A stretch of 64,000 bases of DNA. Source: Patescibacteria group bacterium. Lineage in GTDB: Bacteria > Patescibacteriota > WWE3 > JAMCXX01. Shown here piece by piece: positions 1 to 64,000 of the stretch (positions within the stretch are counted from its first letter, which is position 1; each line of letters opens with the position of its first letter). The stretch covers positions 68,217 through 132,216 of the forward strand of contig JAMCXX010000002.1 of assembly GCA_023474425.1 (NCBI GenBank), written 5' to 3'. The notes beneath the pieces were generated by a model. That model worked only from the letters and a program-made list of their open reading frames with translations. It was not told the origin of the DNA and did no database searches. Both the position numbers and the translations under genes were made by a program.

Positions 1-1226
1 AAGGTCTCCAAAACAACCGAAACAACAATCAGGATTCCTGTGCCGCCGAGGGAAAAAGTGGTAACTTGGGTTAATCCCTGGCCGAGCGATGGCAAAACGG
101 CCATAAGCCCCAAGAAAACGGCCCCGGCCAAAGTAATCCGCTGGAGAATGTTGCCCAAATAATCGGCCGTGGCTTTGCCCGGCCTAACCCCGGGAATAAA
201 ACCGCCGTACCTTTTAATATCGTCGGAAATTTTCTCGGGGTTAAAAGTCACGGCCGTATAAAAATAAGTAAATGCCACCACCAAAAGAAAATAAAAACCG
301 TTGTAGAAAAGACTTTGGGTCGAAAAGGCCTGGGAAAGAAAATTAGAGAAATTTATGAGCATTAGATTCTGACCAAAACCCTTGAGGTACTGGGCAATTA
401 GAGTCGGCAGCAAAACTAGGGAAATGGCAAAAATAATGGGAATCACCCCGGCCTGATTGACTCTTAATGGCAGGTAGGACCGTACTGAGCCCAGGCTGCG
501 ACCGGCCCGATTGCGCCGGGCATACTCCACTGGCACCTGGCGAACGGCCTCGTTAATATAAACAACTCCGGCCACAATAGCCAAAGCCAGTGCGCCGAAG
601 ATTAGAACGTTGGTGGAATTTTCCGCTGTCGCCGAAAGCAAAGTCTGCCCCAAGCCAGTTGGAAAACCGGCCACGATACCGGCAAAAATAAGAACAGAGA
701 TGCCGTTGCCCACGCCGCTTTCGGTTAAGATTTCTCCTAACCAAACTAAAAAAACGGTTCCGGCCGATAGCGATAGAACCAGGGTAAGGAGCGGCAATGG
801 CGCGAGCCTCCCCACAATCCCTTGGGAAGAAAGCAGAAAATAGGTAGCGTAAGCCTGAAGCAGAGTTAGCGGCACCGTTAGAAACCGGGTATATTGGTCT
901 ATCTGCTCGCGCCCGGATTCTCCTTCTTTGGAGAGCTCCTCGAGTTTGGGATAGACCATGGTTAAAAGCTGCATAATAATGGAAGCGTTAATATAGGGGT
1001 TTAAACCCAGGGAGACGACGGAAAAGTTTCTAAACGAGCCGCCGGAAAAAAGATCAAAAAGTCCCAAAAAAAGATTGCCGGCAAAAAGAGAACGCAGAGA
1101 AGCGATATTGACCCCGGGAATAGGTACATGGGAAACTACCCGAAACACCGCCAATATAATAATGGTGTAAATAATTCTGCGGCGAAGATCCGGCAGGGAC
1201 CAGACCTTCCTAAAGATGTCAAACAT
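1..1226 (-). CDS. secY: Preprotein translocase subunit SecY (partial; C-terminal part lies beyond the window start)
   Basis: Absent from the ORF track because it runs off the edge. Hand translation from ATG at 1226-1224 gives MFDIFRKVWSLPDLRRRIIYTIIILAVFRVVSHVPIPGVN...LGLNPYINASIIMQLLTMV...EGESGREQIDQYTRFLTV, a SecY N-terminal signature. It lies directly downstream of rplO, as in spc operons. Confidence 0.9.
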   Translation of the reverse strand, partial: MFDIFRKVWSLPDLRRRIIYTIIILAVFRVVSHVPIPGVNIASLRSLFAGNLFLGLFDLFSGGSFRNFSVVSLGLNPYINASIIMQLLTMVYPKLEELSKEGESGREQIDQYTRFLTVPLTLLQAYATYFLLSSQGIVGRLAPLPLLTLVLSLSAGTVFLVWLGEILTESGVGNGISVLIFAGIVAGFPTGLGQTLLSATAENSTNVLIFGALALAIVAGVVYINEAVRQVPVEYARRNRAGRSLGSVRSYLPLRVNQAGVIPIIFAISLVLLPTLIAQYLKGFGQNLMLINFSNFLSQAFSTQSLFYNGFYFLLVVAFTYFYTAVTFNPEKISDDIKRYGGFIPGVRPGKATADYLGNILQRITLAGAVFLGLMAVLPSLGQGLTQVTTFSLGGTGILIVVSVVLET

Positions 1227-1231
1227 GAGTT

Positions 1232-1648
1232 TTAAGATGGGCCGACCTTCTTTTGGGCGCCTAGGGAAAGGCTAACCCCGATAAATTTAAACTTCTTTAG
1301 TACCTTCCCCCCGTCATCAATTATCTTTACGCCTGCGTATTTTCTGGTAGTTAGGCCGAACTTCGATTTTAAGAAACTCGCGGTAACTGTCTGTCCGTCC
1401 GGCAAATCTTTCAAACGCGATAACCCTAGCTCCAAAATAGTCTTGTTTTTCCCAAAACGACGAACTTTAGGAATCCTTTTATAAAAGGGTACTTGACCGC
1501 CCTCAAAATGAGCGGCGACTAAGCCCCGTATCTTTTGCCCTTTGGCGCCGCGGCCGGTGGTGTGTCCGCCTTTGCCGCTGCCAATACCGCGACCGACCCT
1601 TTTTTTGGGACGGGTTGCTTTAATTGATTTCAAAAAAGACAATTCCAT
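1232..1648 (-). CDS. rplO: 50S ribosomal protein L15
   Basis: 138 aa with the glycine-rich motif [25 protein letters not shown]. Positioned between rpsE and secY. Confidence 0.95.
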
Positions 1649-1651
1649 AAA

Positions 1652-2092
1652 TTATTCGGATAAGGATCTTAACGCTTCCATAGTTGCGTAAACGTTGCTG
1701 GCCTTGTTGTGAGTGCCAAATATTTTAGCGGTGGCGTCGCGGACGCCGGCCAATTCCAGAACGACGCGCACCGGTCCTCCGGCCATAAGACCCGAACCGG
1801 GTGGTGCCGGTTTCAAAAGAATTTTAGCCGCCCCGACTTTTATAGAGACTTCGCGCGGTAAGGTTGCTCCCTTTAGAGGTACGGTGAAAAGATGTTTTCT
1901 GGCAAAGTTAACGCCTTTTTCCACGGCCACGGGCACTTCGAGAGCCTTGCCCAAGCCCACTCCCACCCGCCCTTTTTTGTCGCCGACAACCGTAAGCACC
2001 GAGAATGAAATCCGGTTGCCGCCGGAAGTTTTTTTGGAAACCCGGTTAACCTGAACTATTTTTTCACTGAACTCACCAAATCTTGGTTCCAT
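1652..2092 (-). CDS. rpsE: 30S ribosomal protein S5
   Basis: 146 aa with NRVSKKTSGGNRISFSVLTVVGDKKGRVGVGLGKA. Its stop is 3 nt from the rplO start, so no L30 gene lies between them. Confidence 0.95.
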   Translation of the reverse strand: MEPRFGEFSEKIVQVNRVSKKTSGGNRISFSVLTVVGDKKGRVGVGLGKALEVPVAVEKGVNFARKHLFTVPLKGATLPREVSIKVGAAKILLKPAPPGSGLMAGGPVRVVLELAGVRDATAKIFGTHNKASNVYATMEALRSLSE

Positions 2093-2097
2093 AAATC

Positions 2098-2457
2098 TTA
2101 AAATTCCAGACCGCCTTCCCGCGCTCCGCGGGCGAGTTCCTCAACCCGTCCGTGGTAAAGGTAACCGTTACGATCAAAGACCACCCGTTTAACATTCAAC
2201 TTAATCGCTTTGGCCGCGAGGATCTCACCAACACGGTAAGCTTCTTTCCTCTTTGTTTCACGACCCTGTTCCTTGGACCCGGATCCGGCACTAACTAAAG
2301 TCTGACCGGAAGAGTCATCAATAATCTGGGCATAAATCCTACTGTTCGAACGGAAGACACATAACCTGGGACGATCGGCGGTTCCTTTAATTTTCTCCCG
2401 CGTTCGAACCTTCCTTAATTGCCTTCTCGAATAACCTGATCTTTTTCTAATTTTCAT
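2098..2457 (-). CDS. rplR: 50S ribosomal protein L18
   Basis: 119 aa with [20 protein letters not shown]...[26 protein letters not shown]. Confidence 0.95.
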
Positions 2458-2461
2458 AATG

Positions 2462-3007
2462 TTATTTAACCGCCGAACCTACCTTGCTGGCCTTGCCGGA
2501 CTTGCGCCGAACTACCTCATTACTGTATTTTATACCCTTACCTTTGTAGGGTTCCGGCGGTTTCAGTTCCCGAATCCGGGCGGCCGTCTGACCCACAAGG
2601 TCCTTGCGCGAGCCGCTGACGGTAATTTTAATATCATCACTAACCTGAACCTCACAACCTTGTGGCGGCACAAAAGTGACCGTGTGCGAGAAACCGATGT
2701 TTAGAATTAGATTGCGCCCGTCCTTCTTGGCCTTAAACCCAACACCCACCATTTCCAAATCTTTATGGTACCCTTGTGAAACGCCGTTAATTACATTTTG
2801 GCAGAGGGCCCGATATAAACCTAAAGTATCACGCCGTCCACTCTTTGACTTTAAACTTAGCGAACCGCCGCTTACTTGAGCCTGAATATCTGCATCCAGG
2901 TCAAGCGTCAGCTCCCCTTTTGGCCCTTTAGCCTCTAGGCGGCAACCATCCATTTTTACCTCGGTGCCCGACGGTACGTTGATTAAGGATATTTTTCTTT
3001 TGGCCAT
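2462..3007 (-). CDS. rplF: 50S ribosomal protein L6
   Basis: 181 aa with the two-repeat L6 fold and C-terminal [11 protein letters not shown] motif. spc operon order. Confidence 0.95.
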
Positions 3008-3009
3008 AA

Positions 3010-3414
3010 TTAAATCTCGAAAAGCAATTCCCCACCCAAACTTCTTTTAAGGGCTTCGCGAATCTCCATAACCCCTAAAGAGGTGGATAAAACCAATCCG
3101 TATTTTTTCTTCGCAACCAACGACTTTAGTTGAGGAAGCCCGCTGTAAACCCTACGCCCAGGACGGGAAAAGGACCGGTAGGACTTAAACCTTCTTAAGG
3201 CTTCTTTGTCCTCCGATAATTCAATGTTAATTCCTTTAAAAATCTGACCTTCCATCTTAATAACTTTAAAATCCAGTAATCCCATCTTTTTAAGAATTTT
3301 TAAGACACTTTCACGGTAGCGGGAGTAACCGACCTCGAGATTTTTGTGGCCGGAAAAAGCGGCATTCTTAATTTCCGAGAGCATCGATAAAATCGGGTCA
3401 AAACCGGAAGTCAT
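3010..3414 (-). CDS. rpsH: 30S ribosomal protein S8
   Basis: 134 aa with C-terminal LSTSLGVMEIREALKRSLGGELLFEI. spc operon order. Confidence 0.95.
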   Translation of the reverse strand: MTSGFDPILSMLSEIKNAAFSGHKNLEVGYSRYRESVLKILKKMGLLDFKVIKMEGQIFKGINIELSEDKEALRRFKSYRSFSRPGRRVYSGLPQLKSLVAKKKYGLVLSTSLGVMEIREALKRSLGGELLFEI

Positions 3415-3422
3415 AATAATCT

Positions 3423-3608
3423 TTAGAAACTTGATTTACGCACTCCGGGAATTAAGCCTTCCAGGGCTAATTCCCTAAAGCAGACACGACAAATTCCAAA
3501 CTTCCTTAAAAATCCGCGAGGGCGGCCGCAAAACTGACAACGGTTGTACCGCCGGGACGAGAATTTCGGTTTTCTTAAGGATTTATTAATCAAAGATTTT
3601 TTAGCCAT
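3423..3608 (-). CDS. rpsN: 30S ribosomal protein S14, short zinc-binding (type Z) form
   Basis: 61 aa with [10 protein letters not shown]...CRVC (two CxxC pairs). Lies between rplE and rpsH. Confidence 0.95.
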
Positions 3609-3626
3609 ACGTTTCGGTGGTTCTCA

Positions 3627-4160
3627 TTACTTTAAAAACACAAATCCGAGACATTCAAAAAATTTCTTAGCCTTGGCCGAATCGGAAACCGAACCGGTTA
3701 TGGTTACCGCCAAACCTCGGGCTCGGTCAACCTTGTTGGGATCAATCTCGGGAAAAGCCGTTTGGTCACGAAAACCGATGCTCAAATTACCCTGACGGTC
3801 GAGACTTGTTGACTTAATTCCCCGAAAATCCCGAACTTGGGGTAGTGCCGCTTGGGTTAACTTCTGGAGAAAAGCCCACATTTTTTTACCGCGCAAAGTA
3901 ACCAGAAAACCAACCGTCTCGCCCCCTTTAAGTTTGAAGGCGGAAATCGCTTTTTTAGAAACGCGGGCTGAGGGCCTTTGCCCGGTGATTAAACCCAACT
4001 CCTCTCGAGCCAGTTCCAGCCCTTTGGGATCATCTTTAAAAGTGCCGGTCCTTGCCGAAACCGAAATCTTTTGAAGCTTGGGCACCGCGTTTATATTGCT
4101 TAAGCTAAACTCTTTTTTTATTTTCTCCCGAGCCGATTTAATAAACTCCTCCGTATTCAT
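3627..4160 (-). CDS. rplE: 50S ribosomal protein L5
   Basis: The ORF track extends to 4250, but L5-like sequence begins at MNTEEFIKSAREK. The ATG at 4160 overlaps the rplX stop as ATGA (4160-4157). Confidence 0.9.
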   Translation of the reverse strand: MNTEEFIKSAREKIKKEFSLSNINAVPKLQKISVSARTGTFKDDPKGLELAREELGLITGQRPSARVSKKAISAFKLKGGETVGFLVTLRGKKMWAFLQKLTQAALPQVRDFRGIKSTSLDRQGNLSIGFRDQTAFPEIDPNKVDRARGLAVTITGSVSDSAKAKKFFECLGFVFLK

Positions 4161-4435
4161 AATGGCAATTGACACTTTTTGCAATAGCGAATCTTTTTCC
4201 CATTCTCCTCCCTGATACCTACCTGGGTAGGCTTTTGACACTTTGGACAAATTAAAACCAGCTTGCTCAATCCCAATGGGCGGGTGAGATCGGTGATCCC
4301 CTGTTTGGTGTGCCGTTTAACCACATTAACACCGGTTATGAGCGCCAGACCACCCGTAACTTTTTCAACGGTTCCTTCGCGGCCGCGCTGGGCCCCATAA
4401 ATTACTTTTACTTTATCGCCTTTTCTAATTTCCAT
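4157..4435 (-). CDS. rplX: 50S ribosomal protein L24 (with C-terminal CxxC...CxxC)
   Basis: 92 aa with KOW motif KGDKVKVIYGAQRGREGTV and C-terminal CPKCQKPTQVGIREENGKKIRYCKKCQ. Confidence 0.93.
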   Translation of the reverse strand: MEIRKGDKVKVIYGAQRGREGTVEKVTGGLALITGVNVVKRHTKQGITDLTRPLGLSKLVLICPKCQKPTQVGIREENGKKIRYCKKCQLPL

Positions 4436-4454
4436 AAGTTAGCTACAGAGATAA

Positions 4455-4494
4455 CATTCGATAAGATTCGAATCCTAATTCGACAAGATTAGAG
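4455..4494 (+). repeat. ATTCGAnnAAG periodic repeat block (L14-L24 spacer)
   Basis: C ATTCGATAAG ATTCGAATCCTA ATTCGACAAG ATTAGAG. Shares 28 nt with 14224-14251, apart from a 12-nt insertion. Confidence 0.7.
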
Positions 4495-4496
4495 AC

Positions 4497-4865
4497 CTAC
4501 CAGACTTCGGCCGCCAAAGAAACTATTTTACTAAAACCTTTATCCCTCAGTTCTCTGGCCACCGGACCAAAAACCCGGCTGCCTAAAGGTTCGCCCGAAG
4601 CGTTAACGACCACAGCGGCATTATCGTCAAAACGAATATACGAGCCGTCCTTGCGCCGCACTTCTTTGTGAACCCGAATCAGTACACACTTAACAATTTC
4701 ATGATCCTTAACTAAACCTACCGGATCTGCCCCCTTAACCACGGCCGCAACGGTGTCTCCCAAACTAGCCGACAGCCGATTAGACCGTCCGGGAATGCCA
4801 ATGCAAACCAAGGATTTAGCACCGCTGTTATCGGCAACTTTAAGCACGCTTCGCCTCTTAATCAT
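4497..4865 (-). CDS. rplN: 50S ribosomal protein L14
   Basis: L14 homology starts at MIKRRSVLKVADNSGAK (ATG 4865). The 20 upstream codons of the tracked ORF overlap rpsQ. Confidence 0.93.
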   Translation of the reverse strand: MIKRRSVLKVADNSGAKSLVCIGIPGRSNRLSASLGDTVAAVVKGADPVGLVKDHEIVKCVLIRVHKEVRRKDGSYIRFDDNAAVVVNASGEPLGSRVFGPVARELRDKGFSKIVSLAAEVW

Positions 4866-5082
4866 AAATTTTAGCGACCCGCCAATGCTTGGACTTTGAC
4901 TTCGGGGCGGCTTCCCTAACCTCAACTAACTTCCCAACCTCAAGCTTAAGTCCGGAAGGAATCATACAGAGAAACTTTCGGTGCCGCAACGCAGTTTTTA
5001 AATAGCGTTTATGATGCACGGCCCTCTCAACCAGAACTATGGCCGTATGGCTTTCTTTTAATTTGACTACCTTTCCTTTCAT
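4858..5082 (-). CDS. rpsQ: 30S ribosomal protein S17
   Basis: 74 aa with GKVVKLKESHTAIVLVERAVHHKRYLK, an OB-fold S17. Confidence 0.95.
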   Translation of the reverse strand: MKGKVVKLKESHTAIVLVERAVHHKRYLKTALRHRKFLCMIPSGLKLEVGKLVEVREAAPKSKSKHWRVAKIYD

Positions 5083-5279
5083 AGTTTAATTCGCTTCTGC
5101 CCAATAATGGTTTGCAAAACGGCTAATTTCCTTCGAACAATACGTCGTTGGTGGGTCTTTTTCTCCTGGCCCAATGACAACCTAAGTTCCAAATCTTTTT
5201 GTTCTTTCGCCAAAGCCAATCTCTCCTTCTCCAACTCATCTAGACTTTTGGCTAAATAGGTTGTCGTAATTTTCTTCAT
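5079..5279 (-). CDS. rpmC: 50S ribosomal protein L29
   Basis: Small helical protein between L16 and S17. Start is ATG 5279 (MKKITTTYL...); the alternative is TTG at 5288. Confidence 0.9.
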   Translation of the reverse strand: MKKITTTYLAKSLDELEKERLALAKEQKDLELRLSLGQEKKTHQRRIVRRKLAVLQTIIGQKRIKL

Positions 5280-5290
5280 AAATACCAAAG

Positions 5291-5692
5291 CTACTCAACA
5301 AAACTCGTGGGAAAAGGCAGTTTGGAAGCTGCAATCCGGAAAGCCTCCCTGGCCAAATCCCGGGATAATCCTGAAAGCTCAAAAATAATCGTACCCGGCA
5401 GAACCACGGAGGCATAATGGTCCACGGCGGCCTTGCCTCCACCCATTCTTACCTCCGGCGGTTTCTTAGTAATTGGTTTATGCGGAAAGATCCGAATCCA
5501 AAGTTTACCGCCTTTCTTGGTAAAAGCCGAAACGGCTTTTCTGGCCGCCTCAATCTGACGGGCCGAAAGCCAGGACGAAGATAGGGATTTAAGACCGTAC
5601 TGGCCGTAGGTCAAAGTCGTACCGCGCCCGGCCTTGCCTTTCATCATCCCCCTCATGGATAGTCGATATTTAACTTTCTTTGGTTGCAGCAT
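5291..5692 (-). CDS. rplP: 50S ribosomal protein L16
   Basis: Canonical N-terminus [10 protein letters not shown] at ATG 5692. The tracked TTG start at 5725 looks like a spurious extension. Confidence 0.93.
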
Positions 5693-5788
5693 AATAAATG
5701 TATACTTACCATAAACTTTCTCCAAGAATCGTCACGAACGATTAAATAGCTCGCGTTATTTCGTGAAGGAAGTTCGTGGAATGCTACC

Positions 5789-6415
5789 TTACGATCCCGT
5801 CTCACCTAAATAAATCCAGACCTTAATCCCCAAAGTTCCGTATGAGGTATAGGCTGTATTCCGGGCAAAATCAATATTCGACCTTAGAGTCTGACCGGGA
5901 ATTGAACCGCGGATTATCTTCTCCGTGCGATGAATCGAGGAAGGACCTCCAATGACCCCCGAAACAATAATCTTCACACCCTTGGCGCCCCGCCCCATCA
6001 CCTTTTCCGCCATCTGATGCATAATCCGTTTGACCTGAATACGGCGCAGAATGGAACGGACGATCTCTTCGCCAACAAGCCTTGCCGAGAGCTCCGGATT
6101 TCTAACTTCGCTGACGACAATATCTACTTTCGAACCTACCTTCTTGGTCAAAAATTCCTGGAGTTCCGCCAAACCTGCGCCGCCTCGGCCAATGACCATA
6201 CCCGGACGACCAACACTAACCGTAATCTTAAGGTTAGGCGAACGTTCAATTTTTACATCGGACAAACCTGCCCGTCCAATTTTTTCCGTCAGGGAATCCC
6301 GGATTTTTTTATCTTCAGCCAGATATTTACCCAAATTCTTCTTGGCGTACCATAGCGACCGCCACTCTTTATTAACCCCTAAACGAAAGCCGTAGGGATT
6401 AGCTTTATGACCCAT
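5789..6415 (-). CDS. rpsC: 30S ribosomal protein S3
   Basis: Homology starts at [13 protein letters not shown] (ATG 6415) and includes a KH domain. The tracked 36-codon extension overlaps rplV. Confidence 0.93.
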   Translation of the reverse strand: MGHKANPYGFRLGVNKEWRSLWYAKKNLGKYLAEDKKIRDSLTEKIGRAGLSDVKIERSPNLKITVSVGRPGMVIGRGGAGLAELQEFLTKKVGSKVDIVVSEVRNPELSARLVGEEIVRSILRRIQVKRIMHQMAEKVMGRGAKGVKIIVSGVIGGPSSIHRTEKIIRGSIPGQTLRSNIDFARNTAYTSYGTLGIKVWIYLGETGS

Positions 6416-6797
6416 TTTTAACCTCCTTAAGCTCCAACACCAAATGCGCCGTCTTTTTACGAATAGGATGGTAAGAACCGCGGGCCACCGGACGTCCCCG
6501 CTTAAGGCTCGGTCCTTGGCCAACTAAAAGAGACGTAACATAAAGATTTTCAACCTCTAAACCCTTCTCCCGCGCCGCTGTCTCTCCGGATTTTAAAAGT
6601 TTTCCGATTAAACGGGCCGCTTTGACCGATGAGAAACGGGTCATTCTCATCGCTTGGGTAAGGGACTGACGCCTAAGAATTTTAGCCAAAAGATTAAGCT
6701 TCTGCGCCGAAATTCTTAAATAACGGGCCCTTACCGTCACTACCTTACCCTCGTGATTTTGATTTTTAATTTTTGATTTTTGAACTTGCTTTATCAT
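6405..6797 (-). CDS. rplV: 50S ribosomal protein L22
   Basis: 130 aa with [24 protein letters not shown]10 operon order. Confidence 0.93.
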
Positions 6798-7087
6798 ACT
6801 CTACCCTCAGAAACCGAAGCTTTAACGGCCTTCTTCCCGTGTTTTCTAAAAGTCCTCGTTGGGGAGAATTCCCCCAATCGGTGTCCAACCATAGTTTCGA
6901 CTACGGCAACGGTAACATGGGTTCGCCCGTTATGAACGGCAAAAGTCAGACCGACCATCTCCGGACTAATGGTGCTCCGACGCGACCATGTTTTAATTGG
7001 TCCGATAAGTTTTCCCGCCTTGGCCAAACCAACTTTTTCTAAAAGCTTGTCGTCAATAAAAATGCCTTTTTTAAGTGATCGTGTCAT
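6794..7087 (-). CDS. rpsS: 30S ribosomal protein S19
   Basis: 97 aa with [12 protein letters not shown]...[15 protein letters not shown]. Confidence 0.95.
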
Positions 7088-7926
7088 TGATTTCTACGAG
7101 AAATAATATACTTATTAGTTTTCTCACGACGCCGAGTACGCTTACCCATAGCGATCTTGCCCCAGGGAGTTTTGGGTGTTGGCATACCGATACCGGAACG
7201 TCCTTCCCCGCCGCCGTGCGGATGCGAATGCGGGTTTTGGGCCACGCCGCGCACGGTGGGACGAATACCCAAATGGCGGGAACGCCCGGCCTTTCCCAGT
7301 TTCACTTGCCGGCGGGAATAGTTAGCTAACTGACCCACGGTTGCATACAGAAACCCGTGGAAACGGCGAACTTCGCCTGAAGGCAACTTTACCTGAACGA
7401 GCTTCCCACCATCCTCGTAAGCCATTATTTGAGCGGCCGTGCCAGCACTTCTCACTAAACCTCCCGGGCCGAAGTGGTTTATTTCCAAATTGTGAACCAG
7501 GGTTCCCACAGGAATGTTCTTTAATGGCAGGCTATTGCCAACTTTTGGAGCAACCTCCTCACCGGACTCCACCACATCACCGACTTTTAGCGATTCCGGA
7601 CAAAGAATAAAACGCTTTTCCCCATCCAAATAATAGAGTAAGGCGATTTCTACATTGCGGTTAGGGTCATATTCCAAAGCCGCCACCCGAGCCGGCAGAT
7701 TAAGTTTATCACGGCGAAAGTCAATCACCCGATACAACTTTTTATGACCGCCGCCTTTATGGCGCACGGTCACCCGTCCCAAACTGCGCCCGGGATTGCG
7801 GGACAAGCTAATCTTGAGAGCCCGCGGAGTTCTAAATTTTTTTTCGCCTTGCGGCTCACCTACCAAACTCACCCGAAACCGCTGCCCCGGACTCATTGGC
7901 CGGTAATGCTTTATTCTTCGACTCAT
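7084..7926 (-). CDS. rplB: 50S ribosomal protein L2
   Basis: 280 aa with [25 protein letters not shown]. Confidence 0.96.
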
Positions 7927-8252
7927 TTCTTCTTCTCTTTTACTTTACTTTTTACATTGTCTGCTTTTGTTTTCCCGCCTTTTTCGGCCTCTGCTCCGAA
8001 AACGCTTATCTGCCCGCTTTTAAGGGAAGCAATAACCTGGCGGGACCTAAGCCGGTAATGTTTGGCCCTCTGCCGCGATGAAGGATTCTCCCCGCCGCGG
8101 GAGAGGAACCAGAGACGTTTTACTTTTACCAAAAAGAGTTCTTCGATTTCATTCCTCACCTGACCATAGGTGGAATAATACGGCACCTCAAAGGTGTAGT
8201 ATCCTTTTTTTGCCCGGGCCACGTTTTTTTCCGTAACTTTCGGTTTAATCAT
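7923..8252 (-). CDS. rplW: 50S ribosomal protein L23
   Basis: 109 aa with a lysine-rich tail. Lies between L4 and L2 with 4-nt overlaps on both sides. Confidence 0.9.
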
Positions 8253-8878
8253 TTTTCGTTTTTCAAAATTCCTTCTATCTTTTCAAAAGAATCTTCTCCC
8301 AGAATGACAACTCCGGCGGCGGCCAGAAGCTTGGGATTTAAACTTTCCGGTCGGCAAATTCTGATTCCGGATAAATTACGGAAAGCCCGGAGTGTTTCTT
8401 TCGAGCCTGAAACCAAAAGAACCGGAAGGCGACGCTCCTTCAATAACCGTTTAAGAAAATTTTCGGCATCCTTGGTCTTTTTGAACTCCGACGTGTTGGA
8501 CAAAATAAACAGAGATGCCGTAGCCTTAGCTTTCCGGCCAATGACCCAAGCCCAGATCTTTCGCTTAAATTTCCGGGCCAGTTTTAGTCGGTGGGACTGA
8601 GTCATGGGTCCGTGGGCAACCCCGCCGCCACGCCAAAGAGGCGAACGGGTTGAGCCTTGGCGGGCCCGACCGGTTCCTTTTTGCCGCCAGGGTTTCTTGC
8701 CGCCGCCGCTCACTTCCCCTCTGGTTTTCACACTTGCCTGGGCTTTCCGTGCGCGGGACTTAGAAACCCGCAAATACTGGGCAAAGCCGGCCTCGCCCGA
8801 CGTCGGTTGGGAAAACTGCCAGGATTTGCTTCCAACCTCACTGGCGGAAGCATCAACTACTTTAATCTCCGTCTTCAT
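8249..8878 (-). CDS. rplD: 50S ribosomal protein L4
   Basis: Start at MKTEIKVVD (ATG 8878). Contains [31 protein letters not shown]. Confidence 0.93.
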
Positions 8879-9296
8879 AAATCTTAAGGTAAACCGACTG
8901 CCCAAAGCTGCCGGGAATACCGCCCCTAACAAAAACCGTGCGTCCGTCGCCCGAAACTTCCAGAATTTCCGTCTTTAGGGAAACACGTTCGCCTCCCATT
9001 CTCCCGCTCATTCTTTTACCTTTGTAAACGCGGCCGGGAGTAGTAGTACTACCCATGGAACCCTGGGACCGCCAACGGTCCGACTGGCCGTGAGTCTTAG
9101 GGCCGCCGGCAAAATGGTGGCGTTTAACCACACCGGCGTAGCCGCGGCCTTTGGAAACCCCTGTTAGCTTAACCTTCTGACCGACGGAGAGGCCTGATTC
9201 CGGGGTTAAAAGTTCCAAGGCCGTTACCGGCCTAACTTTATCATTAAACCAACGACGGCTCATTCCTCCTTTTTTGGCCTTAAAACTCTTTGACAT
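8862..9296 (-). CDS. rplC: 50S ribosomal protein L3, unusually short (144 aa)
   Basis: Contains L3 motifs [24 protein letters not shown] and [20 protein letters not shown]. By hand alignment to E. coli L3, the segment corresponding to roughly residues 30-90 is missing. Confidence 0.9.
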
Positions 9297-9319
9297 AAAA
9301 ATAGGCGCCCGAGGCGCCT
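9297..9319 (-). terminator. Terminator/attenuator-like hairpin immediately 5' of the rplC start codon
   Basis: On the minus strand: AGGCGCC-TCG-GGCGCCT (9319-9303), then ATTTTT, then ATG (9296). Confidence 0.5.
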
Positions 9320-9384
9320 TAAACAGTTACACGGCTCGAAGTCCAATGAACTAAACCTTCCTATCCTCAAAAGTCATTACCTAT

Positions 9385-9413
9385 ATGATAACACAAACAA
9401 AAGCATGGTTCAA
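9385..9413 (-). promoter_or_regulatory. Internal sigma70-like promoter between rpsJ and rplC
   Basis: On the minus strand, TTGAAC (9413-9408), 17 nt, TATCAT (9390-9385). Confidence 0.5.
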
Positions 9414-9456
9414 CGGTGAAAACAACTCAATGCCTGCCGATTGACAAAGGGTCAGT

Positions 9457-9765
9457 TTACATTTTAATTTCGATATCTACCCCCGCCGGCAGATTTAAAT
9501 GGGAAAGTCCTTCGATCGTTTTGGGAGTCGGCTCCAAAATGTCAATCAGGCGGCCGTGATGCTTAATTTCAAAATGCTCACCGGAGCGCTTATCGACAAA
9601 TGAACTTTTAATCATGGCCAGTCCTTGAGTCCGGGTTGGCAGAGGAATGGGACCGGAAACTTTGGCGCCGGTTCTCACCGCGCTCTCAATAATCATCTGG
9701 GCGGCGCGGTCAATTACCCGGCCGTCGTAAGATTTTAAACGTACGCGAATTCTTCCTTTTGGCAT
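9457..9765 (-). CDS. rpsJ: 30S ribosomal protein S10
   Basis: 102 aa with RIRVRLKSYDGRVIDRAAQMIIESAVRTGAKVSGPIPLPT. Confidence 0.96.
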   Translation of the reverse strand: MPKGRIRVRLKSYDGRVIDRAAQMIIESAVRTGAKVSGPIPLPTRTQGLAMIKSSFVDKRSGEHFEIKHHGRLIDILEPTPKTIEGLSHLNLPAGVDIEIKM

Positions 9766-9795
9766 GATTGTGCTTGGGCCGGAATGTAAGAACGA

Positions 9796-10977
9796 CTAGG
9801 CAATAATCTTGGTAACGACGCCGGCGCCGACGGTGTGCCCTCCCTCACGGATAGCGAAGCGCAAACCTTCCTCCACGGCAATCGGAGTAATCAGCTTAAC
9901 CTTAATCTTGGCGTTATCACCAGGCATAACCATCTCTATACCGGAAGCCAAAGTCGCCTCTCCGGTCACGTCGGTAGTTCGAATGTAAAACTGAGGCCGA
10001 TACCCGGAAAAGAACGGCGTGTGCCGCCCGCCCTCGTCTTTGGTCAGTACGTAAACCTCGGCCTCAAACTCGGTATGGGGGTGAACGCTTCCCGGTTTGG
10101 CAATCACCTGACCGCGCTCGATATCATCGCGTTCAATTCCCCTAAGAAGTATGCCCACATTATCACCGGCTTGGCCTTCATCTAAGGTTTTTCTAAACAT
10201 CTCCACTCCGGTGACCACCGATTTCTTAGTTTCCTTAATACCGACAATTTCGATCTCTTCGTTGAGCAAAACTTTGCCGCGCTCAATTCTTCCCGTAGCT
10301 ACCGTACCACGACCCTTAATGGAGAAAACGTCCTCAACCGGCATGAGGAAAGGCTTGTCCAAATCACGAACCGGTGTGGGAATATACTCGTCAACCGCCT
10401 TCATTAACTCCTCGACAGCCGCTACGGCTTCGGGGTCTCCCTCAATCGCTTTAAGGGCGCTACCGCGAATAACCGGCACTTTATCACCGGGAAACTCGTA
10501 CTTGGAAAGGAGCTCGCGTACCTCAACTTCCACCAAATCCAGAAGCTCCTTATCGGCCACCATATCCGTCTTGTTCATAAAAACGACAATGGCGGGAACG
10601 TTGACCTGGCGGGCCAAAAGGATATGTTCTCTGGTTTGGGGCATAGGACCGTCGGGCGCCGAAACCACCAGAATAGCACCATCCATCTGCGCGGCGCCGG
10701 TAATCATATTTTTGATGTAATCGGCGTGCCCGGGGCAGTCAATGTGGGCGTAGTGACGGGTATCGGTTTCGTACTCCACGTGGGCAATATTAATAGTCAC
10801 GCCACGCTCTTTTTCTTCCGGAGCACTGTCAATGGATTCATAGGCCCTAAAAGTTGCCCTACCTTTCTGGGAAAGAACTTTGGTAATAGCCGAAGTCAAA
10901 GTAGTCTTGCCGTGGTCTACGTGTCCTATAGTACCAATATTCAAGTGTGGTTTGGTTCGCTCAAATTTCTCGGTCAT
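9796..10977 (-). CDS. tuf: Elongation factor Tu
   Basis: Contains [18 protein letters not shown] and NKTD. The likely start is [11 protein letters not shown] (ATG 10977); the tracked ORF begins 8 codons upstream. Confidence 0.97.
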
Positions 10978-11047
10978 ATGTTCTTTATTTTTTAAATACA
11001 ATACAAGCTTAACAAATTTACAACAACCACGACACTAAAGTCAACAC

Positions 11048-13126
11048 TTATCTTTTTCGGCCGGCAATAATCTGCTCGGTAATGCTTGGCGGTACTTCCT
11101 GGTAGTGGCTTGGCTCCATGGTGAAGTTGCCCCGCCCCTGGGTAAGCGAGCGCAAAATAGTGGAGTAGCCGAACATCTCGGAAAGCGGTACCAAGGCCGT
11201 AATCGAGCGGACATTACCGCGCACTTCACTACCCTCAATCTGACCGCGCTTCGAGGAAATGTTACCCATAATTTCCCCAACGTATTCTTCGGGCACAACC
11301 GTTTCCACTTTCATAATCGGTTCCAAAAGAATAGGTTGGGCGGCCTTAGCTCCTTCGCGCAAAGCGTCGGCGGCGGCAATCTTAAAAGCCAATTCCGAAG
11401 AATCAACTTCGTGGTAAGAACCGTCAAAAAGGGTTACTTTTATATCGATAAGAGGATAGCCGGACACGACACCTTTCTCCATAGCTTCTTTAACTCCCTT
11501 CTCTACCGCCGGGATGTATTCGCCGGGAATGGAACCGCCTTTAATAGCATCCTCAAATTCAAAGCCTGCGCCCCGCTCCAAAGGCTCCAAACGCAGGAGT
11601 ACATGACCGTATTGACCGCGACCGCCGGACTGACGGATATATTTGCCCTCCTGCTCAATCGACTTTTTGATTGTTTCTTTGTAGGCCACCTGGGGAGTGC
11701 CCACACCAGCTTCAACTTTGAATTCCCGCTTAAGCCGGTCAACAATTATTTCCAAATGCAGTTCCCCCATACCCGAAATAATTGTCTGTCCCGTTTCGTG
11801 ATCGGAACGTACCTTAAAGGTCGGGTCCTCGTCGGAAAGTTTATTGAGGGCCATACCTAATTTTTCCTGATCGGCCTTAGTTTTAGGTTCGATAGAAATA
11901 GAAATAACCGGCTCGGGAAAACCGATTGATTCCAAAATCAATGGCCGGCTTTCCTCGGTTAGCGTGTTGCCTGTGGTCGTCGACGATAGACCGACCGCTC
12001 CAACTATGTCGCCGGCCTCGGCTTCGTTTATTTCCTCACGGTCATTGGCATGCATGCGCAAAAGCCGGCTAATCCTCTCTTTAGTACCACTGCTGGTATT
12101 AATTACATAGGAACCGGACTTAAGGACGCCCGAATAAATTCTCAAATAGGTAAGTCTTCCCACAAAAGGATCGGCCTGAACTTTAAAGGCCAGAAGAGAA
12201 AGAGGCTCTGTAGACAAAGGCTTTCTCTCTTCTTCCTCTTTGGTTTTAGGATTAATGCCTTTGACGGGCGGCAAGTCCAGAGGCGAAGGCAAAAAGTCAA
12301 TGATGGCATCGAGCATTTGTTGGATGCCGCGGTTTTTTAGGGCCGTACCAGAGAGCACGGGAACAATTTCAAAATTAATTGTCCGCTGCCTCAAACCGCG
12401 GATAATTTCTTCGTAAGTTAGCTCCGTACCCTCAAAAAATTTCTGCATTAATCCCTCATCGGCTTCGGCACTGGCTTCTACCAGTTGACGACGATACTCC
12501 TTAGCTTTCGGCAACAACTCCTCGGGTATATCTTCCTCAATAACCTTGGTCCCCATCTCATCTTCCCAGGTTATTTTTTTCATTTTCAGAACATCCACCA
12601 AACCCGAAAAATCGGCGGCGTTGCCAATAGGAAAATTAACCACCACCGTCTTGACACCAAGCTTGGTTTTAATGGATTCCAGACTGTAGTCAAAATTGGC
12701 CCCCACCCGATCGAGTTTGTTTATAAAACAGAAACGGGGAACGCGATATTTATCGGCTTGACGCCAGACCGTTTCGGATTGCGACTCCACTCCCTCAACC
12801 CCGTCAAAAACAACCACCCCGCCGTCCAAAACACGCAAAGAACGCTCAACTTCAGCGGTAAAGTCCACATGCCCGGGCGTGTCAATAATATTGATTCGAC
12901 AGTCACGCCAGAAACAGGTAGTGGCGGCTGAAACAATAGTAATCTTTCGCTCCCTCTCCTGATCCATCCAGTTCATTTGAGTTGTGCCTTCGTGGGTTTC
13001 GCCGACCCGATGAATGCGCCCGGTGTAAAAAAGAATTCGTTCGGTGCTCGTTGTTTTGCCCGCCGAAATATGCGCGATAATGCCGATATTACGAATTTTA
13101 TCAATCGAATATTTTTTTGATTCCAT
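11048..13126 (-). CDS. fusA: Elongation factor G
   Basis: 692 aa with [17 protein letters not shown] and NKLD. str operon order. Confidence 0.97.
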
Positions 13127-13185
13127 ACTTAAGATAAAAATTGAAAATTAATGCGCAAAGGGTTCTCTTCGCACTTTGATATTTT

Positions 13186-13656
13186 TCACCACCTAAAGTG
13201 GGCAAAGGCGCGATTGGCTTCGGCCATCTTGTGCATAGTTTCCCGCTTCTTAACAGCAAAACCCTGGCCTAAAGCAGCCTCTTTAAGTTCCTCCGCCAGA
13301 CGCTTCGACATGGGCATACCTTTGTGGGTTTTGGCACCGGCTAAAAGCCAGCGGATGGCCAGAGACTCGGCTCGGTCATGACGAACCGGCCCGGGTACCT
13401 GATAAGTAGCGCCGCCGATGCGGCGGGCCCGAACTTCCATCTTGGGAGTCACCTGCTCTAAAGCCTTTTTTAAAACCTCGAGGCTCTCTTTTTTATTTTC
13501 GGAAATTAATTCCAAACAGCCGTAAATAATCTCCTGAGCAGCACTTTTCTTGCCGTTTTTCAAAACTTTATTAATAAAACGACTGACAATAACCGAGTGG
13601 TAATGCCCATCCGGTTTGAGTATTTTTTTTCTAATGCTTCTACCTGTTCTAGACAT
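13186..13656 (-). CDS. rpsG: 30S ribosomal protein S7
   Basis: 156 aa with PKMEVRARRIGGATYQVP...ANRAFAHFRW. Confidence 0.96.
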   Translation of the reverse strand: MSRTGRSIRKKILKPDGHYHSVIVSRFINKVLKNGKKSAAQEIIYGCLELISENKKESLEVLKKALEQVTPKMEVRARRIGGATYQVPGPVRHDRAESLAIRWLLAGAKTHKGMPMSKRLAEELKEAALGQGFAVKKRETMHKMAEANRAFAHFRW

Positions 13657-13734
13657 AATCAGTAAAAAGAAAATGTACCACTAACTTCCCGCACTAAATA
13701 ACTCGAACTTAATAGAGTTTATGGAAAGATAACC

Positions 13735-14142
13735 TTATGACCTCTTTGTTCCGTACAAAGACCTTCCCTGCTTGCGGTTAGCTACACCCACAGTGTCAAA
13801 ATGTCCGCGGACAACTGTGTACTTAACTCCGGGCAAATCCTGAATTTTTCCCCCCTTAACCAATACTACTGAATGTTCGGCAAGACTGTGCCCCTCACCC
13901 GGAATGTAGGCAGTTACCTCACGACCGTTGGAAAGTCTCACCCGAGCCACTTTGCGCAAAGCCGAGTTGGGCTTGCGCGGAGTCATGGTCTTAACAATTA
14001 AACAAACGCCCCTTTTAAATGGCGCTTCTCGGTCTTTATAGCGCCTCTTTAAACCAGAATAAACCACAGAAAGAGCTTCGGTTCGGTTCTTCCGTGACTT
14101 CTTTTTTCTTTTTTTCCTAATCAGTTGACTAATAGTCGGCAT
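13735..14142 (-). CDS. rpsL: 30S ribosomal protein S12
   Basis: Start at [10 protein letters not shown] (ATG 14142). Contains [19 protein letters not shown]. Confidence 0.95.
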
Positions 14143-14170
14143 ATTATTCGCTACGCACAAATTCAATGTC

Positions 14171-14251
14171 TAGAATCTTATCGAGTTATAATCCGAATCT
14201 TAGCGTATCTTGACGAATGAAATCATTCGATAAGATTCGACAAGATTAGAG
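14171..14251 (+). repeat. Imperfect palindrome built from ATTCGAnnAAG units (rpoC-rpsL spacer)
   Basis: Right arm TCATTCGATAAGATTCGACAAGATTAGAG. The left arm carries the inverted units (GAATCTTATCG, CGAATCTTAGCG, CTTGACGAATGA). The centre is CGAATGA-AA-TCATTCG (14214-14229). Confidence 0.7.
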
Positions 14252-14301
14252 TGGTTAATTCGTTAACATTAGCGACCTCTGGCACTTGGGCCTTTAATTT
14301 T

Positions 14302-17300
14302 TTACTTGATCCTCGCCCGCTCCCCCACAGGAATCAGGCGGCCGATAATGACATTTTCCTTTAATCCCAAAAGTCGGTCAACCTTGCCTGAAACGGAAGC
14401 CTCGGTTAGCTCGCGGGTTGTTTCAATAAACGAGGCCGCGGCCAAAAAGCTTTCGGTCGCCAAAGCGGCTTTGGTAATGCCTAAAAGAATGGCCTCGGCC
14501 GTTGCCGGATCGGCTCCCTTTTCCAACACTTTTTTATTTTCTTCCCTAAATAGAGACTTGCTGGCCACTTCCCCCGGCAAAAATTTCGTGCTGCCGCTCT
14601 CGTCAATCCGAACTCGGGAAAACATCTGGCGGACAATAATTTCGATATGCTTATCGTTTAAGGCAACACCCTGGGAAGAATATACTTTTTGAATCTCGCC
14701 AATAATGTAGGCCGCTGTTTCCATATAACCTCGGCTACGCAAAAGTTGGGGCAAATCCAAGTAGCCTTCACAAAGCTGAGTACCGACTCCCACCAAATCG
14801 CCTTCCTTAACCATAAGGTTTAAGCTTAAATCAATTTCGTAAGTCTTGTCTTCGAAGCCGCTGTCTTTTTCCGATTTGACGGTAATCGCGCGCTTGCTCT
14901 CGAGTTCCTTAATAGAAATGACTCCGGCCGTTTCGCTGATAACTCCTAAAAACTTCGGTGTGCGGGCTTCAAAAACCTCTTCGACCCGCGGCAGACCCTG
15001 AGTCACGTCTTTTGAGGTTACAATGCCGGAAAAGTGCTTGGTTCTCAAAGTCAGCTGGGTTCCCGGTTCGCCAATACTTTGAGCGGCAATAATGCCTACC
15101 GGCACGCCAATGGCCACTTTCTGTTTAGTCGCCAAATCGAGACCGTAGCAGAGAGAGCAGATACCGTATTCGGCTTCGCAGGTAATTGCCGAGCGCACGA
15201 GGACCCTTTCTACTTCGGCCTCTTCAATAAGCTTTAACTCCTCGGCCATAAGGATAGTATTGCGTTTCAGAAGAACCTTCTTGCCGCCTTTGGGTCCAAC
15301 TAAATCGCGGGCCAGAACCCGACCGTAGAGGCGGCCGGAAAAGGTGGTGAGGGTGTGCTCCTCCCCGCGGACAATTTCCAAACCTTCCTCGCTGCCGCAA
15401 TCTTCTTCCCTCACAATTACATCCTGGGCTACATCTACCAGACGACGAGTGAGGTAGCCGGCGTCGGCCGTTTTTAAGGCCGTGTCCACAAGACCCTTGC
15501 GGGCACCTCTGGCTGAAGCGAAATACTCAAAACCGGAAAGTCCTTCCAAATAGTTAGATTTAATCGGCAATTCAACGAGGCGCCCTAAGGGGTCAACAAT
15601 TAAGCCTCGAGCACCGCAAATCTGCTTAACCTGGTCCCAGGTGCCACGGGCTCCGGAAACAACCATGGCTCTCAACGGATTATCGGCTCCCAAAGCGTTG
15701 CGGGAAAGCTCATCGAGCCGGTTGGTGACTTCCGTCCAAACACCTTCCGAAAGTCTTAGTTTTTCACGCTTGGTCACAAGCCCGCGGCGGAAATTTCTGT
15801 CGACATCGGCCACTTTCGCTTCGGCATCGGAAAGAATCTGCTCTTTCTCCACCGGAACGACACAATCAGGTAAACCCATGGAAAGACCGGCCAGGGTGGC
15901 GTAGTGGAATCCCAGGGACTTGAAACTGTCAATTAAACTCACGGCTGCCTCGCGCCCCTCGGACTCCAGAGTCTGCTCAATAAATTTCCTTAAAACGTTA
16001 TTTTCCTTATTTGTTTCCTGGTTAAAAAATCGCAATTTCTCCGGCAAAACGCTGTTAAAGATTACACGGCCGACGGTAGTTTCCACCACTTCCCCCGATT
16101 CCAGCTTAAGCTTAATTAAATCGCGCAAACCAACCCGGCCAAAATAATAGGCAAGTTTGGCTTCCTCAAAATCGGCAAAAATTTTGTCAAAAGTTTTAGC
16201 CTTCTCGCCGACCGAGGTCAGGTAGTAACAGCCAATCAACATCTCACGGTTGGGCAGGGTAATAATGGTTCCCGAAGCCGGAGAAATTAAATTCTTTGTG
16301 GAGAGCATAACCGACTCAGATTCCGTTTTAGCCGTTTGGGAGAGAGGTACATGTACGGCCATCTGGTCCCCGTCAAAGTCCGCGTTAAATCCGCCACAGA
16401 CACAAGGGTGCAGCTGGATGGCGCTACCATCAACCAAAATAGGATAGAAGGCCTGAATACCTAGGCGATGAAGAGTGGGCGCCCGGTTAAGCATGACCGG
16501 GTAACGCTCTACCAAGTTTTCGAGGATATCCCAAATCTCGTTGCCCCGCTCGTCCAAAACAAAACGGGCGCTTTTAAGGTTCGGTGCCAAACCGCGCTTG
16601 AGTATCTCCCCCAAAACGAACGGCTTAAAAAGCTCAAGAGCCATCTCCTTGGGCAAACCGCACTGATCAAGCTTTAGGTGCGGTCCAACCACAATTACGG
16701 AACGTCCGGAATAGTCTACTCTCTTTCCCAAAAGATTTTTGCGGAAACGCCCTTGCTTACCCTTGAGCATATCCGAAAGCGAACGCAGTTCTTGACGGCC
16801 GCGCATAGGCTTGGCCGTAGTCCTCTGCTTGCTACTGTCAATGAGAGAGTCAACGGCTTCCTGGAGCATTCTTTTTTCATTGCGGATAATAATTTCCGGC
16901 GCGCCCAAATCTAGTAGTTTTTTGAGCCGGTTGTTGCGGTTAATAACCCGGCGATAAAGGTCGTTCAAGTCCGAGGTGGCAAAGCGTCCGCCCTCCAGCT
17001 GTACCATGGGACGAAGCTCCGGCGGAATGACAACTAAATGATTAAGTACTGTCCAGGCGGGATTAACTCCCGAAGAGCGGAAACCTTCAACTACCCGAAG
17101 CCTCTTAGCCACCCGCACTCGCCGCTGCCCAAACGAGCGGGATAGGTCTTTTCTAAGCTGTTCCGAAAGCTTAGCCAAATTTAAATTATTTAGAACTTTT
17201 AGGAGAGCTTCCGCGCCCATGGTAAGCGAGGCGAATCTTTCCAGGTAACTGCCCAGGTCAAAGTATTCCGTTTCGGAAATGGTGGAGAGATAAGCAACGC

Positions 17301-18015
17301 TTTTAATGCGGGCAATAAGGTCGCGAAAAACTTTTTCTCTCTCTTCTTCCCCAGCCAAACCCTCTTGCCGCAAATATTCCAACTCTTTCTTTTCTCGAAG
17401 TCCAATTTCCTCAAGAGCAACACCCAACTTCCCTTTATCCGAAATTTCCTTTTTTACACGCTCCCGCTCTTTCTCGTAGCGCCCGGAAATTTCCTGTCCA
17501 CGGGCATGGATTTGGGTACGGATTTCCTCTTTGGCGGCCTCGAGTTCTTTGGCAATTAGTGAAACCGTTTCTGCTTTCCGGTCAGCCGCAACCTCCGTGA
17601 CGAGATAGGACGAAAAATAAATAACCGATTCCAAATCCCGCGGACTAACTTCCAAAAGGATTCCCAGCTGCGAAGGAATACCGCGGAAATACCAAACGTG
17701 GGCCACCGGGCTGGAAAGAGTAATGTGACCTACGCGCTCTCGACGAACACGAGAATGGGTTACCTCCACGCCGCATTTATCGCAGATAACCCCCTTATAA
17801 CGGATACGTTTATACTTGCCGCAGTAACACTCATAATCTTTAGTCGGCCCAAAAATTCGTTCGTCAAAAAGTCCGTCCTTTTCCGGTCGGAAGGTGCGAT
17901 AATTAATCGTTTCGGGCTTGGTCACCTCTCCGTGTGACCAGGACAAGATTTCCTGCGGCGAAGCCAGGGTTATCCGCAACGATTTAAAATCGGAAAGATC
18001 GTTAAGATTCTTCAT
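14302..18015 (-). CDS. rpoC: DNA-directed RNA polymerase subunit beta'
   Basis: 1237 aa with the NADFDGDQM catalytic loop and an N-terminal zinc motif (CYCGKYKRIRYKGVICDKCG). Confidence 0.97.
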   Translation of the reverse strand: MKNLNDLSDFKSLRITLASPQEILSWSHGEVTKPETINYRTFRPEKDGLFDERIFGPTKDYECYCGKYKRIRYKGVICDKCGVEVTHSRVRRERVGHITLSSPVAHVWYFRGIPSQLGILLEVSPRDLESVIYFSSYLVTEVAADRKAETVSLIAKELEAAKEEIRTQIHARGQEISGRYEKERERVKKEISDKGKLGVALEEIGLREKKELEYLRQEGLAGEEEREKVFRDLIARIKSVAYLSTISETEYFDLGSYLERFASLTMGAEALLKVLNNLNLAKLSEQLRKDLSRSFGQRRVRVAKRLRVVEGFRSSGVNPAWTVLNHLVVIPPELRPMVQLEGGRFATSDLNDLYRRVINRNNRLKKLLDLGAPEIIIRNEKRMLQEAVDSLIDSSKQRTTAKPMRGRQELRSLSDMLKGKQGRFRKNLLGKRVDYSGRSVIVVGPHLKLDQCGLPKEMALELFKPFVLGEILKRGLAPNLKSARFVLDERGNEIWDILENLVERYPVMLNRAPTLHRLGIQAFYPILVDGSAIQLHPCVCGGFNADFDGDQMAVHVPLSQTAKTESESVMLSTKNLISPASGTIITLPNREMLIGCYYLTSVGEKAKTFDKIFADFEEAKLAYYFGRVGLRDLIKLKLESGEVVETTVGRVIFNSVLPEKLRFFNQETNKENNVLRKFIEQTLESEGREAAVSLIDSFKSLGFHYATLAGLSMGLPDCVVPVEKEQILSDAEAKVADVDRNFRRGLVTKREKLRLSEGVWTEVTNRLDELSRNALGADNPLRAMVVSGARGTWDQVKQICGARGLIVDPLGRLVELPIKSNYLEGLSGFEYFASARGARKGLVDTALKTADAGYLTRRLVDVAQDVIVREEDCGSEEGLEIVRGEEHTLTTFSGRLYGRVLARDLVGPKGGKKVLLKRNTILMAEELKLIEEAEVERVLVRSAITCEAEYGICSLCYGLDLATKQKVAIGVPVGIIAAQSIGEPGTQLTLRTKHFSGIVTSKDVTQGLPRVEEVFEARTPKFLGVISETAGVISIKELESKRAITVKSEKDSGFEDKTYEIDLSLNLMVKEGDLVGVGTQLCEGYLDLPQLLRSRGYMETAAYIIGEIQKVYSSQGVALNDKHIEIIVRQMFSRVRIDESGSTKFLPGEVASKSLFREENKKVLEKGADPATAEAILLGITKAALATESFLAAASFIETTRELTEASVSGKVDRLLGLKENVIIGRLIPVGERARIK

Positions 18016-21000
18016 TTTTTTCGGAAATTTTATCTAAACTACGCTTCGTTTCCTCGTTGGCTAAAGTTTCCACTTTTAGGCCCAAACCGTTAAGCTCTCT
18101 AATTAAGAGTTTAAACGATTCGGGAATGGTCGCCTCGGGAATTGGCTCGCCTTGAATAATTGCCTGATAGGCTTTGGTTCGGCCAACCAAGTCGTCCGAT
18201 TTAATGGTTAACATCTCCTGCAGGGCGTGGGCTGCACCGTAAGCTTCCAAAGCCCAGACTTCCATTTCGCCGAACCTCTGGCCGCCGAACTGAGCCTTAC
18301 CCCCCAAAGGCTGTTGAGTAATAAGTCCGTAAGGACCGGTGGAACGGGCGTGCATCTTGTCCTCAACCATGTGCATCAGTTTAAGAATATAGGCATTGCC
18401 CAAAACAACCTCCTGGTCAAAAGGCTCCCCCGTGCGTCCGTCAATAAGCTCGGTTTTGCCGTATAGACTGGCTCCGGCTTCTTTGAGTTCTTTTTCAAAT
18501 ATTTCCGGATCATACTTTACGAACTGTTCGACGGCATACTTTTTACCAAGATTTTCGGCGGCCATTCCCAGTCGGGCTTCCAAAAGCTGGCCTACGTTCA
18601 TTCGGGAAACGACTGAAGCCGGAGAAATAATAATATCCACCGCCTCACCGTTGGGTAGATGAGGCATATCTTCAATGGGCAAAATCTTAGAAATGACACC
18701 TTTGTTTCCATGACGGCCAGCCAGTTTATCACCAACTGTAATTTTGCGAATTTTAGCCACAAAAACCTGAATCTCTTTAATTACTCCGGCCGGCAGCTCG
18801 CTGTTTTCCCCTCTTTCCAAAACCTTGACGTTTATAACCGTTCCCGATTCTCCGTGCGGAGCTTTAAGAGAATTATCCCGCACATCTCTGGCCTTCTCGC
18901 CAAAAATAGCCCGCAAGAGTCTCTCTTCGGCCGAAAGCTCCGTCTCCCCCTTGGGGGCAATCTTGCCGACCAGCACATCACCGGGCTTAACATTGGCGCC
19001 AATAATCACTAGACCGTTTTCGTCCAAGTTACGCAACGATTCCTCCGAAACATTGGGAATATCGCGAGTAATCTCTTCAGGGCCGAGCTTGGTTTCCAAA
19101 ACCTGAACTGAATGACGGGTTATCTGAATGGAAGAAAGAATATCCTCCTTTACCAGACGCTCGGAAATAACAATACCGTCCTCATAGCCGTAGCCCTCCC
19201 AAAACATATATGCGATGCGCAGATTAGCGCCAATGGCCAGCTCTCCGCCTTCGGTCGCCGGACCATCGGCCAGAACATCGCCCTTCTTTACTTTCTGACC
19301 GGTGTTCACCAAAACTTTCTGGTTGTAACAGGTTTCTTGGTTAGACATCCAGAATTTTTTGAGCTTGTAAACATCTTCTTTCTTGTTGTCATTGGATTTA
19401 ATCGCCACCAAAGCCGCGTCCGCCCGGCTAACAATGCCGTCGCTTGAGGCAATCAGTAAAACACCGGAGTTGTAAGCTACTTCCGACTCCAACCCCGTAC
19501 CCACAAAAGGAGATTCGGGACGCAGGAGGGGCACCGCCTGGGTTTGTTGATTAGCTCCCATAAGAGAACGGTTCACGTCGTCGTTTTGAAGAAAAGGAAT
19601 AAGGGAAGCAGAAGCGCCCACGATTTGGCGGGGTAAAAGGTCCATATAAGAGGCTGTCGCCGCCGGTCCGACAAAGAACTCTCCCCGGTTTCTTAAAGGC
19701 ACAAGACTTTTGGTAAAGAAGCCTTTTTCATCCAAAGGCGTCGAGGCGTCAGCGATAAAAACGCTATCCTCGTCGTAGGGAGCCAAATAAACAATCTCTT
19801 CGGTCGGGCGCACCGTCTCCTTACCGTCAACCGAAACTTTCTCCAGCTTTCGGTATGGTGTTTCCAAAAACCCGTACTCGTTTACCTGGGCGTAGAGGGC
19901 CAAGTAAGTAATTAGACCGATATTTGGACCCTCGGGTGTACGAACGGCGCAAATGCGGCCGTAATGGCTGTAGTGGGCATCACGAACCGAAAAAGAAGCC
20001 CGCTCACGGGTTAATCCTCCGGGTCCAACTACAGAAAGGCGACGCTGGTGGTCAAGGCCGGAAAGGGGATTAACCTGCTCCTGGAACTGAGAAAGTTGCC
20101 CCGAAGCAAAAAAAGAGTGGACGCGGGCGGTAATGGGCCGACTGGAAACGAGACTTGCCGGCGAACAAAGCTGGCCCCGGGGCTGTAAACTCATACGTTC
20201 TTTAGCTACCCTCTCCAACTGCAAAAAACCAAAACGAATTTGGTTGGCTACGAGTTCCCCCACCGAGCGAATACGGCGGTTGCTTAAATGGTCAATATCG
20301 TCAAATTCACCCTCACCCAAATTGAGGGCAATAAGTTTTTCAAAAATAAGAATGAGATCTTCTTTACCCAAAACGGGGCTGGCGTTTTCTTTAGCTTTCT
20401 CGAGACCTCGCAGCTTTTGGTTGAGTTTAAACCGACCGCTTTTACCCAAACTGTAGCGGCGTCGGTTAAAAAAGAGGTTCTCTACCACCTGCTTGGCGTT
20501 CTCCAAAATTAAAGGGTCGCCTGGCCTTAGGCGTTTAAAAACTTCTAAAACGGCCTCGTTGTAGCTCTTAGTCTGATCCTTCTCTAGAGTTTTCTCTATA
20601 AAGTCCGCCGCTCCGTTCGATTTCTCGGACAAGCCTGCGAAAGCTTCGCGGATCTTTTGGTCGGTTTCCAAACCGAAAATCCGCAGTAAGGTGGTTGCGG
20701 CTAACTTTCTTTTTTTATCAATTTTTACTGAAAAGTAACCGGAACGAGAAGTCTCGAATTCCAGCCAGGCCCCATTTTTGGGTAGAACCTTGGCTCCGGA
20801 CAAAGTAGCCGACGAGAGCGGGTCTTCGACCGGCACAAAGAAAACTCCTTCCGAACGGGTCAGCTGATTGACGACGACCCTCTCAACCCCGTTCATAATA
20901 AAAGTTCCGGCCGGCGAAATCATCGGCATTTCTCCCATGTAGACTTCTTCTTCCAGAAACTTACCGCTGTTTACGTCGGTCAGCCGGGCTTTTAGATACC

Positions 21001-21250
21001 AGGCCGATTGATAGGTGAGGCCTTTTTCCAAAGCTTCTTCCACGGAAACTCCGGGCGGCTCAAAACGCGGTGAGGCAAAGGAAAGTTCCCAGCCACGGCC
21101 GGTGTAATCCTGAATGGGACTAACCTCTTCGAGAATTTCTTTAATACCGGTCTCAATTAGCCAGTTAAAAGAGTCATGCTGAATCGCCGAAAGGTTCGGT
21201 AGTGGATGGGAAGGCAGGTTCTTTTGGGGATTCTGTAGAAAGTAACGCAT
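18002..21250 (-). CDS. rpoB: DNA-directed RNA polymerase subunit beta
   Basis: 1082 aa with [11 protein letters not shown] and [21 protein letters not shown]. Overlaps the rpoC start by 14 nt. Confidence 0.97.
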   Translation of the reverse strand: [1082 protein letters not shown]

Positions 21251-21266
21251 TTAGGTAAAGAAACCT

Positions 21267-21292
21267 AAAAAGGCGCACACAAAACGCGCGCC
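21267..21292 (-). terminator. Intrinsic terminator/attenuator between mltG and rpoB
   Basis: On the minus strand: GGCGCGC-GTTTT-GTGCGCC (one G.U pair) followed by TTTTT. Lies only 16 nt upstream of the rpoB ATG. Confidence 0.6.
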
Positions 21293-21360
21293 CTCTACCA
21301 GGCGATAATTACAGAAAGACGCTTTCTTGGTTAGAGAATAACAAAAATAATTACCGGTTG

Positions 21361-22374
21361 TCAAGGGGTAAGGTATTTTTGAATGTTCCGATTGTGTTCG
21401 GCCAGAGTTTGGGCAAAATGGGTAATCCCCTGTTTATCGGTCAAGTAAAACCAGTAAGGGGTCTCCACCGATTGGTAAACGGCTTTAATCGAGGGCAGAC
21501 CAGGATTGCAAATGGGGGATGGCGGCAAGCCTAGGTGCTGGCGCGTGTTATAAGGAGAATCAATTTTTAAATCGTTGAGACTAATCTCCCCCGGCCAGAA
21601 TTCAAAGTTTTCCAGATTTTCAAAAGAAAGGTTAGCCAACTTCTGGGAAGCAACGGCGTACTGCACGGTGGCATCAGCCTCTAGGGGCCAACCGCTCTGA
21701 AGTCTCTTTAAAAGAATTCCGGCGATAATTGGTCGGTCCTCGTCTTTTCTGGCCTCTCTCTCTACGATTGAAGAAAGAATTATAATATCCTTTTGCGAGA
21801 GATTGGTGGAATTATCCTGACCGCCGATTGACTGACTATATTTTTCCTTAAAAGTATTATTCATTACCCGAACCAGGTCTGCCGCCTTTATATCATGAGG
21901 CACAATGTACGTATCGGGGAAAAGATAACCGTCTAGTCCCTGGCTGGCCTTTAAAAAGTCCTCATAAAATGAGGGGTCCGCTAACTGGCGGGCGGCGTAG
22001 TCGGCCATTTCCTCCCTTCTCCAGCCTTCGGGGAAAGTCAGCCTCACGTCAAACTTGCCGTGCTGCAAAACATCTACGATTTGAACGATAGATAGAGTTC
22101 TCGGCAATCGGTAGTAACCGGCCTGAAGTTTTGATTCCAGGTCATGAAGCCGAACATAAAGTTTAAAAGCCGAAGCGGAATTAATCAGCTGGGCCTGACG
22201 CAGCTCATCGGCAATCTCGTAAACGTGTTCGCCCGGCCGGACCACAAATTCGGCCAAACCGCTTTGTCCGTAATTGGTCCGCGTGACCGAGATTTTGTAA
22301 TACGCATAACCTCCCAGCAAAAATGCGGCCAAAACAACTAACGATAGCAAAATCAAGCGGGAATATTTCTTCAT
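21361..22374 (-). CDS. mltG: Endolytic murein transglycosylase MltG (YceG-like)
   Basis: 337 aa with an N-terminal TM helix and YceG motifs LTFPEGWRREEM and SIVEREA. Confidence 0.8.
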   Translation of the reverse strand: MKKYSRLILLSLVVLAAFLLGGYAYYKISVTRTNYGQSGLAEFVVRPGEHVYEIADELRQAQLINSASAFKLYVRLHDLESKLQAGYYRLPRTLSIVQIVDVLQHGKFDVRLTFPEGWRREEMADYAARQLADPSFYEDFLKASQGLDGYLFPDTYIVPHDIKAADLVRVMNNTFKEKYSQSIGGQDNSTNLSQKDIIILSSIVEREARKDEDRPIIAGILLKRLQSGWPLEADATVQYAVASQKLANLSFENLENFEFWPGEISLNDLKIDSPYNTRQHLGLPPSPICNPGLPSIKAVYQSVETPYWFYLTDKQGITHFAQTLAEHNRNIQKYLTP

Positions 22375-22393
22375 ATAAACGATATTCTATCAA

Positions 22394-23443
22394 TTATTCT
22401 CCCAAGGAACTATTTTTAAGATCCGGGTTTTTAAGTTTAATTATTTTTTGAACCATACCGACCGTTGCCGACGAGTAATTCTTATCCGCAGCAAACAACT
22501 CCCAGTCTTCGGGTCGATGGGCGTCCACCCCGCCGGAAGTGAAAAGATCAAAACGCCGAGCCAGACTCTTTAAGTAAGTCTGGTCGGATTTGAACTTCTT
22601 TTTCCAAAGAACGTTCTTGTAAAGGAAAAGGTCGTAAACCGTTTCCACGCCGTCGAGTCTCTTTTCGCGGGCGATTTTTTCCAAAAGTTTTCGACTCACG
22701 TTGTCCCTATCGAAGCTCCAGTGAGCTAAGGTCGCCAAACCACCGGCTCCTCGGATTAGGTTGACAACCCTCACCATACCCGGCTTAGCCTCTTTAGGCA
22801 GATCTATCTTCAGCGGCGAGTCGTCGCGCAGAAATATATTAAAATATTTCTGTTTGTCGCCGCGGTCGTCCGCCATCATTTCCCGATAAAGAACGGCAAC
22901 TTGTCTATTCCGAACGGACAAGGATGCCATCTTCCCGACGTATTTATTCAAGATTAGTCGGTTCTCTTTATGACGTTCAAGGACATTAACCAAATTCAAG
23001 GCGGTCGGTATACCGTTGGCGTTAACCGTTGCCAAAACCTCTTCAAGGCTAATTGCAAATTTCAACTTTCTAAACTCTTTAACCCGTTGGCTCAATCTTC
23101 TTAAACGAAGTTCATGGATTTCTTGGGTCAATGATAAAAGCGGTCCGTTAGAAGGATCAACGAAGAGCCCAACGATGTGGAACAGGTGATCATTTTTGTC
23201 CGCAATTTCCTGCGGATAGCCGGAGGTAACCTCAATACCAAAAATATATTTGACGGGAAAATCCTTTAAACCTCGCAACTCCTTTACTTGCTTTTGATCC
23301 GGCAGGGTATCGTGATCGGTAAAAGCGACCACACCAATGTTATTTTTGGCGCAAGCCTCCAAGACCTGACGGTGGGTTAAAGAGCCGTCAGAATTGGTGG
23401 TATGTCCGTGAAGCGACTGCAGAAGAAACTTTTCATTTTTCAT
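22394..23443 (-). CDS. PHP-domain phosphoesterase
   Basis: 349 aa with N-terminal LHGHTTNSDGS...VVAFTDHDT (PHP metal-binding motifs). Confidence 0.7.
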   Translation of the reverse strand: MKNEKFLLQSLHGHTTNSDGSLTHRQVLEACAKNNIGVVAFTDHDTLPDQKQVKELRGLKDFPVKYIFGIEVTSGYPQEIADKNDHLFHIVGLFVDPSNGPLLSLTQEIHELRLRRLSQRVKEFRKLKFAISLEEVLATVNANGIPTALNLVNVLERHKENRLILNKYVGKMASLSVRNRQVAVLYREMMADDRGDKQKYFNIFLRDDSPLKIDLPKEAKPGMVRVVNLIRGAGGLATLAHWSFDRDNVSRKLLEKIAREKRLDGVETVYDLFLYKNVLWKKKFKSDQTYLKSLARRFDLFTSGGVDAHRPEDWELFAADKNYSSATVGMVQKIIKLKNPDLKNSSLGE

Positions 23444-23490
23444 AGGGTATAAGTATAAACAACTTATGTTAAAATTAACACTTTAAGACT

Positions 23491-24045
23491 ATGACCGTTT
23501 TGACTCATGCCGTCATTGGAGGCCTTGCGGGGTCTTTAGCCCCCAACCCGTTTCTTTCCGCGCTATTCGGCTTCCTTTCCCATTTCTTAAGCGACATTAT
23601 TCCCCACAACGACTATCTTTATTTTTACTACGGCAAACCCAAAAACCCCTACACTTCAGTAATTAACCGGATAATCCTGGGTCTCACTGCTCTTTATCTT
23701 CTGGCAATTATTTTGAGCCGGCCGGCGAGTTCTTCCCTGCCGATTGTTCTCGGATCTTTTTTCGGCATTCTGCCGGACATTCTCACCGGTCTAGGCCAGA
23801 CATTTTTTAAGCGGGAAACCGCCTTTGACAAGTTTCACGGACTTACCCATTGGCGCCTAGCCCTAGGCGAGTTTCTCCACAACAAGCTTTCCCGCTCGGA
23901 AAAAATTGACCGCCGTGATTTTATTGTGGCTAGATTCGATCAGCTCAAGAATTCCCGTTGGGCCAGGCTCGGATGGACGGCGGAAACAGCTTTCGAATTA
24001 ATTGTCCTTTTTTATTGCTTAAGACTTTTGGGGTTCGGTATTTAG
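23491..24045 (+). CDS. Membrane-bound metal-dependent hydrolase, YdjM/DUF457-like
   Basis: 184 aa with several hydrophobic helices and THAVIGGLAG...HFLSDIIPHND. The 3' end overlaps ruvX convergently. Confidence 0.5.
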   Translation: MTVLTHAVIGGLAGSLAPNPFLSALFGFLSHFLSDIIPHNDYLYFYYGKPKNPYTSVINRIILGLTALYLLAIILSRPASSSLPIVLGSFFGILPDILTGLGQTFFKRETAFDKFHGLTHWRLALGEFLHNKLSRSEKIDRRDFIVARFDQLKNSRWARLGWTAETAFELIVLFYCLRLLGFGI

Positions 24046-24471
24046 ACTGGCTTTAGACGAGGCGAGATAGTTTTCCAAAATTAGACAGGCGGAAAGGCTC
24101 CCTTCCCAGCCTCGCCGTTTCGACCGGGGTCGAATAAAGTAGGCAGGGTCCTCCCGTGCCGCCCGGGAAGTCAGACTCTCATCGGCAAAAAAGATTTTAA
24201 TCTTCTTATTTTTGGCCAAAATATTTTCCGAAAGCTTTTTTATGGAACGGGACAAAGTTCCCTCCCGCCCATTCGGCGGACGCGGATGACCAAAGACGAT
24301 TGTTGCGGCATCGTACAAGCGGCAGACGTTTAAGAGTTCGTTAGCAATCCGACTTGTGGAGTTAAAGGATAAACTCGGCAGCGGCGAGATAAGAAAGGAA
24401 CCATCCGAATTATTTGAGAGCAGGGCCAGGCCTACCGTCTTAAAGCCGAAATCTACTCCCAAAATATTCAT
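24019..24471 (-). CDS. ruvX: Putative pre-16S rRNA nuclease / Holliday-junction resolvase-like YqgF
   Basis: 150 aa with MNILGVDFGFKTVGLALL, the RNase H-like YqgF N-terminus. Conserved alaS...ruvX...mltG neighbourhood. Confidence 0.8.
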   Translation of the reverse strand: MNILGVDFGFKTVGLALLSNNSDGSFLISPLPSLSFNSTSRIANELLNVCRLYDAATIVFGHPRPPNGREGTLSRSIKKLSENILAKNKKIKIFFADESLTSRAAREDPAYFIRPRSKRRGWEGSLSACLILENYLASSKASLNTEPQKS

Positions 24472-25967
24472 TTCCGAATAACAACTACCTCCAAATTTTT
24501 GGCCCTAAAAGGCATAAACGGCAACAAATTTAAACCGGAGCGGCTCAAACTATAAGAACTGATTTTTCCCAGCGAGGTAAGAATTTCGTTGGCCCGGGAA
24601 ACTCTTTGAGAAATAAGCTCCCGCTTTATTTCGTTTTGGTCAATTTTTGGTACAACAAACCCGGTGCCGCGGGCCGTTACGGTTAGGACCCCACCGGCGT
24701 ATTGCGAGGACTGAACCTGAACATTTTGGTCTTTGCCAAAAAGCTCGTAACCATCCGGCACATAATTACTCAATAGTTGACCAACTAGAGAGTTAAGGTC
24801 ATTCTGGGAGAAAGCCAAAACCGAAGCCTTAAGATCCAGATTCAAGGTCAGACTATCCGCCTGGTCACCGGGATTCTTATCATAATTTTTACTAACGACC
24901 TCGTAATTAATACTGTCCTCGTTAATGGTCTGACCGCTAATCACCTTATCCAAAAGCGTTTTTTTAAGACCGGACTGCAGGGCTGTCTCCAAGGAATTAA
25001 GCAGGCCGGCCGCGTCGGTGGCGGTTACCACTTTAACCTCCTGCCGGCTGCCGCCGCCAAAACTATCCTGATTGCTGGCCACAAAATCGCTGGTGGCCTT
25101 GGTACCCACCGAAAAAATTGACCCTGAAGACACGTTGTATTCATCGCCGAGAGAACCGGCAACAACATCCACCCCGGCCGTACCCGGATCGTAGCCGCTT
25201 TGAGCGGCGGGATCGGCGGTTCGGGCCGGAACGGTGACATCGCTTTTGGTAATAAAGTTCAAATTATCGGCGTTAATTTGGCTCTTGCTCACCGTTGTTC
25301 CGGCCGGAAAAGTAACGTCGGCGGTTGTCTTGTTATAAATAGTCACCCGCCCCACGGCCTTATTACCAATCTCCTTCTGACCGCTCGAGGGGGTACTCTC
25401 CGATTGCTTGGCCTCGGCGGTAATTTCAAAAGCGGGGACGGACGGCGGGTCCTTGGTAACGGTGGTAATATTTGGCGAGGCCTCAATGTCAATTACTTTC
25501 ACCAAAGGCTCCGAGTCAACGGTCAGAGTTACTTTGGCGTGGGGAGAAAAATAAAAAACAAAAACGGCTCCGGCGGTTATAAGGATTATGACCAAAAGAA
25601 GAAGCAGTGTCGGTCCGAAAGAAAGCCGCCGAAAGTTAAAATGGGGACGGGGTAGAGAGGACAAGAATCCAAATAACCTAAATTTTTCGGCTGAAACCGT
25701 GTGTGGCAAATTACTGGAATCAACCGGAGACCGAACTTGGCCCCCGTTTAAGAGTTCCTCCAGATAAGCATAATTAGAATCGTCAAAAAGAAAACGCAGG
25801 TTCTTGCCCAACTGCCCCGCTCGGGCTTTAAGAATCTTAAAAGCGAGAAGATTTTCCAAAAGAGGGCTGCTACCCGAAACTACCAACTCGATTTCGGTAT
25901 CTTCAACTTTCTTTATCCTCTCGATTGTCTGCCACAATCCGTCGGATTCAGAACTTATCCGGTACAT
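24468..25967 (-). CDS. Hypothetical single-pass membrane protein (about 115-aa cytoplasmic N-domain, TM helix, about 360-aa Thr/Ser/Val-rich external domain)
   Basis: 499 aa with TM segment GPTLLLLLVIILITAGAVFVFYF. Overlaps the upstream ftsA-like gene by 20 nt and ruvX by 4 nt. I cannot assign a family by eye. Confidence 0.6.
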   Translation of the reverse strand: MYRISSESDGLWQTIERIKKVEDTEIELVVSGSSPLLENLLAFKILKARAGQLGKNLRFLFDDSNYAYLEELLNGGQVRSPVDSSNLPHTVSAEKFRLFGFLSSLPRPHFNFRRLSFGPTLLLLLVIILITAGAVFVFYFSPHAKVTLTVDSEPLVKVIDIEASPNITTVTKDPPSVPAFEITAEAKQSESTPSSGQKEIGNKAVGRVTIYNKTTADVTFPAGTTVSKSQINADNLNFITKSDVTVPARTADPAAQSGYDPGTAGVDVVAGSLGDEYNVSSGSIFSVGTKATSDFVASNQDSFGGGSRQEVKVVTATDAAGLLNSLETALQSGLKKTLLDKVISGQTINEDSINYEVVSKNYDKNPGDQADSLTLNLDLKASVLAFSQNDLNSLVGQLLSNYVPDGYELFGKDQNVQVQSSQYAGGVLTVTARGTGFVVPKIDQNEIKRELISQRVSRANEILTSLGKISSYSLSRSGLNLLPFMPFRAKNLEVVVIRK

Positions 25968-27132
25968 AACTTTTTTGAAAAACTTCCACCGCCGACAAAA
26001 GCGGCAAGAAACTTAAATGATTATTATCGGCACCGGTATAATTAATTTCCGGAGTCAGTCCTTTATCCAAACCGTAAACATCTAAAAAGTTAAGAAAGGA
26101 GGTAGAGCTGCCCTTCACAAATTCACCTAGGGCCTCACGGATATTCTCGGGTTTTATTCCCCGTCCGAAGAAATAGACGGGAATCCGGGCAAACTTTGAG
26201 CCTTGGGTTATTTCGGTGAGAGACTGATCAAGACTATACGTCCAGAGTTTAAAAAAATCTGCCGCTTCCGATGGCGAAAACTCCCCCCTCCTCTTCCTCT
26301 CTTCGGCGTCTTCCGTGGTCAAACCTAATTTTTGGCAAAGATTTATGGTTAAATCCCGACCGCCAAGAGGGATAGTTCTCTCGCCCACAATTTTCCCCAA
26401 AGAAACTAAACAGACATCGGTTACTTGAAATCCAACGTCAACTAAAACTGCCGAAAAGTTTCCCCGAGTCTTCTTAATTAAATCTAGAAGACCCACCGTC
26501 TGGTCAAAAACCAGAAGGTTCTTTTTGTTAAGACCGCGGCTGATTTTTTCCAAGAGCTTGCGGGTGGGACTTGAGGCAAAGGAGGCCAAAACCGAAACCT
26601 TAAAAGTCGGCTCAATTACCGCAGCCAAGGACTCCAGGCCTATTCCGTCCGATGATTCAAAGCTAACGACCCGCTCGTAAAAAGATTCCACTTCGGGCGA
26701 CGGGTCGCCGGAGATTCGGGAAAATTCCTTTTTAATTTCCCCGGCAACTTGGCGTTTAATCTCCTTCTCTATTTTGTCTTTCTCGCCTCTGCCAAGCCTC
26801 CCGGCCGTGGGTCTTTTAACTTCCAAATCCACTGTGACCGACTTTACGAACTCTCCGGAAAGCGGGAATACCAAACCCGGCGGCGTAAAGCCGCAGGCAA
26901 GGGAAGCCTTCCTTAAAGCCCTTCCTGCCGTTTCCTGAAAATCGTTTAAGTCCGAAACCAGACCGGAAAGAATCGTCCCGTTTTTAAATAATTCTTCACC
27001 AAAACCGAGTAAAGTTGGGGTAAAGGTTGTTAAATCAACAATGGCGGCCTTAACCGAAGAGGTGCCCAGGTCCAAAAGAGCGATGCTTTGAGGTTTAGAT
27101 TTCGCCGAAAAGTTTTTAAGAAAATTCAGCAT
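25948..27132 (-). CDS. Actin-like ATPase of the FtsA/PilM family
   Basis: 394 aa with IALLDLGTSSVKAAIV (phosphate-1 motif) and IVGERTIPLGGRDLTINLCQKLGLTTEDAEERK, typical of FtsA/PilM. Confidence 0.65.
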   Translation of the reverse strand: MLNFLKNFSAKSKPQSIALLDLGTSSVKAAIVDLTTFTPTLLGFGEELFKNGTILSGLVSDLNDFQETAGRALRKASLACGFTPPGLVFPLSGEFVKSVTVDLEVKRPTAGRLGRGEKDKIEKEIKRQVAGEIKKEFSRISGDPSPEVESFYERVVSFESSDGIGLESLAAVIEPTFKVSVLASFASSPTRKLLEKISRGLNKKNLLVFDQTVGLLDLIKKTRGNFSAVLVDVGFQVTDVCLVSLGKIVGERTIPLGGRDLTINLCQKLGLTTEDAEERKRRGEFSPSEAADFFKLWTYSLDQSLTEITQGSKFARIPVYFFGRGIKPENIREALGEFVKGSSTSFLNFLDVYGLDKGLTPEINYTGADNNHLSFLPLLSAVEVFQKSYVPDKF

Positions 27133-27160
27133 AGGCAGACAGTGAAAATTAACCTAATTA

Positions 27161-27257
27161 CTAATTTCTAACCGCTACAATTAACCATAACGACAACGAC
27201 TCAATTCCTAACTTGTAAATTGGTGCTTTTTTAGAAATTAGGTCAATTAGAAATTTA
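27161..27257 (+). repeat. 11-mer CTAATTTCTAA in inverted and direct copies in the alaS / ftsA-like spacer
   Basis: CTAATTTCTAA (27161-27171), perfect inverted copy TTAGAAATTAG (27231-27241), and a 10/11 copy TTAGAAATTTA (27247-27257). Confidence 0.6.
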
Positions 27258-27263
27258 TATATT

Positions 27264-29090
27264 TTAACCTTCAACCTCGCCCCGGATGCGTCTAACGCCG
27301 GACGAGACGGCTTCCTCTTTAACAATTTTAAACCTTTTAAGCTCTCCGGTGTAATGGGCATGAGGGCCGCCGCAAAGCTCTTTAGAAAAATATTCGCCGG
27401 TGGTTTTTTCGGGACCGATTCTATACAGAGTCACTCTGTCCACGCTCTGGTACTTCTCTTCAAAGAGTGCTTCGGCGCCCTGGCTTCTGGCTTCCTCGAA
27501 AGAAGTGGTCAAGCATTCCACGGGAAGATTTTGGGCAATAGCGCGATTGACTAATTCCTCCACTTTCGCAAGTTCTACATCCGTCAGCTTACGTGAAAAA
27601 TTAAAGTCGTGGCGGAAAGACTTTTCGCTTATCTTTTGCCCCATCTGGTGGACTTCTAATCCTAGAATTTTCTTGAGAGCTGCGTTTAGAAGATGGGCGG
27701 CCGTGTGGGCGGTTTTAATTTTCTCCGGATCATACGCAGTTGCAGCGCGGGCGTCCCTCGACCTGTCCTTCTGCCTGGCCAAATTTTCCTCGAAGGCGGC
27801 CACGTCGACGTCAAACCCCTTGGCCTTGGCCAGGTCAACTGTTAAGTCAACGGGAAAACCGAGCGAGTCGTACAACCTGAAGGCAAAATCACCACCAACC
27901 TTTTTATTAGGATTTTTTCGTAAGTACTTGTCGAGTTCGGCCATCCCTCTTTTTAAAACGTCTCCGAACTTTTTCTCCTCATCTTCCAAAAGTTCGTGAA
28001 TGACGCTGTGAGTCTGGGCCAGATTTGGATAAGCTTCCTGAAACTCATTAACCACGGTTTCAGAAAGTTCGGAAACAAAGTAACCTTCAATTCCCAAAAG
28101 ATGACCGTGGGCAATAGCTCGGCGGATTAAGCGGCGCATAACATAACCTGCCTCTACATTGCTCGGGACTAAACCATCACTGGCCAAAAACGTAGACGCC
28201 CGCACGTGGTCGGCAATAATACGGACCGAACGTTCGTTAACGCGTTCGGCGGTAATCTTGGCTAGGGATTCTATTTCGGAGATTAAGGGCTTAAATAGAT
28301 CTGTATCGTAGGCGCTTTTGCCGCCCTGCAAAACCATGGCGAACCGCTCTAAACCCGCACCGGCGTCCACACTCTTTATGGGTAGGCTTTCCAAACTGCC
28401 ATCGGCTTTGCGCTCATAAGTCATAAAAACGCCGGCGTTCCAAATCTCTAGAAACCTGCCGCAGTCGTGAGTAGGCCCGCAGTCCGCCCGACCGCAGCCA
28501 AATTCCGGACCCAAGTCATAAAGAACATCGGTATTGGGACCGCAGGGGCCTTGTGGGCCGGAAAACCAAAAAGAATCTTTAAGGGGTAAACCAAGAATCC
28601 GTTCCGATCTGATACCCAAATCCAGCCAAATTTGACGGGTCTCGTTGTCTGGCGGCACACTGGACATACCACTATCGCCGCCAAAAACGCCAAAATACAG
28701 CTTGCCTTGGTCTATACCAAACTCCCTTAATAACTCAAGGGCAAATTCACATGCTTCCTTCTTAAAGTACGGGCCCCTGCCTTCCTTACCAAAAGGTTTA
28801 CCAATTTGACCAATACTCCAATTGCCCAGCATTTCAAAAAAAGTCAGATGGTGAATGTCGCCTACCTCGTCTATATCGTCGGTGCGTACGCATTTTTGAA
28901 CATCGGTTAGCCTTAACGAGGGAGGATTCTTTTGGCCCAAAAAATATGGTTTTAGGGGGGCCATACCGGAGTTGGTCAAAAGAAGTGTGGGGTCATACTC
29001 GGGAATGAGTGAAGCCGAGGGCAATCTTAAGTGCCCCCGCTTTTCAAAAAATTCAAGGAATTTATTTCTGATTTCGTTGTGTGACCACAT
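27264..29090 (-). CDS. alaS: Alanine--tRNA ligase, short form (608 aa; no C-terminal C-Ala/DHHA1 region)
   Basis: N-terminus MWSHNEIRNKFLEFFEKRGHLRLPSASLIP...LLTNSGMAPLKPYF. Editing-domain motifs HTAAHLL...CGGPH lie near the C-terminus. Confidence 0.92.
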   Translation of the reverse strand: MWSHNEIRNKFLEFFEKRGHLRLPSASLIPEYDPTLLLTNSGMAPLKPYFLGQKNPPSLRLTDVQKCVRTDDIDEVGDIHHLTFFEMLGNWSIGQIGKPFGKEGRGPYFKKEACEFALELLREFGIDQGKLYFGVFGGDSGMSSVPPDNETRQIWLDLGIRSERILGLPLKDSFWFSGPQGPCGPNTDVLYDLGPEFGCGRADCGPTHDCGRFLEIWNAGVFMTYERKADGSLESLPIKSVDAGAGLERFAMVLQGGKSAYDTDLFKPLISEIESLAKITAERVNERSVRIIADHVRASTFLASDGLVPSNVEAGYVMRRLIRRAIAHGHLLGIEGYFVSELSETVVNEFQEAYPNLAQTHSVIHELLEDEEKKFGDVLKRGMAELDKYLRKNPNKKVGGDFAFRLYDSLGFPVDLTVDLAKAKGFDVDVAAFEENLARQKDRSRDARAATAYDPEKIKTAHTAAHLLNAALKKILGLEVHQMGQKISEKSFRHDFNFSRKLTDVELAKVEELVNRAIAQNLPVECLTTSFEEARSQGAEALFEEKYQSVDRVTLYRIGPEKTTGEYFSKELCGGPHAHYTGELKRFKIVKEEAVSSGVRRIRGEVEG

Positions 29091-29096
29091 GGTTTA

Positions 29097-29125
29097 ATGA
29101 TAGGTAAAAAGGGGCGGGTTGACAA
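29097..29125 (-). promoter_or_regulatory. Sigma70-like promoter of alaS; predicts a leaderless mRNA
   Basis: On the minus strand, TTGTCA (29125-29120), 17 nt, TATCAT (29102-29097), then 6 nt (TAAACC) to the ATG at 29090. Confidence 0.55.
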
Positions 29126-29158
29126 TGCTTACGACCCCCCCCGCTGGTTTCGGAAGGT

Positions 29159-29164
29159 TATAAT
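29159..29164 (+). promoter_or_regulatory. -10-like TATAAT box upstream of the tRNA 5' fragment
   Basis: TATAAT lies 21 nt upstream of GGCGCGG (29186). No convincing -35 box. Confidence 0.35.
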
Positions 29165-29185
29165 ATCTGGTATCCTATTAGAAAC

Positions 29186-29202
29186 GGCGCGGTGGTGAAG
29201 TG
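29186..29202 (+). other. tRNA 5' fragment (acceptor 5' strand GGCGCGG plus TGGTGAAGTG) with no local 3' half
   Basis: 15 of its first 16 nt match the 5' end of the adjacent tRNA-Cys (GGCGCAGTGGTGAAGAG). It is perfectly complementary (7/7) to CCGCGCC at 29710-29716. No T-arm follows within 300 nt. Confidence 0.6.
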
Positions 29203-29232
29203 TCTCGCGGAGCGAGATCAGGCTTCGCCTGA
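29203..29232 (+). repeat. Double-hairpin module, copy A
   Basis: TCTCGC-GGA-GCGAGA followed directly by TCAGGC-TTC-GCCTGA. Lies upstream of the GIY-YIG ORF. Confidence 0.75.
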
Positions 29233-29248
29233 GAAACTACTAGAAAAG

Positions 29249-29506
29249 ATGTACTACGTCTACATACTTAAGAGTCTAAAGAACGGCGATGTTTATGTTG
29301 GTTACAGTGATGATTTAAAAAGAAGGTTTGACCAACATAATTCTGGTTCTGTTAGGTCAACACAATTTAACAGACCTTGGGATTTGCCCTATTACGAAGC
29401 ATATAAAGACAAACATGACGCAACAAAAAGGGAAAGGCAACTTAAAAATCACGCGGCTAAAAACGATTTGAAAAAACAGTTAGAATACAGTTTAGGAAAA
29501 ATTTAA
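29249..29506 (+). CDS. Small GIY-YIG nuclease-domain protein (85 aa; catalytic domain only)
   Basis: MYYVYILKSLKNGDVYVGYSDDLKRRFDQHNSG matches the GIY...YIG...R...H/N motif order. Visibly AT-rich relative to its flanks. The tracked GTG start at 29192 would read through the tRNA fragment and hairpins. Confidence 0.8.
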   Translation: MYYVYILKSLKNGDVYVGYSDDLKRRFDQHNSGSVRSTQFNRPWDLPYYEAYKDKHDATKRERQLKNHAAKNDLKKQLEYSLGKI

Positions 29507-29516
29507 TAATGAGTTT

Positions 29517-29548
29517 GGTCTCGCAGAGCGAGACCTTGCTCCGCAAGG
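29517..29548 (+). repeat. Double-hairpin module, copy B
   Basis: GGTCTCGC-AGA-GCGAGACC sharing CC with CCTTGC-TCC-GCAAGG. Starts 11 nt after the GIY-YIG stop, and its last GG is the first GG of tRNA-Cys. Confidence 0.75.
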
Positions 29549-29621
29549 CGCAGTGGTGAAGAGGTAACACGGCTGTCTGCAAAACAGCTACGCAGCGGTT
29601 CGATTCCGCTCTGCGCCTCCA
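29547..29621 (+). tRNA. tRNA-Cys (GCA), CCA encoded
   Basis: Hand fold: acceptor GGCGCAG/CTGCGCC, D arm GTG-AAGAGGTAA-CAC, anticodon arm GCTGT-CTGCAAA-ACAGC, T arm AGCGG-TTCGATT-CCGCT, discriminator U73, then CCA. Confidence 0.9.
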
Positions 29622-29629
29622 GATTTAAA

Positions 29630-29720
29630 GAGGTAGCGTGGTGACCTGTCTCGCGGAGCGAGATCTGGCCCCGCCAGACAAAACCTCGATGCGAGGGTTC
29701 GATTCCCTCCCGCGCCTCCA
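29630..29720 (+). other. tRNA-like element: degenerate 5' part, double hairpin, then intact T-arm, acceptor 3' strand and CCA
   Basis: T arm GAGGG-TTCGATT-CCCTC (29693-29709), CCGCGCC (29710-29716), T, CCA. The local 5' candidate GGTAGCG (29632-29638) has 3 mismatches. I could not draw a canonical D or anticodon arm. Confidence 0.55.
29649..29678 (+). repeat. Double-hairpin module, copy C
   Basis: TCTCGC-GGA-GCGAGA followed directly by TCTGGC-CCC-GCCAGA. Embedded in the tRNA-like element. Confidence 0.75.
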
Positions 29721-29805
29721 CATAAAGACCCTAGTGAGCTTCCGAACGAGTTTAGAATTTTATAGTGTCCCACGAAGCTTTAGCGAAGTAGGACAGATTT
29801 GATTT

Positions 29806-31500
29806 TCACTTCTTATTTCCCAAACAGGATTTAACAAAGGATATAAAGAGTGGGTGCGGGTTTAATGGACGGGATTTATATTCCGGATGAAATTGCGTGC
29901 CGACAAAAAATGGATGAACCGATTTGGGAAGCTCCAGTGCTTCCACCAATTTTCCGTCCGGAGATAAGGCACTAAAGACTAAACCCGCAGCTTCCAATTT
30001 TTGACGAAACTCATTGTTGACCTCATACCGATGCCTGTGCCTCTCTTCTATTTGGACATCCTTCTGACCTTCCGCCTTTGCCGAGGCTACGGCGGGCGGG
30101 CCTTCCAACCTATACGCCTCCTCGATGACCGATCCTCCTTTGAGGATCGCCGGCCATGAGCCGAGTCTAATTGTTCCGCCGTATTGATGAGCTTCCAGAT
30201 ATTTCTTCTGGTCAGGCATAATATGAATGACCGGATAAGGAGTTTTTGCGTCTGCTTCTTCGGAATTAGCACCGGTGAGACCACAAACATTCCGGGCGTA
30301 TTCAATAACAGCCATCTGCATACCAAAGCAAAGCCCCAGGTACGGGATTTTATTTTCCCTGGCAAACTTAATCGCCTCAATTTTCCCTTCGGTACCGCGA
30401 GAGCCCCAACCTTGGGGAATAACTACGCCATCAAATTTTAATTTGCTAACGCCCTCGGCGGTAAGTTCCGTGGAGTCCACGGGAACAACATTAACCTTTA
30501 CTTTATTAAACGAGGCGGCATGTTTTAGCGCTTCTAGAACAGAAACGTAGACATCTTTATGGCTGCTCTGGCCGTGGGTCACGTACTTCCCAACCAGGGC
30601 AATGTTTACTTCTTTTTTGGCTGTTTCCAAACCGGAAATAAAACTTTTCCACTCTTTAAAATCTGGCTCTTTTTCGGGGAGGCCGAATTTTGAAAGAATT
30701 TTTCTAGTGAGTCCGTTTTTATTAAAATTTACGGGGAGGTTATAAATTAAATCCAAATCAGGGTCGTCAAAAACGGCATCATCGTCCAAAAAACAGCGCT
30801 TGGCCAAGGTTTCACGGCGGGGTTCATCCAAGGGAACTTCGTCGCGGGTAATTAAAATGTCGGGGTTAATGCCGGCCTGACGCAAATTGGCCACGGCGTG
30901 TTGGGTGGGCTTGGTTTTAAGCTCACCCACATTTCTTAAAAACGGAACATAGGAAACCAGCACATAAAGGGCTTGCCTTTCGCGCCCCATTTCCCTAGCG
31001 GCATAAAGAAAGGGCAGATTTTCTATGTCGCCGGTGGTTCCGCCCACCTCCACCACTACAAAATCGTAACCATTTTCGCCCTCGTAAAAGCGTCTTTTAA
31101 TTTCGTTGGGGACGTCGGGAATCATCTCCACATCCCGGCCCTCATATTTAAACGAACGTTCGTTGGCAATAATGGTGCTAAAAATTTTGCCGGAAGTCAG
31201 ATTGTTTTCTTTGGAAAAGCTTTGGTTAAGAAACCGTTCGTAGTTGCCCAAATCCTGATCTATTTCGCCACCGTCGTCGGTCACAAAAACCTCGCCGTGT
31301 TCGGCCGGACGCATGGTTCCGGCATCAACGTTCAAATAGGGGTCAATTTTAAAAAGGTTAACTTTGTACCCGCAGGATTTAAGAAGAAGCCCAATGGAAG
31401 CAGTCACAATGCCTTTGCCGAGGCCGGATAAAACTCCGCCAACGACGAAAATGTATTTGGGAAATTTTTTAGAAACAGCATTCGACCGCGGCACAATCAA
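29806..31500 (-). CDS. pyrG: CTP synthase
   Basis: 564 aa with KYIFVVGGVLSGLGKG, plus GLCFGMQ and HRHRYEVN from the glutaminase domain. The start may be GTG at 31494 rather than TTG at 31500. Confidence 0.95.
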   Translation of the reverse strand: MIVPRSNAVSKKFPKYIFVVGGVLSGLGKGIVTASIGLLLKSCGYKVNLFKIDPYLNVDAGTMRPAEHGEVFVTDDGGEIDQDLGNYERFLNQSFSKENNLTSGKIFSTIIANERSFKYEGRDVEMIPDVPNEIKRRFYEGENGYDFVVVEVGGTTGDIENLPFLYAAREMGRERQALYVLVSYVPFLRNVGELKTKPTQHAVANLRQAGINPDILITRDEVPLDEPRRETLAKRCFLDDDAVFDDPDLDLIYNLPVNFNKNGLTRKILSKFGLPEKEPDFKEWKSFISGLETAKKEVNIALVGKYVTHGQSSHKDVYVSVLEALKHAASFNKVKVNVVPVDSTELTAEGVSKLKFDGVVIPQGWGSRGTEGKIEAIKFARENKIPYLGLCFGMQMAVIEYARNVCGLTGANSEEADAKTPYPVIHIMPDQKKYLEAHQYGGTIRLGSWPAILKGGSVIEEAYRLEGPPAVASAKAEGQKDVQIEERHRHRYEVNNEFRQKLEAAGLVFSALSPDGKLVEALELPKSVHPFFVGTQFHPEYKSRPLNPHPLFISFVKSCLGNKK

Positions 31501-31528
31501 TTCTTAAATAAAGGTCGCTTTTAGTCAA
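31500..31528 (-). promoter_or_regulatory. Sigma70-like promoter abutting the pyrG start
   Basis: On the minus strand, TTGACT (31528-31523), 17 nt, AAGAAT (31505-31500), then GTG at 31494 five nt downstream. Confidence 0.4.
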
Positions 31529-31652
31529 TATGGGGGTTACTTGTGAATTCTGCTTCAGATTTTCACATCCGGAAATGTTTGAGAACCCGCGGTACTATCT
31601 GGAAAAGACGTTATTCATTGTGCCAACTCGTTAAGAGAATCCGTATCAAGCT

Positions 31653-31792
31653 ACATAAACCTCGTGCGACCCGCCTGCCAAAGCTAATTTTAGAAAATTT
31701 ATCTAACCATAGGAGAAGAACAATTAACCAGGTCTAATTTGGTTTGGGGTTTGGGCATAGCGGGCAGGTCGCACTATAAAAATGTAGTTAGG
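31653..31792 (+). repeat. Conserved structured intergenic element, copy 1 (core 31664-31774)
   Basis: Aligns by eye at roughly 85-90% identity with 55745-55888. The ends CGTGCGACCCGCCTGCC and GGCATAGCGGGCAGGTCGCAC are mutually complementary. Confidence 0.7.
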
Positions 31793-31847
31793 ACTAATGT
31801 CATTCTGGCCGCAGTCCAGAATCATTTATTGGCTAATAAGATGGGGT

Positions 31848-32444
31848 TTAAAGAAATTTGAAAGTGGAGATAATGCTGTTTTCTATTTGGTTAATGTCCT
31901 CAGCCCTTGTTTGAACGAATATTTCGGCCATAAGAGCACGCTTAACACTACGAATGTTTATTAGCCAGCAATACCCAGCTTGACAATACTCTCGGTGCGC
32001 CTCAGCCGATTCTCCGTTGATAATAAGGGAATTTCTTTTGAAGACTCCAGCGGACTTCATCATTTTCGCCGTGGAAGATGTACTAAAGCTATCAACGATT
32101 TGCTTTGGGGTTAGGCCTAAATATCTGTAGACGGTGAAATCGATAAAATACAAGTTTGGGCTTGGATCCGCTATCGCAATTTGCACCACGTCCTTAGTGT
32201 TGATTTGGGCAAAATTATTAAATGTTGGGTCACTTCGCTTTTCCAGCTTCCAGGAAGAGGGATATTTAAATGTAAAACCATAGTCGTTGTTTATGTATGT
32301 TTTCCAATTCGCGGTTTCATCGGTTAGTGTAGAAGCTGACGGAGTACTAAGGGGGCTTTGAGTTGGTGTGGGCGTCGCGGCTGGAGTTTGATTGGGGACG
32401 GGAACCTCGGTTTTGGGAGTGTAGGGGCTACGAGGCCTAACCAT
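31848..32444 (-). CDS. Hypothetical protein with a Pro/Thr-rich N-terminal linker and a beta-rich domain; no signal peptide or TM found
   Basis: 198 aa with lower GC than its surroundings (about 37-43% in two hand-counted 60-nt lines). In-frame stop 4 codons upstream of the ATG. Confidence 0.5.
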   Translation of the reverse strand: MVRPRSPYTPKTEVPVPNQTPAATPTPTQSPLSTPSASTLTDETANWKTYINNDYGFTFKYPSSWKLEKRSDPTFNNFAQINTKDVVQIAIADPSPNLYFIDFTVYRYLGLTPKQIVDSFSTSSTAKMMKSAGVFKRNSLIINGESAEAHREYCQAGYCWLINIRSVKRALMAEIFVQTRAEDINQIENSIISTFKFL

Positions 32445-32500
32445 CCATGATTTTTACCTACGCTATAGCGTAAGAAAAAAGCACAATTATTTTTTACGGC

Positions 32501-32896
32501 TCAATGGCTCGAACTCGAATAACTCACCTTCTGCCTGAACACCCTATACCAACCGAAGATAACGGGTAAGACGAGAGTTAAAATGTAGTACAAATAGACA
32601 TCCAATTTATAATAGCCGTTCGTGGGCTTTAGGAGTTTGACCAGGAATAGATAATCAAAGACAACGGCAATCAAGGTCCAAGCAATCCCCAGTATTAAAT
32701 AGTATCGGATTGATACCCCTTTTATTTTCTTAAACAAAACCCAAAGGGTCACCGCGATACCAAAGGGCATAATGGCCCAGCCAAGAAGTTCTTTGGGGAC
32801 AAACACAAAGAATACAAAACCCAAAATGTAGCCAAAAAGCCAAAGTCCAATACCCCAACCCAGGGAATCTTTTAGAAACCTGGCGGCACCAACCAT
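32501..32896 (-). CDS. Hypothetical integral membrane protein (about 4 TM helices)
   Basis: 131 aa, strongly hydrophobic (GIGLWLFGYILGFVFFVFV, AIMPFGIAVTLWVLF, and others). Confidence 0.55.
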   Translation of the reverse strand: MVGAARFLKDSLGWGIGLWLFGYILGFVFFVFVPKELLGWAIMPFGIAVTLWVLFKKIKGVSIRYYLILGIAWTLIAVVFDYLFLVKLLKPTNGYYKLDVYLYYILTLVLPVIFGWYRVFRQKVSYSSSSH

Positions 32897-32903
32897 AAAT
32901 ACA

Positions 32904-33509
32904 TTATATTTTAACTCCTAAAGTCCGTAGGCGCTCCACGAACTTATTAAACCCTTCGTAAAGAAAGGTGGTGATTCCCAGATTTTTAGCGCCGGCTAGG
33001 CGTTCGGGGTTATCATCTGTAAAGACAATCTCCGATGGTTCCACCACGGATCGTCTAATTAGTTCTTTAAAAATTTTTTCGGAGGGTTTGCTCTCCCCGA
33101 CTTCGTAGGAGAAAACCGCCGCGTCAAAGTCGTCTAGAAACTTAAATTTTTCCTGTAAACCGTCAACACGCGCTCTAAAATTGTTGGAGCAAATTAAAGT
33201 TTTGTAGCCGCGGCGGCGGATGCTTTTGACAACGCCTGCCACATCGGGATCCACAGCGTAACCGGTGATTAACTTATCCGTCAGGTCATTCCAAGAACCG
33301 GCGAAACCCCATTCTTTAGCCGCCCAAGTCCAAAACTCCTCATCGGTCATTTTGCCGTTCTTGTAAAGCTTGTTCATCTGACCGCTTTTTAGGAAAACCC
33401 GCCGGGCCTCGCTGTCGGAAATTCCTAAACCAACCAGACTTTGAATAAATTTTTCCTTGCCAACGGGGAAATAAACCCCATCCAAATCAAAAGTAACGGC
33501 TTTAATCAT
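32904..33509 (-). CDS. HAD-superfamily hydrolase
   Basis: 201 aa with motif I FDLDGV at the N-terminus and a late DD motif (FTDDNPE). Confidence 0.75.
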   Translation of the reverse strand: MIKAVTFDLDGVYFPVGKEKFIQSLVGLGISDSEARRVFLKSGQMNKLYKNGKMTDEEFWTWAAKEWGFAGSWNDLTDKLITGYAVDPDVAGVVKSIRRRGYKTLICSNNFRARVDGLQEKFKFLDDFDAAVFSYEVGESKPSEKIFKELIRRSVVEPSEIVFTDDNPERLAGAKNLGITTFLYEGFNKFVERLRTLGVKI

Positions 33510-33520
33510 GACTAAATTTT

Positions 33521-33970
33521 TCAGTGGATGTTTTTAAAGAAGGTTTTGCGCTTGGGTTTGGCTAAAGATGTGTTTTCGCCGCCAGGCGATTCTTTAACCG
33601 GTTTAATTTTTTCAACCGGCAAATCAATACGATGGTCGCTTAAAGAAGTGTCGATGGGCAGGCTTTCCTCCCCGTCGTCGTAGCTTTCGTTAAGCCCTTG
33701 ACTTACCTCCGCGCCTAATTCTTCAATTTTTTTAAACCCGGAAATCAGCGGCTCGGCTTTTTCGGAAATCCGGGAAACCAAGGGTTCAACGTCATGGCGC
33801 ATTTTTTTTAAGGAGGGTTCTAAATTTCCTTTGAGCTCGTCGGCTTTTTTCTTAAGCTTCCTTCGTGAAATCTCTCCTTTTTCCGGCGCCAGCAAAACCC
33901 CCAGCACGGCGCCGCAGAGGATTCCGAGAAGAAACGGAAATATATTATTGGTCGTTTTATGTTCAGACAT
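33521..33970 (-). CDS. YtxH-like membrane-associated protein
   Basis: Start at MSEHKTT (ATG 33970). Contains LLGILCGAVLGVLLAPEKGEISRRKL (YtxH GxxxG...APxxG motif) followed by a helical region. Confidence 0.55.
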   Translation of the reverse strand: MSEHKTTNNIFPFLLGILCGAVLGVLLAPEKGEISRRKLKKKADELKGNLEPSLKKMRHDVEPLVSRISEKAEPLISGFKKIEELGAEVSQGLNESYDDGEESLPIDTSLSDHRIDLPVEKIKPVKESPGGENTSLAKPKRKTFFKNIH

Positions 33971-34085
33971 AATATAAATGTAAACCTTCCACTGATTTCC
34001 CACACAGATTAACACGAATATCCGTGACCATCCGTGGAGAGAACCTGCTTGCCGCAGGCAAGTCTGTGGTAGGCTTTCCTTTTAA

Positions 34086-34385
34086 TTAGGGCGTATCTTC
34101 CTCTTCCGTATGAGAAACCTTCTTTTTCTTTTTATCGTTGTCTTTAAGTCCCTTAATCGCCTTAAAGGCCTTAACACCCTCGGTAAAAGCGGAAATGGCC
34201 CCCGAGGCGCCCACAATGGGCGAGGCTACGGCGCTGGAAACAGCCGAAGCCGAATCCAGAATCTCGTTAATTTTAGTTACGGTGGTGCGGACTTCTTTAA
34301 GAATTAAAACAATATAGATGCCGACGAAAATTAAATTGGCCGAAAGAAGAGCAATAATAATAACCAGCAGTGTTTGCGTATCCAT
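34086..34385 (-). CDS. Small membrane protein, DUF948-like
   Basis: 99 aa with an N-terminal TM helix, a helical region and a K-rich tail. Adjacent to a YtxH-like gene, a pairing I recall from Firmicutes. Confidence 0.45.
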   Translation of the reverse strand: MDTQTLLVIIIALLSANLIFVGIYIVLILKEVRTTVTKINEILDSASAVSSAVASPIVGASGAISAFTEGVKAFKAIKGLKDNDKKKKKVSHTEEEDTP

Positions 34386-34410
34386 AAGGCAGTACCTTAA
34401 TTCTCAAGTC

Positions 34411-34453
34411 TCAATTGAAAATTGTCAACCTGTCCGCGCGGGCTGGCAGGTTG
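34411..34453 (-). terminator. Hairpin with an interrupted U-tract after the rodZ-like gene
   Basis: CAACCTG (34426-34432) pairs with CAGGTTG (34447-34453). On the minus strand it is followed by ACAATTTTCAATT. It overlaps the TTGACA (34428-34423) of a TTGACA-17-GAGAAT promoter for the DUF948-like gene. Confidence 0.4.
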
Positions 34454-34455
34454 TT

Positions 34456-35085
34456 TTATGGTCCAACGACCACATTCCTAACTACCTGGCTTTCTCGGCC
34501 GGCTTTATTGGTGGCGATAAAAGTGAGAGTGTTGGTTCCGTCTTTAAGAGCCACCGAGGTAGCAAACGAACCGTCACTGCCCACATTCACAGATTGCCCG
34601 TTAATTTTAACCTGACAGTCGGCACAGACCTTGCCGATAGCATCAATTTTTAAGGCATTAATGTGTAAATCAGCCGCCGGTGATTCCACCCTAAGATAAG
34701 GCGGTTCAAAATAAATATGAGCCTGCCAAAAAAGATAGAAAAAAAAGAGGATGAAGATAGCCAGAACGGCGCCCCAAGTAATTTTTTCCGGCGTCAGTAT
34801 AGGTAATCCAACCCCCACCGGTTTAATGTGTCCCGGAGAAATCTGACGGCTGCCAAAATCGCGGCGGAAAAAAGCCAGCATCTGGTCCACATTCAAACCC
34901 AAATAAGCGGAGTAATTTTTTAAAAAACCGGTCAAATGAATTCCCGAAGCAAAAACTCCAAAATCTCCGGACTCCAGGGCCGCAAGGTATTTAGAATGAA
35001 TCTTTAAATCTCTGGAGGCCTGCTCGAGACTAATTCCCTTTTCCTCTCGGGCATGCTTAAGAACCCGGCTGATGTTAAGCTGCAT
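34456..35085 (-). CDS. RodZ-like cytoskeleton protein (HTH, TM helix, C-terminal domain)
   Basis: Start at MQLNISRVLKHAREEKGISLEQASRDLKI (ATG 35085), followed by TM segment WGAVLAIFILFFFYLFW. The tracked extension overlaps ftsK. Confidence 0.6.
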   Translation of the reverse strand: MQLNISRVLKHAREEKGISLEQASRDLKIHSKYLAALESGDFGVFASGIHLTGFLKNYSAYLGLNVDQMLAFFRRDFGSRQISPGHIKPVGVGLPILTPEKITWGAVLAIFILFFFYLFWQAHIYFEPPYLRVESPAADLHINALKIDAIGKVCADCQVKINGQSVNVGSDGSFATSVALKDGTNTLTFIATNKAGRESQVVRNVVVGP

Positions 35086-37366
35086 AGTCGTCCCCAGCCT
35101 CCCCGCCGTCGCCGACGACTTCCTCGCCGGTTGAGGCTTCCGCCGCAAACGGATCGTGGATAAGTACTTCTCGCGGTTTGCTGCCGTCCACCGGCCCTAC
35201 TATGCCTCGGCTCTCCATCTCGTCCAAAAGCCTGGCGGCGCGGGAATAGCCGATTTTAAGACGGCGCTGAAGGAGAGAGGCTGAGGCCCGGTCATATTCA
35301 CAAACTACCTTCACCGCTTCCCGAAACAAAGTATCATCGGAACTCTCGGCGCCGGAAACCGTGGAAGATCCGCCCGGGGCCGCTCGAAACTGGGTAACCT
35401 CCTCTTCGTATTGCGGCTTAACTTGGGTGTTTTTTAAATAATCCACCAGCGCCGAAAGTTCGGCGGGCGACACATATACACCCTGAATCCTGACCGGCTT
35501 AGAAGACTCCGGCGGTAAATAGAGCATGTCGCCCCGTCCCAAAAGTTTCTCTGCCCCGCTTTGGTCAATAATCACCCGACTGTCAATTTGGGAAGTAACA
35601 TTAAAGGCAATCCGGGCAGGAATGTTGGCCTTAATGAGTCCGGTTAAAACGTCAACCGATGGCCGCTGGGTAGAAAGAACCAGGTGAATTCCGGTAGCCC
35701 GGGCCATCTGGGCTAGGCGGCAAACCACTTTTTCCACCTCTACCGGCGCCATCTGCATCATGTCCGCCATTTCGTCAACCAAAATTACAATGTAGGGCAG
35801 AGCTTGAAACCCGGAGAGTTCGTTGTAGGAATCAATATTTCGGGCCCGGGCGTTTTGGAAAAGGCGATAGCGCCGCTCCATCTCGGCCACAGCCCACTTG
35901 AGGGCCGAAAGAACTTTTTCCGGTTCGGTAATCACCGGAGCCAAAAGGTGGGGAATGTCGTTGTATTCGGTAAGCTCCACCCTCTTGGTATCTACCAAAA
36001 TAAACTTAAGTTCCTCGGGGCTGTTTCTAAAAAGAAGGGTGGCCAACATCGCGTGAACCAAAGTGCTTTTGCCCGAACCGGTGGAACCGGCAATGAGCAC
36101 GTGAGGCATGCGGGCAAGGTCAGCCAAAACTGGCTGCCCGCCAACATCCAGCCCCATGGCTACCGTAAGTTTCCCTTTGTTGCTCTGCATTTGTGGCGAG
36201 GAAAGAATGGAGCGGAGATTAACCATGGCCGGGGATAAATTAGGCGTCTCCACGCCGATTAGAGACTTTCCGGGAATGGGCGCCTCAATCCGCACGCTGC
36301 CGGTGGGCGAGGCCAGGGCCATGGCCAAGTCATTCTGCAAATTTTTAATGCGGGCAATTTTGGTGCCCTGGGCCGACTCCAAAGCGTACTGGGTAACGGC
36401 CGGACCCATATTCACTTCCACCACCCGCGCTTTAATGCCAAAAGATTCCAGAGTCTTTTCAATAACCGCGGCGTTGCCGGAAACGTCGCCGCGATTAGCT
36501 TCGGCCCCTTTGGCCTCGGAAAGAATGGAGAGCGGCGGGTATTCCCAAATGTAACTTTCCATGGGCAAATTTTTAACTGTTTCCTCCACAAAAACTCCCG
36601 GCTCGTAAACTTTCTTGACCTCTTCTCTTTTTTTGACCGGCTCAAAAGCCGGCTTAACCTCGGGCAAAATCTTGGGCAAAACTTTAACCTCCAAAGTCTT
36701 TGATTCCACCTCTTCTTCCTCCTCGACTTCCGCTCCCTCGCGTCGGCCAGACACAGCGGCAACCTTCACCGCCGCCGGTTCAACGGCCGTTTTTCTTCGC
36801 CCCTTTTCGGCCGCGCCCAAAACCAGCCGGCGGAAGATAACCGGCAAAAGTCCCAGACCTCTCGTTAGAATTTCCATGGACCCTTTTAAGGAAGCGTTAA
36901 AAAGAACGAGAAGGGAAATTAAAAGGAGGGCCGAAAGCACAAAAAAAGCGCCCAAAAAAGTAAAGGTCTTAATTAAAAAATGGGAAATAAAGTAGCCCAA
37001 AAGCCCGCCCCCCTGGCCGAGATTAGCCAGCTCCAAACCCGTCTCGCCGCGGTAGAAAATAAGATGGGTCAGCCCGGAGAGGGAAACTAAAAGCAGTAAG
37101 AGACCCAAAAAAGTGTTGAACTTAATAAAGGAAAAAGCTTTACCTAAAAATAGTAGCCCTAGGGTGATAAGAATAAACGGAACCAGAATGGAAACCCAGC
37201 CAAAAAGTTTGTTTAAGCCGTCCTGAAGGAATGAGCTGGCCGTGGCCGCCTGGGCAAAAAAGGAAATGAAGGTGAGAATTCCCAAAAGAATTAAGAAAAC
37301 GGCGGAAATGGAAATAAGGCTGTCCCGCTTGAGTTTGAATTTAAAGATACTCCGCCGCCTCGACAT
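35075..37366 (-). CDS. ftsK: DNA translocase FtsK
   Basis: 763 aa with N-terminal TM helices, Walker A GSTGSGKST, Walker B VILVDEMADM, and a C-terminal gamma wHTH (SASLLQRRLKIGYSRAARLLDEME). Confidence 0.93.
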   Translation of the reverse strand: MSRRRSIFKFKLKRDSLISISAVFLILLGILTFISFFAQAATASSFLQDGLNKLFGWVSILVPFILITLGLLFLGKAFSFIKFNTFLGLLLLLVSLSGLTHLIFYRGETGLELANLGQGGGLLGYFISHFLIKTFTFLGAFFVLSALLLISLLVLFNASLKGSMEILTRGLGLLPVIFRRLVLGAAEKGRRKTAVEPAAVKVAAVSGRREGAEVEEEEEVESKTLEVKVLPKILPEVKPAFEPVKKREEVKKVYEPGVFVEETVKNLPMESYIWEYPPLSILSEAKGAEANRGDVSGNAAVIEKTLESFGIKARVVEVNMGPAVTQYALESAQGTKIARIKNLQNDLAMALASPTGSVRIEAPIPGKSLIGVETPNLSPAMVNLRSILSSPQMQSNKGKLTVAMGLDVGGQPVLADLARMPHVLIAGSTGSGKSTLVHAMLATLLFRNSPEELKFILVDTKRVELTEYNDIPHLLAPVITEPEKVLSALKWAVAEMERRYRLFQNARARNIDSYNELSGFQALPYIVILVDEMADMMQMAPVEVEKVVCRLAQMARATGIHLVLSTQRPSVDVLTGLIKANIPARIAFNVTSQIDSRVIIDQSGAEKLLGRGDMLYLPPESSKPVRIQGVYVSPAELSALVDYLKNTQVKPQYEEEVTQFRAAPGGSSTVSGAESSDDTLFREAVKVVCEYDRASASLLQRRLKIGYSRAARLLDEMESRGIVGPVDGSKPREVLIHDPFAAEASTGEEVVGDGGEAGDDYAA

Positions 37367-37413
37367 GCCTCCATTTTAACACCTTAAAAACTTAGGAATA
37401 AATGGGATTTGTG

Positions 37414-37478
37414 AAACAAAATAAAACGCCGGACGGGCATGGTTTTTAATCTTGTAATCCTTGAACCCCATCCGGCGT
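37414..37478 (-). terminator. Intrinsic terminator after the 110-aa ORF
   Basis: ACGCCGGA (37426-37433) pairs with TCCGGCGT (37471-37478), plus 3 further bp. On the minus strand it is followed by TTTATTTTGTTT. Confidence 0.7.
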
Positions 37479-37491
37479 CTACAAGAAAAAG

Positions 37492-37824
37492 TCAAAACAT
37501 CAGTTTCTCGACGACCGTTATATCGCCGAACTTGGTTGACGGATCATAACGCAGTTCCCAGATATCTCCCAAGACTCTTGTCTGAAGAGTCCAGTACTTT
37601 CGCCCCTTCTCGACAGTGTCGAGCTTCAGATAAACCCATCTCCTCTGCCCCTGCTCACCAATATAAATGAACTCTAGGGATACTTTGGATGGCAACTTAG
37701 CTGTAGCCGCGTCAAATTCATCTTGACTGGGACCGCCAACAATTGAATAGTACGGACATTGACCTCTGACGTTTTTGTACACTATCTCCTCCTTAAAAAC
37801 CGATGTATCCTTTATAAATACCAC
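37492..37824 (-). CDS. Hypothetical protein (110 aa)
   Basis: Intact ORF, lower GC by eye, with its own downstream terminator. No motif I recognise. Confidence 0.45.
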   Translation of the reverse strand: MVFIKDTSVFKEEIVYKNVRGQCPYYSIVGGPSQDEFDAATAKLPSKVSLEFIYIGEQGQRRWVYLKLDTVEKGRKYWTLQTRVLGDIWELRYDPSTKFGDITVVEKLMF

Positions 37825-37864
37825 TAAATTGGATATTTGTCAACTATAGGATTTAATTAGGGGG

Positions 37865-39571
37865 TTAAACTTCCACTACAATAGGAAGAACCAGGGGGCG
37901 CTTGTTCATCTTCTTAAATATGGCGCGGCTAATCACCCGTTCGATTTGAACTCTAAACTGCTTGCGGTCAAGGGCACCTTCTTTCATCTGGGCCAGGGTC
38001 CCCTCAATTTGGGAGTCAATAATTTTTAAGACTTCAACCGGAATATGTGAGGCCGAAAAAGCCCGGCTGGCAATTTCGGGCCGTCCGGAAAGTTTGGCCT
38101 GCCCACGCTTTAAGGGCACGGAAACAACCACAATCCCGTCGTCGGCAATCCGCCGTTTGTCCTGAATAACCGTATCGGAAATATCGGCGCTGCCGCCCTC
38201 ACCCACATAAACATCGGTCAGCTCAATTTTTTCGCCCAAACCGGCCTTAGCCTGGCTAAGTTCCAAAACCTGACCGGAAGAAAGTTCAAAGACACGCCCC
38301 GTCTCAACTCCGGTTTGGGAAATGAGTTTGTGGTACGCGCGCAGGTGCCGGGCCGTGCCGCCAATCGGCACAAAATACTTAGGCTTTACCAAAGCGGCCA
38401 AAAGCAGCATATCCCCCTGACTGCCGTGCCCCGAAACATGCAAATCGTTTTGAATCTCGTAGTTGTGCACCTCGGCCCCAAGCTCGGTGAGCTTATCGAC
38501 CAAAGTATCTACCGCCTCGGAAACACCCGGCGGGTTAGGATCGGCGCTAAAAATGACGGTAGCCCCGGGCTTCAGCTCCACAAACTTATGAGTACCCGAG
38601 GCCAGGCGGAAGAGGGCCGAGCCCTGCTGGCCGTATGCCCCGGCCACAATGTAGGTCAACTTGTTTTGGGGGAAGTCCCGGGCTTTTTCCGCCTTTATCA
38701 AATCGCGATTAGCGACTTTTAAGTAGTTAAGGTTCTTGGCCACAAGAACATTGTTCAAAATACTGCGTCCGACCACAACTATTTTGCGGTCAAACTTAAG
38801 CGAGGCGTTAATGGCCTGCTGAATCCTCGATATATTAGACGATATCGTTGTCACAACCACCTGACCGGGAGCTTTCTCGATAATATCTTCAAAAACGTGC
38901 TCAATATCTTTTTCCGACTTGGTATACCCTTCGGAATTGGCCCCCAGGCAGTCGGAACACAAAAGCAGGGCGTTTTCCTGGGCCAAGGAAACAACCTTGG
39001 TAATATCGAACTGACGGCCGTCCACCGGCGTCCAGTCAAATTTAAAATCGGGCACATGAAAAGCTTTGCCCGCCGGCGTCTCCAAACAATAACCAATTGA
39101 ATCCGGCACCGAATGATTAATTCTAAACGGCGTTATTTTAAAACCGCCAATCTGAAAACTGCCTTTCTCCGGATCAATCGTGTTAACGGTAAACTTGCCG
39201 GCAAGTTGATAATCCTCCAGCTTGGCCTTAATAAAACCGGCCACAAGGGGCGTGGCGTAAACCGGCACCGGCAGACGCGGCAAGATGTAGGGCAGGGCAC
39301 CAAAATGGTCCTCGTGCCCGTGGGTTACAAGAATGGCGCGTACCCTCTGGTAATTTTTTTCCAAATAACTAATATCGGGAATCACTACATCCACCCCCAA
39401 AAGGTCGGAGTCTGGAAAGCCAATGCCGCAATCCACCACCAAAATATCCGAGCCATATTCGTAAACATACATGTTTTTGGTGACATCGCGGATTCCGCCC
39501 AGTGAAAGAAACTTGAGTTTTTCCCGGAAAACGTTTTCTTTTATTTGAGGCTTGATTTTAAATCGAAACAT
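37865..39571 (-). CDS. rnj: Ribonuclease J (metallo-beta-lactamase/beta-CASP)
   Basis: 568 aa with VTHGHEDHFGALPY (HxHxDH) and the beta-CASP layout. Confidence 0.88.
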   Translation of the reverse strand: MFRFKIKPQIKENVFREKLKFLSLGGIRDVTKNMYVYEYGSDILVVDCGIGFPDSDLLGVDVVIPDISYLEKNYQRVRAILVTHGHEDHFGALPYILPRLPVPVYATPLVAGFIKAKLEDYQLAGKFTVNTIDPEKGSFQIGGFKITPFRINHSVPDSIGYCLETPAGKAFHVPDFKFDWTPVDGRQFDITKVVSLAQENALLLCSDCLGANSEGYTKSEKDIEHVFEDIIEKAPGQVVVTTISSNISRIQQAINASLKFDRKIVVVGRSILNNVLVAKNLNYLKVANRDLIKAEKARDFPQNKLTYIVAGAYGQQGSALFRLASGTHKFVELKPGATVIFSADPNPPGVSEAVDTLVDKLTELGAEVHNYEIQNDLHVSGHGSQGDMLLLAALVKPKYFVPIGGTARHLRAYHKLISQTGVETGRVFELSSGQVLELSQAKAGLGEKIELTDVYVGEGGSADISDTVIQDKRRIADDGIVVVSVPLKRGQAKLSGRPEIASRAFSASHIPVEVLKIIDSQIEGTLAQMKEGALDRKQFRVQIERVISRAIFKKMNKRPLVLPIVVEV

Positions 39572-39618
39572 AACTTAGACCGCAAACGAATCTTTGACCT
39601 AACTCGAGTTTTTTTACA

Positions 39619-40248
39619 TTATAAATTAAAAAGAAGCATTTGGCTCTCTCCGGCCGGCGCCTCGCTTTCTTTATAGCGCGGAATCTCCTCGCTTTTGGTT
39701 TTGTAAACCCGAACGATTTTTCTAAAATCCTCTTTAAGGTCGCGTAAAACCGACTCGGATCGCAGGGCAGCCGCCGGGTGGTAAAGCGGAATAACCACAT
39801 GCTCCCCCACGCGAAAAGCCTGCCCGTGAACCTCGGAAATTTTGGCTTCAGGCAAATACTCGGCCATGGCAAACCTTCCTAAAGTCACAATAACCTTGGG
39901 ATTAATGGCCCGAACCTGGTCGGCCAAAAATGGGCGGCAGGCACGAAGTTCGTCCACCATGGGGTCGCGGTTGTCCGGCGGACGGTGCTTAATTATGTTG
40001 CCAATCCAAACATCCTGTCTTTTAAGACCGATATTCCTTAAAAGAGTGTCCAAAAGATTTCCGGCACGGCCCACGAAAGGACGCCCTTGGACATCTTCGT
40101 TGTAACCCGGAGCTTCGCCCACAAAAACAATTTTGGCGTTCAAGCTTCCCTCGCCGGGAACGGCGTGGTTGGCCGTGCGATAAAGCCGGCACTTTTTGCA
40201 AGTTACCACCGCCTGTTCAATTTTTTTCAAAATTTCGTCTTTAGTCAT
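39619..40248 (-). CDS. Uracil-DNA glycosylase, family 4
   Basis: Contains CKKCRLYRT...VFVGEAPGYNEDVQGRPFVGRAGNLLD. Start is probably MTKDEIL (ATG 40248). Confidence 0.85.
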   Translation of the reverse strand: MTKDEILKKIEQAVVTCKKCRLYRTANHAVPGEGSLNAKIVFVGEAPGYNEDVQGRPFVGRAGNLLDTLLRNIGLKRQDVWIGNIIKHRPPDNRDPMVDELRACRPFLADQVRAINPKVIVTLGRFAMAEYLPEAKISEVHGQAFRVGEHVVIPLYHPAAALRSESVLRDLKEDFRKIVRVYKTKSEEIPRYKESEAPAGESQMLLFNL

Positions 40249-40338
40249 AAACGTAGGTCCGGAGGCAGAATGCAAAAGGTCTAAAGTCGAATTCTCCCGT
40301 ACTTTTGACCTTACCGCCTTCCGACCTTCTGACCTGAT

Positions 40339-41397
40339 TTACCACGTCGGCAGAAATTCCTTAATGTTACCTTCATTTAAACTGAATTCGCGCCCTTTAC
40401 CCTCGACCACCATTCGGGCAATTTTGCGGCAGATGCCAAGAAGAGTGCGCTCAAGGGTGCGAATGCCGGCGTCAAAGCCCAGAGGCCTCACAATCTTGGG
40501 CCATAAACTTTCCTCAATTTTTACCTGTTCCTTTCTAAGACCGCTTGAGGAAAGCGCCTTGGGTAAGAGATAGTCGCGCCCGATAATAATTTTTTCCTCA
40601 TCGGTGTACGAAGGCATTTCTATAATTTCCAGACGGTCCAAAACGGCGTTGGCAATGCCGCGAGTGTTGTTGGCCGTGCAAATAAAAAGCACCTTTGAAA
40701 GGTCAAAGGGATAGTCAATAAAATAATCGGTAAATTCGCCGTTTTGTTCGGGGTCTAAAAGCTCCAATAAAGCTCCCATAATCACGCCGCGGGAAGAGTC
40801 GGCTACGCGATCAATTTCGTCTAAAAGAATCACCGGGTTGCGGCTTTTAACCCGCCGTAAATTCTTAATAACCTGCCCCGGTTCGCTTGAGGGCAAGTAG
40901 CGGGGCAGGCCGCGGATTTGCGAAACCTCGCCCAACCCACCAAAAGGAATACGCACAAAATTGCGCCCCAGGGCCTGGGCAATCGAGGCCGCCGCCGAGG
41001 TCTTGCCCAAACCCGGAAGCCCCGTGAAACAGAGGACGGCGGACTCACGGTTAACTTTTTCCGCCGTCAAATTAAGAACGGCCATATACTCAAGAATTCT
41101 TTCCTTAATTTTAGTCAGGGCGTAATGGTTGGTCTCAAGAATCTTTTTGGCGCGGGCTAAATCCAAGTTATCGCGGGACTCGGCCGCCCATGGCAGGTTT
41201 AAGACCCAGTCTACATAACGCTCTGTTGTCTCTAACTCCTGGGAATAGTTGGGCAGAGAAATGCCACGGGAGAGACTCTCGAGCATGGTTTGGATTCGCT
41301 CCTTTAGCTCCGGCGGCAAAACCGAGTTTTCTAATGCCTGCTCCAATTTTTTTAATTCCGGCAACGACTTCTGTTCACTGGTCATCGGCTCCTTCAA
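40339..41397 (-). CDS. Lon-like AAA+ ATPase module without an N-terminal substrate domain or S16 protease domain
   Basis: 352 aa with ERYVDWVLNLPW, Walker A GLPGLGKTS, Walker B ILLDEIDR, and IRG...P..G as in Lon. The protein ends right after the AAA+ alpha-helical lid. Confidence 0.7.
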   Translation of the reverse strand: MKEPMTSEQKSLPELKKLEQALENSVLPPELKERIQTMLESLSRGISLPNYSQELETTERYVDWVLNLPWAAESRDNLDLARAKKILETNHYALTKIKERILEYMAVLNLTAEKVNRESAVLCFTGLPGLGKTSAAASIAQALGRNFVRIPFGGLGEVSQIRGLPRYLPSSEPGQVIKNLRRVKSRNPVILLDEIDRVADSSRGVIMGALLELLDPEQNGEFTDYFIDYPFDLSKVLFICTANNTRGIANAVLDRLEIIEMPSYTDEEKIIIGRDYLLPKALSSSGLRKEQVKIEESLWPKIVRPLGFDAGIRTLERTLLGICRKIARMVVEGKGREFSLNEGNIKEFLPTW

Positions 41398-42316
41398 TTA
41401 CGGTACTTCCAGATTTAATGGTGATTACAAAAGAAGTCCCGCGAAGACCATAAAACGAAGATTTAAGGGAATCACCAAAAAGAGCGGAAATTCCTTTAAC
41501 GGTCGACGGCAGGTTGCGGGCAAAAATAAAAACCTGGCCGGAGGCGGGCAGATGTTTTTTGGCTTCACTAAAGGGCGCCGTGGCGGAAAGAGAAAGGTTG
41601 GTTTTGGCGGCGGTTTGGCTTATTTCTTTTAAGTATTGAGACGAGTTGGAAATTATAAAATAAGGTCCGATTATGGCCGTCTCGAGATTTGTCTGACTGC
41701 CGATTTTATTTACCCTCTCCTTAATAAACTCCAGGTCTTTGCCCACGCCGATGAGCGCTGAAGCCGACGGCGAAGCCGAAAGGTCTTCAATCAAAGCAAA
41801 ATTCGGCTCAAAGAAGGAGGCGATTTCCGAAAGATTTAATCCGCTTAAAGATTGCAGACGGTCAACTTGAGCCTGACTTAAAAATTTTTCTAAAAAAACC
41901 CGTAAATTAGAGCTTTCCAGATAGAGGGAGGTTTGGGCCGGGGCCAGATCGGCCAAAGGGTACTTGCCGAAATCAAAGGGCGAGACAGGCAGGGCCGAAA
42001 CGGTGGAAACAAATTCATTACTCAACGGCGTAGGGCTTACCGGCTGTCTCGGGCGGCCAAAGTATCCGGTTAAAAAAAGAGAAACGCCTAAAGCCGAAAG
42101 CAAAATTATTGAGAGGGATAAATAAAAAATCATCCATCGAGACCGCGGGTGGGCCTGATTATGAACGGAGCCAACCGAAGACGAAGGTGCGCTCAATGGA
42201 GATTGGGGTTTTGAAGAATCGGGCATACGGTCCAATTCCTGTCCGCAGTTGTAACAAAAGATGGCCGATTCAGACTCGATAACCGACGAGCAACGGGGGC
42301 AAAGTCGGGAATTCAT
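41375..42316 (-). CDS. Hypothetical zinc-ribbon / single-TM / extracytoplasmic-domain protein
   Basis: 313 aa with N-terminal CPRC...CYNC and TM segment WMIFYLSLSIILLSALGVSLFL. The 3' end overlaps the Lon-like gene by 23 nt. Confidence 0.55.
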   Translation of the reverse strand: MNSRLCPRCSSVIESESAIFCYNCGQELDRMPDSSKPQSPLSAPSSSVGSVHNQAHPRSRWMIFYLSLSIILLSALGVSLFLTGYFGRPRQPVSPTPLSNEFVSTVSALPVSPFDFGKYPLADLAPAQTSLYLESSNLRVFLEKFLSQAQVDRLQSLSGLNLSEIASFFEPNFALIEDLSASPSASALIGVGKDLEFIKERVNKIGSQTNLETAIIGPYFIISNSSQYLKEISQTAAKTNLSLSATAPFSEAKKHLPASGQVFIFARNLPSTVKGISALFGDSLKSSFYGLRGTSFVITIKSGSTVIEGADDQ

Positions 42317-42322
42317 AAAATT

Positions 42323-44506
42323 TTAGGGACGGCGATATGGCCTTCTTTCGTAGTAAGGCGTTCTAAAACCCGGCCCGGGGCCGCGGCGGCGGTCTGAATC
42401 GGAACCAAAAGCCTCGGCCGGATGTCCCGGTTCCAGAGCCTTTTTGGAAAGATTAATTCGACCCTGCTGGTCAATACCGATGACTTTAACTTTCACCATA
42501 TCGCCGATCTTGACCACATCCGTCACCTTATTAACGCGGTAATTGGCCAGTTCGCTAATATGAATTAAGCCATCGCGGCCGGGCAGAATTTCCACAAAAG
42601 CGCCGAAATCAAGAATCCTTGTAACCGGCCCTTCATAAATCTCGCCCACCTTGGCTTCTTTTACGAGGCTCTCGATAATTTCTTTAGCTTTCTGGGTTTT
42701 TTCCAATGAATTGGCGGAAATATAAACAGTGCCGTCATCCTCGATTTCTATGGCCGTGTCGGTAGATTCCATAATATTTTTAATAGTCTTGCCGCCGCTG
42801 CCAATAACCTCACCGATTTTCTTGGGGTCAATTTTGGTGACGGTAATCCGCGGGGCGAAACGTGAAAGCTCCAAACGGGGCGAACTAATAACCGATTCCA
42901 TAAGATCCAAAATATGGTGACGCACCGGCCGAGCGGAAAGAATTGCCTCACCTAGAATTTTTACGGGAATGCCGCCTTCCAGTTTAGCGTCCAGCTGAAC
43001 GGCCGTAATCCCGGTGCGGCTGCCGGCCGACTTAAAGTCCATATCCCCATTAAAATCTTCGATGCCGGCGATATCTGTGAGTAAAACGTATTTATCGGAA
43101 TCCGAAACAAGCCCCATTGAAATTCCCGAAACGGGCGCTTTTATGGGCACGCCGGCGTCCATTAGCGAAAGGGTTGAGCCGCAGACGGAAGCCATGGAGG
43201 TGGAGCCGTTCTGGGAAAGAATCTCTGAAACCACACGAACGGTGTATGGAAATTTATCGCTTTCGGGAATGACCGGCTTTAAGGCCCGCTCGGCCAAAGC
43301 TCCATGACCAATCTCCCGCCGACCGGCACTTCTAATCGCCCCCACCTCGCCGGTGGAAAAAGGCCGCGCGCTGTAGTGGTGCATATAACGCTTAACCTCT
43401 TCGCCTTCTGGACCCTGAATAAGCTGTTCTAAAGAGGTTGAACCGAGAGTCACCACCGAAAGAGCCTGGCTTAGACCGCGAGTAAAAAGAGCGCTGCCGT
43501 GAGTCCGCGGCAAGACTCCGACTTCGATAGAAATTGGGCGCAGCTCATCAAGCTTGCGGCCATCCGAACGCTGACCACTTTTTAGAATCATTTCTCGCAA
43601 AGCCGATTTTTCCAAAAGATGTAGCGCTTGAGAAAGCTTAACCTTGGTGGCTTTGCCCTCAAATTTCTCGTAAACCTTATCCAAGATTTCATCATATTTC
43701 ACCTGATAGTGCTCCTTTTCAAGGTGCATTTTAAGGAGCTCGGCAATTGATTCGTGGGAAAATTTTTTAACTTCGGAAAGCACCTCCGGGCTGATTTCGG
43801 ACGCAACATATTCCATTTTCTTGCGGCCAGCTTTGGCGGAAAAATCATTAATAAATGTAAGCAACGGTTGAATTTCTTTCTGGGCAAACTCCATGGCCTC
43901 TATAAACTTCTCTTCCAGGATTTCGTGGGCTCCGGCTTCCACCATAACGGCTCGGTCTCTTGAGCCCGTATAAACTAAATCCAGGTCCGAGGCTTCCATT
44001 TGCTCGCGGGTTGGGTTAACCAAAAATTGGTTGTTAATTAAACCTACCTGTATGGTTGCCAGGGGACCTTTCCAGGGAACGTCGGAAACGCTTAGCGCAG
44101 CGCTGGCGGCTAAGGCGCCCAAAATGGCCGGGTCGTTTTCGCGGTCAACGCTTAAAACGGTAATCACCAGCTGAACTTCGTTCTGCAGGTCTTTCGGAAA
44201 AAACGGACGAATGCCACGGTCAATAAGACGACCCGAGAGAATAGCCTCGTCGGAGGGCGTGGTTTCCCTTTTTATAAAACGGGAATTCTTTATAACCCCG
44301 CCGGCATAAAGTTTCTCCTCAAAGTCAACTCTTAAGGGTAGGCCGTCGGCTTCCTCTTTAATCTCGCCAGCAGTGGCCGTAGCTAAAACGACCGTTTCCC
44401 CGTAAGTGGCCAGGACGGCCCCGTTGGACTGAAAGGAGAGCTTGCCGGTTTCCAAGATTAACTTGCGGCCGGCGAATTCACACTCAACCCGATGATAATT
44501 AGACAT
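42323..44506 (-). CDS. pnp: Polyribonucleotide nucleotidyltransferase (PNPase)
   Basis: 727 aa with two RNase PH domains, a KH domain (IGEVIGSGGKTIKNI) and an S1 domain (GEIYEGPVTRILDFGAFVE). Confidence 0.95.
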   Translation of the reverse strand: MSNYHRVECEFAGRKLILETGKLSFQSNGAVLATYGETVVLATATAGEIKEEADGLPLRVDFEEKLYAGGVIKNSRFIKRETTPSDEAILSGRLIDRGIRPFFPKDLQNEVQLVITVLSVDRENDPAILGALAASAALSVSDVPWKGPLATIQVGLINNQFLVNPTREQMEASDLDLVYTGSRDRAVMVEAGAHEILEEKFIEAMEFAQKEIQPLLTFINDFSAKAGRKKMEYVASEISPEVLSEVKKFSHESIAELLKMHLEKEHYQVKYDEILDKVYEKFEGKATKVKLSQALHLLEKSALREMILKSGQRSDGRKLDELRPISIEVGVLPRTHGSALFTRGLSQALSVVTLGSTSLEQLIQGPEGEEVKRYMHHYSARPFSTGEVGAIRSAGRREIGHGALAERALKPVIPESDKFPYTVRVVSEILSQNGSTSMASVCGSTLSLMDAGVPIKAPVSGISMGLVSDSDKYVLLTDIAGIEDFNGDMDFKSAGSRTGITAVQLDAKLEGGIPVKILGEAILSARPVRHHILDLMESVISSPRLELSRFAPRITVTKIDPKKIGEVIGSGGKTIKNIMESTDTAIEIEDDGTVYISANSLEKTQKAKEIIESLVKEAKVGEIYEGPVTRILDFGAFVEILPGRDGLIHISELANYRVNKVTDVVKIGDMVKVKVIGIDQQGRINLSKKALEPGHPAEAFGSDSDRRRGPGPGFRTPYYERRPYRRP

Positions 44507-44548
44507 AATTATTTAACTAATGGGGTTATTAAAATTAATTCCCAGTTT

Positions 44549-44818
44549 TTATTTCTCCAAACCCAATTTCCCAATCAAGGAGCGGTAGCGTTCCTCTCCA
44601 ACTTTTCTTAAGTATAGAAGAAGCTTGCGGCGCTTGTTGACCATTTGCAAAAGACCCCTTCGGCTGTGAAAATCTTTTTTGTGCTCCTTAAGATGGGCCG
44701 AAAGTTTATTAATCCTCTCGGTAAGCAAGGCCACTTGCACCTCCGGCGAACCGGTGTCTTCGGCGCTCTTTTTGAACTTTTCTATAATAGTCTTTTTGTC
44801 AATTTTTTCCAAGCTCAT
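44549..44818 (-). CDS. rpsO: 30S ribosomal protein S15
   Basis: 89 aa with [36 protein letters not shown]. Confidence 0.95.
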
Positions 44819-44866
44819 ATTATTTATTCATTTTATCCTAAATAAGAAAAACCCGCCACCAAAACC

Positions 44867-45571
44867 CTAAAGAGAGGTCGGGCTTTTTTCCAAATCCGAA
44901 AGTATCGGAGAATCGTGACCAACGGGAGACGGCGCCTCGGCCGTAAGACCTTCTAAGAGGCAGCGGGAAACTTCTCTGGAAAGTTTGAGCTGCCAAAAGT
45001 TTATCATTTTAAAGAGGAGCTCGCAAACGGTACTTAATGAGGTGTCAACCAAATTAATGGAGGCGAAGAGTTCGTTTTCCAAACGGACATCGAAATTAAG
45101 TGAGGAGTTGCGGTAAATTTCGGAAAGGTCATAGTTAAAAAGGGGTGCCACCTCCGAAAGCTTCGGCAGGCCGAAGAAAATAAAAAGGTCGTAGTTGTAA
45201 CCCAAATATTCGTAAGAAACCCGCTCTGCTTCAAAGGAACGCGTTTGCGGATGAAGAATTAACCGAAAAGTCCGGCCCTCCAAAAGGTAAGAAACCTTCT
45301 CCAACTGAACGCCGTTGGTGTCCAAATTAATGGCAAATTTTTTAGGACCTAAATCGTGGGTAATTACGGAAGACTCTGGAAGCGGATAACAGGCCTCGGG
45401 CACCTTTTCGGGAACCACCGCCCGGATTTTCTTAAAACCTTTAAAGAGGTGGTAAAAGGCCAGCATGGCCGCCACCGAATCGACAGACGGCTCCCAACCG
45501 GTAATGAGAGCCAGGCTTTTGGCATCATTAATAACCCGCAGAGCCTGCTGTGGCTCGGCCTGAATCTGCAT
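44867..45571 (-). CDS. DHH/NrnA-like protein with degenerate catalytic motifs
   Basis: Start at MQIQAEPQ (ATG 45571). LALITGWEPSVDSVAAMLAFYHLFKGFKKIRAVVP aligns by eye with the NrnA pattern I..H..PDGDA.GS..AL...L, but the DHH/DxD acidic residues are replaced. Confidence 0.4.
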   Translation of the reverse strand: MQIQAEPQQALRVINDAKSLALITGWEPSVDSVAAMLAFYHLFKGFKKIRAVVPEKVPEACYPLPESSVITHDLGPKKFAINLDTNGVQLEKVSYLLEGRTFRLILHPQTRSFEAERVSYEYLGYNYDLFIFFGLPKLSEVAPLFNYDLSEIYRNSSLNFDVRLENELFASINLVDTSLSTVCELLFKMINFWQLKLSREVSRCLLEGLTAEAPSPVGHDSPILSDLEKSPTSL

Positions 45572-45576
45572 AATCT

Positions 45577-47028
45577 TTACAAAACAACAATTTCGTCTCC
45601 CTCGCGCAAGTCGGCCGAACTTAAATCGGCGGAGAGGAGTAAACCACACTCGGCCGGGGCCGCTGCTTTATCCGCCTTTTCCTTGCCGATTTTTAAATTC
45701 TTAATAGAACTTCGAAACAGCTCCTCCTCGCCGCGCTTCACCAAAATATTTTGGGAAATTTTAAAAGTGCCGTTCTTAATTTTACAGCCCAAAACCTTAT
45801 CGCCGGAAGGCAGTTCAAAAATTTTAAGAACTAAGGCGCTTGGCTTGGCCCGCTCTTTCTTCCAGGCTAAAAGTCCCGAAAGCCCTAACTGCAACTCCTC
45901 TAGAAGTTTATAAATAACCTCGTAGGTTCTGACTTCCAGCTCATACTGGTCGGCCAAATCGCGGGCTGAGCCCAAAATTCGAACCCGAAAGCCGACGGCC
46001 AGAGACTGGGTATCACGGGCCAGGTAGATATCCGAATCGTTAATATCGCCCACGGCCGCCCGAACTATTTCCAAGCGGCTCTCCAAGCTTCCCAAACGTC
46101 CAATACTCTCCCGAAGCGCCTCGAGACTGCCGAGACTGTCCGCTTTTAAAATAATCTTAAGAACGGTTTTGGCGGCAGGAATTTTTGAAACCGATGTAGA
46201 GTCTTCATCTGCCTTTTTCGCCATTCCGGCGTCGGCCAGAACCAAACTCACGGGCTCTCCCGGAACGGCGGCTTCTTTTAGGCCCATAACCCAGGCCGCT
46301 TCGCCGGCGCCAAAGGAATTTAAAATCTGCCCCCGATCGTCGGTTAAATTTTTAATCTTGCCGGAAGTCTGACCAACATAAATTATGTCGCCGAGATTTA
46401 GTTTACCCGAGCGCAAAAGAACTAGCGATAGCGGACCTTTATGACGGTCGAGCAGGGACTCCACCACAAATCCTTCCAAAGGTCCGCTTTGCGAGCCGGC
46501 AAAATCGGAAACGTCGGTAATAAGTAAAATTAAATCCAAAAGTTTTTTTAAACTCTCCTCGTTTTTTATGCTTGTTTCCACCACCGGCACTTCCCCGCCC
46601 CAGCCCTCGAGTTGAAGCCCGTTCTCAGCCAACTGCCGTTTGACCTTCTCGGGGTTGCTTTCGGGCAAATCGGTTTTGGTAATGACCGCAACTACGTAAG
46701 GCTTGGTTTCCCGGATGTGGGCCAAAGCTTCCTGGGTTTGGGGTTTAACACCTTCGGTGGCGGCCACCACTAAAAGCACAATGTCCGCCATTTTCCCGCC
46801 GCGCCGACGCATGGAAAGAAAAGCCTCATGCCCTGGCGTGTCCACAAAAGTGATTTTACGTCCCTTATAAATTAGGGCGTGGGCCGAGATGCTTTGGGTA
46901 ATACCTCCCTCCTCCTTCTGAGCCAAAGCCGTTTTGGCCAGGGCGTCCAAAAGAGAGGTTTTTCCGTGGTCCACGTGGCCCATGATAGTCACAATCGGCG
47001 GTCTTTTGGCTAACTTCTCGTTCGGCAT
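45577..47028 (-). CDS. infB: Translation initiation factor IF-2, minimal form (483 aa, starts at the G domain)
   Basis: Contains [28 protein letters not shown] and TKTD. No N-terminal extension. Confidence 0.93.
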   Translation of the reverse strand: MPNEKLAKRPPIVTIMGHVDHGKTSLLDALAKTALAQKEEGGITQSISAHALIYKGRKITFVDTPGHEAFLSMRRRGGKMADIVLLVVAATEGVKPQTQEALAHIRETKPYVVAVITKTDLPESNPEKVKRQLAENGLQLEGWGGEVPVVETSIKNEESLKKLLDLILLITDVSDFAGSQSGPLEGFVVESLLDRHKGPLSLVLLRSGKLNLGDIIYVGQTSGKIKNLTDDRGQILNSFGAGEAAWVMGLKEAAVPGEPVSLVLADAGMAKKADEDSTSVSKIPAAKTVLKIILKADSLGSLEALRESIGRLGSLESRLEIVRAAVGDINDSDIYLARDTQSLAVGFRVRILGSARDLADQYELEVRTYEVIYKLLEELQLGLSGLLAWKKERAKPSALVLKIFELPSGDKVLGCKIKNGTFKISQNILVKRGEEELFRSSIKNLKIGKEKADKAAAPAECGLLLSADLSSADLREGDEIVVL

Positions 47029-47102
47029 AATTTTAACTAACTTTTACCCAACAACCTAATTATAAAACTTTTATGAAGGGAGGATTTGGGGAAGGCAGGA
47101 AA

Positions 47103-48278
47103 TTAAACTTCTGACGGCGGAGTTTCCGGCGGCGTCGTGGAGGCGGCGGGCATTTCTTTCTGCGCATCCAATATCTCATTGAGTCCCTTAGGCCCCAAAC
47201 CTTTAACGCCTTTAAGCTCTGCTGCCGAAAGTCGGCCCACTTTTTCCAAGAGACCTTCCTTTTGCAAAAGGTTAGCTACTCGCTTGGAAAGGCCGTCTGT
47301 ATTTTCACTCTCCAACCCGTCCGACACGGCAGCATTGGCCTTCTGCCCCAAAGCCCGAATGTCAATCTTCCACCCCGTAAGTTTGGCGGCCAATCTCACG
47401 TTCTGCCCGTCCTTGCCGATGGCCAGACTCACCTGACCCTCGTCCACCGTCACCGTGGCTTCTTTTTTCTTCCTGTTAAGCTCAACCCGCACCGTCTTGG
47501 CCGGAGAAAGAGCGTTGGCAATAAATTTAGCCGTCTCGGGATCAAAGGGTATAATGTCAATTCTCTCGTCCTTAACTTCGGCGATGACCGCCTGTACTCG
47601 GACGCCTTTTTGCCCCACGCAACTGCCCACCGGATCAACCTTTTGGTCATTGGAAGAAACGGCAATTTTGGTACGGCTGCCGGCCTCCCTGGCAATCGAC
47701 TTAATTTCCACCACTCCCGAAGTAATTTCCGGAACTTCCAGGGAAAAGAGAGCTTCAATAAATTTAGGGTCGGAGCGGGAAAGGATTATCTCTGGACCTT
47801 TTTCGGTCTGCTTAATTTCCTTAATGAGCGCCCGAATTCTCTGATTCAGCCGGTAGACTTCGGTAGCAATCTGCTCCGATTCCGGCATAACTGCCTGGGC
47901 TCGGCCCAAATCCACGAAGCAGACGCCGTTGCTCACCCGAAAAACATGACCGGCCGTAACCGTGCCCAACTTCTTGGCGTATTCTTCGCCGATAGCCGTT
48001 TTTTCGGCCTCCCGCAATCTCTGAATTAAAACCTGTTTGGCCGTCTGGGAGGCGATGCGGCCGAAGCCGGGCGGGGTTACATCCTCGCCGTTTTTAAAAA
48101 CTCTGGCCTCGCCGCTCTCCTTATCCACCGCGGCCGTAATCTCTTCTAAACTGCCGCCAAAATCTTTGCGGTAAGCCGAAACTAAAGCCTGTTCGATGGT
48201 AGCCAAAACGGCCTCCACCGAAAGCCCTTTTTCCGAGCAAACTTGATTTAGTGCGGCGCTAAATTCAGACTGAACCAT
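47103..48278 (-). CDS. nusA: Transcription termination/antitermination factor NusA
   Basis: 391 aa with an S1 domain, two KH domains (GSRTKIAV...VDPVGSCVGQKGVRVQ; SLAIGKDGQNVRLAAKLTGWKIDI) and a C-terminal HhH. Confidence 0.93.
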   Translation of the reverse strand: MVQSEFSAALNQVCSEKGLSVEAVLATIEQALVSAYRKDFGGSLEEITAAVDKESGEARVFKNGEDVTPPGFGRIASQTAKQVLIQRLREAEKTAIGEEYAKKLGTVTAGHVFRVSNGVCFVDLGRAQAVMPESEQIATEVYRLNQRIRALIKEIKQTEKGPEIILSRSDPKFIEALFSLEVPEITSGVVEIKSIAREAGSRTKIAVSSNDQKVDPVGSCVGQKGVRVQAVIAEVKDERIDIIPFDPETAKFIANALSPAKTVRVELNRKKKEATVTVDEGQVSLAIGKDGQNVRLAAKLTGWKIDIRALGQKANAAVSDGLESENTDGLSKRVANLLQKEGLLEKVGRLSAAELKGVKGLGPKGLNEILDAQKEMPAASTTPPETPPSEV

Positions 48279-48423
48279 AATCGCAGCCGCGCTCGGCGCG
48301 GCGAAGATTCCCCTAAAGCCTTGGGCGAAGGGGGAAAGAATGTAATCCCGTTACGATCCGCCTCCGCTGAAGCTACGGCGGATTGATGCTCGCTAAATTC
48401 ACACGATCTTATTAAGCGATCAT

Positions 48424-48451
48424 CAAAAATAAAGGTGGATTTTACTCCACC
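48424..48451 (-). terminator. Intrinsic-terminator-like hairpin at the 5' end of the nusA leader
   Basis: On the minus strand: GGTGGA-GTAAAA-TCCACC followed by TTTATTTTTG. Confidence 0.6.
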
Positions 48452-48461
48452 CTGCAAAATC

Positions 48462-48490
48462 AATTTACCAAAAATTTCCCTTTCGGTCAA
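48462..48490 (-). promoter_or_regulatory. Sigma70-like promoter upstream of the nusA leader
   Basis: On the minus strand, TTGACC (48490-48485), 17 nt, TAAATT (48467-48462). The predicted start is about 48455, 4 nt before the hairpin. Confidence 0.5.
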
Positions 48491-48606
48491 CTATATGTAT
48501 TGGCTAATTACTGCGCAAAGAGACGGAACCCGAGTCTTCTCACCGTCGTGTATCAATGATTTAAGTCGTTAAAGCAACTAGGCCTTAAACTTCCTGTCCT
48601 CATGAC

Positions 48607-48635
48607 TAGCCAGGGCACGGCCTTTCGTCTACAAT
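48607..48635 (+). promoter_or_regulatory. Candidate promoter of the TraD/VirD4-like ATPase gene
   Basis: TAGCCA, 17 nt, TACAAT (48630-48635), then 9 nt to the ATG at 48645. Confidence 0.35.
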
Positions 48636-48644
48636 CAAAATTGT

Positions 48645-51200
48645 ATGGTACCCTATTCTGCCTTTACCCGCCCAAACGAGAATGCTTTGGAACCCGGCAC
48701 GGAAATAGAGAAAAAACCGGAAAATCAAACGCCTTCGGAGCCGCTCAAAATTCTGCCCCGCGAAAACGAATCTCAAAAAGCTGTGAACAAAGAACCCGAA
48801 AGGGTTGTCCACCTTAAAGCTCGCGAAATTGAAACTCCTCAAATCAGCCAAAAAGAAAGTCAGATCGGTAACAATTCCCTACCGCTTTCGGAAACTGAAA
48901 TTAAGGAATACACCCGTTTTCCCATTTATACCGAGGTCCGCTGGCTGGCCGAGTGGAGCCTTAGGCAAATCAAAAAACTTAATCCTTTTTCTTCGCGCGG
49001 CGAAGTCGCTTCTTTAAATATGGTTTTTTTCGAGGTCACCACCCCACGTCAAAACGAAATTGAAATTCCGGCCGCCGAGCAGATGTTTGCCAATCTCGCC
49101 GGCCTCTACCGCGGCGGAATTTTTCACTTTTTAAAAAAACAGGTTTTCCTAAGCCTTGAAATCGTGGCCGATCCGGGAGAAATCCGTTTTGTGGTCGGCT
49201 GTCCAAAAGAGGTTAAAACCTTTGTGGAGAAACAGATTCACGGCTCCTACCCCGCGGCCGAAATTGTGGAAATTCCCGAATACAATCCTTTTAAAAAAGA
49301 GGGTTACGTTTCCCTAGCCGAGCTTGTTACCACAGGTCCCGCTTACTACTCCATTCAAACTTACAAGGAAGTGGAGGAGAAAATTGACCCCCTCAACAAC
49401 ATTACCTCGAGCCTTTCTAAACTTAACCCCAACGAGTCGGCTGTCATTCAAATAGCCATCTCCCCGGCCGGGCCGCATTGGTCGCAAAAAGGCCAGCGGG
49501 TGGTTTTTAAGTCCAAGAATGTGGACCCCGAGAAAAAACAATACGTCCTAGACGAACGGATTGTTGAAGGAATTAACAAAAAAATTGCCAAGCTGGGATT
49601 TTTTGCCGTCGTCCGCATTGTCTCCAGCTCGCCCGACCAAAATTCGGCCAAAATTCAGGCGGAAAACATTGCCCGCTCATTTGAGCAGTTTTCTGTGCCC
49701 CACCTGGCCTCTTTTCGCTCCAAGCCGATTTGGGTCAAAAAGTGGTTCATGCATGACTTTCTCTATCGCCACACGCCGCGTTTCCGGCACAACACCGTAC
49801 TTTCCACTGAAGAGTTAGCCACCATTTTTCACTTTCCGGGGAAACTTACTCAAACACCCAACATTAAGTGGATGCTTGCCAAAACCGGAGCACCGCCGCA
49901 AAACCTTCCGGCCGAAGGTTTGTATATAGGCATTTCCGCCTACCGCGGCGTACAAAAAGCGATTCATCTTAAAACCGACGACCGTCGACGCCATCTCTAT
50001 GTCATTGGGCAAACCGGCACGGGTAAATCGGAATTCTTAAAAATGCTGGCCCGCCAGGACATAAACGAAGGCCGTGGTTTGGCCTTTATTGACCCTCACG
50101 GCGATGCCGTGGAAGACTTACTCAAAACCATTCCCGAAAACCGGGTTGACGACGTCATTTATTTTGACCCCGGTGACACGCAGCGCCCACCGGGCCTAAA
50201 CATACTGGAAGCGGAAAGTGAAGAAGGAAAACATTTGGCCATTAACTCCTTTATTGCCCTCCTGTACAAACTCTACGACCCCAACCGCACCGGCATTATG
50301 GGGCCCCAGCTGGAGCGGGCCATCCGCAACGTAATGCTTACGGCCATGAGCGAGCCGGGAAATACTATGGTAGAAGTTTTGCGCCTCTTAACCGACCCGG
50401 CCTTTGCCAACTCCAAACTGCCGCTAATTGCCGACCCGTTAGTTAAGCGTTATTGGACCGATGAACTGGCCCGAACTTCCGATTTTCACAAGAGCGAAAA
50501 GCTGGGCTACTTTGTTTCCAAGTTCGACCGCTTTGTGACGGAAAAATTAATGAGAAACATTATTGGCCAGTCCACCTCCTCGTTTAACTTAAGGGGTGTA
50601 ATGGACCAAAAGAAAATTCTTCTAATCAATCTTTCCAAAGGCAAAATCGGCGAAGAAAATTCCAACTTTTTGGGGCTCATTCTCGTTCCCCGAATTCTCA
50701 TCGCCGCCATGAGCCGGGTGGACCAAAAGGAGGAAGAGCGGCAGGATTTTTACCTTTATGTGGACGAGTTCCAGAATTTTGCTACGCCGGACTTCGTGCA
50801 GATTCTCTCCGAAGCCCGCAAGTATCGCTTGAGCCTGCAGGTGGCTAATCAGTTTATTGGCCAGCTTGACGACAAAATTAAAGACGCCGTTTTTGGCAAT
50901 GTGGGCACAACCGTGGCCTTTAGGGTGGGTGCCGACGACGCCGAATATTTGGAGCACCAATTTGAGCCTTTATTTAACAAGTCTGATCTTTTGAACAGCC
51001 CCACCGGCCAGGCCTACATGCGCCTGCTTATTGACGGTCAGCCGTCAATACCTTTCTCCATGAAAGTTGATTGGAAAGTTATTTCGGCGGTGAGGAAGAA
51101 TTTAGAACTGGCGGAAAAAATTAAGGAAATCTCCCGCCAACGATATGGCCGAGATGCCAAACTCGTTGACGAGGAAATTAGGATTAGAAGCGGACTTTAA
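48645..51200 (+). CDS. TraD/VirD4 (type IV coupling protein)-like P-loop ATPase with an unassigned 400-aa N-terminal region and no TM helices
   Basis: 851 aa with Walker [26 protein letters not shown], Walker [11 protein letters not shown], and [19 protein letters not shown]...[13 protein letters not shown], typical of TraD/TraG/VirD4 C-terminal halves. Confidence 0.65.
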
Positions 51201-52147
51201 GTTATATCTCGTAACTCTTCCAAAAGCTCTCTTTCGCGCTTGCCGGGCTTTTTGGGGACGGCGATAATTATGCGCACATAGTGGTCACCGGTCCCACGAT
51301 TGGATTTAACACCCTTGCCTTTGATTCTAAAAACCGTGCCGCTCAAGGTACCGCTCGGAACCGAGAGCTTGACTGGACTCTGCACGGTCTCGACTTCTAT
51401 TTTGTCACCCAAAACCGCCTGCGGATAAGAAATTAAAACTTCCGAGAAAACGTCATCGCCCTCACGGTTAAACCGGGGATGTGTCCCTACCCGCAAACTA
51501 ATGTAAAGGTCCCCGTTTGGTAAATTCCGGCCATCGCGGGTGCGGCCCGGCTCACCTTCTCCGGCAAATCTAATCTTTGTTCCCGTACGGGCGCCTTGGG
51601 GAATTTTTACATGCAGGGTTTTGCCGTCAACGTTCACCGTTTTCTCCGAGCCGCTAACAGCTTCCATAAAATCTACATCCATTACATAACTTAAGTCGCG
51701 GCCCTTGTTCGGCTCCCGGCGTCCACCAAAACCTCTAAAACCGAATACGGATTCAAAAATGTCGAAGGGGTCGGCAAAGTCCCCTCCTTCAGAGAAACCC
51801 TCAAATCCATCAGCTGACGGACCGCCGGAAGAATAGGTATAGGTAAAGGGCCCCCACTGACCGGTTTGAGCGCCGCCAAAGGGGTTAAAGCCAGATTGTC
51901 CCGCGGAGCGGGATCCCGCCTCGCGGGAAAAGGCCGCGTGGCCAAAGCGGTCGTAGGCCGCCTTTTTCTGCGGGTCAGAAAGAATTTGGTAGGCTTCGTT
52001 AATTTCCTTAAAACGCGCCTCGGCTCCGGGGCTTTTGTCCACATCGGGATGGTGCTTGCGGGCCAATTCCCGGTAGGCCTTTTTAATTTCGTCGACTGCA
52101 GCGCCTTTTTTTAAACCCAATATTTCGTAATAGTCTCTTATTGGCAT
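51197..52147 (-). CDS. J-domain co-chaperone, CbpA-like (DnaJ lacking the CxxCxGxG zinc-finger domain)
   Basis: 316 aa with [31 protein letters not shown], a G/F-rich region and two C-terminal beta domains. Contains no cysteines. Confidence 0.85.
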
Positions 52148-52187
52148 AAACCAAATTATACTCGGGAATTGTAAATGATGAGAAAAC

Positions 52188-52397
52188 TTAAAGAGGTTTC
52201 GCCGGCTGGACTTCCTTGCTTTGACAAATCATACACTCAAAATTCTCACCCTCCTTAAGACAATTGGGACAGATAAAAAGTCCGTCTCTTTCAATTAATT
52301 CCGACTCCTGGCAGTTGTTGCAGAGAAAGGCCACCGAATCGGCGGAAATGTTGCCGCAGTTTGGACAGTTGAATCTGACTTCTTTCTTTCGAGACAT
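52188..52397 (-). CDS. Small double zinc-ribbon protein (4 x CxxC)
   Basis: 69 aa with CPNC, CNNC, CPNC and CMIC. Lies between dnaK and the J-protein gene. Confidence 0.55.
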
Positions 52398-52424
52398 AAA
52401 AACAGGTCTTTAGGCAAAAGATCT

Positions 52425-52481
52425 GAAGGTCTGCAGCAGTCTTCTCGAAAGAACTTCTGACCTAAAAACCTGCTGACCTTC
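52425..52481 (-). promoter_or_regulatory. Long stem-loop between dnaK and the downstream genes (possible leaky terminator or processing site)
   Basis: GAAGGTC(TGC)AGCAG (52425-52439) pairs with CTGCTGACCTTC (52470-52481). On the minus strand it is followed by AGATCTTTTG. Confidence 0.35.
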
Positions 52482-52489
52482 TACCCTAA

Positions 52490-54415
52490 TTACTCTTCCA
52501 CCACTTCTCCCTCTTTAACTTCTCCTCCGTTGTCGCCGTTTTGGCCGTCGGTTGAAGGCCCGGACTGCGGACCGCTGCCCTGACCGCCTTGAGGCCCGCC
52601 CGTACCGCCTTCTGGTGAGCTTGCCGAACCATACATAGACTGACCAATCTGCTGCATAGCCCGCGAAAGCTCGTCGGTCTTATTCTTAAGAACCTCCAGA
52701 CTGGCACTCGAAAGAACGTCCCTCAAATCCTTGATTTTTGCCTCCACTTCGGCGCGCACGGATGCCGGAACTTTTTCTCCTCCGTCTCTTAAAGCTTTCT
52801 CCGCGGCATAACACATATTATCGGCAACATTTCGGGCCTCCACAAGTTCTTTGCGCGATTTGTCCTCGCCGGCGTGAGCCTCGGCTTCCTTTTGCATACG
52901 GTCAACTTCTTCTTTGGAAAGACCGGTGGAGCCGGTGATGGTTATTTTTTGTTCCTTGCCGGTGGCCTTATCTTTGGCACTAACGTGGAGAATGCCGTTG
53001 GCGTCAATGTCAAAAAGAACTTCCACCTGGGGCACGCCGCGGGGCGCTGGGGCAATCCCGTCCAAAATAAAACGGCCGAGGGATTTGTTGTCCGCGGCCA
53101 TGGGGCGCTCACCCTGCAAAACATTAATTTCTACCGAGGTTTGATTGTCCGCGGCCGTGGAAAAGATTTCGGACTTGGAGGTGGGAACGGTGGTGTTGCG
53201 GGCAATGAGCACCGTATCCACGCCGCCCATTGTTTCGATGCCTAGTGAAAGCGGGGTCACATCTAAAAGCAAAACGTCCTTAACTTCGCCGCCCAAGACG
53301 CCGCCCTGAATAGCCGCGCCCACGGCCACAACTTCGTCGGGATTAACTCCTTTGTGCGGCTCCTTACCAAAAAAGCTTTTAACCCGCTCCTGAACCTTTG
53401 GCATGCGGGTCATACCGCCTACGAGAACTACTTCGTCAACTTTGCCGGCTTCCAGCCCGGCGTCTTTTAGAGCCTGTTGGCAGGATTCAAATGACCTATC
53501 CACTAAATCCTCGGTGAGTTGCTCCAGCTTGGCCCGGGTGAGCTTGGTTACCAAATGCTTGGGGCCGGTTGAGTCGGCCGTAATATAGGGAATATTAATC
53601 TCCGCCTCCAGCGATGAAGAGAGTTCAATTTTGGCCCGCTCAGCCGCATCCCTGATTCTCTGCAAAGCCTGGCGGTCTTTGGCAAGGTCAATCCCCTCCG
53701 TCTTCCGGAAATTTTCGGTCAGATAATTAATAACCCGCTGATCAAAATCATCACCGCCCAGGTGGGTATCCCCGGCCGTGGACTTAACCTCAAAAACTCC
53801 CTCGCCCAACTCCAAAACGGAAACGTCAAAAGTGCCGCCGCCCAAATCGTAAACCACAATCGTGTGGGAATGAGTTTTATCCAAGCCGTAAGCCAGAGCC
53901 GCCGCGGTGGGTTCGTTAATAATTCTTTTGACGGTAAGACCGGCAATTTCCCCCGCCTGCTTGGTGGCCTGACGCTGAGAATCATCAAAATAGGCCGGCA
54001 CGGTAATGACCGCCTCGGTCACTTTTTCTCCCAAGTAACTCTCCGCGTCGGTTTTAATCTTAGAAAGAATTTTTGCGGAAATTTCCTGCGGCGTAAAAGT
54101 TTGGCCCTCCACCTCGACCACGGCCATATCGTTGGCGCCGGATTTAATTGTGTAGGGAAGCCATTTAATATCAAACTGCACCGAAGGGTCGGAAAACTTG
54201 CGGCCCATAAGCCTCTTAATCGAAAAAATGGTGTTTTTAGGATTGACTATGGCCTGCCGTTTAGCCACATCGCCGACCAGATTTTTGATCGGGTCCACCA
54301 CCGAGGGAATCACATTGCGGCCCTCGCTGCTGTAAATAACCTTAGGTTTGCCGCCTTCCATAACGGCCACGCAGGAGTTGGTTGTTCCCAAATCAATTCC
54401 GATAATTTTGCTCAT
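52490..54415 (-). CDS. dnaK: Chaperone DnaK (Hsp70)
   Basis: 641 aa with [25 protein letters not shown] and the EEVD-like tail VVEE. Confidence 0.97.
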
Positions 54416-54441
54416 AATTCTGAATCTTTAATCTTAAAGCA

Positions 54442-54900
54442 TCAGGCAACCTTCGAAACCTTAACTTTCGCCGGTCTTAAAACCTTCTCTCCTATTATAT
54501 AACCCTTGGCAACTACCTCAACAACTTTTGAATCTTCGCTGCCGGCAACTACCTCAACACACTCCTGAAAATTCGGGTCGAAGCTATCCCCAGCCTTAAC
54601 CTGAATTTCTTCTAACCCCTCGCCGGTTAAAATTGACTTAAAATCATCGATGATTATGCCTAGACCGCGATCGTTAGAGTGGGCCCGGGCCAGCTCCAGG
54701 TGGTCCAAAACGGTTAAGAGTCGAGCGAGAAGTAAGCGGTTGGAAAATTTGGCCCAGTCCTCTTTTTCCTTGGCCGTTCTTTTTTCCAAATTCTGGTAAT
54801 CGGCTACGGCTCTCTTCCATTTATTGGTCAAATCGGCGACTTCTTTTTCCAAGTCGATGATCTTTTGTTGAAACTCGTCGGTCGAAACTGCATCGTTCAT
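54442..54900 (-). CDS. grpE: Nucleotide exchange factor GrpE
   Basis: 152 aa with a coiled N-terminus and C-terminal FDPNFQECV...GYIIGEKVLRPAKVKV. Confidence 0.9.
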   Translation of the reverse strand: MNDAVSTDEFQQKIIDLEKEVADLTNKWKRAVADYQNLEKRTAKEKEDWAKFSNRLLLARLLTVLDHLELARAHSNDRGLGIIIDDFKSILTGEGLEEIQVKAGDSFDPNFQECVEVVAGSEDSKVVEVVAKGYIIGEKVLRPAKVKVSKVA

Positions 54901-54941
54901 AATGTTACCTTTACCCTATTTTTTAATAACTGTAAAGAAAA

Positions 54942-55673
54942 TTATTTTGAGGATTTTCCGATTTCGACAATCAGAGAACGGAGAAATTTAAAGAGCGGCA
55001 GAACCTTTTTATAAACCATCCGCCGCGGGCCAATGACGCCAAATCTTAACGGTTTCTTACTATCCGCCACTTCGGTAAAAACCAAGCAAACCGGCAAAAG
55101 ATTGGGGTTGCCCAGCTCTTCGCCCATCAAAATGTGTATTTCCCTGTCGGCCGTAGCCTTATTAAGAATTCCGCCCAAAATGTCTTCGTGATCCAAAAGG
55201 TTAAGTACGGCCCGGGTCACCTCAATGTCGAAAAATTCCGGATGATTTAAAACATTGACGGCGCCGGAGTGAAGAACATACTCGTCTCCAGTAGAAACAA
55301 AAGATAAGTAACCGGTATTTTCGGACAAAGTCAGAGCCAACTTACCCAAAAGTTTTTCCGTCTCAAACCGGTCCGCCCAGAGGCGCTGCTTAACGGCCAC
55401 TTCGGTGAGTACCGGCATAACCTCCTCCTCCATGAGGGAATCCAGATAGAGTCGCAGTCCAAGGGGTGTGGGCACCCGCCCCGAGGAGCTGTGGGTTTTG
55501 GCGACCAGTCCTTTTTCAATTAACTTGACCATCTCGTTCCTTACCGTCGCCGCCGAAACTTTAAGGCCGTGCTTTTTGACCATCTCCACCGAGCCTACCG
55601 GCTTGGCCGAGTTAATGTAGTCCTCAATGACAATTTTTAAAAGGTCTGTTTGCCGTGAAGTTGGTTGTTCCAT
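54942..55673 (-). CDS. hrcA: Heat-inducible transcription repressor HrcA (short form)
   Basis: Contains SRQTDLLKIVIEDYINSAKPVGSVEMV...SAATVRNEMVKLIEKGLVAKTHSSSGRVPT. ATG at 55673; the tracked TTG at 55682 is less likely. Confidence 0.88.
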   Translation of the reverse strand: MEQPTSRQTDLLKIVIEDYINSAKPVGSVEMVKKHGLKVSAATVRNEMVKLIEKGLVAKTHSSSGRVPTPLGLRLYLDSLMEEEVMPVLTEVAVKQRLWADRFETEKLLGKLALTLSENTGYLSFVSTGDEYVLHSGAVNVLNHPEFFDIEVTRAVLNLLDHEDILGGILNKATADREIHILMGEELGNPNLLPVCLVFTEVADSKKPLRFGVIGPRRMVYKKVLPLFKFLRSLIVEIGKSSK

Positions 55674-55682
55674 CCTTAGCAA

Positions 55683-55710
55683 TCTATAACACCTTCTGAC
55701 AGCTTGTCAA
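55683..55710 (-). promoter_or_regulatory. Sigma70-like promoter abutting hrcA
   Basis: On the minus strand, TTGACA (55710-55705), 16 nt, TATAGA (55688-55683), then 9 nt to the ATG at 55673. Confidence 0.5.
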
Positions 55711-55744
55711 TAGATGTGGGGTATCATAATTAGTTGCCTTACCG

Positions 55745-55888
55745 TACAAAAATGCCGTGCGACCCGCCTGCCAGAGCTAATTCCCGGAAAGCTTATCTAA
55801 CCATAAGAGAAAAACAATTGACCAGATCTAATTTGATTTGGGGTTTAGGCATAGCGGGCAGGTCGCATGGTAAAAAAATGTAATTAGG
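55745..55888 (+). repeat. Conserved structured intergenic element, copy 2 (core 55756-55868)
   Basis: Same orientation and architecture as 31653-31792. Lies between lepA and the hrcA promoter. Confidence 0.7.
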
Positions 55889-55924
55889 TTCTGCGCTGAT
55901 TTGGCTAAATTCCAGATATATCTA

Positions 55925-57775
55925 TCAACTAACCTTTAGCAACTTGGTAAAAACTTCCTTGGGGATATCTATTTTGCCAAACCTTTTGAGTCTCTCCTTG
56001 CCTCTCTTTTGTTTTTCCAAAAGTTTGTCTTTGCGCTCGCGGTGGCCTCCGCTCATCTTGGCCAAAACATTTTTACGCATGGCTGGGATATCCTCACGGG
56101 CAACGATCTTTCCGCCAACGGCGGCCTGAATAGCCACAGGAAACTGCTGGCGCGGCAGGAGATCTTTGAGCTTAGCCGTAACAGCTTTGCCCAATTTTTG
56201 GGCCTTTTCTTTTACGACTATTTGAGACAGAGGATCAACCGGCTCACCCGCCACCAAAATATCCAAACGACAGACCTCGGCCGGACGAAACTCCAAAAAT
56301 TCGTAATCCAGGGAAGCATAACCCGATGTAGTAGATTTGAGCTTGTCATAAAAGTCATAAAGCATTTCCGAAAGAGGCATTTGGTAAGTAACCTTCACCG
56401 AGCTGCCCAAGTATTCGGTACCAAAAGGAACTCCCCGATATTCCTGACAAAGATTCAAAACAGTCCCAAGATAAGCTCCGGGAACGAAAATAGAAACTCT
56501 TAACCACGGTTCACTAATTTTTTGCTGGCCGTAAATAACCGGAAGATTGGAAGCGGAATTTATTAGGATTTTTTCCCCTGCTTCCTTTTCCAAGAGGTAG
56601 GGTACGGATGGAAGGGTTGTAATCAAGTCCATTTTGTATTCGCGCTCTAACCTCTCGCGAATAATGTCAGAATGCAAAAAACCTAAGAAACCGCAGCGAA
56701 AACCGTTACCGAGGGCTTTGGACGACTCCGGTTCAAATGTAATACTGCTATCGGTGAGATATATTTTTTCCAGGGCCGTTCGAAGCTTCAGGAAGTCTCC
56801 CCCGTTTAAAGGATAGAAACCCAAATAAACCATTGGCTTTGGCTCCCGATAGCCGGGTAGCGGGGCAATTGAAAATTGAGAATTGAGAACTGAGACTTTT
56901 GTGATGGTATCGCCAATCTTAATTTTTCTTAAGTCTTTTACTCCCGTGGCCACATAGCCAACCTCTCCTACCAAAAGACGGTCAACTTTTTCCCTCTTAG
57001 GAGAAAAAACTCCAAGCTCTATGCAGGCCGCCCGGAAATTATTTGAAAGAAAAAGAAGGTCATCGCCAATGTTGAGCTCGCCGTCAAATACCCGAACAAA
57101 GGCCAGAGCGCCCAGGTGTTCGTCGTAGACGGAATCAAAAATAAGCGCGCGCAGGTTGTGGTTATCCATCGAAGCGGGCGGCGGAATCTTTCCTAAAATA
57201 CTTCCTAAAAGTCCTTCTACGCCCTCCCCGGTTTTCGCCGACCCAAGAAAAATGTCCTCGGATTTCATACTAAAAGCGTCTTCCAATTCGCGAACAACCT
57301 TTTCGGGCTGCGCGGCAGGAAGATCTGTTTTATTAATAAAAGCGATAATCTTTAACTTCTGTTCCATTGCTTTGTAAACATTGGCCACGGTTTGGGCCTC
57401 AATCCCCTGCGTCGCGTCAACTACCAAAACAGCCCCTTCGCAGGCGGCCAGCGACCGCGAGACCTCGTAACCAAAGTCCACATGCCCGGGCGTGTCAATC
57501 ATGTTGAGCTGATAGTCGGGGGCCCCCAGAAGCTTTAGCGAAGTGGGGTTGTAGTTCATCCTAACAGCCTTAAGCTTTATGGTGATTCCGCGTTCGCGCT
57601 CCAAGTCCATAGAATCCAGAAACTGCTCGCGCATTTCCCGCCTGGTTACGGATCCTGTTAACTCCAAAATACGGTCGGCCAGCGTGGATTTTCCGTGATC
57701 CACATGGGCAATAATACTAAAGTTTCTAATCCTTTCCGGACCGTAAGAGGTAGCGCTTTCATTTGCTTTAGACAT
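55925..57775 (-). CDS. lepA: Elongation factor 4 (LepA)
   Basis: Contains [28 protein letters not shown] and the LepA C-terminal domain. Start at MSKANES (ATG 57775). Confidence 0.95.
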   Translation of the reverse strand: MSKANESATSYGPERIRNFSIIAHVDHGKSTLADRILELTGSVTRREMREQFLDSMDLERERGITIKLKAVRMNYNPTSLKLLGAPDYQLNMIDTPGHVDFGYEVSRSLAACEGAVLVVDATQGIEAQTVANVYKAMEQKLKIIAFINKTDLPAAQPEKVVRELEDAFSMKSEDIFLGSAKTGEGVEGLLGSILGKIPPPASMDNHNLRALIFDSVYDEHLGALAFVRVFDGELNIGDDLLFLSNNFRAACIELGVFSPKREKVDRLLVGEVGYVATGVKDLRKIKIGDTITKVSVLNSQFSIAPLPGYREPKPMVYLGFYPLNGGDFLKLRTALEKIYLTDSSITFEPESSKALGNGFRCGFLGFLHSDIIRERLEREYKMDLITTLPSVPYLLEKEAGEKILINSASNLPVIYGQQKISEPWLRVSIFVPGAYLGTVLNLCQEYRGVPFGTEYLGSSVKVTYQMPLSEMLYDFYDKLKSTTSGYASLDYEFLEFRPAEVCRLDILVAGEPVDPLSQIVVKEKAQKLGKAVTAKLKDLLPRQQFPVAIQAAVGGKIVAREDIPAMRKNVLAKMSGGHRERKDKLLEKQKRGKERLKRFGKIDIPKEVFTKLLKVS

Positions 57776-57823
57776 AAAAATAAACTTTGACACTAAACCG
57801 AAGCGGGAACTATATTTAAGGTA

Positions 57824-58477
57824 ATGAGAAAAATACTGCCGGCTCTTCTTCTGTCCCTGGTCATTCCCGCCCTCTCCGCCGCTTCGGCTTTCGCGGCCGG
57901 TACTTTGAGCCTAACGCCCCAAACCCAGACGGTAAAGGTTGGCGACAATTTCAATGTGACCGTCAAATTTGATACCGGCGGCGAGACAGTCAAGAGTGTT
58001 GCCGCCTCCATAACTTTTCCGGCTTCCCTACTTTCGGTGGCCACGGACGGTATCCAAACTACGGGCACGGCCATAACCAACTGGAAGGAAAGAATCTACA
58101 GCAATCAGTCCGGGACAATTAACTTAACCGGCGACACAGCAACTTCCACTTCCGGAAACGTCTTGGCCACAATTACCTTTACCACCAAGGCCTTAGGCAC
58201 GGCAAGTGTCGCTTTTGATTCTGGCTCCCAAATTCTGCGCACAGCCGACTCAACCAATATTCTGGACTTAAAAACCTCAGCGGGTGGAACCTACACTATC
58301 GCCGCAACTCTTGCCACAACAACAACGACAACAACCGGTACCCAAACGGCCACCACCTCCGGGCAAATTCCCAACAATGTCGGGGACGATACGCCGACAA
58401 AAATCTTTCTTTTCGGCGCGGGCGTTGCGGCTACTCTTGGAATAGTTCTCCTAAGAAGGTCGGGCCAAACCCCCTAA
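57824..58477 (+). CDS. Secreted cohesin-like domain protein with a Thr-rich linker and C-terminal hydrophobic anchor
   Basis: 217 aa with signal peptide MRKILPALLLSLVIPALSAASAFA, a cohesin-like pattern (VKVGDNFNVTVKFDTGGETVKSVAASITFPASLL), a TTTTTT linker, and FLFGAGVAATLGIVLLRRS. Confidence 0.6.
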   Translation: MRKILPALLLSLVIPALSAASAFAAGTLSLTPQTQTVKVGDNFNVTVKFDTGGETVKSVAASITFPASLLSVATDGIQTTGTAITNWKERIYSNQSGTINLTGDTATSTSGNVLATITFTTKALGTASVAFDSGSQILRTADSTNILDLKTSAGGTYTIAATLATTTTTTTGTQTATTSGQIPNNVGDDTPTKIFLFGAGVAATLGIVLLRRSGQTP

Positions 58478-60059
58478 TCCTTAAAATTAATCCCACGAGC
58501 CGCTTTCCCTCATGTAAACCTAAGTAATAGCAAGTCAGCAAATAGGTTAAACCGCCAACCAAGAGAGCTGTGCCGGTTAGAATAATAAGATTCAAAGAAT
58601 AGCGGGTGTCGAATATGGCAAGTCTTTGGTCAAAGAATTTGAGGGTGACCAGAGTAATTAACCCCGAAAGAATTGCTCCCAAAATCATTTTTCCCAACGG
58701 CATTAAAAATTCCGGCCTTAAGAGCTGGGGAAACTTGCGCCATAAAACCAAAAACATAAACAGAAAATCTATTAGGGAAATAATTGAAAAAGACAGACCA
58801 AGACTCCAGACGCCGAAGTGAAAAACTCTTAAGAAAATCAACGAAGCTAAGACCCCGACCAGGAGTGAGATCAAGGCCGAAGCCAGTGGGGTTTTGCTGT
58901 CCTTGTAAGCAAAGAAGGCCCGTGAAAGAAGTGATGTATGGGTTTCGAAAAACATGCCTAAGGCCAGGAAGGAGAGGGTATTAGCTGTCAGAACGGTTGC
59001 CTCCAAATCAAAGCTTTTGGCGCCAAAAAAAATTCGGACAAAGGGAATTCTTAAAACGATAAAAAATCCGACCGCCGGCAGTATTAGAAACGAGATATAG
59101 TTAAAAACCTTCCTGAAAGTTTTTAAAAAATCGGCGGAGCTTTCGGCATTTTGGGATAGAGTCGCGAAACTGGCCTGCGAAAAAGTGGAGCCGAAAAGAA
59201 CCACCGGAATAAGCATAAGCCTTTGGGCAAAACTAAAAATAACCACTGAAGAAGCCGAGAGACTAAGCGAAAGAGTGGTAAAGATAACCAGACCCAGTTG
59301 GTCAACCGTCAGACTCAAAGACCGGGGTACAAACATTCGACCAATCTCGGCCACCAGACTGTCCTTTAAGTTTATGCGGGGCAAGTAGCGGAAGCCGACC
59401 GAAAAAAGCGCCGGCAGCTGAACCAAAAAATGGCAGGCCGCCCCCAAAACCGTGCCCCAGGCTGCCGCCATAATCCCCAAGCGGTGGTAAGTCAGAAGAG
59501 TAAAAACAATAATTACCAGATTGTAGACAACCGGTGGCAGACCAACAATGGTAAAACGATTAAAACTCTGCAGGACACCGGAAGCGAAGGCGCTTAAAAT
59601 AAAAAAGAGCTGGGCCAAAAAAAGCACGCGGGTACACTGGTCCAATAGATTCATCTCCAAAGGTGAGAGATTACCGCCTAAAGAAATCAAACCCGAGATC
59701 GGACGGGAAAAAGGAAAGAAAACCAGTGAGACCAAAACAAAAATTACCAGGGATAAATTAAACAGCGTGGCCGTAATCTCAAAAGCTCTATTTTCTTTAT
59801 TTTGAGACAGAAGCCGGGAAAAAATCGGCACAAAAGAAGCCGAGAGAGCGCCCACGGCCAAGACGCTAAAGACGAGGTTCGGAATCCGGTCCGAAGCCAT
59901 AAAAACGCCCAGGTCGCTCGAAGCCCCGCTAAAAAGTTGGGCAAAAATGCGCAGTTTTAAAACACCCAAAAGATTGGCCAGAAGAAGGGAAATCATTAAA
60001 ACTACGGCGGCCGAGATCGGGGAACTTTCCACCCGATCAAAGATATTTTTAATCTTCAT
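58431..60059 (-). CDS. murJ: Lipid II flippase MurJ
   Basis: Start at MKIKNIF (ATG 60059). Multi-TM protein with N-terminal LGVLKLRIFAQLFSGASSDLGVFMASDRIPNLVFSVLAVGALSASFVPIF matching the MurJ pattern. Confidence 0.82.
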   Translation of the reverse strand: MKIKNIFDRVESSPISAAVVLMISLLLANLLGVLKLRIFAQLFSGASSDLGVFMASDRIPNLVFSVLAVGALSASFVPIFSRLLSQNKENRAFEITATLFNLSLVIFVLVSLVFFPFSRPISGLISLGGNLSPLEMNLLDQCTRVLFLAQLFFILSAFASGVLQSFNRFTIVGLPPVVYNLVIIVFTLLTYHRLGIMAAAWGTVLGAACHFLVQLPALFSVGFRYLPRINLKDSLVAEIGRMFVPRSLSLTVDQLGLVIFTTLSLSLSASSVVIFSFAQRLMLIPVVLFGSTFSQASFATLSQNAESSADFLKTFRKVFNYISFLILPAVGFFIVLRIPFVRIFFGAKSFDLEATVLTANTLSFLALGMFFETHTSLLSRAFFAYKDSKTPLASALISLLVGVLASLIFLRVFHFGVWSLGLSFSIISLIDFLFMFLVLWRKFPQLLRPEFLMPLGKMILGAILSGLITLVTLKFFDQRLAIFDTRYSLNLIILTGTALLVGGLTYLLTCYYLGLHEGKRLVGLILRIRGFGPTFLGELFQE

Positions 60060-60155
60060 AAAAACTCTCCTTGAAATATAACAGATTATTCGCACAAAAT
60101 AACCTTTGCTCAGCATAAATTTGTTTCGGAAATAAAAATCCTGTAAGATAAGGGC

Positions 60156-60377
60156 ATGCCAAACTTAGCTTCGGCCAAGAAAAATTTAAGAAAATCGCGA
60201 AAAACCGCCGGCGGCAACCTTAAGTTTCTTAAAAGCCTAAAAAATTTGGAAAAAGATCCCGACGCCAATCACCAAAAAATTCAGTCACTGCTCGACAAAG
60301 CCGTAAAAAAAGGAATTTTCCACCGAAACAAGGCGTCCCGTCTAAAATCAAAACTATTTAAAAAGCGGTCGGGCTAG
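60156..60377 (+). CDS. rpsT: 30S ribosomal protein S20
   Basis: 73 aa, basic and helical, starting MPNLASAKKNLRKSRK. Confidence 0.85.
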   Translation: MPNLASAKKNLRKSRKTAGGNLKFLKSLKNLEKDPDANHQKIQSLLDKAVKKGIFHRNKASRLKSKLFKKRSG

Positions 60378-60420
60378 TTAGGCGCCCCGCCGCTCACCCG
60401 CCCGACGCTAAAAGCCCTAC

Positions 60421-60954
60421 ATGAAAGAAGGAATCAACCTCGCCAGTTCCTACATTAAACAGAGTCCCCGGGAATTCATTCCGGAAGAAAAGGTCCGCCC
60501 ACCGCTACCCTTTATCCTTCTCCTTGTCTCGACGGCCTTACTCGGTTTGGTCTGTCTTCTAATACTTCTAACGCTTCAGGAAAACGAATTAAGAACGCAA
60601 AAGCAACTGAACCAAACTCTTAAAAGCCTGTCAGATGAAGAAAAACAAGTAAATCTTGTTCTGGAAGTCCAGACCAACCTAAATGGTTTGCAAAACCGCA
60701 AGGCTAGCCTGACTGAGACCGTTGACAACGTTCTCAAAGAAATTCCCGACGATACCCAGCTCACAGACCTCACTGTGTCTCCAAAAAGCGTAAGTCTCTC
60801 GGCTGAAACTCCAAGCGGGGCTTCGTTTGCGCGTCTGATTGATGGTCTGCTCAAATCAAAGGTCTTTAAGGAAATTCTGCTGACCGGCAGCCGTTTTGAC
60901 CAGAAAGCCGGCTTATTTTCTTTTAATCTTATATGTCAAATAACACCTCTCTAA
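60421..60954 (+). CDS. PilN-like type IV pilus assembly protein
   Basis: 177 aa with N-terminal INL motif, one TM helix, a coiled coil and a C-terminal alpha/beta domain. Confidence 0.5.
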   Translation: MKEGINLASSYIKQSPREFIPEEKVRPPLPFILLLVSTALLGLVCLLILLTLQENELRTQKQLNQTLKSLSDEEKQVNLVLEVQTNLNGLQNRKASLTETVDNVLKEIPDDTQLTDLTVSPKSVSLSAETPSGASFARLIDGLLKSKVFKEILLTGSRFDQKAGLFSFNLICQITPL

Positions 60955-61538
60955 TTACCCAAATAATTCATCCTGTAGAACGCCGTTTACGACCGTTTCT
61001 TGAAGATACGTCCTACCGAAAGCTTCGAGGAATGGTAATTCGTGACACACTCCTTGCTACGGAAGCGGTCCTCATAATTTTAATCGGGCAAAACTTTTGG
61101 ATGGGACTAAACCGCCTGCTGTCACTGCGGCAGGAAAATAACACCATCCAGGCGAGAATTAATCTTATTCAAAGCAACTTCCAAACCTTACAAAAGTCTC
61201 CGTCGGACGTTAATGATATACTTGATTCGCTGCCGGACATATCCCAAAACCACAATCTTCTGGATAAATTCGAAACTTTAGCCAGTCAAAATGGAGTCAG
61301 TCTGCTTTCTATAAGCTACGCCGACACATCGAACGTCGGAGGTAGTTTAATTATACAACCTGTCAAGATTAACCTCTCGGGCACCTTTGAGCGGACCCTA
61401 AACTTCATTAGGTCAGCGGAATCCGGAAACCAGCCGATGACGGCCGAACATCTACAATTCTCCTCACCGTCCGTGAGCTCAAACCGGATAAACGTTCAAA
61501 CGGAAGTCAACTTACAAATCTTTTACTCCAAAAATTAA
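60933..61538 (+). CDS. PilO-like type IV pilus assembly protein
   Basis: 201 aa with a TM helix, coiled coil (LSLRQENNTIQARINLIQSNFQTL) and a C-terminal domain. Overlaps the PilN-like gene by 22 nt. Confidence 0.45.
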   Translation: MSNNTSLITQIIHPVERRLRPFLEDTSYRKLRGMVIRDTLLATEAVLIILIGQNFWMGLNRLLSLRQENNTIQARINLIQSNFQTLQKSPSDVNDILDSLPDISQNHNLLDKFETLASQNGVSLLSISYADTSNVGGSLIIQPVKINLSGTFERTLNFIRSAESGNQPMTAEHLQFSSPSVSSNRINVQTEVNLQIFYSKN

Positions 61539-62185
61539 TCAGCAAGGACTGTGTTTACCAAATATTTTTGGCTTTTAAAGCCCGGCGGGTAGCAGGTGAG
61601 CAGAGTTAAACGCGGCTTAACCGAGCGGAAATCGGAAATAATTGCGCTATTATCTATAATACCGTAGTTCTCCACCCGAAAAACAAGTCGCAGACTGCCG
61701 CTGTCAATTTGAAGAAGGTCCCCACGTCTAAGCTCGTCCAGACGGGTGAAAATAGTTTGAAAATTGTTTGGATTAAACAAAAATGGCAGCGAGGAATGAC
61801 CGAATATAACGCTATCACCACGCTGGCCCGGTAGGGGCGTGCCCTTAAGATGGGCCAAAGATTGCGAGAGGGCGTTCAGGTATTCCGGCCGCTGGTTGTC
61901 TACTGGAACTTCGGCTGTAACCTGGGCCCTTACGATTCCCAGCTTCTGAATAGTTAAATAAAAGCTTTTATCGGAGACTGAAGGTTTTTCCTTAAGCCCG
62001 GAAAAAATTGGCCCTACCGTCGGCCGACTAACGTCGGCGTTAGGCTCATCAATAAAATCCCGGGGGTCGAGCTTTGGTTTACCGATTAATCGTGAATAGG
62101 GTAAAACGAATACAACCGCAACAGTGACCGCCGAAAAAAAAATCAGCAGCAAACCCAAATTAAAAAAAATTCTAGTGTGTCTCAT
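61535..62185 (-). CDS. Sortase-family transpeptidase
   Basis: 216 aa with an N-terminal TM anchor, VIFGHS (catalytic His region) and LTLLTCYP (TLxTC catalytic Cys motif). Confidence 0.7.
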   Translation of the reverse strand: MRHTRIFFNLGLLLIFFSAVTVAVVFVLPYSRLIGKPKLDPRDFIDEPNADVSRPTVGPIFSGLKEKPSVSDKSFYLTIQKLGIVRAQVTAEVPVDNQRPEYLNALSQSLAHLKGTPLPGQRGDSVIFGHSSLPFLFNPNNFQTIFTRLDELRRGDLLQIDSGSLRLVFRVENYGIIDNSAIISDFRSVKPRLTLLTCYPPGFKSQKYLVNTVLAD

Positions 62186-62858
62186 AAATCAGGCAAAGAG
62201 CGCTTATAAAGTCAATCGTTTCCGTTTTGAGGCGAACTTCCAAATCGACTAATTCTTTATAAAGACAAAATATAGATTCTTGGGAAAAACGCCTTGTCTC
62301 TTTCTCGGCCAAACGGCGGGAAAACGGCGGAAGTTTTTTTAGACTCTCACAGCCAAGATCCGCCCATACAATCTGGCGAACACGGCGGATTAACATTTGG
62401 GCAAGGAAAATATGATCTCCTGTATCGACGGAAAATCCAATTAGCTTATTAAAGAATTTTGTTTTTGCATCTCCCCGTTTAGGGTCGGCAAAGAACAAAT
62501 CAACTAAGGCAAAGACTTCCTTAGACTGCTTAGAAACAATTTCCTGAAAGCCGGACTTTTTCGCCAAACTTAACCAAACCTGATTTGGAGTGAGCTCCAG
62601 GCCTAGCCAAACAACAACGTCCGTCTCCTTCGGAATCTTTTGTAAAAGACCAAAAAAAGGCTCCGGTTCAATCTTTTTAAATTGCCGGCGGTCAAAAACT
62701 TCTACCACATACAATCCCGGACTATCAAATAGTCTAACATTGAGCTGCGGCAACTGCGGGTCCAGATACATGACCTGATCGGGAGGAAAACGCTGTTTTA
62801 TGCTGTCCAGATTCCGGCGACTGCGTCCAACATCCTCTCCATGCAATATATACTTCAT
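62172..62858 (-). CDS. Probable DNA polymerase III delta subunit (HolA-like), short
   Basis: 228 aa with N-terminus MKYILHGEDVGRSRRNL and a helical C-terminus resembling HolA. Weak assignment by eye. Confidence 0.4.
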   Translation of the reverse strand: MKYILHGEDVGRSRRNLDSIKQRFPPDQVMYLDPQLPQLNVRLFDSPGLYVVEVFDRRQFKKIEPEPFFGLLQKIPKETDVVVWLGLELTPNQVWLSLAKKSGFQEIVSKQSKEVFALVDLFFADPKRGDAKTKFFNKLIGFSVDTGDHIFLAQMLIRRVRQIVWADLGCESLKKLPPFSRRLAEKETRRFSQESIFCLYKELVDLEVRLKTETIDFISALCLIYETH

Positions 62859-62882
62859 ACGGAAAACTGGAAAAAATTAAAT

Positions 62883-63563
62883 TTAAGCCAAAATGATCTC
62901 CGCCATTTTTTTCGCGTCCAGACTAAGGTGGCCAATCAACACTCCGCTAATCTCGGGAGATTTAAAAATTTCTTCTACGTTATTCTCGCTGACGCTGCCT
63001 CCATAAACGAAAGAGAAGGGCCGATTCGCCAATATTTTCCGGGCAACACGATAAAAATCCAAGATTCGTGCCGTCTCTTGAGCTACCTCCCCACCAATAA
63101 AACCGGGGGGTTCAAACGCCAAAGAAAATGATGAAAGCCCGTCGGGCAAATCTAAACTCCGCAGTTCCGACTCGCCGCCGACGCAAACAATCGGTGTCAG
63201 GCTATTCTGATAACAAGCCAAAATTTTCCGGTTAATAACCGTCGGGGTTTCTCCTTCTTCGCGCCGGCGTTCTGAGTGCCCAACCAGAGCAAAATGGGCA
63301 AAAGAAGAAATTTGGCGTGCCGAGATTTCACCGGTGTGGGCGCCGTCCAAAAAGGCGGAAACGTCTTGGGCTCCCAGTTGAATTCCGGGAGACGAAGAAA
63401 GTCTTTCGTAAAGCTGCGGCAGAAAAACGGACGGAGGAAAGATGACAACACGCTGTTTAGACAGGTCACATCCAACCAGAAACTTCTGAAGCTCATCAAT
63501 ATAGGCCAATGATTCGTTGAGTGTTTTATTTTCCTTCCAATTGGCAAAATAAAATCTTTCCAT
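62883..63563 (-). CDS. tpiA: Triosephosphate isomerase
   Basis: 226 aa with ANWKEN, GAHTGEIS, LVGHSERR and YGGS. Confidence 0.9.
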   Translation of the reverse strand: MERFYFANWKENKTLNESLAYIDELQKFLVGCDLSKQRVVIFPPSVFLPQLYERLSSSPGIQLGAQDVSAFLDGAHTGEISARQISSFAHFALVGHSERRREEGETPTVINRKILACYQNSLTPIVCVGGESELRSLDLPDGLSSFSLAFEPPGFIGGEVAQETARILDFYRVARKILANRPFSFVYGGSVSENNVEEIFKSPEISGVLIGHLSLDAKKMAEIILA

Positions 63564-63565
63564 AA

Positions 63566-64000
63566 CTAAAACTGAGCCCGGAGCTCGGCAACCATCTTTT
63601 CTAATCCCTCTAAATCTTCATGCAAAAACGGGTAACCAAGGCTATTAAGACAGGCGAAGGCTAAAGGAACGTTTTCGTAAATATTTTTAGCAAAACCACA
63701 GGTAACCAGGCAGTGAGATAAAACTAATTCGGGGCGTTCTTCGGTTTCCTTAGAAAAATTACAGCCGGCCGGGCAAAGAGCGCAAGACGGCTGGTTACTG
63801 TAAGAAACTTCCAAATCGCGGCCGCGTTCAAGAATCTCCCGGCAGAGTTCCGAATAATCCTTTTCTTTGGCGATGTTTAAGGTTCGGTCGGCCGAGACCA
63901 CTAAACCTAGGAGGTTCCGGCGATAAAGTCGACGCCCGATTTCGTCGTGTAGCTTAAAATAATTGTCGGCCAGACTTCCACCATCAGTAAAAGCGAGAAA
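63566..64000 (-). CDS. Cys-rich hypothetical protein (partial; N-terminus beyond the window end)
   Basis: The tracked GTG start at 63901 is not bounded by a stop. Hand translation continues in frame to the window edge (...FLAFTDGGSLADNYFKLHDEIGRRLYRRNLLGLVVSADRT...). Contains CALCPAGC. Confidence 0.5.
   Translation of the reverse strand, partial: FLAFTDGGSLADNYFKLHDEIGRRLYRRNLLGLVVSADRTLNIAKEKDYSELCREILERGRDLEVSYSNQPSCALCPAGCNFSKETEERPELVLSHCLVTCGFAKNIYENVPLAFACLNSLGYPFLHEDLEGLEKMVAELRAQF

Follow-up and report, generated by a model that had tools for sequence, protein, structure and literature searches.

Organization of the locus

The window analysed here, a 64,000-nucleotide stretch of Patescibacteria DNA, contains a small GIY-YIG gene and an intact tRNA-Cys gene enclosed by the 5' and 3' ends of a second tRNA gene (Table 1). 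The two ends are separated by a 476-nt insert (29203-29678) that holds the 85-aa GIY-YIG gene, the intact foreign tRNA-Cys and three 30-bp double palindromes. Each of these palindrome doublets measures exactly 30 bp and consists of two 15-nt palindromes, with the pattern TCNNSC-NNN-GSNNGA twice. The 3' relic comprises the 3' strand of the anticodon stem, the variable loop, the T arm, the 3' strand of the acceptor, U73 and CCA.

Table 1 Features of the interrupted tRNA-Cys locus (positions within the window).
Feature	Position	Strand	Remark
Upstream region of resident tRNA-Cys, with TATAAT at 29159-29164	29158-29185	+	conserved with L211
5' relic, resident tRNA-Cys positions 1-17 (acceptor 5' strand, start of D arm)	29186-29202	+	16/17 vs relatives
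Palindrome doublet A, TCTCGC-GGA-GCGAGA + TCAGGC-TTC-GCCTGA	29203-29232	+	exact 30-nt insertion, resident 17|18
Resident tRNA-Cys positions 18-22 (GAAAC), last resident bases before cassette leader	29233-29237	+	identical to L213/L211
Gene for 85-aa stand-alone GIY-YIG domain, UPF0213-like, start MYYVY	29249-29506	+	Pfam PF01541
Palindrome doublet B, abuts inner tRNA	29519-29548	+	final GG = G1 G2 of inner tRNA
Intact tRNA-Cys(GCA), cassette-borne	29547-29621	+	ARAGORN; Rfam tRNA 63.2 bits
17-nt tRNA-like segment GGTAGCGTGGTGACCTG, directly 5' of doublet C	29632-29648	+	11/17 vs 5' relic
Palindrome doublet C, TCTCGC-GGA-GCGAGA + TCTGGC-CCC-GCCAGA	29649-29678	+	between anticodon G and C (CTG|CAAAAC)
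3' relic, resident tRNA-Cys, second anticodon base to CCA	29679-29720	+	42/42 vs relatives

All of the features listed in the first-pass annotation of this DNA were recovered where it had placed them. The tRNA start GGCGCGG (29186-29192) lies 21 nt downstream of the TATAAT box and forms 7/7 pairs with CCGCGCC at 29710-29716, which follows the T arm GAGGG-TTCGATT-CCCTC (29693-29709) and precedes U73 and CCA. The local 5' candidate for this 3' end, GGTAGCG at 29632-29638, leaves three mismatches and one G-U wobble. The 5' part is duplicated (29192-29236 versus 29638-29682, 84% identical), and an intact tRNA-Cys(GCA) sits between the two ends. The two hairpins described behind the tRNA start are also there, but they form one 30-nt palindrome doublet that is present in three copies in the locus. 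Because CCGCGCC occurs eight times on the plus strand of the window, a complementary 7-mer is weak evidence when taken alone; what we regard as decisive is the identity of the two relics to the intact tRNA-Cys of relatives.

The locus is present in two independent assemblies. A Logan contig from SRR10252151 covers window positions 23764-32523 at 99.989% identity, and a second contig, from SRR10267473, covers 27231-29708 at 100% identity. Since both contigs reproduce the locus, it is not an assembly artefact.

An uninterrupted tRNA-Cys gene in relatives

We examined the alaS-pyrG interval of related genomes, as the first-pass annotation had suggested. Three relatives (L211, L213 and L214), with AlaRS 77-78% identical, carry one intact, uninterrupted tRNA-Cys between pyrG and alaS, revealing a presence/absence polymorphism at a conserved site. 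In L213 this gene occupies positions 2907-2981. The 5' relic agrees with the first 17 nt of the intact gene at 16/17 positions and the 3' relic with the final 42 nt at 42/42, or 43/43 in blastn when the next base is included, while the inner tRNA matches only 31/42 over the same stretch. Similarity extends upstream, with 29158-29202 being 88.9% identical over 45 nt to the upstream region of L211 plus the first 17 nt of its tRNA. Resident positions 1-22 and 34-75 are thereby accounted for at the locus; positions 23-33, corresponding to the 3' strand of the D stem and the 5' strand of the anticodon stem, are missing. Doublets A and C are inserted as precisely 30 nt at resident positions 17|18 and 33|34, respectively. 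Sequence comparison identifies the two ends as the halves of a single gene, the resident tRNA-Cys, and not as a working split tRNA. The perfect match of the 3' relic could also reflect selection on the relic instead of a recent insertion.

The orientation of the tRNA locus relative to alaS and pyrG is inverted compared with the relatives; therefore, simple homing was accompanied by one or more further rearrangements. Based only on its conservation with relatives, we assign the TATAAT box as the resident promoter, which now probably drives the transcript of the whole cassette. A consensus promoter scan did not call this TATAAT at 29159 and found no -35 match.

The 17-nt segment in front of doublet C is more ambiguous. 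It can also be aligned, with two gaps, to resident positions 23-33, and its match to the D-loop and anticodon-stem positions of several tRNA-Cys genes equals, and does not exceed, its match to positions 1-17. Because the segment is far more diverged than the 42/42 stretch after doublet C, it probably arrived with the cassette; it may be a decayed copy of the 5' part.

Comparison with known RNA classes

We tested whether the locus encodes an RNA of an established class. Neither ARAGORN nor Rfam, at gathering thresholds or at E<=10, scored 29626-29720 as a stand-alone tRNA, and only T-arm fragments of 16-18 bits were returned. The local acceptor (GGTAGCG/CCGCGCC, three mismatches and one G-U) does not form a 7-bp stem. 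A split or intron-containing tRNA is not supported, since its parts do not cover every position, with 23-33 absent. The first-pass view that this is not a group I intron held up: group I and group II intron models gave no match in the window, in 28900-30000 at E<=10, or in 20 related loci.

A tmRNA has a tRNA-like domain with G3:U70 and a tag reading frame. ARAGORN found no tmRNA here, the Rfam match is an 18-nt T-arm hit of 16.4 bits against a gathering threshold of 47, and the 3:70 pair is C-G. Permissive Rfam searches of 28900-30000 returned mascRNA, tmRNA and permuted tmRNA, all as T-arm fragments far below gathering. Joining the 5' relic to the 3' fragment gives an 89-nt chimera that might be read as a long-arm tRNA resembling tRNA-Sec or allo-tRNA. 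We rejected this, since the hairpins have 3-nt loops, there is no anticodon loop, and the intact allele is a normal tRNA-Cys.

The inner tRNA-Cys

No tRNA-Cys in the window other than the inner gene is intact, and ARAGORN and Rfam find no further tRNA in the whole 64 kb; we presume the inner gene to be the working copy. Its identity to the relatives' resident tRNA-Cys is 74.7% in blastn and 80% in a global alignment, with paired changes in all four stems, and its acceptor, GGCGCAG/CTGCGCC, is shared with the tRNA-Cys of L206. On these comparisons we assign the inner tRNA-Cys to the cassette, as a gene foreign to the host's resident one.

A minimal GIY-YIG protein

The 85-aa ORF belongs to the GIY-YIG superfamily, with a Pfam PF01541 score of 66.8 bits (cut-off 22.6; E 2e-18). 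The catalytic positions Y5, Y16-x-G18, R26, H30 and E62 are invariant among 28 homologues. Because the family also has a dN/dS of ~0.1, the predicted nuclease is taken to be under selection that maintains it. All 85 residues are taken up by the GIY-YIG domain, and the DNA-binding domain found in I-TevI and Seg proteins is absent. The nearest solved structures, PDB 1zg2 and 1ywl, are stand-alone UPF0213 proteins, which bears out the earlier statement that the protein has only the catalytic domain. With a score of 24, the NCBIfam model 'group I intron endonuclease' stays below its cut-off of 56 and covers only residues 4-34.

The exact 85-aa sequence has no match in public gene calls, which list a 104-aa version that starts at a GTG at 29192, inside the tRNA relic. 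This annotated start is probably wrong. The homologue search used the 104-aa version as query instead of the 85-aa one.

Recurrence in other Patescibacteria

The order tRNA fragment, palindrome doublet, GIY-YIG ORF, intact tRNA recurs in Patescibacteria. Among 79 distinct homologous ORFs, picked by protein similarity alone, 30 have an intact tRNA on the same strand that starts between -40 and +80 nt of the ORF stop. Nine tRNA species are found beside the ORF (Cys, Leu, Ile, Val, Asp, Glu, Trp, Ala and Ser), and the same ORF family also occurs within 16S rRNA genes, in many lineages. At 16 of the 30 loci, a copy of the first 12 nt of the tRNA lies upstream with no more than two mismatches (expected by chance at ~0.8% per locus), and several others have more diverged but recognisable 5' fragments.

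At three other loci, the outer halves pair with each other and enclose an inner tRNA of another type. The 5' GGTCGCG of L130 and L132 pairs 7/7 with the 3' CGCGACC, and the acceptor of the inner tRNA-Cys differs; in L129 the outer halves form 6/7 pairs plus one wobble. The outer type of L130 and L132 exists as an intact gene in L131. The order ORF, doublet, tRNA-Cys is seen in L003, L206 and L207, and L001 has a mirror arrangement in which an intact tRNA and the ORF are followed by a displaced T loop and 3' end with a doublet. L126, L136, L184 and L208 share the layout [tRNA 1..x]|doublet|[x+1..x+n]-ORF-[complete tRNA]. The insertion point of doublet C recurs in the tRNA-Cys relics of L128, L129, L130, L132, L134, L141 and L208. 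An extra hairpin lies in the T loop of the 3' relics of L129 and L132, the outer ends of L141 do not pair, and L208 has no 3' relic.

Probable insertion of a cassette and alternative explanations

We consider it likely that the resident tRNA-Cys was invaded by a selfish cassette made up of the GIY-YIG gene, the 30-bp doublets and a complete tRNA-Cys of its own. The first-pass annotation had offered a tRNA split by a mobile GIY-YIG cassette as one of three readings, and the uninterrupted allele in relatives together with the same architecture at many loci favours it; what that reading had missed is that the hairpins are a repeated insertion module and that the inner tRNA-Cys is part of the cassette. 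The insert would leave the resident gene in two pieces, a 5' relic with positions 1-22, interrupted by doublet A, and a 3' relic running from the second anticodon base to CCA. Their perfect pairing would be due solely to their origin as the two sides of a single acceptor stem, and the cell would stay viable because the tRNA of the cassette replaces the broken one.

The cassette may move through nuclease-triggered repair. The predicted nuclease would cut intact tRNA genes in loop-coding DNA at TG|CA-like sites, and the break would be repaired from a cassette-bearing copy, with tRNA relics serving as homology arms, so that the cassette is copied in; such a process would be homing, as in free-standing homing endonuclease genes. 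Doublets placed at the former cut sites would leave the relics uncuttable. Transcription from the resident tRNA promoter would place relic, ORF and tRNA on one mRNA, out of which RNase P and 3' processing would release the inner tRNA. It counts against this model that the inner tRNA shares the anticodon-loop sequence of the presumed target; its immunity would call for recognition that extends into the stems, which differ. Another point against homing is the size of the protein, which at 85 aa has no DNA-binding domain of the kind seen in characterised GIY-YIG homing enzymes.

Alternatively, a circle or excised copy of the same cassette, carrying a tRNA segment and a doublet, could have integrated by Campbell-type or site-specific recombination, either inside the tRNA sequence or at the palindromes, with the nuclease having a different function, for example in resolving hairpins or cruciforms. 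The layout shared by L126, L136, L184 and L208 is the outcome expected from a single crossover of a circle with a tRNA 5' segment, the palindromes resemble recombination core sites, and the window locus is inverted compared with relatives, as inverted repeats can promote. However, the cassette encodes no recombinase, the stretches of homology measure a mere 10-55 nt, neither a circular form nor a free element was seen, and the relics on both sides in the window and in L130 fit two-armed double-strand-break repair better. We regard this route as unlikely.

Another possibility is that the paired ends are themselves functional, with the relics forming an acceptor/T-arm minihelix with U73-CCA, as a split tRNA-like RNA or a tmRNA-like mRNA clamp that is recognised by RNase P, the CCA-adding enzyme or CysRS, or that protects the mRNA ends. 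This would fit the 7/7 acceptor, the flawless T arm with encoded U73 and CCA, the 3' relic that shows no decay over 42/42 positions, and the outer halves of L130 and L132, which still pair. In the predicted MFE fold of the 535 nt (z = -3.9), the first 7 nt pair with the 3' acceptor strand and doublet A pairs with doublet C. Yet without resident positions 23-33 no cloverleaf can form, the Rfam tRNA and tmRNA models and ARAGORN see nothing beyond the T arm, and the inner tRNA would be excised from any such transcript. The T-loop hairpins of L129 and L132, the unpaired ends of L141 and the missing 3' relic of L208 also speak against it, equivalent relics elsewhere being found at all stages of decay, and common ancestry fully accounts for the pairing. 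A functional RNA joined across the insert, which the first-pass annotation had listed, is thus very improbable. A version in which the relics pair over ~500 nt with help from the doublets, as a tRNA-like clamp that holds the nuclease mRNA, is processed by RNase P and CCA-end enzymes and is maybe charged by CysRS, seems to us exceedingly improbable; if true, it would amount to an equivalent, in a bacterium, of split tRNAs or the tmRNA architecture.

Local tandem duplication and decay of outer tRNA-Cys copies around an unrelated small ORF, with no mobile element, is highly unlikely: although the 5' part is duplicated and tRNA genes are often tandem, the relatives have a single tRNA-Cys here, of which the ends are the two halves (an empty-site allele that largely refutes this explanation and leaves the two decaying paralogues suggested earlier without support), the inner tRNA is 75-80% and the relic 100% identical to the resident gene, the ORF family takes the same position at nine tRNA species as well as lying in 16S rRNA genes in many lineages, and the hairpin doublets are exact 30-nt insertions.

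Relation to known mobile elements

Mobile endonuclease ORFs (mORFs) of fungal mitochondria bring in a foreign gene terminus, and the displaced native terminus is identical to that of sister species (PMC3630166). Such hybrid genes include atp6 of Allomyces macrogynus and atp6, atp9, cox2 and nad3 of Glomus, with a GIY-YIG enzyme in atp9 (PMC3630166). By analogy, we consider mORFs the closest known counterparts of the cassette. They too are free-standing endonuclease ORFs in an essential gene, with a foreign replacement and the native part left unexpressed downstream. The window locus shows the same combination of a foreign replacement, the inner tRNA-Cys (75-80%), and a displaced native segment, with relics 42/42 and 16/17 to relatives. 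Unlike mORFs, the cassettes reside in a bacterial chromosome and target tRNA genes, related copies being found in 16S rRNA genes. What they replace is an entire tRNA or half of one, not a protein C-terminus; in addition, the enzyme has only 85 aa and there are relics on both sides.

The GIY-YIG homing enzyme SegB of phage T4, whose gene lies in a tRNA gene cluster, cuts the tRNA gene region of a related genome, into which its gene is then copied along with flanking markers (PMC2330249). SegB is one of the free-standing Seg/Mob homing endonucleases, and it shares with the cassette the setting of a GIY-YIG enzyme gene amid tRNA genes. However, Seg proteins are phage-encoded, not cellular, and have 200-250 aa with a DNA-binding domain, and their genes lie between genes, with no tRNA split or duplication and no palindrome doublets. 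Group I introns interrupt Patescibacteria tRNA genes at anticodon-loop position 35/36 and are missed by standard tRNA finders (PMC13011429). Phylum and interruption of a tRNA anticodon loop are thus alike, whereas the locus described here has no intron signal and its broken gene is replaced by a second gene, not spliced. The paper on these introns makes no mention of GIY-YIG proteins, hairpins or duplications (PMC13011429). A literature search of incomplete coverage on GIY-YIG genes with tRNAs in Patescibacteria, UPF0213 and in-frame palindromic elements returned no prior description.

If the cassette interpretation is correct, Patescibacteria harbour a family of selfish cassettes, driven by a minimal GIY-YIG protein of 85 aa, that break essential tRNA genes and compensate with a replacement tRNA or tRNA half, with related forms inside 16S rRNA genes. 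This would account for tRNA fragments and 'orphan' tRNA ends in Patescibacteria genomes, make tRNA genes horizontally exchangeable as passengers of nuclease genes, and show in bacterial RNA genes a strategy documented up to now for protein genes of fungal mitochondria. It would also give a testable role to the large, uncharacterised group of UPF0213-like stand-alone GIY-YIG proteins.

Palindrome doublets within and outside the cassettes

Strict doublets occur four times across the window compared with none in 100 dinucleotide shuffles, and related loci contain ~30 further GC-rich doublets of the same pattern. No target-site duplication was seen at the doublets. Doublets and the GIY-YIG gene are strongly associated across the loci examined, a set selected for that gene. 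We counted double-sided stem changes among 28 doublets, a set pre-selected for complementarity, for which reason the covariation cannot separate an RNA-hairpin from a DNA-palindrome function.

REP/REPIN sequences are short palindromic mini-elements, and Rickettsia palindromic elements lie in frame in protein genes. Mitochondrial examples are the double-hairpin elements of Allomyces and the GC-rich palindromes that flank tRNA genes in Neurospora (PMC2800124, refs 12, 17). Like such GC-rich palindromic mini-elements, the doublets are short, have one or two hairpins and many copies, and show no obvious target duplication. They differ in being exactly 30 bp, in residing in bacterial tRNA relics beside a GIY-YIG gene, and in sequence, with no homology to the known elements. 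The 30-bp doublet is a candidate for a new miniature mobile element, with the GIY-YIG protein as its candidate partner enzyme.

Doublets are also found alone, in frame within protein genes. A scan of the contigs with the hp1 pattern (TCTCGCRRAGCGAGAYC) gave 120 hits, nearly all of them chance matches in GC-rich genomes, as in a sigma-factor coding sequence; the relevant loci are only L032, L035, L047, L063 and L111. No GIY-YIG gene lies within the 7-8 kb examined around each of the solo doublets of L035, L047 and L111. Presence versus absence is not clear-cut for the doublet in dnaJ (51899-51928), because relatives have a linker of similar length and some of them also read SREAG. In the TatD gene of L047, the doublet corresponds to a 10-aa insertion relative to PDB 1j6o.

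A resident tRNA-Cys gene is split around a foreign copy

Re-reading the sequence confirmed the layout described in the first-pass annotation, in which a tRNA 5' end and a distant tRNA 3' end enclose a GIY-YIG ORF and an intact tRNA-Cys. The outer acceptor strands are complementary (7/7 pairs) and the local 5' candidate GGTAGCG does not pair with the 3' strand, although the acceptor complement alone is weak evidence because CCGCGCC is present 8 times in the window. The stretch 29626-29720 was accepted as a stand-alone tRNA by no covariance model, even at E<=10, and group I and group II intron models had no match in the window or in 20 related loci. The two hairpins reported behind the 5' end are present, but they are in fact one 30-nt module (hereafter the doublet), whose three copies in the locus had escaped notice. 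An assembly artefact is ruled out, since one independent Logan contig covers window 23764-32523 at 99.989% and a second is 100% identical over 27231-29708.

Features of the split tRNA-Cys locus (window coordinates)
Feature	Position	Remark
TATAAT box	29159-29164	21 nt before 5' tRNA end
5' tRNA end, GGCGCGGTGGTGAAGTG	29186-29202	starts 21 nt past TATAAT box
Doublet A	29203-29232	3' of the 5' tRNA end
85-aa ORF	29249-29506	Pfam GIY-YIG, E 2e-18
Doublet B	29519-29548	abuts intact tRNA
tRNA-Cys(GCA), flawless	29547-29621	ARAGORN; Rfam 63.2 bits
Doublet C	29649-29678	between anticodon bases 1 and 2 of 3' fragment
Perfect T arm, acceptor 3' strand CCGCGCC, U73 and CCA	29693-29720	

Using the neighbouring AlaRS as query, we found relatives at 77-78% identity in that protein and fetched their contigs. 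Three of them (L211, L213 and L214) carry a single intact tRNA-Cys, GGCGCGGTGGCGAAGTGGAAACGCTGGGGTCTGCAAAACCTCGATGCGAGGGTTCGATTCCCTCCCGCGCCTCCA, within the pyrG-alaS interval. Over its first 17 nt it agrees with the 5' tRNA end of the window at 16/17 positions, the five bases 3' of doublet A (GAAAC) are its positions 18-22, and its last 42 nt match window 29679-29720 at 42/42, as against only 31/42 for the inner tRNA-Cys over the same stretch. The 28 nt preceding this 5' tRNA end are homologous to the region upstream of the relatives' tRNA, and resident positions 23-33 are absent from the window. These matches identify the two orphan ends as the halves of one resident tRNA-Cys gene, whose complementarity is inherited. 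The resident gene is split, with a foreign intact copy inside it: overall, the inner tRNA-Cys shares 75-80% identity with that of the relatives, and 4/4 stems show paired changes.

In the relatives the tRNA-Cys is co-directional with alaS and pyrG, ending in L213 19 nt before the alaS start, whereas the window's tRNA locus (29091-29805, compared with L211 and L213) is inverted with respect to both genes; its history therefore comprises more than one clean event. For alaS the window contains a separate promoter-like site (TTGTCA-17-TATCAT, 29125-29097, minus strand). In other relatives (L210 1164-1795; L211 1352-2992) the interval contains a PIN-domain gene preceded by a small partner gene, which encodes an RHH domain in L210, and also a 313-aa ORF; the pyrG-alaS interval is thus an insertion hot spot.

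The layout recurs at other tRNA genes

Homologues of the GIY-YIG ORF come from Patescibacteria. We assembled 80 metagenome loci by protein similarity as the sole criterion, together with loci from an exact protein look-up. A same-strand intact tRNA starts between -40 and +80 nt from the ORF stop for 30 of 79 distinct ORFs, and for another 15 a same-strand tRNA ends <=200 nt upstream. In the closest relatives the tRNA that adjoins the ORF stop is tRNA-Cys; at other loci it is specific for Leu, Ile, Val, Asp, Glu, Trp, Ala or Ser. At 16 of the 30 loci the first 12 nt of the adjoining tRNA recur upstream with <=2 mismatches (chance ~0.8% per locus), and several more have diverged upstream 5' fragments. 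The usual order is a 5' tRNA fragment, a GC-rich palindrome doublet breaking it, 5-25 further tRNA bases and the ORF; doublet-broken upstream fragments were seen in L004, L032, L126, L128, L134, L136, L141, L184 and L208. With this layout at many tRNA genes and an intact allele in relatives, the first-pass proposal that a mobile GIY-YIG cassette split the tRNA is judged to be right.

The full window geometry is repeated in L129, L130 and L132. In L130 and L132 the outer strands GGTCGCG (5') and CGCGACC (3') form 7/7 pairs and the inner tRNA-Cys has a different acceptor stem; those of L129 form 6/7 pairs plus one wobble, and L131 carries an intact gene of this outer tRNA type. The relics of L129 and L132 contain an additional T-loop hairpin, the outer ends of L141 are unpaired and L208 is without a 3' relic, a range of decay that non-functional remnants would be expected to show. 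Selection at the level of the element to keep its homology arms intact, or a recent insertion, can account for the undecayed 3' relic of the window with no need for an RNA function. With positions 23-33 gone, the pairing inherited and relics elsewhere decayed, a functional split tRNA, its ends joined across the insert, is very improbable.

The ORF-doublet-tRNA-Cys unit also occurs in L003, L206 and L207, and the inner acceptor stem GGCGCAG/CTGCGCC is common to the window and L206. L001 shows the mirror arrangement, in which an intact tRNA is followed by the ORF and a displaced T-loop/3' end with a doublet. In L165 (~1830-2100), 3' of the ORF, three near-identical pseudo-tRNA-Cys units stand in tandem after an intact tRNA, each missing its first 7 nt and with the hairpin GTGCCGATTCGGCAC replacing the 5' side of the anticodon stem.

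The palindrome doublet behaves as a miniature insertion module

Each doublet consists of two abutting 15-nt palindromes with a 6-bp stem and a 3-nt loop. The window holds four strict doublets, compared with 0 in 100 dinucleotide shuffles. Among loci the stem sequences vary while complementarity is kept, a descriptive result since the set was selected for complementarity. In the window relics the doublets are exact 30-bp insertions between resident positions 17|18 (TG|GAAAC) and 33|34 (TG|CAAAAC). Another lies in frame in a Levyibacteriota TatD-family hydrolase gene (L047 5810-5839, JBDRBE010000001.1), where it adds ten residues (VLQSRISLRE) that correspond to a gap in T. maritima TatD (PDB 1j6o); its flanks, CG|CAAAAC, resemble the tRNA-Cys anticodon loop. 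Solo doublets are in frame in a tsaD-like gene with an SGGHTQ motif (L184 786-815) and a 2.2-kb ORF (L111 195-224), and lie in a long open frame in L035 (6530-6559), an uncertain case; several of these are read in the frame of ...ISLRE. From these exact insertions in relics and protein genes, the doublet behaves as an independent miniature insertion module that prefers N|CAA-like sites, tRNA loop sequences among them. Its co-occurrence with the nuclease suggests a link between the two.

The fourth window doublet (51899-51928, TCCCGC-GGA-GCGGGA followed by TCCCGC-CTC-GCGGGA) lies in frame in the DnaJ G/F linker of minus-strand dnaJ (51197-52147). Relatives have linkers of similar length, some reading SREAG or SRGAG, which rules out a clean insertion polymorphism; this copy may be old or recurrent.

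The core TCTCGCRAAGCGAGA is also found in L061, L084 and L098, Eubacteriales MAG contigs, in arrays of alternating hairpins such as ...CATCAT-TCTCGCGAAGCGAGA-TCATCATTTCGCCCGCAGGGCGAA..., which look like a different repeat family, one belonging to Firmicutes.

The GIY-YIG protein is maintained

The 85-aa protein is a GIY-YIG domain and nothing more, with the stand-alone UPF0213 proteins 1zg2 and 1ywl as its nearest solved structures; unlike I-TevI and the Seg enzymes, it has none of their DNA-binding domains. The ORF is under purifying selection (pairwise dN/dS within the family ~0.1) and the catalytic positions are invariant among homologues, indicating that the protein is maintained and presumably active. 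The public gene call P0001 (104 aa, window 29192-29506) starts at GTG 29192 and reads across the tRNA relic and doublet A. It is probably an annotation error, because all homologues start with MYYVY at an ATG equivalent to 29249.

Proposed mechanism and known systems

We propose that the nuclease would cut intact tRNA genes, and that a cassette-bearing copy would serve as repair template for the break, with the relics as homology arms and the doublets disrupting the cut sites. The ORF and inner tRNA would be expressed together from the resident promoter, the tRNA being released by RNase P and 3' processing. Integration of a circular cassette copy by recombination is a live alternative.

The closest documented analogue of the cassette is a fungal mitochondrial mobile endonuclease ORF that creates a hybrid gene by supplying a foreign C-terminus, the displaced native C-terminus being identical to that of a sister species (PMC3630166). 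T4 SegB is a GIY-YIG homing enzyme able to work within tRNA gene clusters (PMC2330249). Fungal mitochondria also contain GC-rich double-hairpin or palindromic elements, some beside tRNA genes, which are alike in form to the doublets (PMC2800124, refs 12 and 17). A recent survey of Patescibacteria tRNA introns reports group I introns at 35/36 (PMC13011429) and says nothing of GIY-YIG, hairpins or duplication. We interpret the locus as one case of the 'endonuclease ORF with replacement gene part' strategy, in a widespread bacterial variant that targets tRNA genes. This variant, with its 30-bp palindromic mini-element, is apparently undescribed; we found no prior description of the cassette in the literature searched, whose incomplete coverage leaves the absence of earlier work unproven.

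Homologues in other genes

Some 16S rRNA genes contain close homologues of the 85-aa ORF. The ORF lies close to the 5' end of the gene in L138, L179 and L181, deeper inside it in L182 and close to its 3' end in L203. Inverted repeats of 10-13 nt bracket these homologues (e.g. CCCCGCCCTTT...AAAGGGCGGGG), and these five loci had no match to group I or group II intron models. Homologues in L145, L188, L198 and L199 likewise have inverted repeats on both sides (e.g. CCCTGTGCAATA...TATTGCACAGGG) and seemingly interrupt genes, whose product we take, by eye, to resemble a four-helix-bundle ('23S rRNA intervening sequence') protein.

Follow-up and report, generated by a model that had tools for sequence, protein, structure and literature searches.

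A dispersed 30-bp double-hairpin DNA element of Patescibacteria and its association with a small GIY-YIG nuclease gene at a disrupted tRNA-Cys locus

The three double hairpins that an earlier note pointed out around a small GIY-YIG open reading frame (ORF) belong to a dispersed 30-bp mobile DNA element, here denoted M, that is present in many genomes of Patescibacteria (CPR). In the window (the whole 64-kb stretch of DNA that was analysed), M occurs in four copies, three of which lie in a tRNA-Cys locus (Table 1). M is previously undescribed: the earlier note knew of no element with such a layout, and a search of the literature on UPF0213/YhbQ proteins, on GIY-YIG nucleases with tRNAs or palindromes, and on REP or MITE elements of CPR likewise found no description of it. 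We lean towards a joint reading in which M is a non-autonomous mobile element, the tRNA-Cys locus has the history traced below, the hairpins act at the DNA level, and the GIY-YIG protein is the putative mobilising enzyme.

Structure and dispersal of the 30-bp unit

The consensus of 139 copies is exactly 30 bp long, TCNNSC-RRA-GSNNGA and then TCNNSC-TYY-GSNNGA. Two hairpin units of 15 nt each, inverted relative to one another, make up the whole, which is identical on both strands; either strand can give the same two hairpins, each with a 6-bp stem and a 3-nt loop. The ends of the unit are TC...GA and its centre is GATC; the two 6-bp stems are perfect, without bulges, and show strict Watson-Crick covariation, with G·U pairs nearly absent. 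The loops of hairpin 1 are GAA (52 copies), GGA (45), AGA (21) and AAA (18), and those of hairpin 2 are TTC (48), TCC (45), TCT (26) and TTT (14), so that the two spectra are strand-symmetric. When M is folded as single-stranded DNA, two hairpins form per copy on either strand, at about -10.3 kcal/mol and with z-scores of about -3 to -4.

The earlier note had argued, from three compensated positions in hairpin 2 (TCAGGC/GCCTGA, CCTTGC/GCAAGG and TCTGGC/GCCAGA), that the structure and not the sequence is maintained. These changes are indeed present, and the very strong covariation in two sets of sites bears out the argument. In the first, non-circular test, sites in the fetched loci were collected by the anchors TC-N11-GATC-N11-GA alone; the 39 sites are distributed bimodally, with all 8 inner pairs Watson-Crick in 31, 7 of 8 in 2, and 4 or fewer in 6. 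The second set comprises 109 distinct metagenome copies among the matches listed, found with a search pattern that leaves four pairs free. Here, 94.3% of the cells pair compared with 51.6% in shuffles, and the covariation score is 1.096 vs 0.279 in shuffles, the former being reached by none of 500 shuffles; G·U pairs occupy 9 of 436 cells, and another test detected 0 one-sided changes. M is a real structured family. A single long 15-bp hairpin was considered and rejected: 81.8% of the cells pair, compared with 99.5% under the two-hairpin model, and positions 3, 4, 12 and 13 are mostly mismatched.

M is far more frequent than chance allows. The 505 kb of GIY-YIG loci contain 40 copies vs about 1.3 double hairpins in shuffles, and the pattern TCTCGCNNNGCGAGA occurs 3 times in the window, where 0.09 are expected and none of 100 shuffles has as many. 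The perfect double 6-bp/3-nt hairpins in the window are the four copies of M, and those with 2–3 mismatches, 37 vs 24 expected, are at chance level. Scans for sigma-70 promoters or terminators in M did not rise above shuffle expectation.

Further copies, which the earlier note had proposed to look for, were found both in dnaJ of the window and in metagenomes, where a scan yielded at least 135 on at least 120 contigs. M resides in intergenic DNA, in tRNA fragments and, in frame, within the genes for SecA, H+-PPase, DnaJ, DnaK and PNPase; among the matches listed, 47 of the 129 good metagenome copies are inside long ORFs. The copies within ORFs occupy all three frames, which are kept open, and are translated as 10 extra residues. 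At SecA, at the G34^C35 site of tRNA-Cys and at other sites, presence or absence of M amounts to an exact 30-bp block without target-site duplication. For example, SecA alleles that are 98–99% identical differ by exactly the 30 bp of M, with identical flanks, and in H+-PPase, M accounts for an exact 10-aa insert in a conserved loop. In the window, the dnaJ copy lies in frame in the G/F linker (dnaJ is on the minus strand) and codes for 10 aa; one relative (L086) carries a homologous copy with one compensated stem change and another (L087) a decayed copy. A clean 10-aa insertion in the window DnaJ was set aside as an example, the comparison being ambiguous: the length of the G/F linker is variable, and such homologous or decayed copies exist in relatives.

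Insertions of M into tRNA sequence are clean, at nt 2/3, 12/13, 34/35 and ~60. The flank consensus (-3T -2T -1G ^ +1C +2A +3A) shows that TTG^CAA is preferred, and this target, (T)TG^CA(A), is present exactly in the anticodon loop of tRNA-Cys (U33-G34^C35-A36). A phage origin of M was rejected given 0 matches in viral contigs; the PHROG matches are generic GIY-YIG homing endonuclease families, and the PADLOC matches are negligible.

M might be regarded as an RNA-level element that serves as a processing signal, stabilises or insulates the mRNA of the nuclease and the precursor of the tRNA, or is spliced out by a protein as a mini-intron. The ORF has M_A in its 5' leader, the tRNA has M_B in its own, the hairpins are stable, and REP hairpins affect mRNA stability (PMC3733652). 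We nevertheless consider such a role highly improbable: the consensus is the same on both strands, which an RNA function does not require, G·U pairs and one-sided changes are scarce or missing, and copies sit in open, translated frames of all three phases. M as a tRNA intron of the group I or bulge-helix-bulge type was likewise rejected, in that no Rfam family matches it and in-silico excision of 40 copies created no new ARAGORN tRNA. Under the joint reading, the hairpins would act in DNA, either single-stranded or cruciform.

The tRNA-Cys locus

Relatives of the window genome have one intact tRNA-Cys between pyrG and alaS, whereas in the window this gene is split by a cassette that consists of the GIY-YIG ORF and a foreign tRNA-Cys. 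In two relatives whose AlaRS is 77–78% identical (L209 and L210), the tRNA-Cys is intact and the ORF is absent at the same locus; this empty-site tRNA matches the resident fragments of the window at 16 of 17 nt on the 5' side and at 42 of 42 nt from C35 onwards. The upstream flank matches as well: TATCCTATTAGAAAC, which extends from the -10 element to the tRNA start, is kept upstream of the intact orthologous tRNA-Cys in L209. The acceptor strand GGCGCGG of the 5' fragment pairs perfectly with CCGCGCC at 29711–29717. The neighbours of M copies in the window are alaS, pyrG and the GIY-YIG gene, which is the sole ORF between the copies at the locus; no integrase was found beside them among the ORFs and domains of the window.

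Table 1 Features of the tRNA-Cys locus and copies of M in the window
Feature	Position	Strand	Remark
-10 element, TATAAT-like	29159..29164	+	upstream of resident tRNA-Cys; read off sequence
Resident tRNA-Cys 5' fragment, nt 1-17 (GGCGCGGTGGTGAAGTG)	29186..29202	+	
M_A, 30-bp double hairpin, TCTCGC-GGA-GCGAGA then TCAGGC-TTC-GCCTGA	29203..29232	.	
Resident tRNA-Cys nt 18-22 (GAAAC), last resident bases before the cassette	29233..29237	+	comparison with L210
GIY-YIG nuclease ORF, 85 aa, stand-alone catalytic domain, UPF0213/Slx1 type	29249..29506	+	
M_B, variant copy, TCTCGC-AGA-GCGAGA then CCTTGC-TCC-GCAAGG	29519..29548	.	
Cargo tRNA-Cys(GCA), intact	29547..29621	+	ARAGORN; Rfam tRNA 63.2 bits
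Resident tRNA-Cys 3' fragment, decayed D-arm and anticodon-stem part, ends ...CTG (U33 G34)	29630..29648	+	
M_C, TCTCGC-GGA-GCGAGA then TCTGGC-CCC-GCCAGA	29649..29678	.	
Resident tRNA-Cys 3' fragment, C35 to anticodon-stem 3' strand, variable loop, T arm, acceptor 3' strand, U73, CCA	29679..29720	+	
Fourth M copy, TCCCGC-GGA-GCGGGA then TCCCGC-CTC-GCGGGA	51899..51928	.	inside dnaJ

The three copies described in the earlier note are present at this locus and fold as described. M_A interrupts the D-loop of the resident tRNA-Cys cleanly at AAGTG^GAAAC, with the ATG of the ORF 16 nt downstream; the corresponding empty site in L210 and L209 reads ...GAAGTGGAAACGC. M_C, which the note took for a solo copy inside a tRNA-like element, is located in the displaced 3' part of the resident gene, cleanly inserted between G34 and C35 (TG^CA) of the anticodon loop, a site that is also occupied by 12 other copies in relatives. 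The piece in front of M_C was assigned by comparison by eye with L210 (...AAACGCTGGGGTCTG), MAFFT having failed to align it to the tRNA. An Rfam E-value search of 28900–30000 reported tRNA-Cys alone, plus sub-threshold partial matches to tmRNA and mascRNA that picked up the T arm of the resident 3' fragment.

M_B was correctly recognised as a copy, but its start was misplaced by the note, at 29517: the repeat unit is exactly 30 nt, hence the extent in Table 1, and the extra GG at 29517–18 is the displaced G1G2 of the tRNA. Here, the insertion separates G2 from C3 of the cargo tRNA-Cys. The tRNA now takes its G1G2 from the GG at the end of M_B, and pairing in hairpin 2 is preserved by the compensating CC; relatives L003-L007 and L011 share this arrangement. 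Thus, M_A and M_B do flank the ORF roughly in the way of element ends, as had been suggested, but M_B is an insertion in the first nucleotides of the cargo tRNA. The acceptor stem of the latter is GGCGCAG/CTGCGCC, and its D arm, anticodon stem and T stem differ from those of both the resident and the orthologous tRNA-Cys; judged by these differences, the cargo tRNA-Cys is of foreign origin. The TATAAT-like -10 element, which was not called in the promoter scan because it has no -35, probably directs the transcription that runs through the 5' fragment, M_A and the ORF.

Recurrent layouts in relatives are M - ORF - tRNA - M and ORF - M - tRNA, and the tRNA pieces around M are truncated fragments beside an intact tRNA. 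In two of these loci (L012 and L014), an ARAGORN-positive tRNA-Cys is recovered once the left M, the right M and all that lies between them are deleted, and the M-to-M block is a precise insertion at G34^C35. Joining M_A to M_C does not rebuild the resident tRNA of the window, because the two copies interrupt the tRNA at different points and its pieces are decayed.

From these comparisons, the ancestral state was pyrG, one tRNA-Cys and alaS. A cassette with a small Slx1/UPF0213-type GIY-YIG gene and a foreign tRNA-Cys landed in the D arm of the resident gene, leaving a dead 5' piece with M_A and a dead 3' piece with M_C at G34^C35, and the functional gene is now the cargo tRNA-Cys, with M_B in front. 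We count this history, in which a small GIY-YIG gene disrupts a resident tRNA-Cys and supplies another in its place, as shown.

The earlier note suggested that M derives from, or mimics, the anticodon and variable arms of a class-II tRNA; a related option is an attC-like or other att recombination site. The embedding of copies in tRNA-like sequence, the loops GGA and AGA, which are serine anticodons, and the direct repeats that bracket the cargo speak for such readings. They are nevertheless already contradicted by the empty sites and the copies outside tRNAs, and we give them almost no credence. Compared with the intact orthologous tRNA, from which it is absent, M is a discrete insertion and not a remodelled arm; its loops have 3 nt, whereas an anticodon loop has 7 nt including U33. 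The same 30 bp occur in the genes for SecA, H+-PPase and DnaJ and in intergenic DNA. The loop triplets follow the RRA/TYY consensus on both strands, which does not support their reading as anticodons. The attC sites are imperfect palindromes, far longer than M, with R''/L''-L'/R' boxes and extrahelical bases, located next to cassettes and the IntI integrase, whereas M has perfect stems without bulges and no integrase adjoins its window copies.

Association with the GIY-YIG nuclease

The 85-aa ORF matches Pfam PF01541 (E=2e-18), and its sequence matches in the PDB are the UPF0213 proteins 1zg2 and 1ywl. The AlphaFold model (pLDDT 94) is most similar in fold to UPF0213 proteins and the Slx1 nuclease domain (TMq 0.6-0.7), compared with 0.49 for the catalytic domain of I-TevI. 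The catalytic Y/Y/R/H/E positions are invariant across 33 homologs, and the protein is a bare catalytic domain without a DNA-binding domain. By sequence and fold, it is thus closest to the Slx1/UPF0213 (YhbQ-like) proteins. Slx1 itself has an extra zinc-finger domain and needs Slx4. For the bacterial UPF0213 proteins, we are aware neither of a reported function nor of any partnership with a repeat element. To judge by the titles of PDB entries 6seh and 7cq4, Slx1 cuts branched and stem-loop DNA structures.

The link of the module to mobile DNA, small GIY-YIG ORFs and tRNA genes that the earlier note had envisaged holds in relatives. Among the 31 loci with a nuclease at least 55% identical to that of the window, M is present at 26, in 18 of which it lies 7–38 nt before the ATG, and a co-directional tRNA follows the nuclease within 0–150 nt at 28. 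M is rare at more distant homologs (4 of 45 and 1 of 14), and was found nowhere else in the 3-kb flanks of the GIY-YIG loci. By clade, 33 of the 37 cluster-8 nucleases have M and those of other clades none; the M subtype tracks the nuclease subclade, and a separate subclade has its own subtype. A match of this kind between subtype and subclade could also stem from shared host lineage. In a context-blind, M-centred survey, in which the ORFs within 1.5 kb of the 129 copies listed were clustered, the only recurrent protein family was GIY-YIG (10 loci, median distance 14 nt); no other nuclease or transposase family recurred, save 3 serine recombinases.

By analogy with the RAYT proteins of REP elements, these observations suggest that the GIY-YIG protein mobilises M. 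It would be a structure-specific nuclease that recognises or cleaves M and moves it in trans, and its gene between M copies would be the counterpart of the RAYT gene between REP sequences. The cassette of nuclease and tRNA may spread among tRNA genes in a homing-like manner; disruption of the resident tRNA gene would be survivable because the cassette carries a spare. A more detailed scheme, which we offer as possible rather than probable, is that Patescibacteria hold a REPIN/RAYT-like partnership based on a bare Slx1-type GIY-YIG protein of 85 aa, which would recognise the hairpins of M, cut at G^TC / GA^C and insert M and M-bounded cargo into TTG^CAA without duplication, and whose own gene would be hard to lose within an M-flanked, tRNA-replacing cassette.

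The association could instead be indirect, with M moved by another or lost enzyme, the GIY-YIG protein being an ordinary tRNA-gene homing endonuclease and dead tRNA fragments serving as neutral, preferred landing sites. Among the matches listed, for 105 of the 135 metagenome copies no GIY-YIG homolog occurs within 600 nt and no tRNA within 300 nt, and only ~13% of the copies lie within 600 nt of a GIY-YIG homolog. The sites of M_A (TG^GA) and M_C (TG^CA) fit the general target preference, and part of the clustering at GIY-YIG loci may be due to dead tRNA-Cys pieces that offer neutral, well-matched targets (TG^CA), because M is also found in tRNA-Cys fragments beside serine-recombinase genes, with no adjacent GIY-YIG gene. 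Among REPs, families without a dedicated transposase exist, and mobilisation of the CGTC type by some other enzyme has been proposed (PMC3733652). We nonetheless judge an indirect association unlikely. The upstream M is always 7–38 nt from the ATG, which is hard to obtain from independent events, and this spacing holds at nt 6, 9, 12, 17, 25 and 33 of fragments of tRNAs for Cys, Ile, Leu, Tyr and Ser. Copies of the M_B type occupy a poor target, GG^CG, and are inherited along with the ORF, and both the restriction of M to cluster 8, with a subtype peculiar to a separate subclade, and the lack of another recurrent nuclease or transposase family near the copies listed speak for a direct link.

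A quite improbable variant is that M marks or blocks the nuclease's own target: occupying the cut site (e.g., TG^CA of tRNA-Cys), it would render the leftovers immune, repair would copy the M-ORF-tRNA-M block, as in classical homing, and solo copies would be by-products. The precise M-to-M insertions at G34^C35 in L012 and L014 agree with this, as does the divergence of the resident outer halves from the cargo tRNA; for GIY-YIG homing enzymes, SegB among them, both recognition of tRNA genes and co-conversion of adjacent ones are known (PMC2330249). However, the cargo tRNA-Cys keeps the same TG^CA uninterrupted and in L012 is identical to the fragments, so that simple homing with M protecting the cut site is an incomplete account. 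Moreover, M occupies many different tRNA positions, and its many sites outside tRNAs, including those in frame in protein genes, are not explained by homing.

Related systems and implications

One close parallel is with REP/REPIN-RAYT systems. REPs are GC-rich palindromes of 20–40 bp, dispersed, sometimes within genes, found in the form of inverted pairs, and thought to form hairpins in single-stranded DNA; they carry a GTAG (or CGTC) tag at one end and lie on both sides of their putative mobilising gene, RAYT, whose product is an HUH tyrosine transposase resembling those of IS200/IS605 (PMC3733652). M likewise is a short palindrome in many dispersed copies that flanks a candidate mobilising gene, at 26 of 31 loci. 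Unlike in REPs, there is no GTAG or CGTC tag in M or its flanks, each half of M is itself a hairpin, and the flanked gene encodes a PF01541 GIY-YIG protein instead of an HUH tyrosine transposase, has a companion tRNA gene and lies within another that is disrupted. Rickettsia palindromic elements (RPEs) are palindromic selfish DNA found in frame in conserved protein genes and tolerated as an extra peptide. They are about 100–150 bp long and CGTC-tagged, compared with the 30 bp (10 codons) of M, and differ from it in architecture and host phylum; RPEs and REPs inside genes are mentioned in PMC3733652.

The comparison with IS200/IS605 hairpin ends, made in the earlier note, is a reasonable functional analogy. 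These elements and their miniature derivatives share with M the hairpins, a short specific target, the single-stranded DNA logic and the lack of target-site duplication. Yet M copies enclose neither TnpA (Y1/HUH) nor TnpB, just the 85-aa GIY-YIG protein, the whole of M is two hairpins, and its target is palindromic and cut at the centre, whereas IS200/IS605 elements cut 3' of a tetranucleotide.

In architecture, M resembles the double-hairpin elements (DHEs) of Allomyces and other fungal mitochondria (Paquin, Laforest & Lang 2000), which, according to PMC7218506 and PMC5910586, are short, GC-rich units with a pair of neighbouring stem-loops; DHEs are present in some relatives and absent from others, are taken to be mobile, and have been proposed as mediators of gene transfer. 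M, too, is a short unit of two adjacent stem-loops and is optional between relatives; the resemblance is architectural and functional only, DHEs being mitochondrial and unrelated to M in sequence. DHEs vary in length from 26 to 79 bp, and we know of none with a fixed 30-bp unit, a defined TTG^CAA target or a tied Slx1-type nuclease clade. In Allomyces, a DHE reportedly borders an inserted endonuclease ORF and a duplicated atp6 segment, the same logic as that of the ORF and spare tRNA at the window locus.

A parallel for the cassette is T4 SegB, a homing enzyme of the GIY-YIG type with specificity for tRNA genes, which drives its own spread and that of the tRNA genes next to it; like the window ORF, its gene lies between tRNA genes (PMC2330249). 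SegB has a 27-bp recognition site and is a much larger protein, as it was cloned as a 687-bp fragment (PMC2330249), whereas the 85-aa window protein is bacterial, chromosomal and accompanied by M. As in free-standing GIY-YIG homing cassettes, the ORF is optional and an intact target is found at the empty site.

The genomes of CPR are tiny and streamlined, yet a selfish 30-bp element adds 10 residues to such proteins as SecA, H+-PPase, DnaJ, DnaK and PNPase, and tRNA loci are riddled with it. With its nuclease and spare tRNA, the cassette appears as a selfish gene that itself makes good the loss of an essential gene which it causes. If the GIY-YIG protein mobilises M, this would be the first DNA element moved by a stand-alone GIY-YIG domain and would provide a function for the widespread UPF0213 family. 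M is a compact, defined substrate, with a palindromic target and no duplication, and its one obvious candidate enzyme is easy to express, so that both the movement of REP-like mini-palindromes and the role of UPF0213/YhbQ-type GIY-YIG proteins become directly testable. The filled and empty sites are ready-made strain markers. For annotation, M yields tRNA pseudogene pieces, unexplained 10-aa indels and over-extended ORF calls, such as P0001 of the window, which reads through M_A.

Disruption of the resident tRNA-Cys gene

Direct reading of positions 28600-30300 confirmed the three double-hairpin copies described in the earlier note (M_A, M_B and M_C, copies of a 30-bp element denoted M here) and the compensated differences between their second hairpins; copy B, previously placed at 29517-29548, ends as described but starts at 29519. 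For the first-hairpin pattern TCTCGCNNNGCGAGA, the 64 kb contain three occurrences, against 0.09 expected. A window scan for perfect abutting 6-bp/3-nt hairpin pairs yielded four, namely, the three copies and one in dnaJ, and imperfect pairs in the window showed no excess, their count being at shuffle level. The dnaJ copy has a homologous counterpart with one, fully compensated, stem change in the L086 dnaJ and a decayed counterpart in that of L087.

Features of the tRNA-Cys locus and the M copies in the window
Feature	Position	Strand	Description	Source
alaS	27264-29090	minus	left neighbour of the locus	
M copy A	29203-29232		double hairpin	sequence reading
GIY-YIG ORF	29249-29506		PF01541, E=2e-18	
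M copy B	29519-29548		double hairpin	sequence reading
tRNA-Cys(GCA)	29547-29621		sole tRNA called at the locus	ARAGORN and Rfam
M copy C	29649-29678		double hairpin	sequence reading
pyrG	29806-31500	minus	right neighbour of the locus	
Fourth M copy	51899-51928		perfect, in frame, DnaJ G/F linker; in dnaJ (51197-52147, minus strand)	window scan

The locus is a resident tRNA-Cys gene wrecked by a cassette that carries the nuclease and a second, intact (cargo) tRNA, and it bears three M copies. The sequences 5' of copy A (GGCGCGGTGGTGAAGTG) and 3' of copy C (CAAAACCTCGATGCGAGGGTTCGATTCCCTCCCGCGCCTCCA) include acceptor halves, GGCGCGG and CCGCGCC, that pair perfectly across a distance of 530 nt. 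The called tRNA has different ones (GGCGCAG/CTGCGCC). A search for the empty site via AlaRS homologs (77-78% identical) led to two contigs, with the order pyrG, a single intact tRNA-Cys and, directly, alaS in L210, and with three extra genes between the single intact tRNA-Cys and alaS in L209. The 5' tRNA piece and upstream flank in the window match this orthologous tRNA-Cys (GGCGCGGTGGCGAAGTGGAAACGCTGGGGTCTGCAAAACCTCGATGCGAGGGTTCGATTCCCTCCCGCGCCTCCA), the 3' piece is identical to it in 42/42 positions, and the empty site in both contigs lacks M, the nuclease and a second tRNA. This comparison identifies M_A as a clean insertion at AAGTG^GAAAC, M_C as a clean insertion at CTG^CAAAA, and everything from the ORF through the called tRNA-Cys as a foreign cassette in the resident D arm. 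M_B separates G2 from C3 of the cargo tRNA; the second hairpin of this copy ends in CC...GG, not TC...GA, and therefore the last two G's of M_B stand in for G1G2 of the tRNA. The same arrangement is found in L003-L007 and L011. In L012 and L014, in-silico deletion of the left M, the right M and all that lies between them restores a complete tRNA-Cys spanning the junction; in these two loci, the stretch bounded by M copies is inserted precisely at G34^C35.

Compared with L209 (1106-1216) and L210 (2890-3000), where tRNA-Cys is co-directional with both pyrG and alaS, the window locus with its promoter flank (about 29170-29730) is inverted relative to these genes. A PIN-domain toxin gene with a small upstream ORF lies immediately upstream of alaS in L208 (1164-1795) and L209 (2350-2992), within the pyrG-alaS interval in the latter; neither the window nor L210 has it. 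The small ORF encodes an RHH antitoxin domain in L208 and has no Pfam match in L209. This gene pair is a further sign of an accessory-DNA hot spot upstream of alaS. The public gene call P0001 (104 aa, 29192-29506) extends the nuclease ORF through M_A to a GTG at 29192. All homologs start with MYYVY (29249 in the window) and, because M is stop-free, the extension is probably an artefact.

M in relatives of the nuclease

The original observation is real and more general than was visible from the window alone, extending to relatives' loci and to dispersed M copies. We examined homologs of the 85-aa protein with their contigs, plus 80 loci from reference genomes; the hosts are mostly Patescibacteria (Microgenomates, Levy-, Gottesman-, Woese- and Collierbacteria). 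Nuclease, tRNA and M recur together across these loci, M always as an exact 30-nt unit, TCNNSC-RRA-GSNNGA followed by TCNNSC-TYY-GSNNGA. Co-occurrence of GIY-YIG ORFs and tRNA genes is found at 28 of the 31 loci with at least 55% nuclease identity to the window protein, where a co-directional tRNA (Cys 19, Ile 4, Leu 3, Ser 2) follows 0-150 nt downstream, and 26 of the 31 have M nearby. At 45-55% identity, the respective counts are 6 and 4 among 45 loci, and below 45%, 2 and 1 among 14. In the closest group, an upstream M (18 loci) ends 7-38 nt before the ATG, and a downstream M (16 loci) is located either 14-26 nt past the stop, abutting the tRNA as M_B does, or 87-126 nt past the stop, just beyond the tRNA. 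In nuclease loci, every M copy lies within about 320 nt of the ORF, the rest of the 3-kb flanks being free of M.

Within tRNA sequences, M is inserted cleanly, without duplication: in tRNA-Cys between G34 and C35 (CTG^[M]^CAAAA), in a T loop (GGGGTT^[M]^CGATTCCCC), in tRNA-Leu (GCCGGGGTG^[M]^GCGA) and in tRNA-Ile (GAACG^[M]^CTTTCC). When 40 copies were placed on the neighbouring intact tRNA, 13 mapped after nt 33 (G34^C35), 8 after nt 2, 8 after nt 12/13 and 3 at about nt 60. The tRNA pieces that host M are truncated. The possibility that M is an intron of a complete tRNA gene is excluded, in-silico removal of all copies having yielded no new ARAGORN tRNA.

M-bearing 3' fragments of tRNA-Cys also occur in tandem, in L020 (3344-3461, period 88 nt) and in L012 (3371 to the contig end), a pattern suggestive of slippage or of break repair in several rounds. 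Several MAGs (L007, L008, L013-L017, L019, L024 and others) are titled 'uncultured Gammaproteobacteria' or 'Pseudomonadales'; these labels look unreliable, the loci being Patescibacteria-like in the nuclease clade, M and tRNA layout that they have in common.

Structure and dispersal of M

The 30-bp DNA element M is structured and dispersed; its presence/absence polymorphism is clean and its target palindromic. The earlier claim that structure rather than sequence is maintained in the stems is borne out by covariation: 34 copies from nuclease loci show double changes in 8/12 pairs and no one-sided changes, and the 109 distinct metagenome copies listed show 214 double changes, with 94.3% of cells paired, compared with 51.6% in shuffles, and G·U in only 9/436 cells. 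The two stems usually differ from each other (identical in only 18/139 copies), and a single long hairpin fits much more poorly than two. The loops of hairpin 1 (GAA 52, GGA 45, AGA 21, AAA 18) have a spectrum that is the reverse complement of that of hairpin 2 (TTC 48, TCC 45, TCT 26, TTT 14); thus, M is alike on both strands. As ssDNA, either strand folds into the two hairpins, at about -10 kcal/mol. Given this strand symmetry, the rarity of G·U, the copies in translated ORFs and the lack of a matching Rfam family, we infer that the structure acts in DNA rather than RNA. The flanks of 139 distinct copies show a preference (-3T, -2T, -1G ^ +1C, +2A, +3A) for insertion at the centre of the palindromic TTG^CAA; U33-G34^C35-A36 of tRNA-Cys fits this preferred target, hence the Cys bias of M.

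A wider scan in which the anchors and loop classes alone were fixed (TCNNGCRRAGCNNGATCNNGCTYYGCNNGA) gave no match in viral contigs and at least 135 matches on at least 120 metagenome contigs. Among the 135 matches listed, the four unconstrained pairs are all Watson-Crick in 110 (0.4% by chance), 18 have a GIY-YIG homolog within 600 nt and 26 a tRNA within 300 nt. Long open frames hold 47 of the 129 good copies among these matches, in all three phases, and the remainder are intergenic. An H+-pyrophosphatase (L167, 3619-5643) contains exactly 10 extra residues, the M-encoded SGEAGSGSAG, in a conserved loop (IPGLM^EGTAKPEY; compared with PDB 8b37). Of five SecA proteins (P0295-P0299; 98-99% identical), two carry SRGAGSGSAG and three do not; the DNA difference (L189 4111-4140 versus L211 at about 2650) is exactly 30 bp, with identical flanks (CAACTA^AAATC) and no duplication, which shows recent insertion or precise excision. 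Further M-bearing genes encode PNPase (L097), DnaK and DnaJ (L192) and an aminoacyl-tRNA-synthetase-like protein (L105); among the matches listed, three loci (L113, L192 and one more) have M at other positions of the DnaJ G/F linker.

At three metagenome loci (L158 10638-12242 and two others), where no GIY-YIG is adjacent, a tRNA-Cys fragment bearing M lies about 10 nt from the end of a large serine recombinase gene. These are probably integrative elements at tRNA-Cys, where the displaced tRNA piece later gained M.

The nuclease, its putative role and related systems

The closest PDB sequence matches of the 85-aa nuclease are the UPF0213 proteins BH0048 and EF2693, followed by SLX1. Its confidently predicted structure (pLDDT 94) is closer to UPF0213 and the Slx1 nuclease domain (TMq 0.6-0.7) than to UvrC or the I-TevI catalytic domain (0.49 for the latter). 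The catalytic positions are invariant among homologs, and the protein lacks a DNA-binding domain.

In a blind clustering of the ORFs that lie no more than 1.5 kb from one of the 129 metagenome M copies listed, this GIY-YIG is the most recurrent family (10 loci, at a median distance of 14 nt from M), followed by housekeeping genes, DnaJ (3 loci) and the serine recombinase (3 loci), the latter adjoining M-bearing tRNA-Cys fragments. The main alternative to a functional link is that the association is indirect, dead tRNA-Cys pieces being neutral, well-matched targets; the many M copies remote from a nuclease and those beside serine recombinases support this possibility. However, M keeps a fixed proximity to the start codon of the nuclease across different tRNAs and positions, the B-type copy is co-inherited at a poor target, and M subtypes are clade-specific: GC-closing M accompanies 33/37 members of the window's nuclease cluster, L033, L034, L068 and L069, which form a small subclade apart, carry a subtype of their own (TCSGCC...GGCSGA followed by TCAGCC...GGCTGA), and the remaining clusters lack M except for a single copy beside L170 (cluster 7). 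M probably works as DNA hairpins, which the Slx1-type GIY-YIG would mobilise or use, and the cassette may spread from one tRNA gene to another in a homing-like manner, by analogy with the T4 GIY-YIG enzyme SegB, which recognises tRNA genes and carries neighbouring ones along (PMC2330249).

We found no prior description of M in the literature searched, which was covered incompletely; a recent survey of Patescibacteria tRNA introns (PMC13011429) is silent on hairpin or palindromic insertions, on tRNA-Cys and on GIY-YIG. The attC sites considered in the earlier note are excluded, and IS200/IS605 elements share hairpins and the lack of duplication with M but differ in enzyme and target geometry. 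The closest functional analogues are the REP/REPIN-RAYT 'REPtrons', although M lacks their defining GTAG/CGTC tag and HUH transposase (PMC3733652). In architecture, the closest analogue is the fungal mitochondrial double-hairpin element (Paquin et al. 2000, as cited in PMC7218506 and PMC5910586). Rickettsia palindromic elements, like M, reside in frame in proteins. M is a REP/MITE-like mini-palindrome; what is new is the candidate enzyme class and the tRNA-replacing cassette.

Follow-up and report, generated by a model that had tools for sequence, protein, structure and literature searches.

The window analysed here is a 64,000-nt stretch of a Patescibacteria group bacterium genome (GCA_023474425.1) with a G+C content of 46-51%, and it contains two copies of a GC-armed repeat lying between genes (Table 1). 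Copy 1 is located 74 nt downstream of the stop codon of a PsbP-like ORF and 136 nt upstream of the pyrG -35 box, and copy 2 is located 57 nt downstream of the lepA stop codon and 47 nt upstream of the -35 box of hrcA, which is followed by grpE and dnaK. Because all of the flanking genes, with grpE and dnaK, are on the minus strand, each copy falls between one stop codon and the promoter-like site of the gene that follows. A first-pass annotation of the same DNA had placed the copies between an upstream gene and the pyrG and hrcA promoters; this placement holds, with the distances to the -35 boxes revised to 136 and 47 nt.

The first-pass annotation had also described two same-orientation copies of a discrete unit with complementary GC-rich ends, and both descriptions are borne out. 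The best local alignment pairs 31652-31836 with 55745-55932 in the same orientation, and identity is 84% (121/144) across the intervals first reported and 88% across the GTGCGA...TCGCA palindromes (31664-31773 and 55757-55867). Both copies are closed by GTGCGACCCGCCTGCC...GCGGGCAGGTCGCA, and the extended palindromes end in GGTCGCAC in copy 1 and GGTCGCAT in copy 2. The 20-mer GGCATAGCGGGCAGGTCGCA at the 3' end of the element occurs exactly twice in the window, where shuffles expect 0.01 occurrences, and has no exact match in species-representative genomes. We infer the exact bounds of the copy 1 unit from filled and empty sites in IS91-like genes of related loci, which are described below. The two window copies share an extra 4 bp of stem that is missing from the wider family, and both have AT-rich flanks, with imperfect direct repeats at copy 1 (CTACATAAAC / CTATAAAAATG) and an imperfect 11-nt direct repeat at copy 2 (GTACAAAAATG / GTAAAAAAATG), so the unit copied in this genome may exceed the one defined at the IS91-like sites.

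Two further features bear on transcription of the region. The hairpin that had been noticed after copy 1 is present and resembles a + strand terminator, but it has no counterpart at copy 2, where no + strand terminator-like hairpin is called, and it probably lies outside the mobile unit. Neither copy has a promoter-like site ahead of it on the + strand. A tRNA or tmRNA identity for the element was rejected, since a tRNA-Cys at 29547-29621 is the sole ARAGORN prediction in the window.

Table 1. Positions of the repeat copies, their parts and the neighbouring genes in the 64,000-nt window.
Feature	Position	Strand	Basis
pyrG	29806-31500	minus	
pyrG promoter-like site	31528-31500		
Copy 1, full homology block	31652..31836	+	local alignment, alignment A1
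Copy 1, extended palindrome GTGCGACC...GGTCGCAC	31664..31774	+	sequence, folding
Copy 1, 5' arm GACCCGCCTGCC	31668..31679	+	invariant in alignment A3
Copy 1, minimal inserted unit CCCGCCTGCC...GCGGGCAGG (variable payload between the two arms)	31670..31768, 99 nt	+	regular expression/family definition
Copy 1, 3' arm GCGGGCAGGTC, pairs with 5' arm	31760..31770	+	sequence, folding
Hairpin ATTCTGG-CCGCAGT-CCAGAAT, terminator-like, adjoining copy 1	31802..31822	+	terminator-like call
PsbP-like ORF	31848-32444	minus	
hrcA	54942-55682	minus	
hrcA promoter-like site	55710-55681		
Copy 2, full homology block	55745..55932	+	local alignment
Copy 2, extended palindrome GTGCGACC...GGTCGCAT	55757..55868	+	sequence, folding
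Copy 2, 5' arm GACCCGCCTGCC	55761..55772	+	sequence
Copy 2, minimal inserted unit CCCGCCTGCC...GCGGGCAGG	55763..55862, 100 nt	+	family definition, R1 match
Copy 2, 3' arm GCGGGCAGGTC	55854..55864	+	sequence, folding
lepA	55925-57793	minus	

On either strand the dominant predicted fold pairs the ends of the repeat, GACCCGCCUGCC with G(G)CGGGCAGGUC, in a continuous helix of ~11-12 bp that contains one C.A mismatch and one U.G pair and is lengthened in the window genome by GUGC/GCAC. What had been described as two mutually exclusive extensions of each end is, from the folding, better read as the two halves of this single ~11-12 bp helix, and the U-A to C-G covariation claimed for an internal hairpin rests on two sequences, the hairpin being missing from the minimum free energy fold of copy 2. 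The z-scores of the folds are modest (-1.9 and -4.9 for copies 1 and 2 on the + strand, and -2.6 for both on the - strand). The hairpin in the minus-strand mRNA is predicted at -37 to -40 kcal/mol, and neither copy has a U-tract after the arms on that strand.

A cross-phylum family of GC-armed elements

A gapped two-arm search matches 94 metagenome stretches. In species-representative genomes a slightly looser arm search matches at least 120 stretches, and about 20 of the matches from the two sources, lying in GC-rich coding DNA, were discarded as chance. A relaxed search of the collected DNA gives ~190 low-GC instances in 57 sequence clusters, with the family consensus 5'-(N)A^CCCGCCTGCC (A/T)nnGC(C) ... 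GGC(A/T)nn(G) GCGGGCAGG^T(C)-3'. The terminal inverted repeats (GACCCGCCTGCC and GACCTGCCCGC(C)) are imperfect at two positions, and a short inner helix is formed by GCC/GGC or AUGC/GCAU. The interior is hypervariable and cannot be aligned between clusters. The length from CCCGCC to GGCAGG is 98-105 nt (mode 101-103), which corresponds to a payload of ~75-80 nt that is free in sequence and constrained in length. There are also shorter variants, namely the 'empty' hairpins (26-45 nt) and a class of 68 nt, as well as nested and tandem mosaics of elements. A strict payload length combined with a lack of sequence conservation is difficult to account for.

The hosts are Desulfobacterota, several classes of Patescibacteria, Gammaproteobacteria, Anaerolineales (Chloroflexota) and Omnitrophota. 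True members are found on long contigs of Desulfatiglandales (1.4 Mb), Candidatus Buchananbacteria (53-62 kb), other Patescibacteria (51 kb; Uhrbacteria; Saccharibacteria), Gammaproteobacteria (61 kb), Syntrophaceae, Anaerolineales and Omnitrophota, and the element is present on one viral contig. Most contigs carry a single element, and the two window copies are 24 kb apart; some MAGs hold many, such as Desulfobacterales CSMAG_2677, and a Desulfobacterales MAG has at least nine. REPs and MITEs are as a rule lineage-specific, and it is unusual for such repeats to have identical termini of 10-12 nt across phyla. A literature search with the terminal 12-mers returned unrelated primer matches only.

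Membership of the window copies was assessed with R1, a covariance model built from 45 members with both window copies left out. R1 matches copy 1 at 31668-31770 (+ strand, 57.8 bits, E about 3e-18) and copy 2 at 55761-55864 (+ strand, 55.0 bits, E about 3e-17); on the reverse strand of the window the copies score 19.8 and 15.2 bits, and no other match exceeds 10.5 bits. Because this independently built model finds exactly those two in the window, the copies belong to the family. Both carry 5'-(N)ACCCGCCTGCC ... GCGGGCAGGT(N)-3' in an 11-12 bp helix with the C.A mismatch and the U.G pair, and they have units of 99 and 100 nt and inner sequences AAAGC...GGGCATA (copy 1) and AGAGC...AGGCATA (copy 2).

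The wider family lacks the signature of an RNA gene. An Rfam search, which the first-pass annotation had suggested along with a covariation analysis, finds no known family that matches the element in the window, either at gathering score or at E<=10, and no match to the element in related loci (16 loci at gathering score, 20 at E<=10). The covariation analysis went against the RNA reading: RNAalifold on an almost gapless alignment of an 18-member cluster keeps the arm helix alone and finds zero compensatory pairs. A structured RNA as payload was rejected, since the interior has neither conserved sequence nor conserved structure, and a decayed tRNA was likewise rejected, there being no sub-threshold tRNA matches in 20 generic payloads.

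Comparison with relatives is informative at both window positions. Copy 2 is present on contigs encoding an identical HrcA. In two relatives with 72% HrcA identity (L220 and L221) the lepA-hrcA spacer is 57 nt long and the element is absent, and the hrcA promoter block ATTGACAnGCTGTCAG...TATTAGAGTGCTAAGGATGG is kept throughout L217-L224. Similarly, in two relatives with 86-89% PyrG identity (L226 and L227) the pyrG promoter block CTTGACT...AAGAATTGATTGTGCC is kept with no arms upstream. Because the orthologous pyrG and hrcA upstream regions of relatives are without the element, we recognise an insertion polymorphism, and on this comparison of sequences both window copies are best read as lineage-specific insertions and not as a conserved small RNA gene.

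Insertion sites and host genes

Transposase genes of the IS91-like type (Zn_Tnp_IS91 + Y2_Tnp) are repeated targets, with insertions at three sites that are always in sense orientation, and uninterrupted versions of all three are found in other loci (..EQIYDERFEKQYG.., ..SSHVPDKGEQMVRYYG.. and ..FIEDEEVIKKILNHLGLW..). When the 103 nt of CCCGCC...GGCAGG are excised exactly, the three sites again read YEDRFE, SHVP and EEVI(E/K)KIL, giving the products ..VYEDRFERQYG.., ..CSHVPNKGKQMVRYYG.. and ..EEVIEKILKHLGLW... One IS91-like gene (in L051) holds two elements, and when these and a separate 39-nt insert are taken out an intact ORF of 447 aa with Zn_Tnp_IS91 and Y2_Tnp remains; many IS91-like hosts are decayed fragments.

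The filled and empty IS91-like sites show exact insertion at an A^T step (GA^TC, CA^TG) that leaves the target unduplicated. The lack of a target-site duplication noted at the window copies holds up, and because it is a property of the family as seen at these sites it is not evidence against mobility. A strict A^T target was rejected, since the rule is partly imposed by the search patterns and unbiased secondary copies have other flanks. At many intergenic copies the flanks contain short, lineage-specific direct or tandem repeats that are enriched relative to shuffles and variable in length and offset, such as TTTAGGCAC 9-mers, CAACGCAGAT, and TCGAATA or CCAACGT heptamers, as well as the 11-nt repeat at copy 2 in the window. 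A fixed target-site duplication was rejected on account of this variation in length and offset, and is contradicted by the IS91 empty sites. The flanking repeats fit poorly with duplication-free insertion.

Most copies in the family are intergenic, and a global in-silico excision test shows no general enrichment for in-frame sense insertion into ORFs. Relative to co-directional neighbours, 16 copies are in the same orientation and 6, like the window copies, are in the anti orientation, and 6 copies lie in convergent gene contexts compared with 2 in divergent ones.

Copies within essential genes are of a particular type. In Uhrbacteria-like contigs with the L099 cluster of elements, the element together with flanking 10-mers lies in frame and stop-free in CysRS, and in the same population it does so in the zinc knuckle of PheS. 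Compared with solved homologues, CysRS is longer by 50 aa and PheS by about 52 aa, at points where the homologues run continuous. The unit in both genes is 102 nt, a multiple of three without stop codons, as is expected if it is translated but not if it is spliced; essential genes tolerate the element only when it is in frame and without stop codons.

No mobilising enzyme could be linked to the elements. Searches for Y1/RAYT proteins by tblastn and clustering of ORFs around the ~190 copies reveal no recurrent recombinase or integrase, and the only ORFs that recur near copies are the IS91-like genes, which are targets rather than neighbours. There is no cognate RAYT flanked by the family repeat within 1.3 Mb of related loci, and no convincing autonomous long version, with arms 0.2-5 kb apart enclosing a transposase, in the related loci. 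The only RAYT-like ORF near a copy (in L139; Pfam Y1_Tnp) has another palindrome on its flanks, to which it belongs, and was for this reason rejected as the mobiliser.

tRNA genes as payload

Four elements carry a complete tRNA gene as payload (71-76 bits against the Rfam tRNA model), specifying Ile-UAU in a Desulfotomaculum MAG (L167), Met-CAU in a Gammaproteobacteria MAG (L181), Val-CAC in a Saccharibacteria MAG (L182) and Val-UAC in a groundwater contig (L004). All four interrupt another tRNA gene, co-oriented with the one they carry, within or close to the anticodon loop of that host gene, and the host anticodon equals that of the payload in the three readable hosts (UUCA^UAA, CUUA^UA and CACA^U); the host tRNA of L167 is truncated at the contig end and was read directly. 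Among 185 unique instances these four are the only ones hosted by tRNA genes, compared with none of the 181 elements that lack a tRNA. The arms are in sense ('+') orientation to the host tRNA in two cases and antisense ('-') in the other two, and the interruption in each of the four host tRNAs is a 12-bp GC-rich arm helix. With the unit removed, the host tRNA genes show an intact structure.

Purifying selection accounts for tRNA genes accepting no insertion other than a cognate replacement, but not for the restriction of the tRNA-bearing elements to tRNA genes. Simple random insertion does not account for the tRNA-in-tRNA cases. We know of no description in bacteria of a tRNA gene nested between arms inside another tRNA gene, and a search of the literature on Patescibacteria tRNA introns and nested tRNAs gave nothing relevant. 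In Nanoarchaeum equitans the halves of split tRNAs are joined through complementary GC-rich leaders of 12-14 nt, which can be compared with the 12-bp arm helix in the tRNA hosts here; the archaeal split and intron-containing tRNAs differ, however, in that the family has no bulge-helix-bulge, its hosts are bacterial, and the interruption carries a second complete tRNA whose anticodon equals that of the host in the readable cases.

These cases raise the tentative and still doubtful idea that the family is a cargo-carrying hairpin element, a cross-phylum cassette holder with 12-bp arms and a fixed, tRNA-sized payload, able to carry a functional tRNA gene and to lodge precisely in the anticodon loop of a resident tRNA gene, with the same anticodon in the readable hosts. 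Such properties would be new among bacterial repeats. If so, the element could act in homing or addiction, destroying the host tRNA gene and supplying its replacement, or it could be a new protein-dependent type of bacterial intervening sequence, and the window copies would be cargo-less members.

Nature of the window copies

The family shares features with several known groups of small repeats. In common with REP doublets and REPINs, its members are short, GC-rich, multi-copy, non-coding and free of target duplications, and they have inverted arms that enclose a 20-100 bp spacer and form one long hairpin. They are also, as REPs are, mostly intergenic near the 3' ends of genes and sometimes intragenic (PMC3733652). 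REP dimers with spacers of similar length and different sequence are documented, as are intragenic REP and RPE insertions, some of them in aminoacyl-tRNA synthetase genes (PMC3733652). However, a REP unit is a self-palindrome of 20-40 nt tagged with GTAG or CGTC (PMC3733652), whereas the family arms are not self-palindromic, lack such a tag and have the termini (N)ACC.../...GGT(C); moreover there is no linked cognate RAYT in related loci, and REP termini are species-specific whereas those of the family are conserved across phyla. Rickettsia palindromic elements (RPEs) are similarly ~100-150 bp palindromes that lie in frame in essential genes and are translated, and the CysRS and PheS cases may be compared with them, but they are confined to Rickettsia and close relatives and have other sequences. 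To our knowledge none of them is described as carrying a tRNA. MITEs such as Correia, ERIC and Nezha are likewise non-autonomous, ~100-150 bp long and dispersed, with terminal inverted repeats and insertion polymorphism, but they generate a fixed-length duplication and carry the terminal inverted repeats of a parent IS; the family shows no duplication at the filled and empty sites, and no long transposase-encoding version is seen in the related loci. The IS200/IS605 elements and PATEs offer a plausible model of mechanism, with duplication-free, hairpin-dependent and orientation-biased insertion beside a short target, although these have separate subterminal hairpins whereas the two ends of the family pair mutually, and no linked Y1 transposase is found. 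The GC clusters and hairpin elements of mitochondria in yeast, sponges and placozoans are also GC-rich, are both intergenic and in frame in genes, and have an unknown means of mobilisation; they are organellar and their sequences are unrelated to the family.

We consider it likely that the window copies represent a non-autonomous, hairpin-forming palindromic mobile element of the REP/REPIN/RPE-like kind that belongs to an uncatalogued, cross-phylum family. The first-pass annotation had regarded a MITE as less likely than a small RNA gene or a protein-binding module, but this ordering is unsupported given the absence of the element from syntenic spacers of relatives and the dispersed cross-phylum family, and the preference for an RNA or a binding module is further countered by the copies inside genes, the conservation of the terminal helix only, and the lack of a + strand promoter. 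The comparisons show that an exact unit is inserted with no target duplication, between A and T at the examined filled and empty sites, and that the element is dispersed, multi-copy, polymorphic between close relatives and mostly tolerated between genes. In the mechanism that we propose, mobilisation would be in trans, through single-stranded DNA, by an HUH/Y1 enzyme (IS200/IS605- or RAYT-like) encoded elsewhere; this type of mechanism is suggested because there is no duplication, the ends form hairpins, IS91-type (rolling-circle) genes are preferred and there is an orientation bias. The window copies would then be passengers, copy 1 having come to lie between the 3' end of the PsbP-like ORF and the pyrG promoter and copy 2 between the 3' end of lepA and the hrcA promoter, and any local effect would be secondary, with the 3' hairpin on the minus strand perhaps stabilising or ending the upstream transcript as REP elements do. 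What speaks against this reading is the failure to link a mobilising enzyme, the cross-phylum identity of the termini, the strict payload length, the longer stem and AT-rich flanks shared by the window copies, the direct repeats beside many intergenic copies, the partly imposed A^T target and the tRNA-in-tRNA cases.

Other explanations have to be weighed against a mobile element. That the copies are two paralogous genes for a small regulatory RNA, with a + strand transcript ending at the 31802-31822 hairpin, is in keeping with the stable closed fold (z = -4.9 for the copy 2 + strand), the terminator-like hairpin after copy 1 and the far higher R1 scores in + than in - orientation, but it is very improbable given the missing + strand promoter-like sites, the lack of a terminator at copy 2, the element-free syntenic sites of relatives, the interiors that are unrelated in sequence and structure, the copies inside coding and tRNA genes, and the failure to match Rfam even at E<=10. 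An intron-like nature, in which the arms would mark an intervening sequence removed from mRNA or tRNA by a host activity, would account for the restored frames on 103-nt excision at the three IS91-like sites with all copies in sense, the otherwise intact ORF of L051 despite its two insertions, the intact structure of the host tRNA genes without the unit and the absence of a target duplication, as in introns. We nonetheless think it quite unlikely: an unconstrained payload of ~80 nt leaves no room for a group I or II catalytic core, the junction is a continuous helix and not a bulge-helix-bulge, the 102-nt stop-free in-frame unit in CysRS and PheS fits translation rather than splicing, the 0/181 tRNA-less elements in tRNA genes indicate that insertion there is not harmless, the arms have mixed orientation to their host tRNAs (2 sense, 2 antisense), and many of the IS91-like hosts are decayed.

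The paired conserved ends with an extrahelical or mismatched base, the internal loop and the variable centre of 60-140 nt also bring to mind a recombination site that acts as a folded single strand, such as an integron attC site or that of another site-specific system, and the taxonomic spread of the family overlaps that of chromosomal integrons. The RYYYAAC and GTTRRRY boxes are missing from the ends, however, the copies are solitary with no cassette arrays, and no integrase is recurrently nearby; with neither R boxes nor arrays an attC-like identity is already largely refuted, and we regard it as extremely improbable. Finally, the copies could have a primary role in cis, as a hairpin that ends transcripts or stabilises mRNA, or as a binding site for a protein, exapted and selected at both positions. 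Both do lie 57-74 nt past a stop codon and ahead of the next promoter, the hairpin on the mRNA strand is strong, convergent contexts exceed divergent ones in the family, and there is a precedent in REP elements, which can act as mRNA-end or stabilising hairpins (PMC3733652). Against this, the minus strand has no U-tract after the arms, close relatives manage without the element at the same sites, and the window provides only two cases, both in the minority orientation of the family (6 anti and 16 same), so that a primary cis role seems unlikely; the copies might still serve secondarily as 3' hairpins of the lepA and PsbP-like transcripts.

As mobile elements the window copies should be annotated as mobile repeats and not as structured intergenic elements representing small RNA genes, and they mark recent insertions beside the promoters of pyrG and of hrcA-grpE-dnaK. 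In the window the finding is an ordinary one, and the wider interest lies in the family, whose unusual points are its cross-phylum termini, its length-constrained payload and its tRNA cargo. R1 could serve to mask the family repeats or to take a census of them, and the copies that are probably translated within essential genes of reduced genomes are relevant to gene calling and to protein 'insertions' in uncultured bacteria. Having the same termini across phyla implies that the mobilising activity is very widely shared or can be transferred, or else that the element itself spreads horizontally, and the tRNA-in-tRNA cases could bear on the origin of split and interrupted tRNA genes.

tRNA genes within and around the element

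Four family members at related loci outside the window (L numbers) carry a complete, high-scoring tRNA gene between their arms, and each of these elements in turn lies within a second, co-oriented tRNA gene, in its anticodon loop or close to it. The anticodon of the payload is identical to that of the host tRNA wherever the host can be read (L167, L181 and L182; the L004 host is not readable), and none of the 181 elements without a tRNA payload lies inside a tRNA gene. A second small repeat, (T)TCCGCC-NNN-GGCGGA, often preceded by TCAGCC-NAA-GGCTGA, adjoins or lies within the interrupted host tRNAs of L182 (~1226) and L004 (~4397) and also occurs elsewhere (L192 6815 and 7029; L201 2950).

Positions of the elements and associated features
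Feature	Locus	Positions
tRNA-bearing element, Ile-UAU	L167	4879-4982
tRNA-bearing element, Met-CAU	L181	3868-3968
tRNA-bearing element, Val-CAC	L182	1248-1354
tRNA-bearing element, Val-UAC	L004	4432-4541
Element in CysRS gene	L040	9368-9470 (oriented)
Element in PheS gene	L006	815-917 (oriented)
IS91-like gene carrying two elements	L051	340-2002
Flank repeats, copy 1	window	31652-31663 / 31775-31792
Flank repeats, copy 2	window	55745-55756 / 55869-55888
Flank-repeat examples	L105, L120, L152, L156, L189; L018, L021, L036; L026, L099	
Head-to-tail copies	L078	16-219
RAYT-like ORF	L139	6581-7282
GC-rich repeat upstream of hrcA	L222	2790-2900
c-di-GMP-I-GGC riboswitch	L036	1127-1202 (-)
AlaRS	window	27264-29090
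HrcA	window	54942-55682

Insertions in protein-coding genes

IS91-like (Y2) transposase genes (L051, L013, L043, L032, L033, L038, L050, L031 and L091) serve as hot spots for the element, which enters them at three different sites and always in the sense orientation. Apart from its two elements and 39 nt inserted from another repeat (CGGTTCGACATGCTCACCGCCCTGAGCTAAGTCGAAGGG), the L051 ORF is intact. Two essential aminoacyl-tRNA synthetase genes of a Uhrbacteria-like population, those for CysRS (L040) and PheS (L006), are also interrupted, in each case by an in-frame, stop-free insertion of the element and flanking CAACGCAGAT repeats. The inserts, including these flanks, are 135 nt and 156 nt long respectively, and the proteins have 50 (CysRS) and about 52 (PheS) extra residues relative to solved homologues. 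The same PheS has another in-frame insertion in its N-terminal part (query residues ~20-34, ..VQSSKFKVQSDEVAAQR..), which corresponds to a different short tandem DNA repeat and is missing in the solved homologue.

Flanking repeats and composite arrangements

Many family members have short direct or tandem repeats, specific to their lineage, on either side, including the heptamers TCGAATA/CCAACGT, 9-mers (TTTAGGCAC) and 10-mers (CAACGCAGAT); the window equivalent is GTACAAAAATG / GTAAAAAAATG. These repeats are enriched relative to shuffled controls, and their variable length is at odds with an origin as a fixed target duplication.

In metagenome cluster 2 (L001, L009, L014, L024, L047, L065, L069, L070, L084-L087 and L090) the element forms part of a longer, roughly 330-bp unit with ends GGAATGGATTC ... 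GAATCCATTCC. This unit also holds the hairpins CGGCCTTCGGCCG and CCTCGCCGCAGGCGA(GG) and resembles a composite or nested MITE. Element copies in L078, L054 and L072 are adjacent head-to-tail with a common junction (...GGCAGG|CCTGCC...), suggesting tandem or nested insertion. A RAYT-like ORF on the Patescibacteria contig L139 (Pfam Y1_Tnp; motifs HIHLIV and YIYNNPV) is flanked on either side by its own palindrome, GGTTCAAAGC(N6)GCTTTGAACC, and is therefore part of a separate REP-RAYT pair with no relation to the GC-rich arms.

Neighbourhoods in the window and in related loci

The full-length element of L036 has a c-di-GMP-I-GGC riboswitch about 180 nt away, whose score of 65.8 bits exceeds the gathering threshold. 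Upstream of hrcA, where copy 2 resides in the window, one relative (L222) has a different GC-rich repeat (..GCTGAGGTCTACGACCCGAAGCATCC...GAGCTCAGGATGACG..); small repeats evidently insert repeatedly at this intergenic position. The window HrcA (246 aa, with a Pfam match to the C-terminal domain only) and AlaRS (608 aa) are both short, and both fit a reduced Patescibacteria genome.
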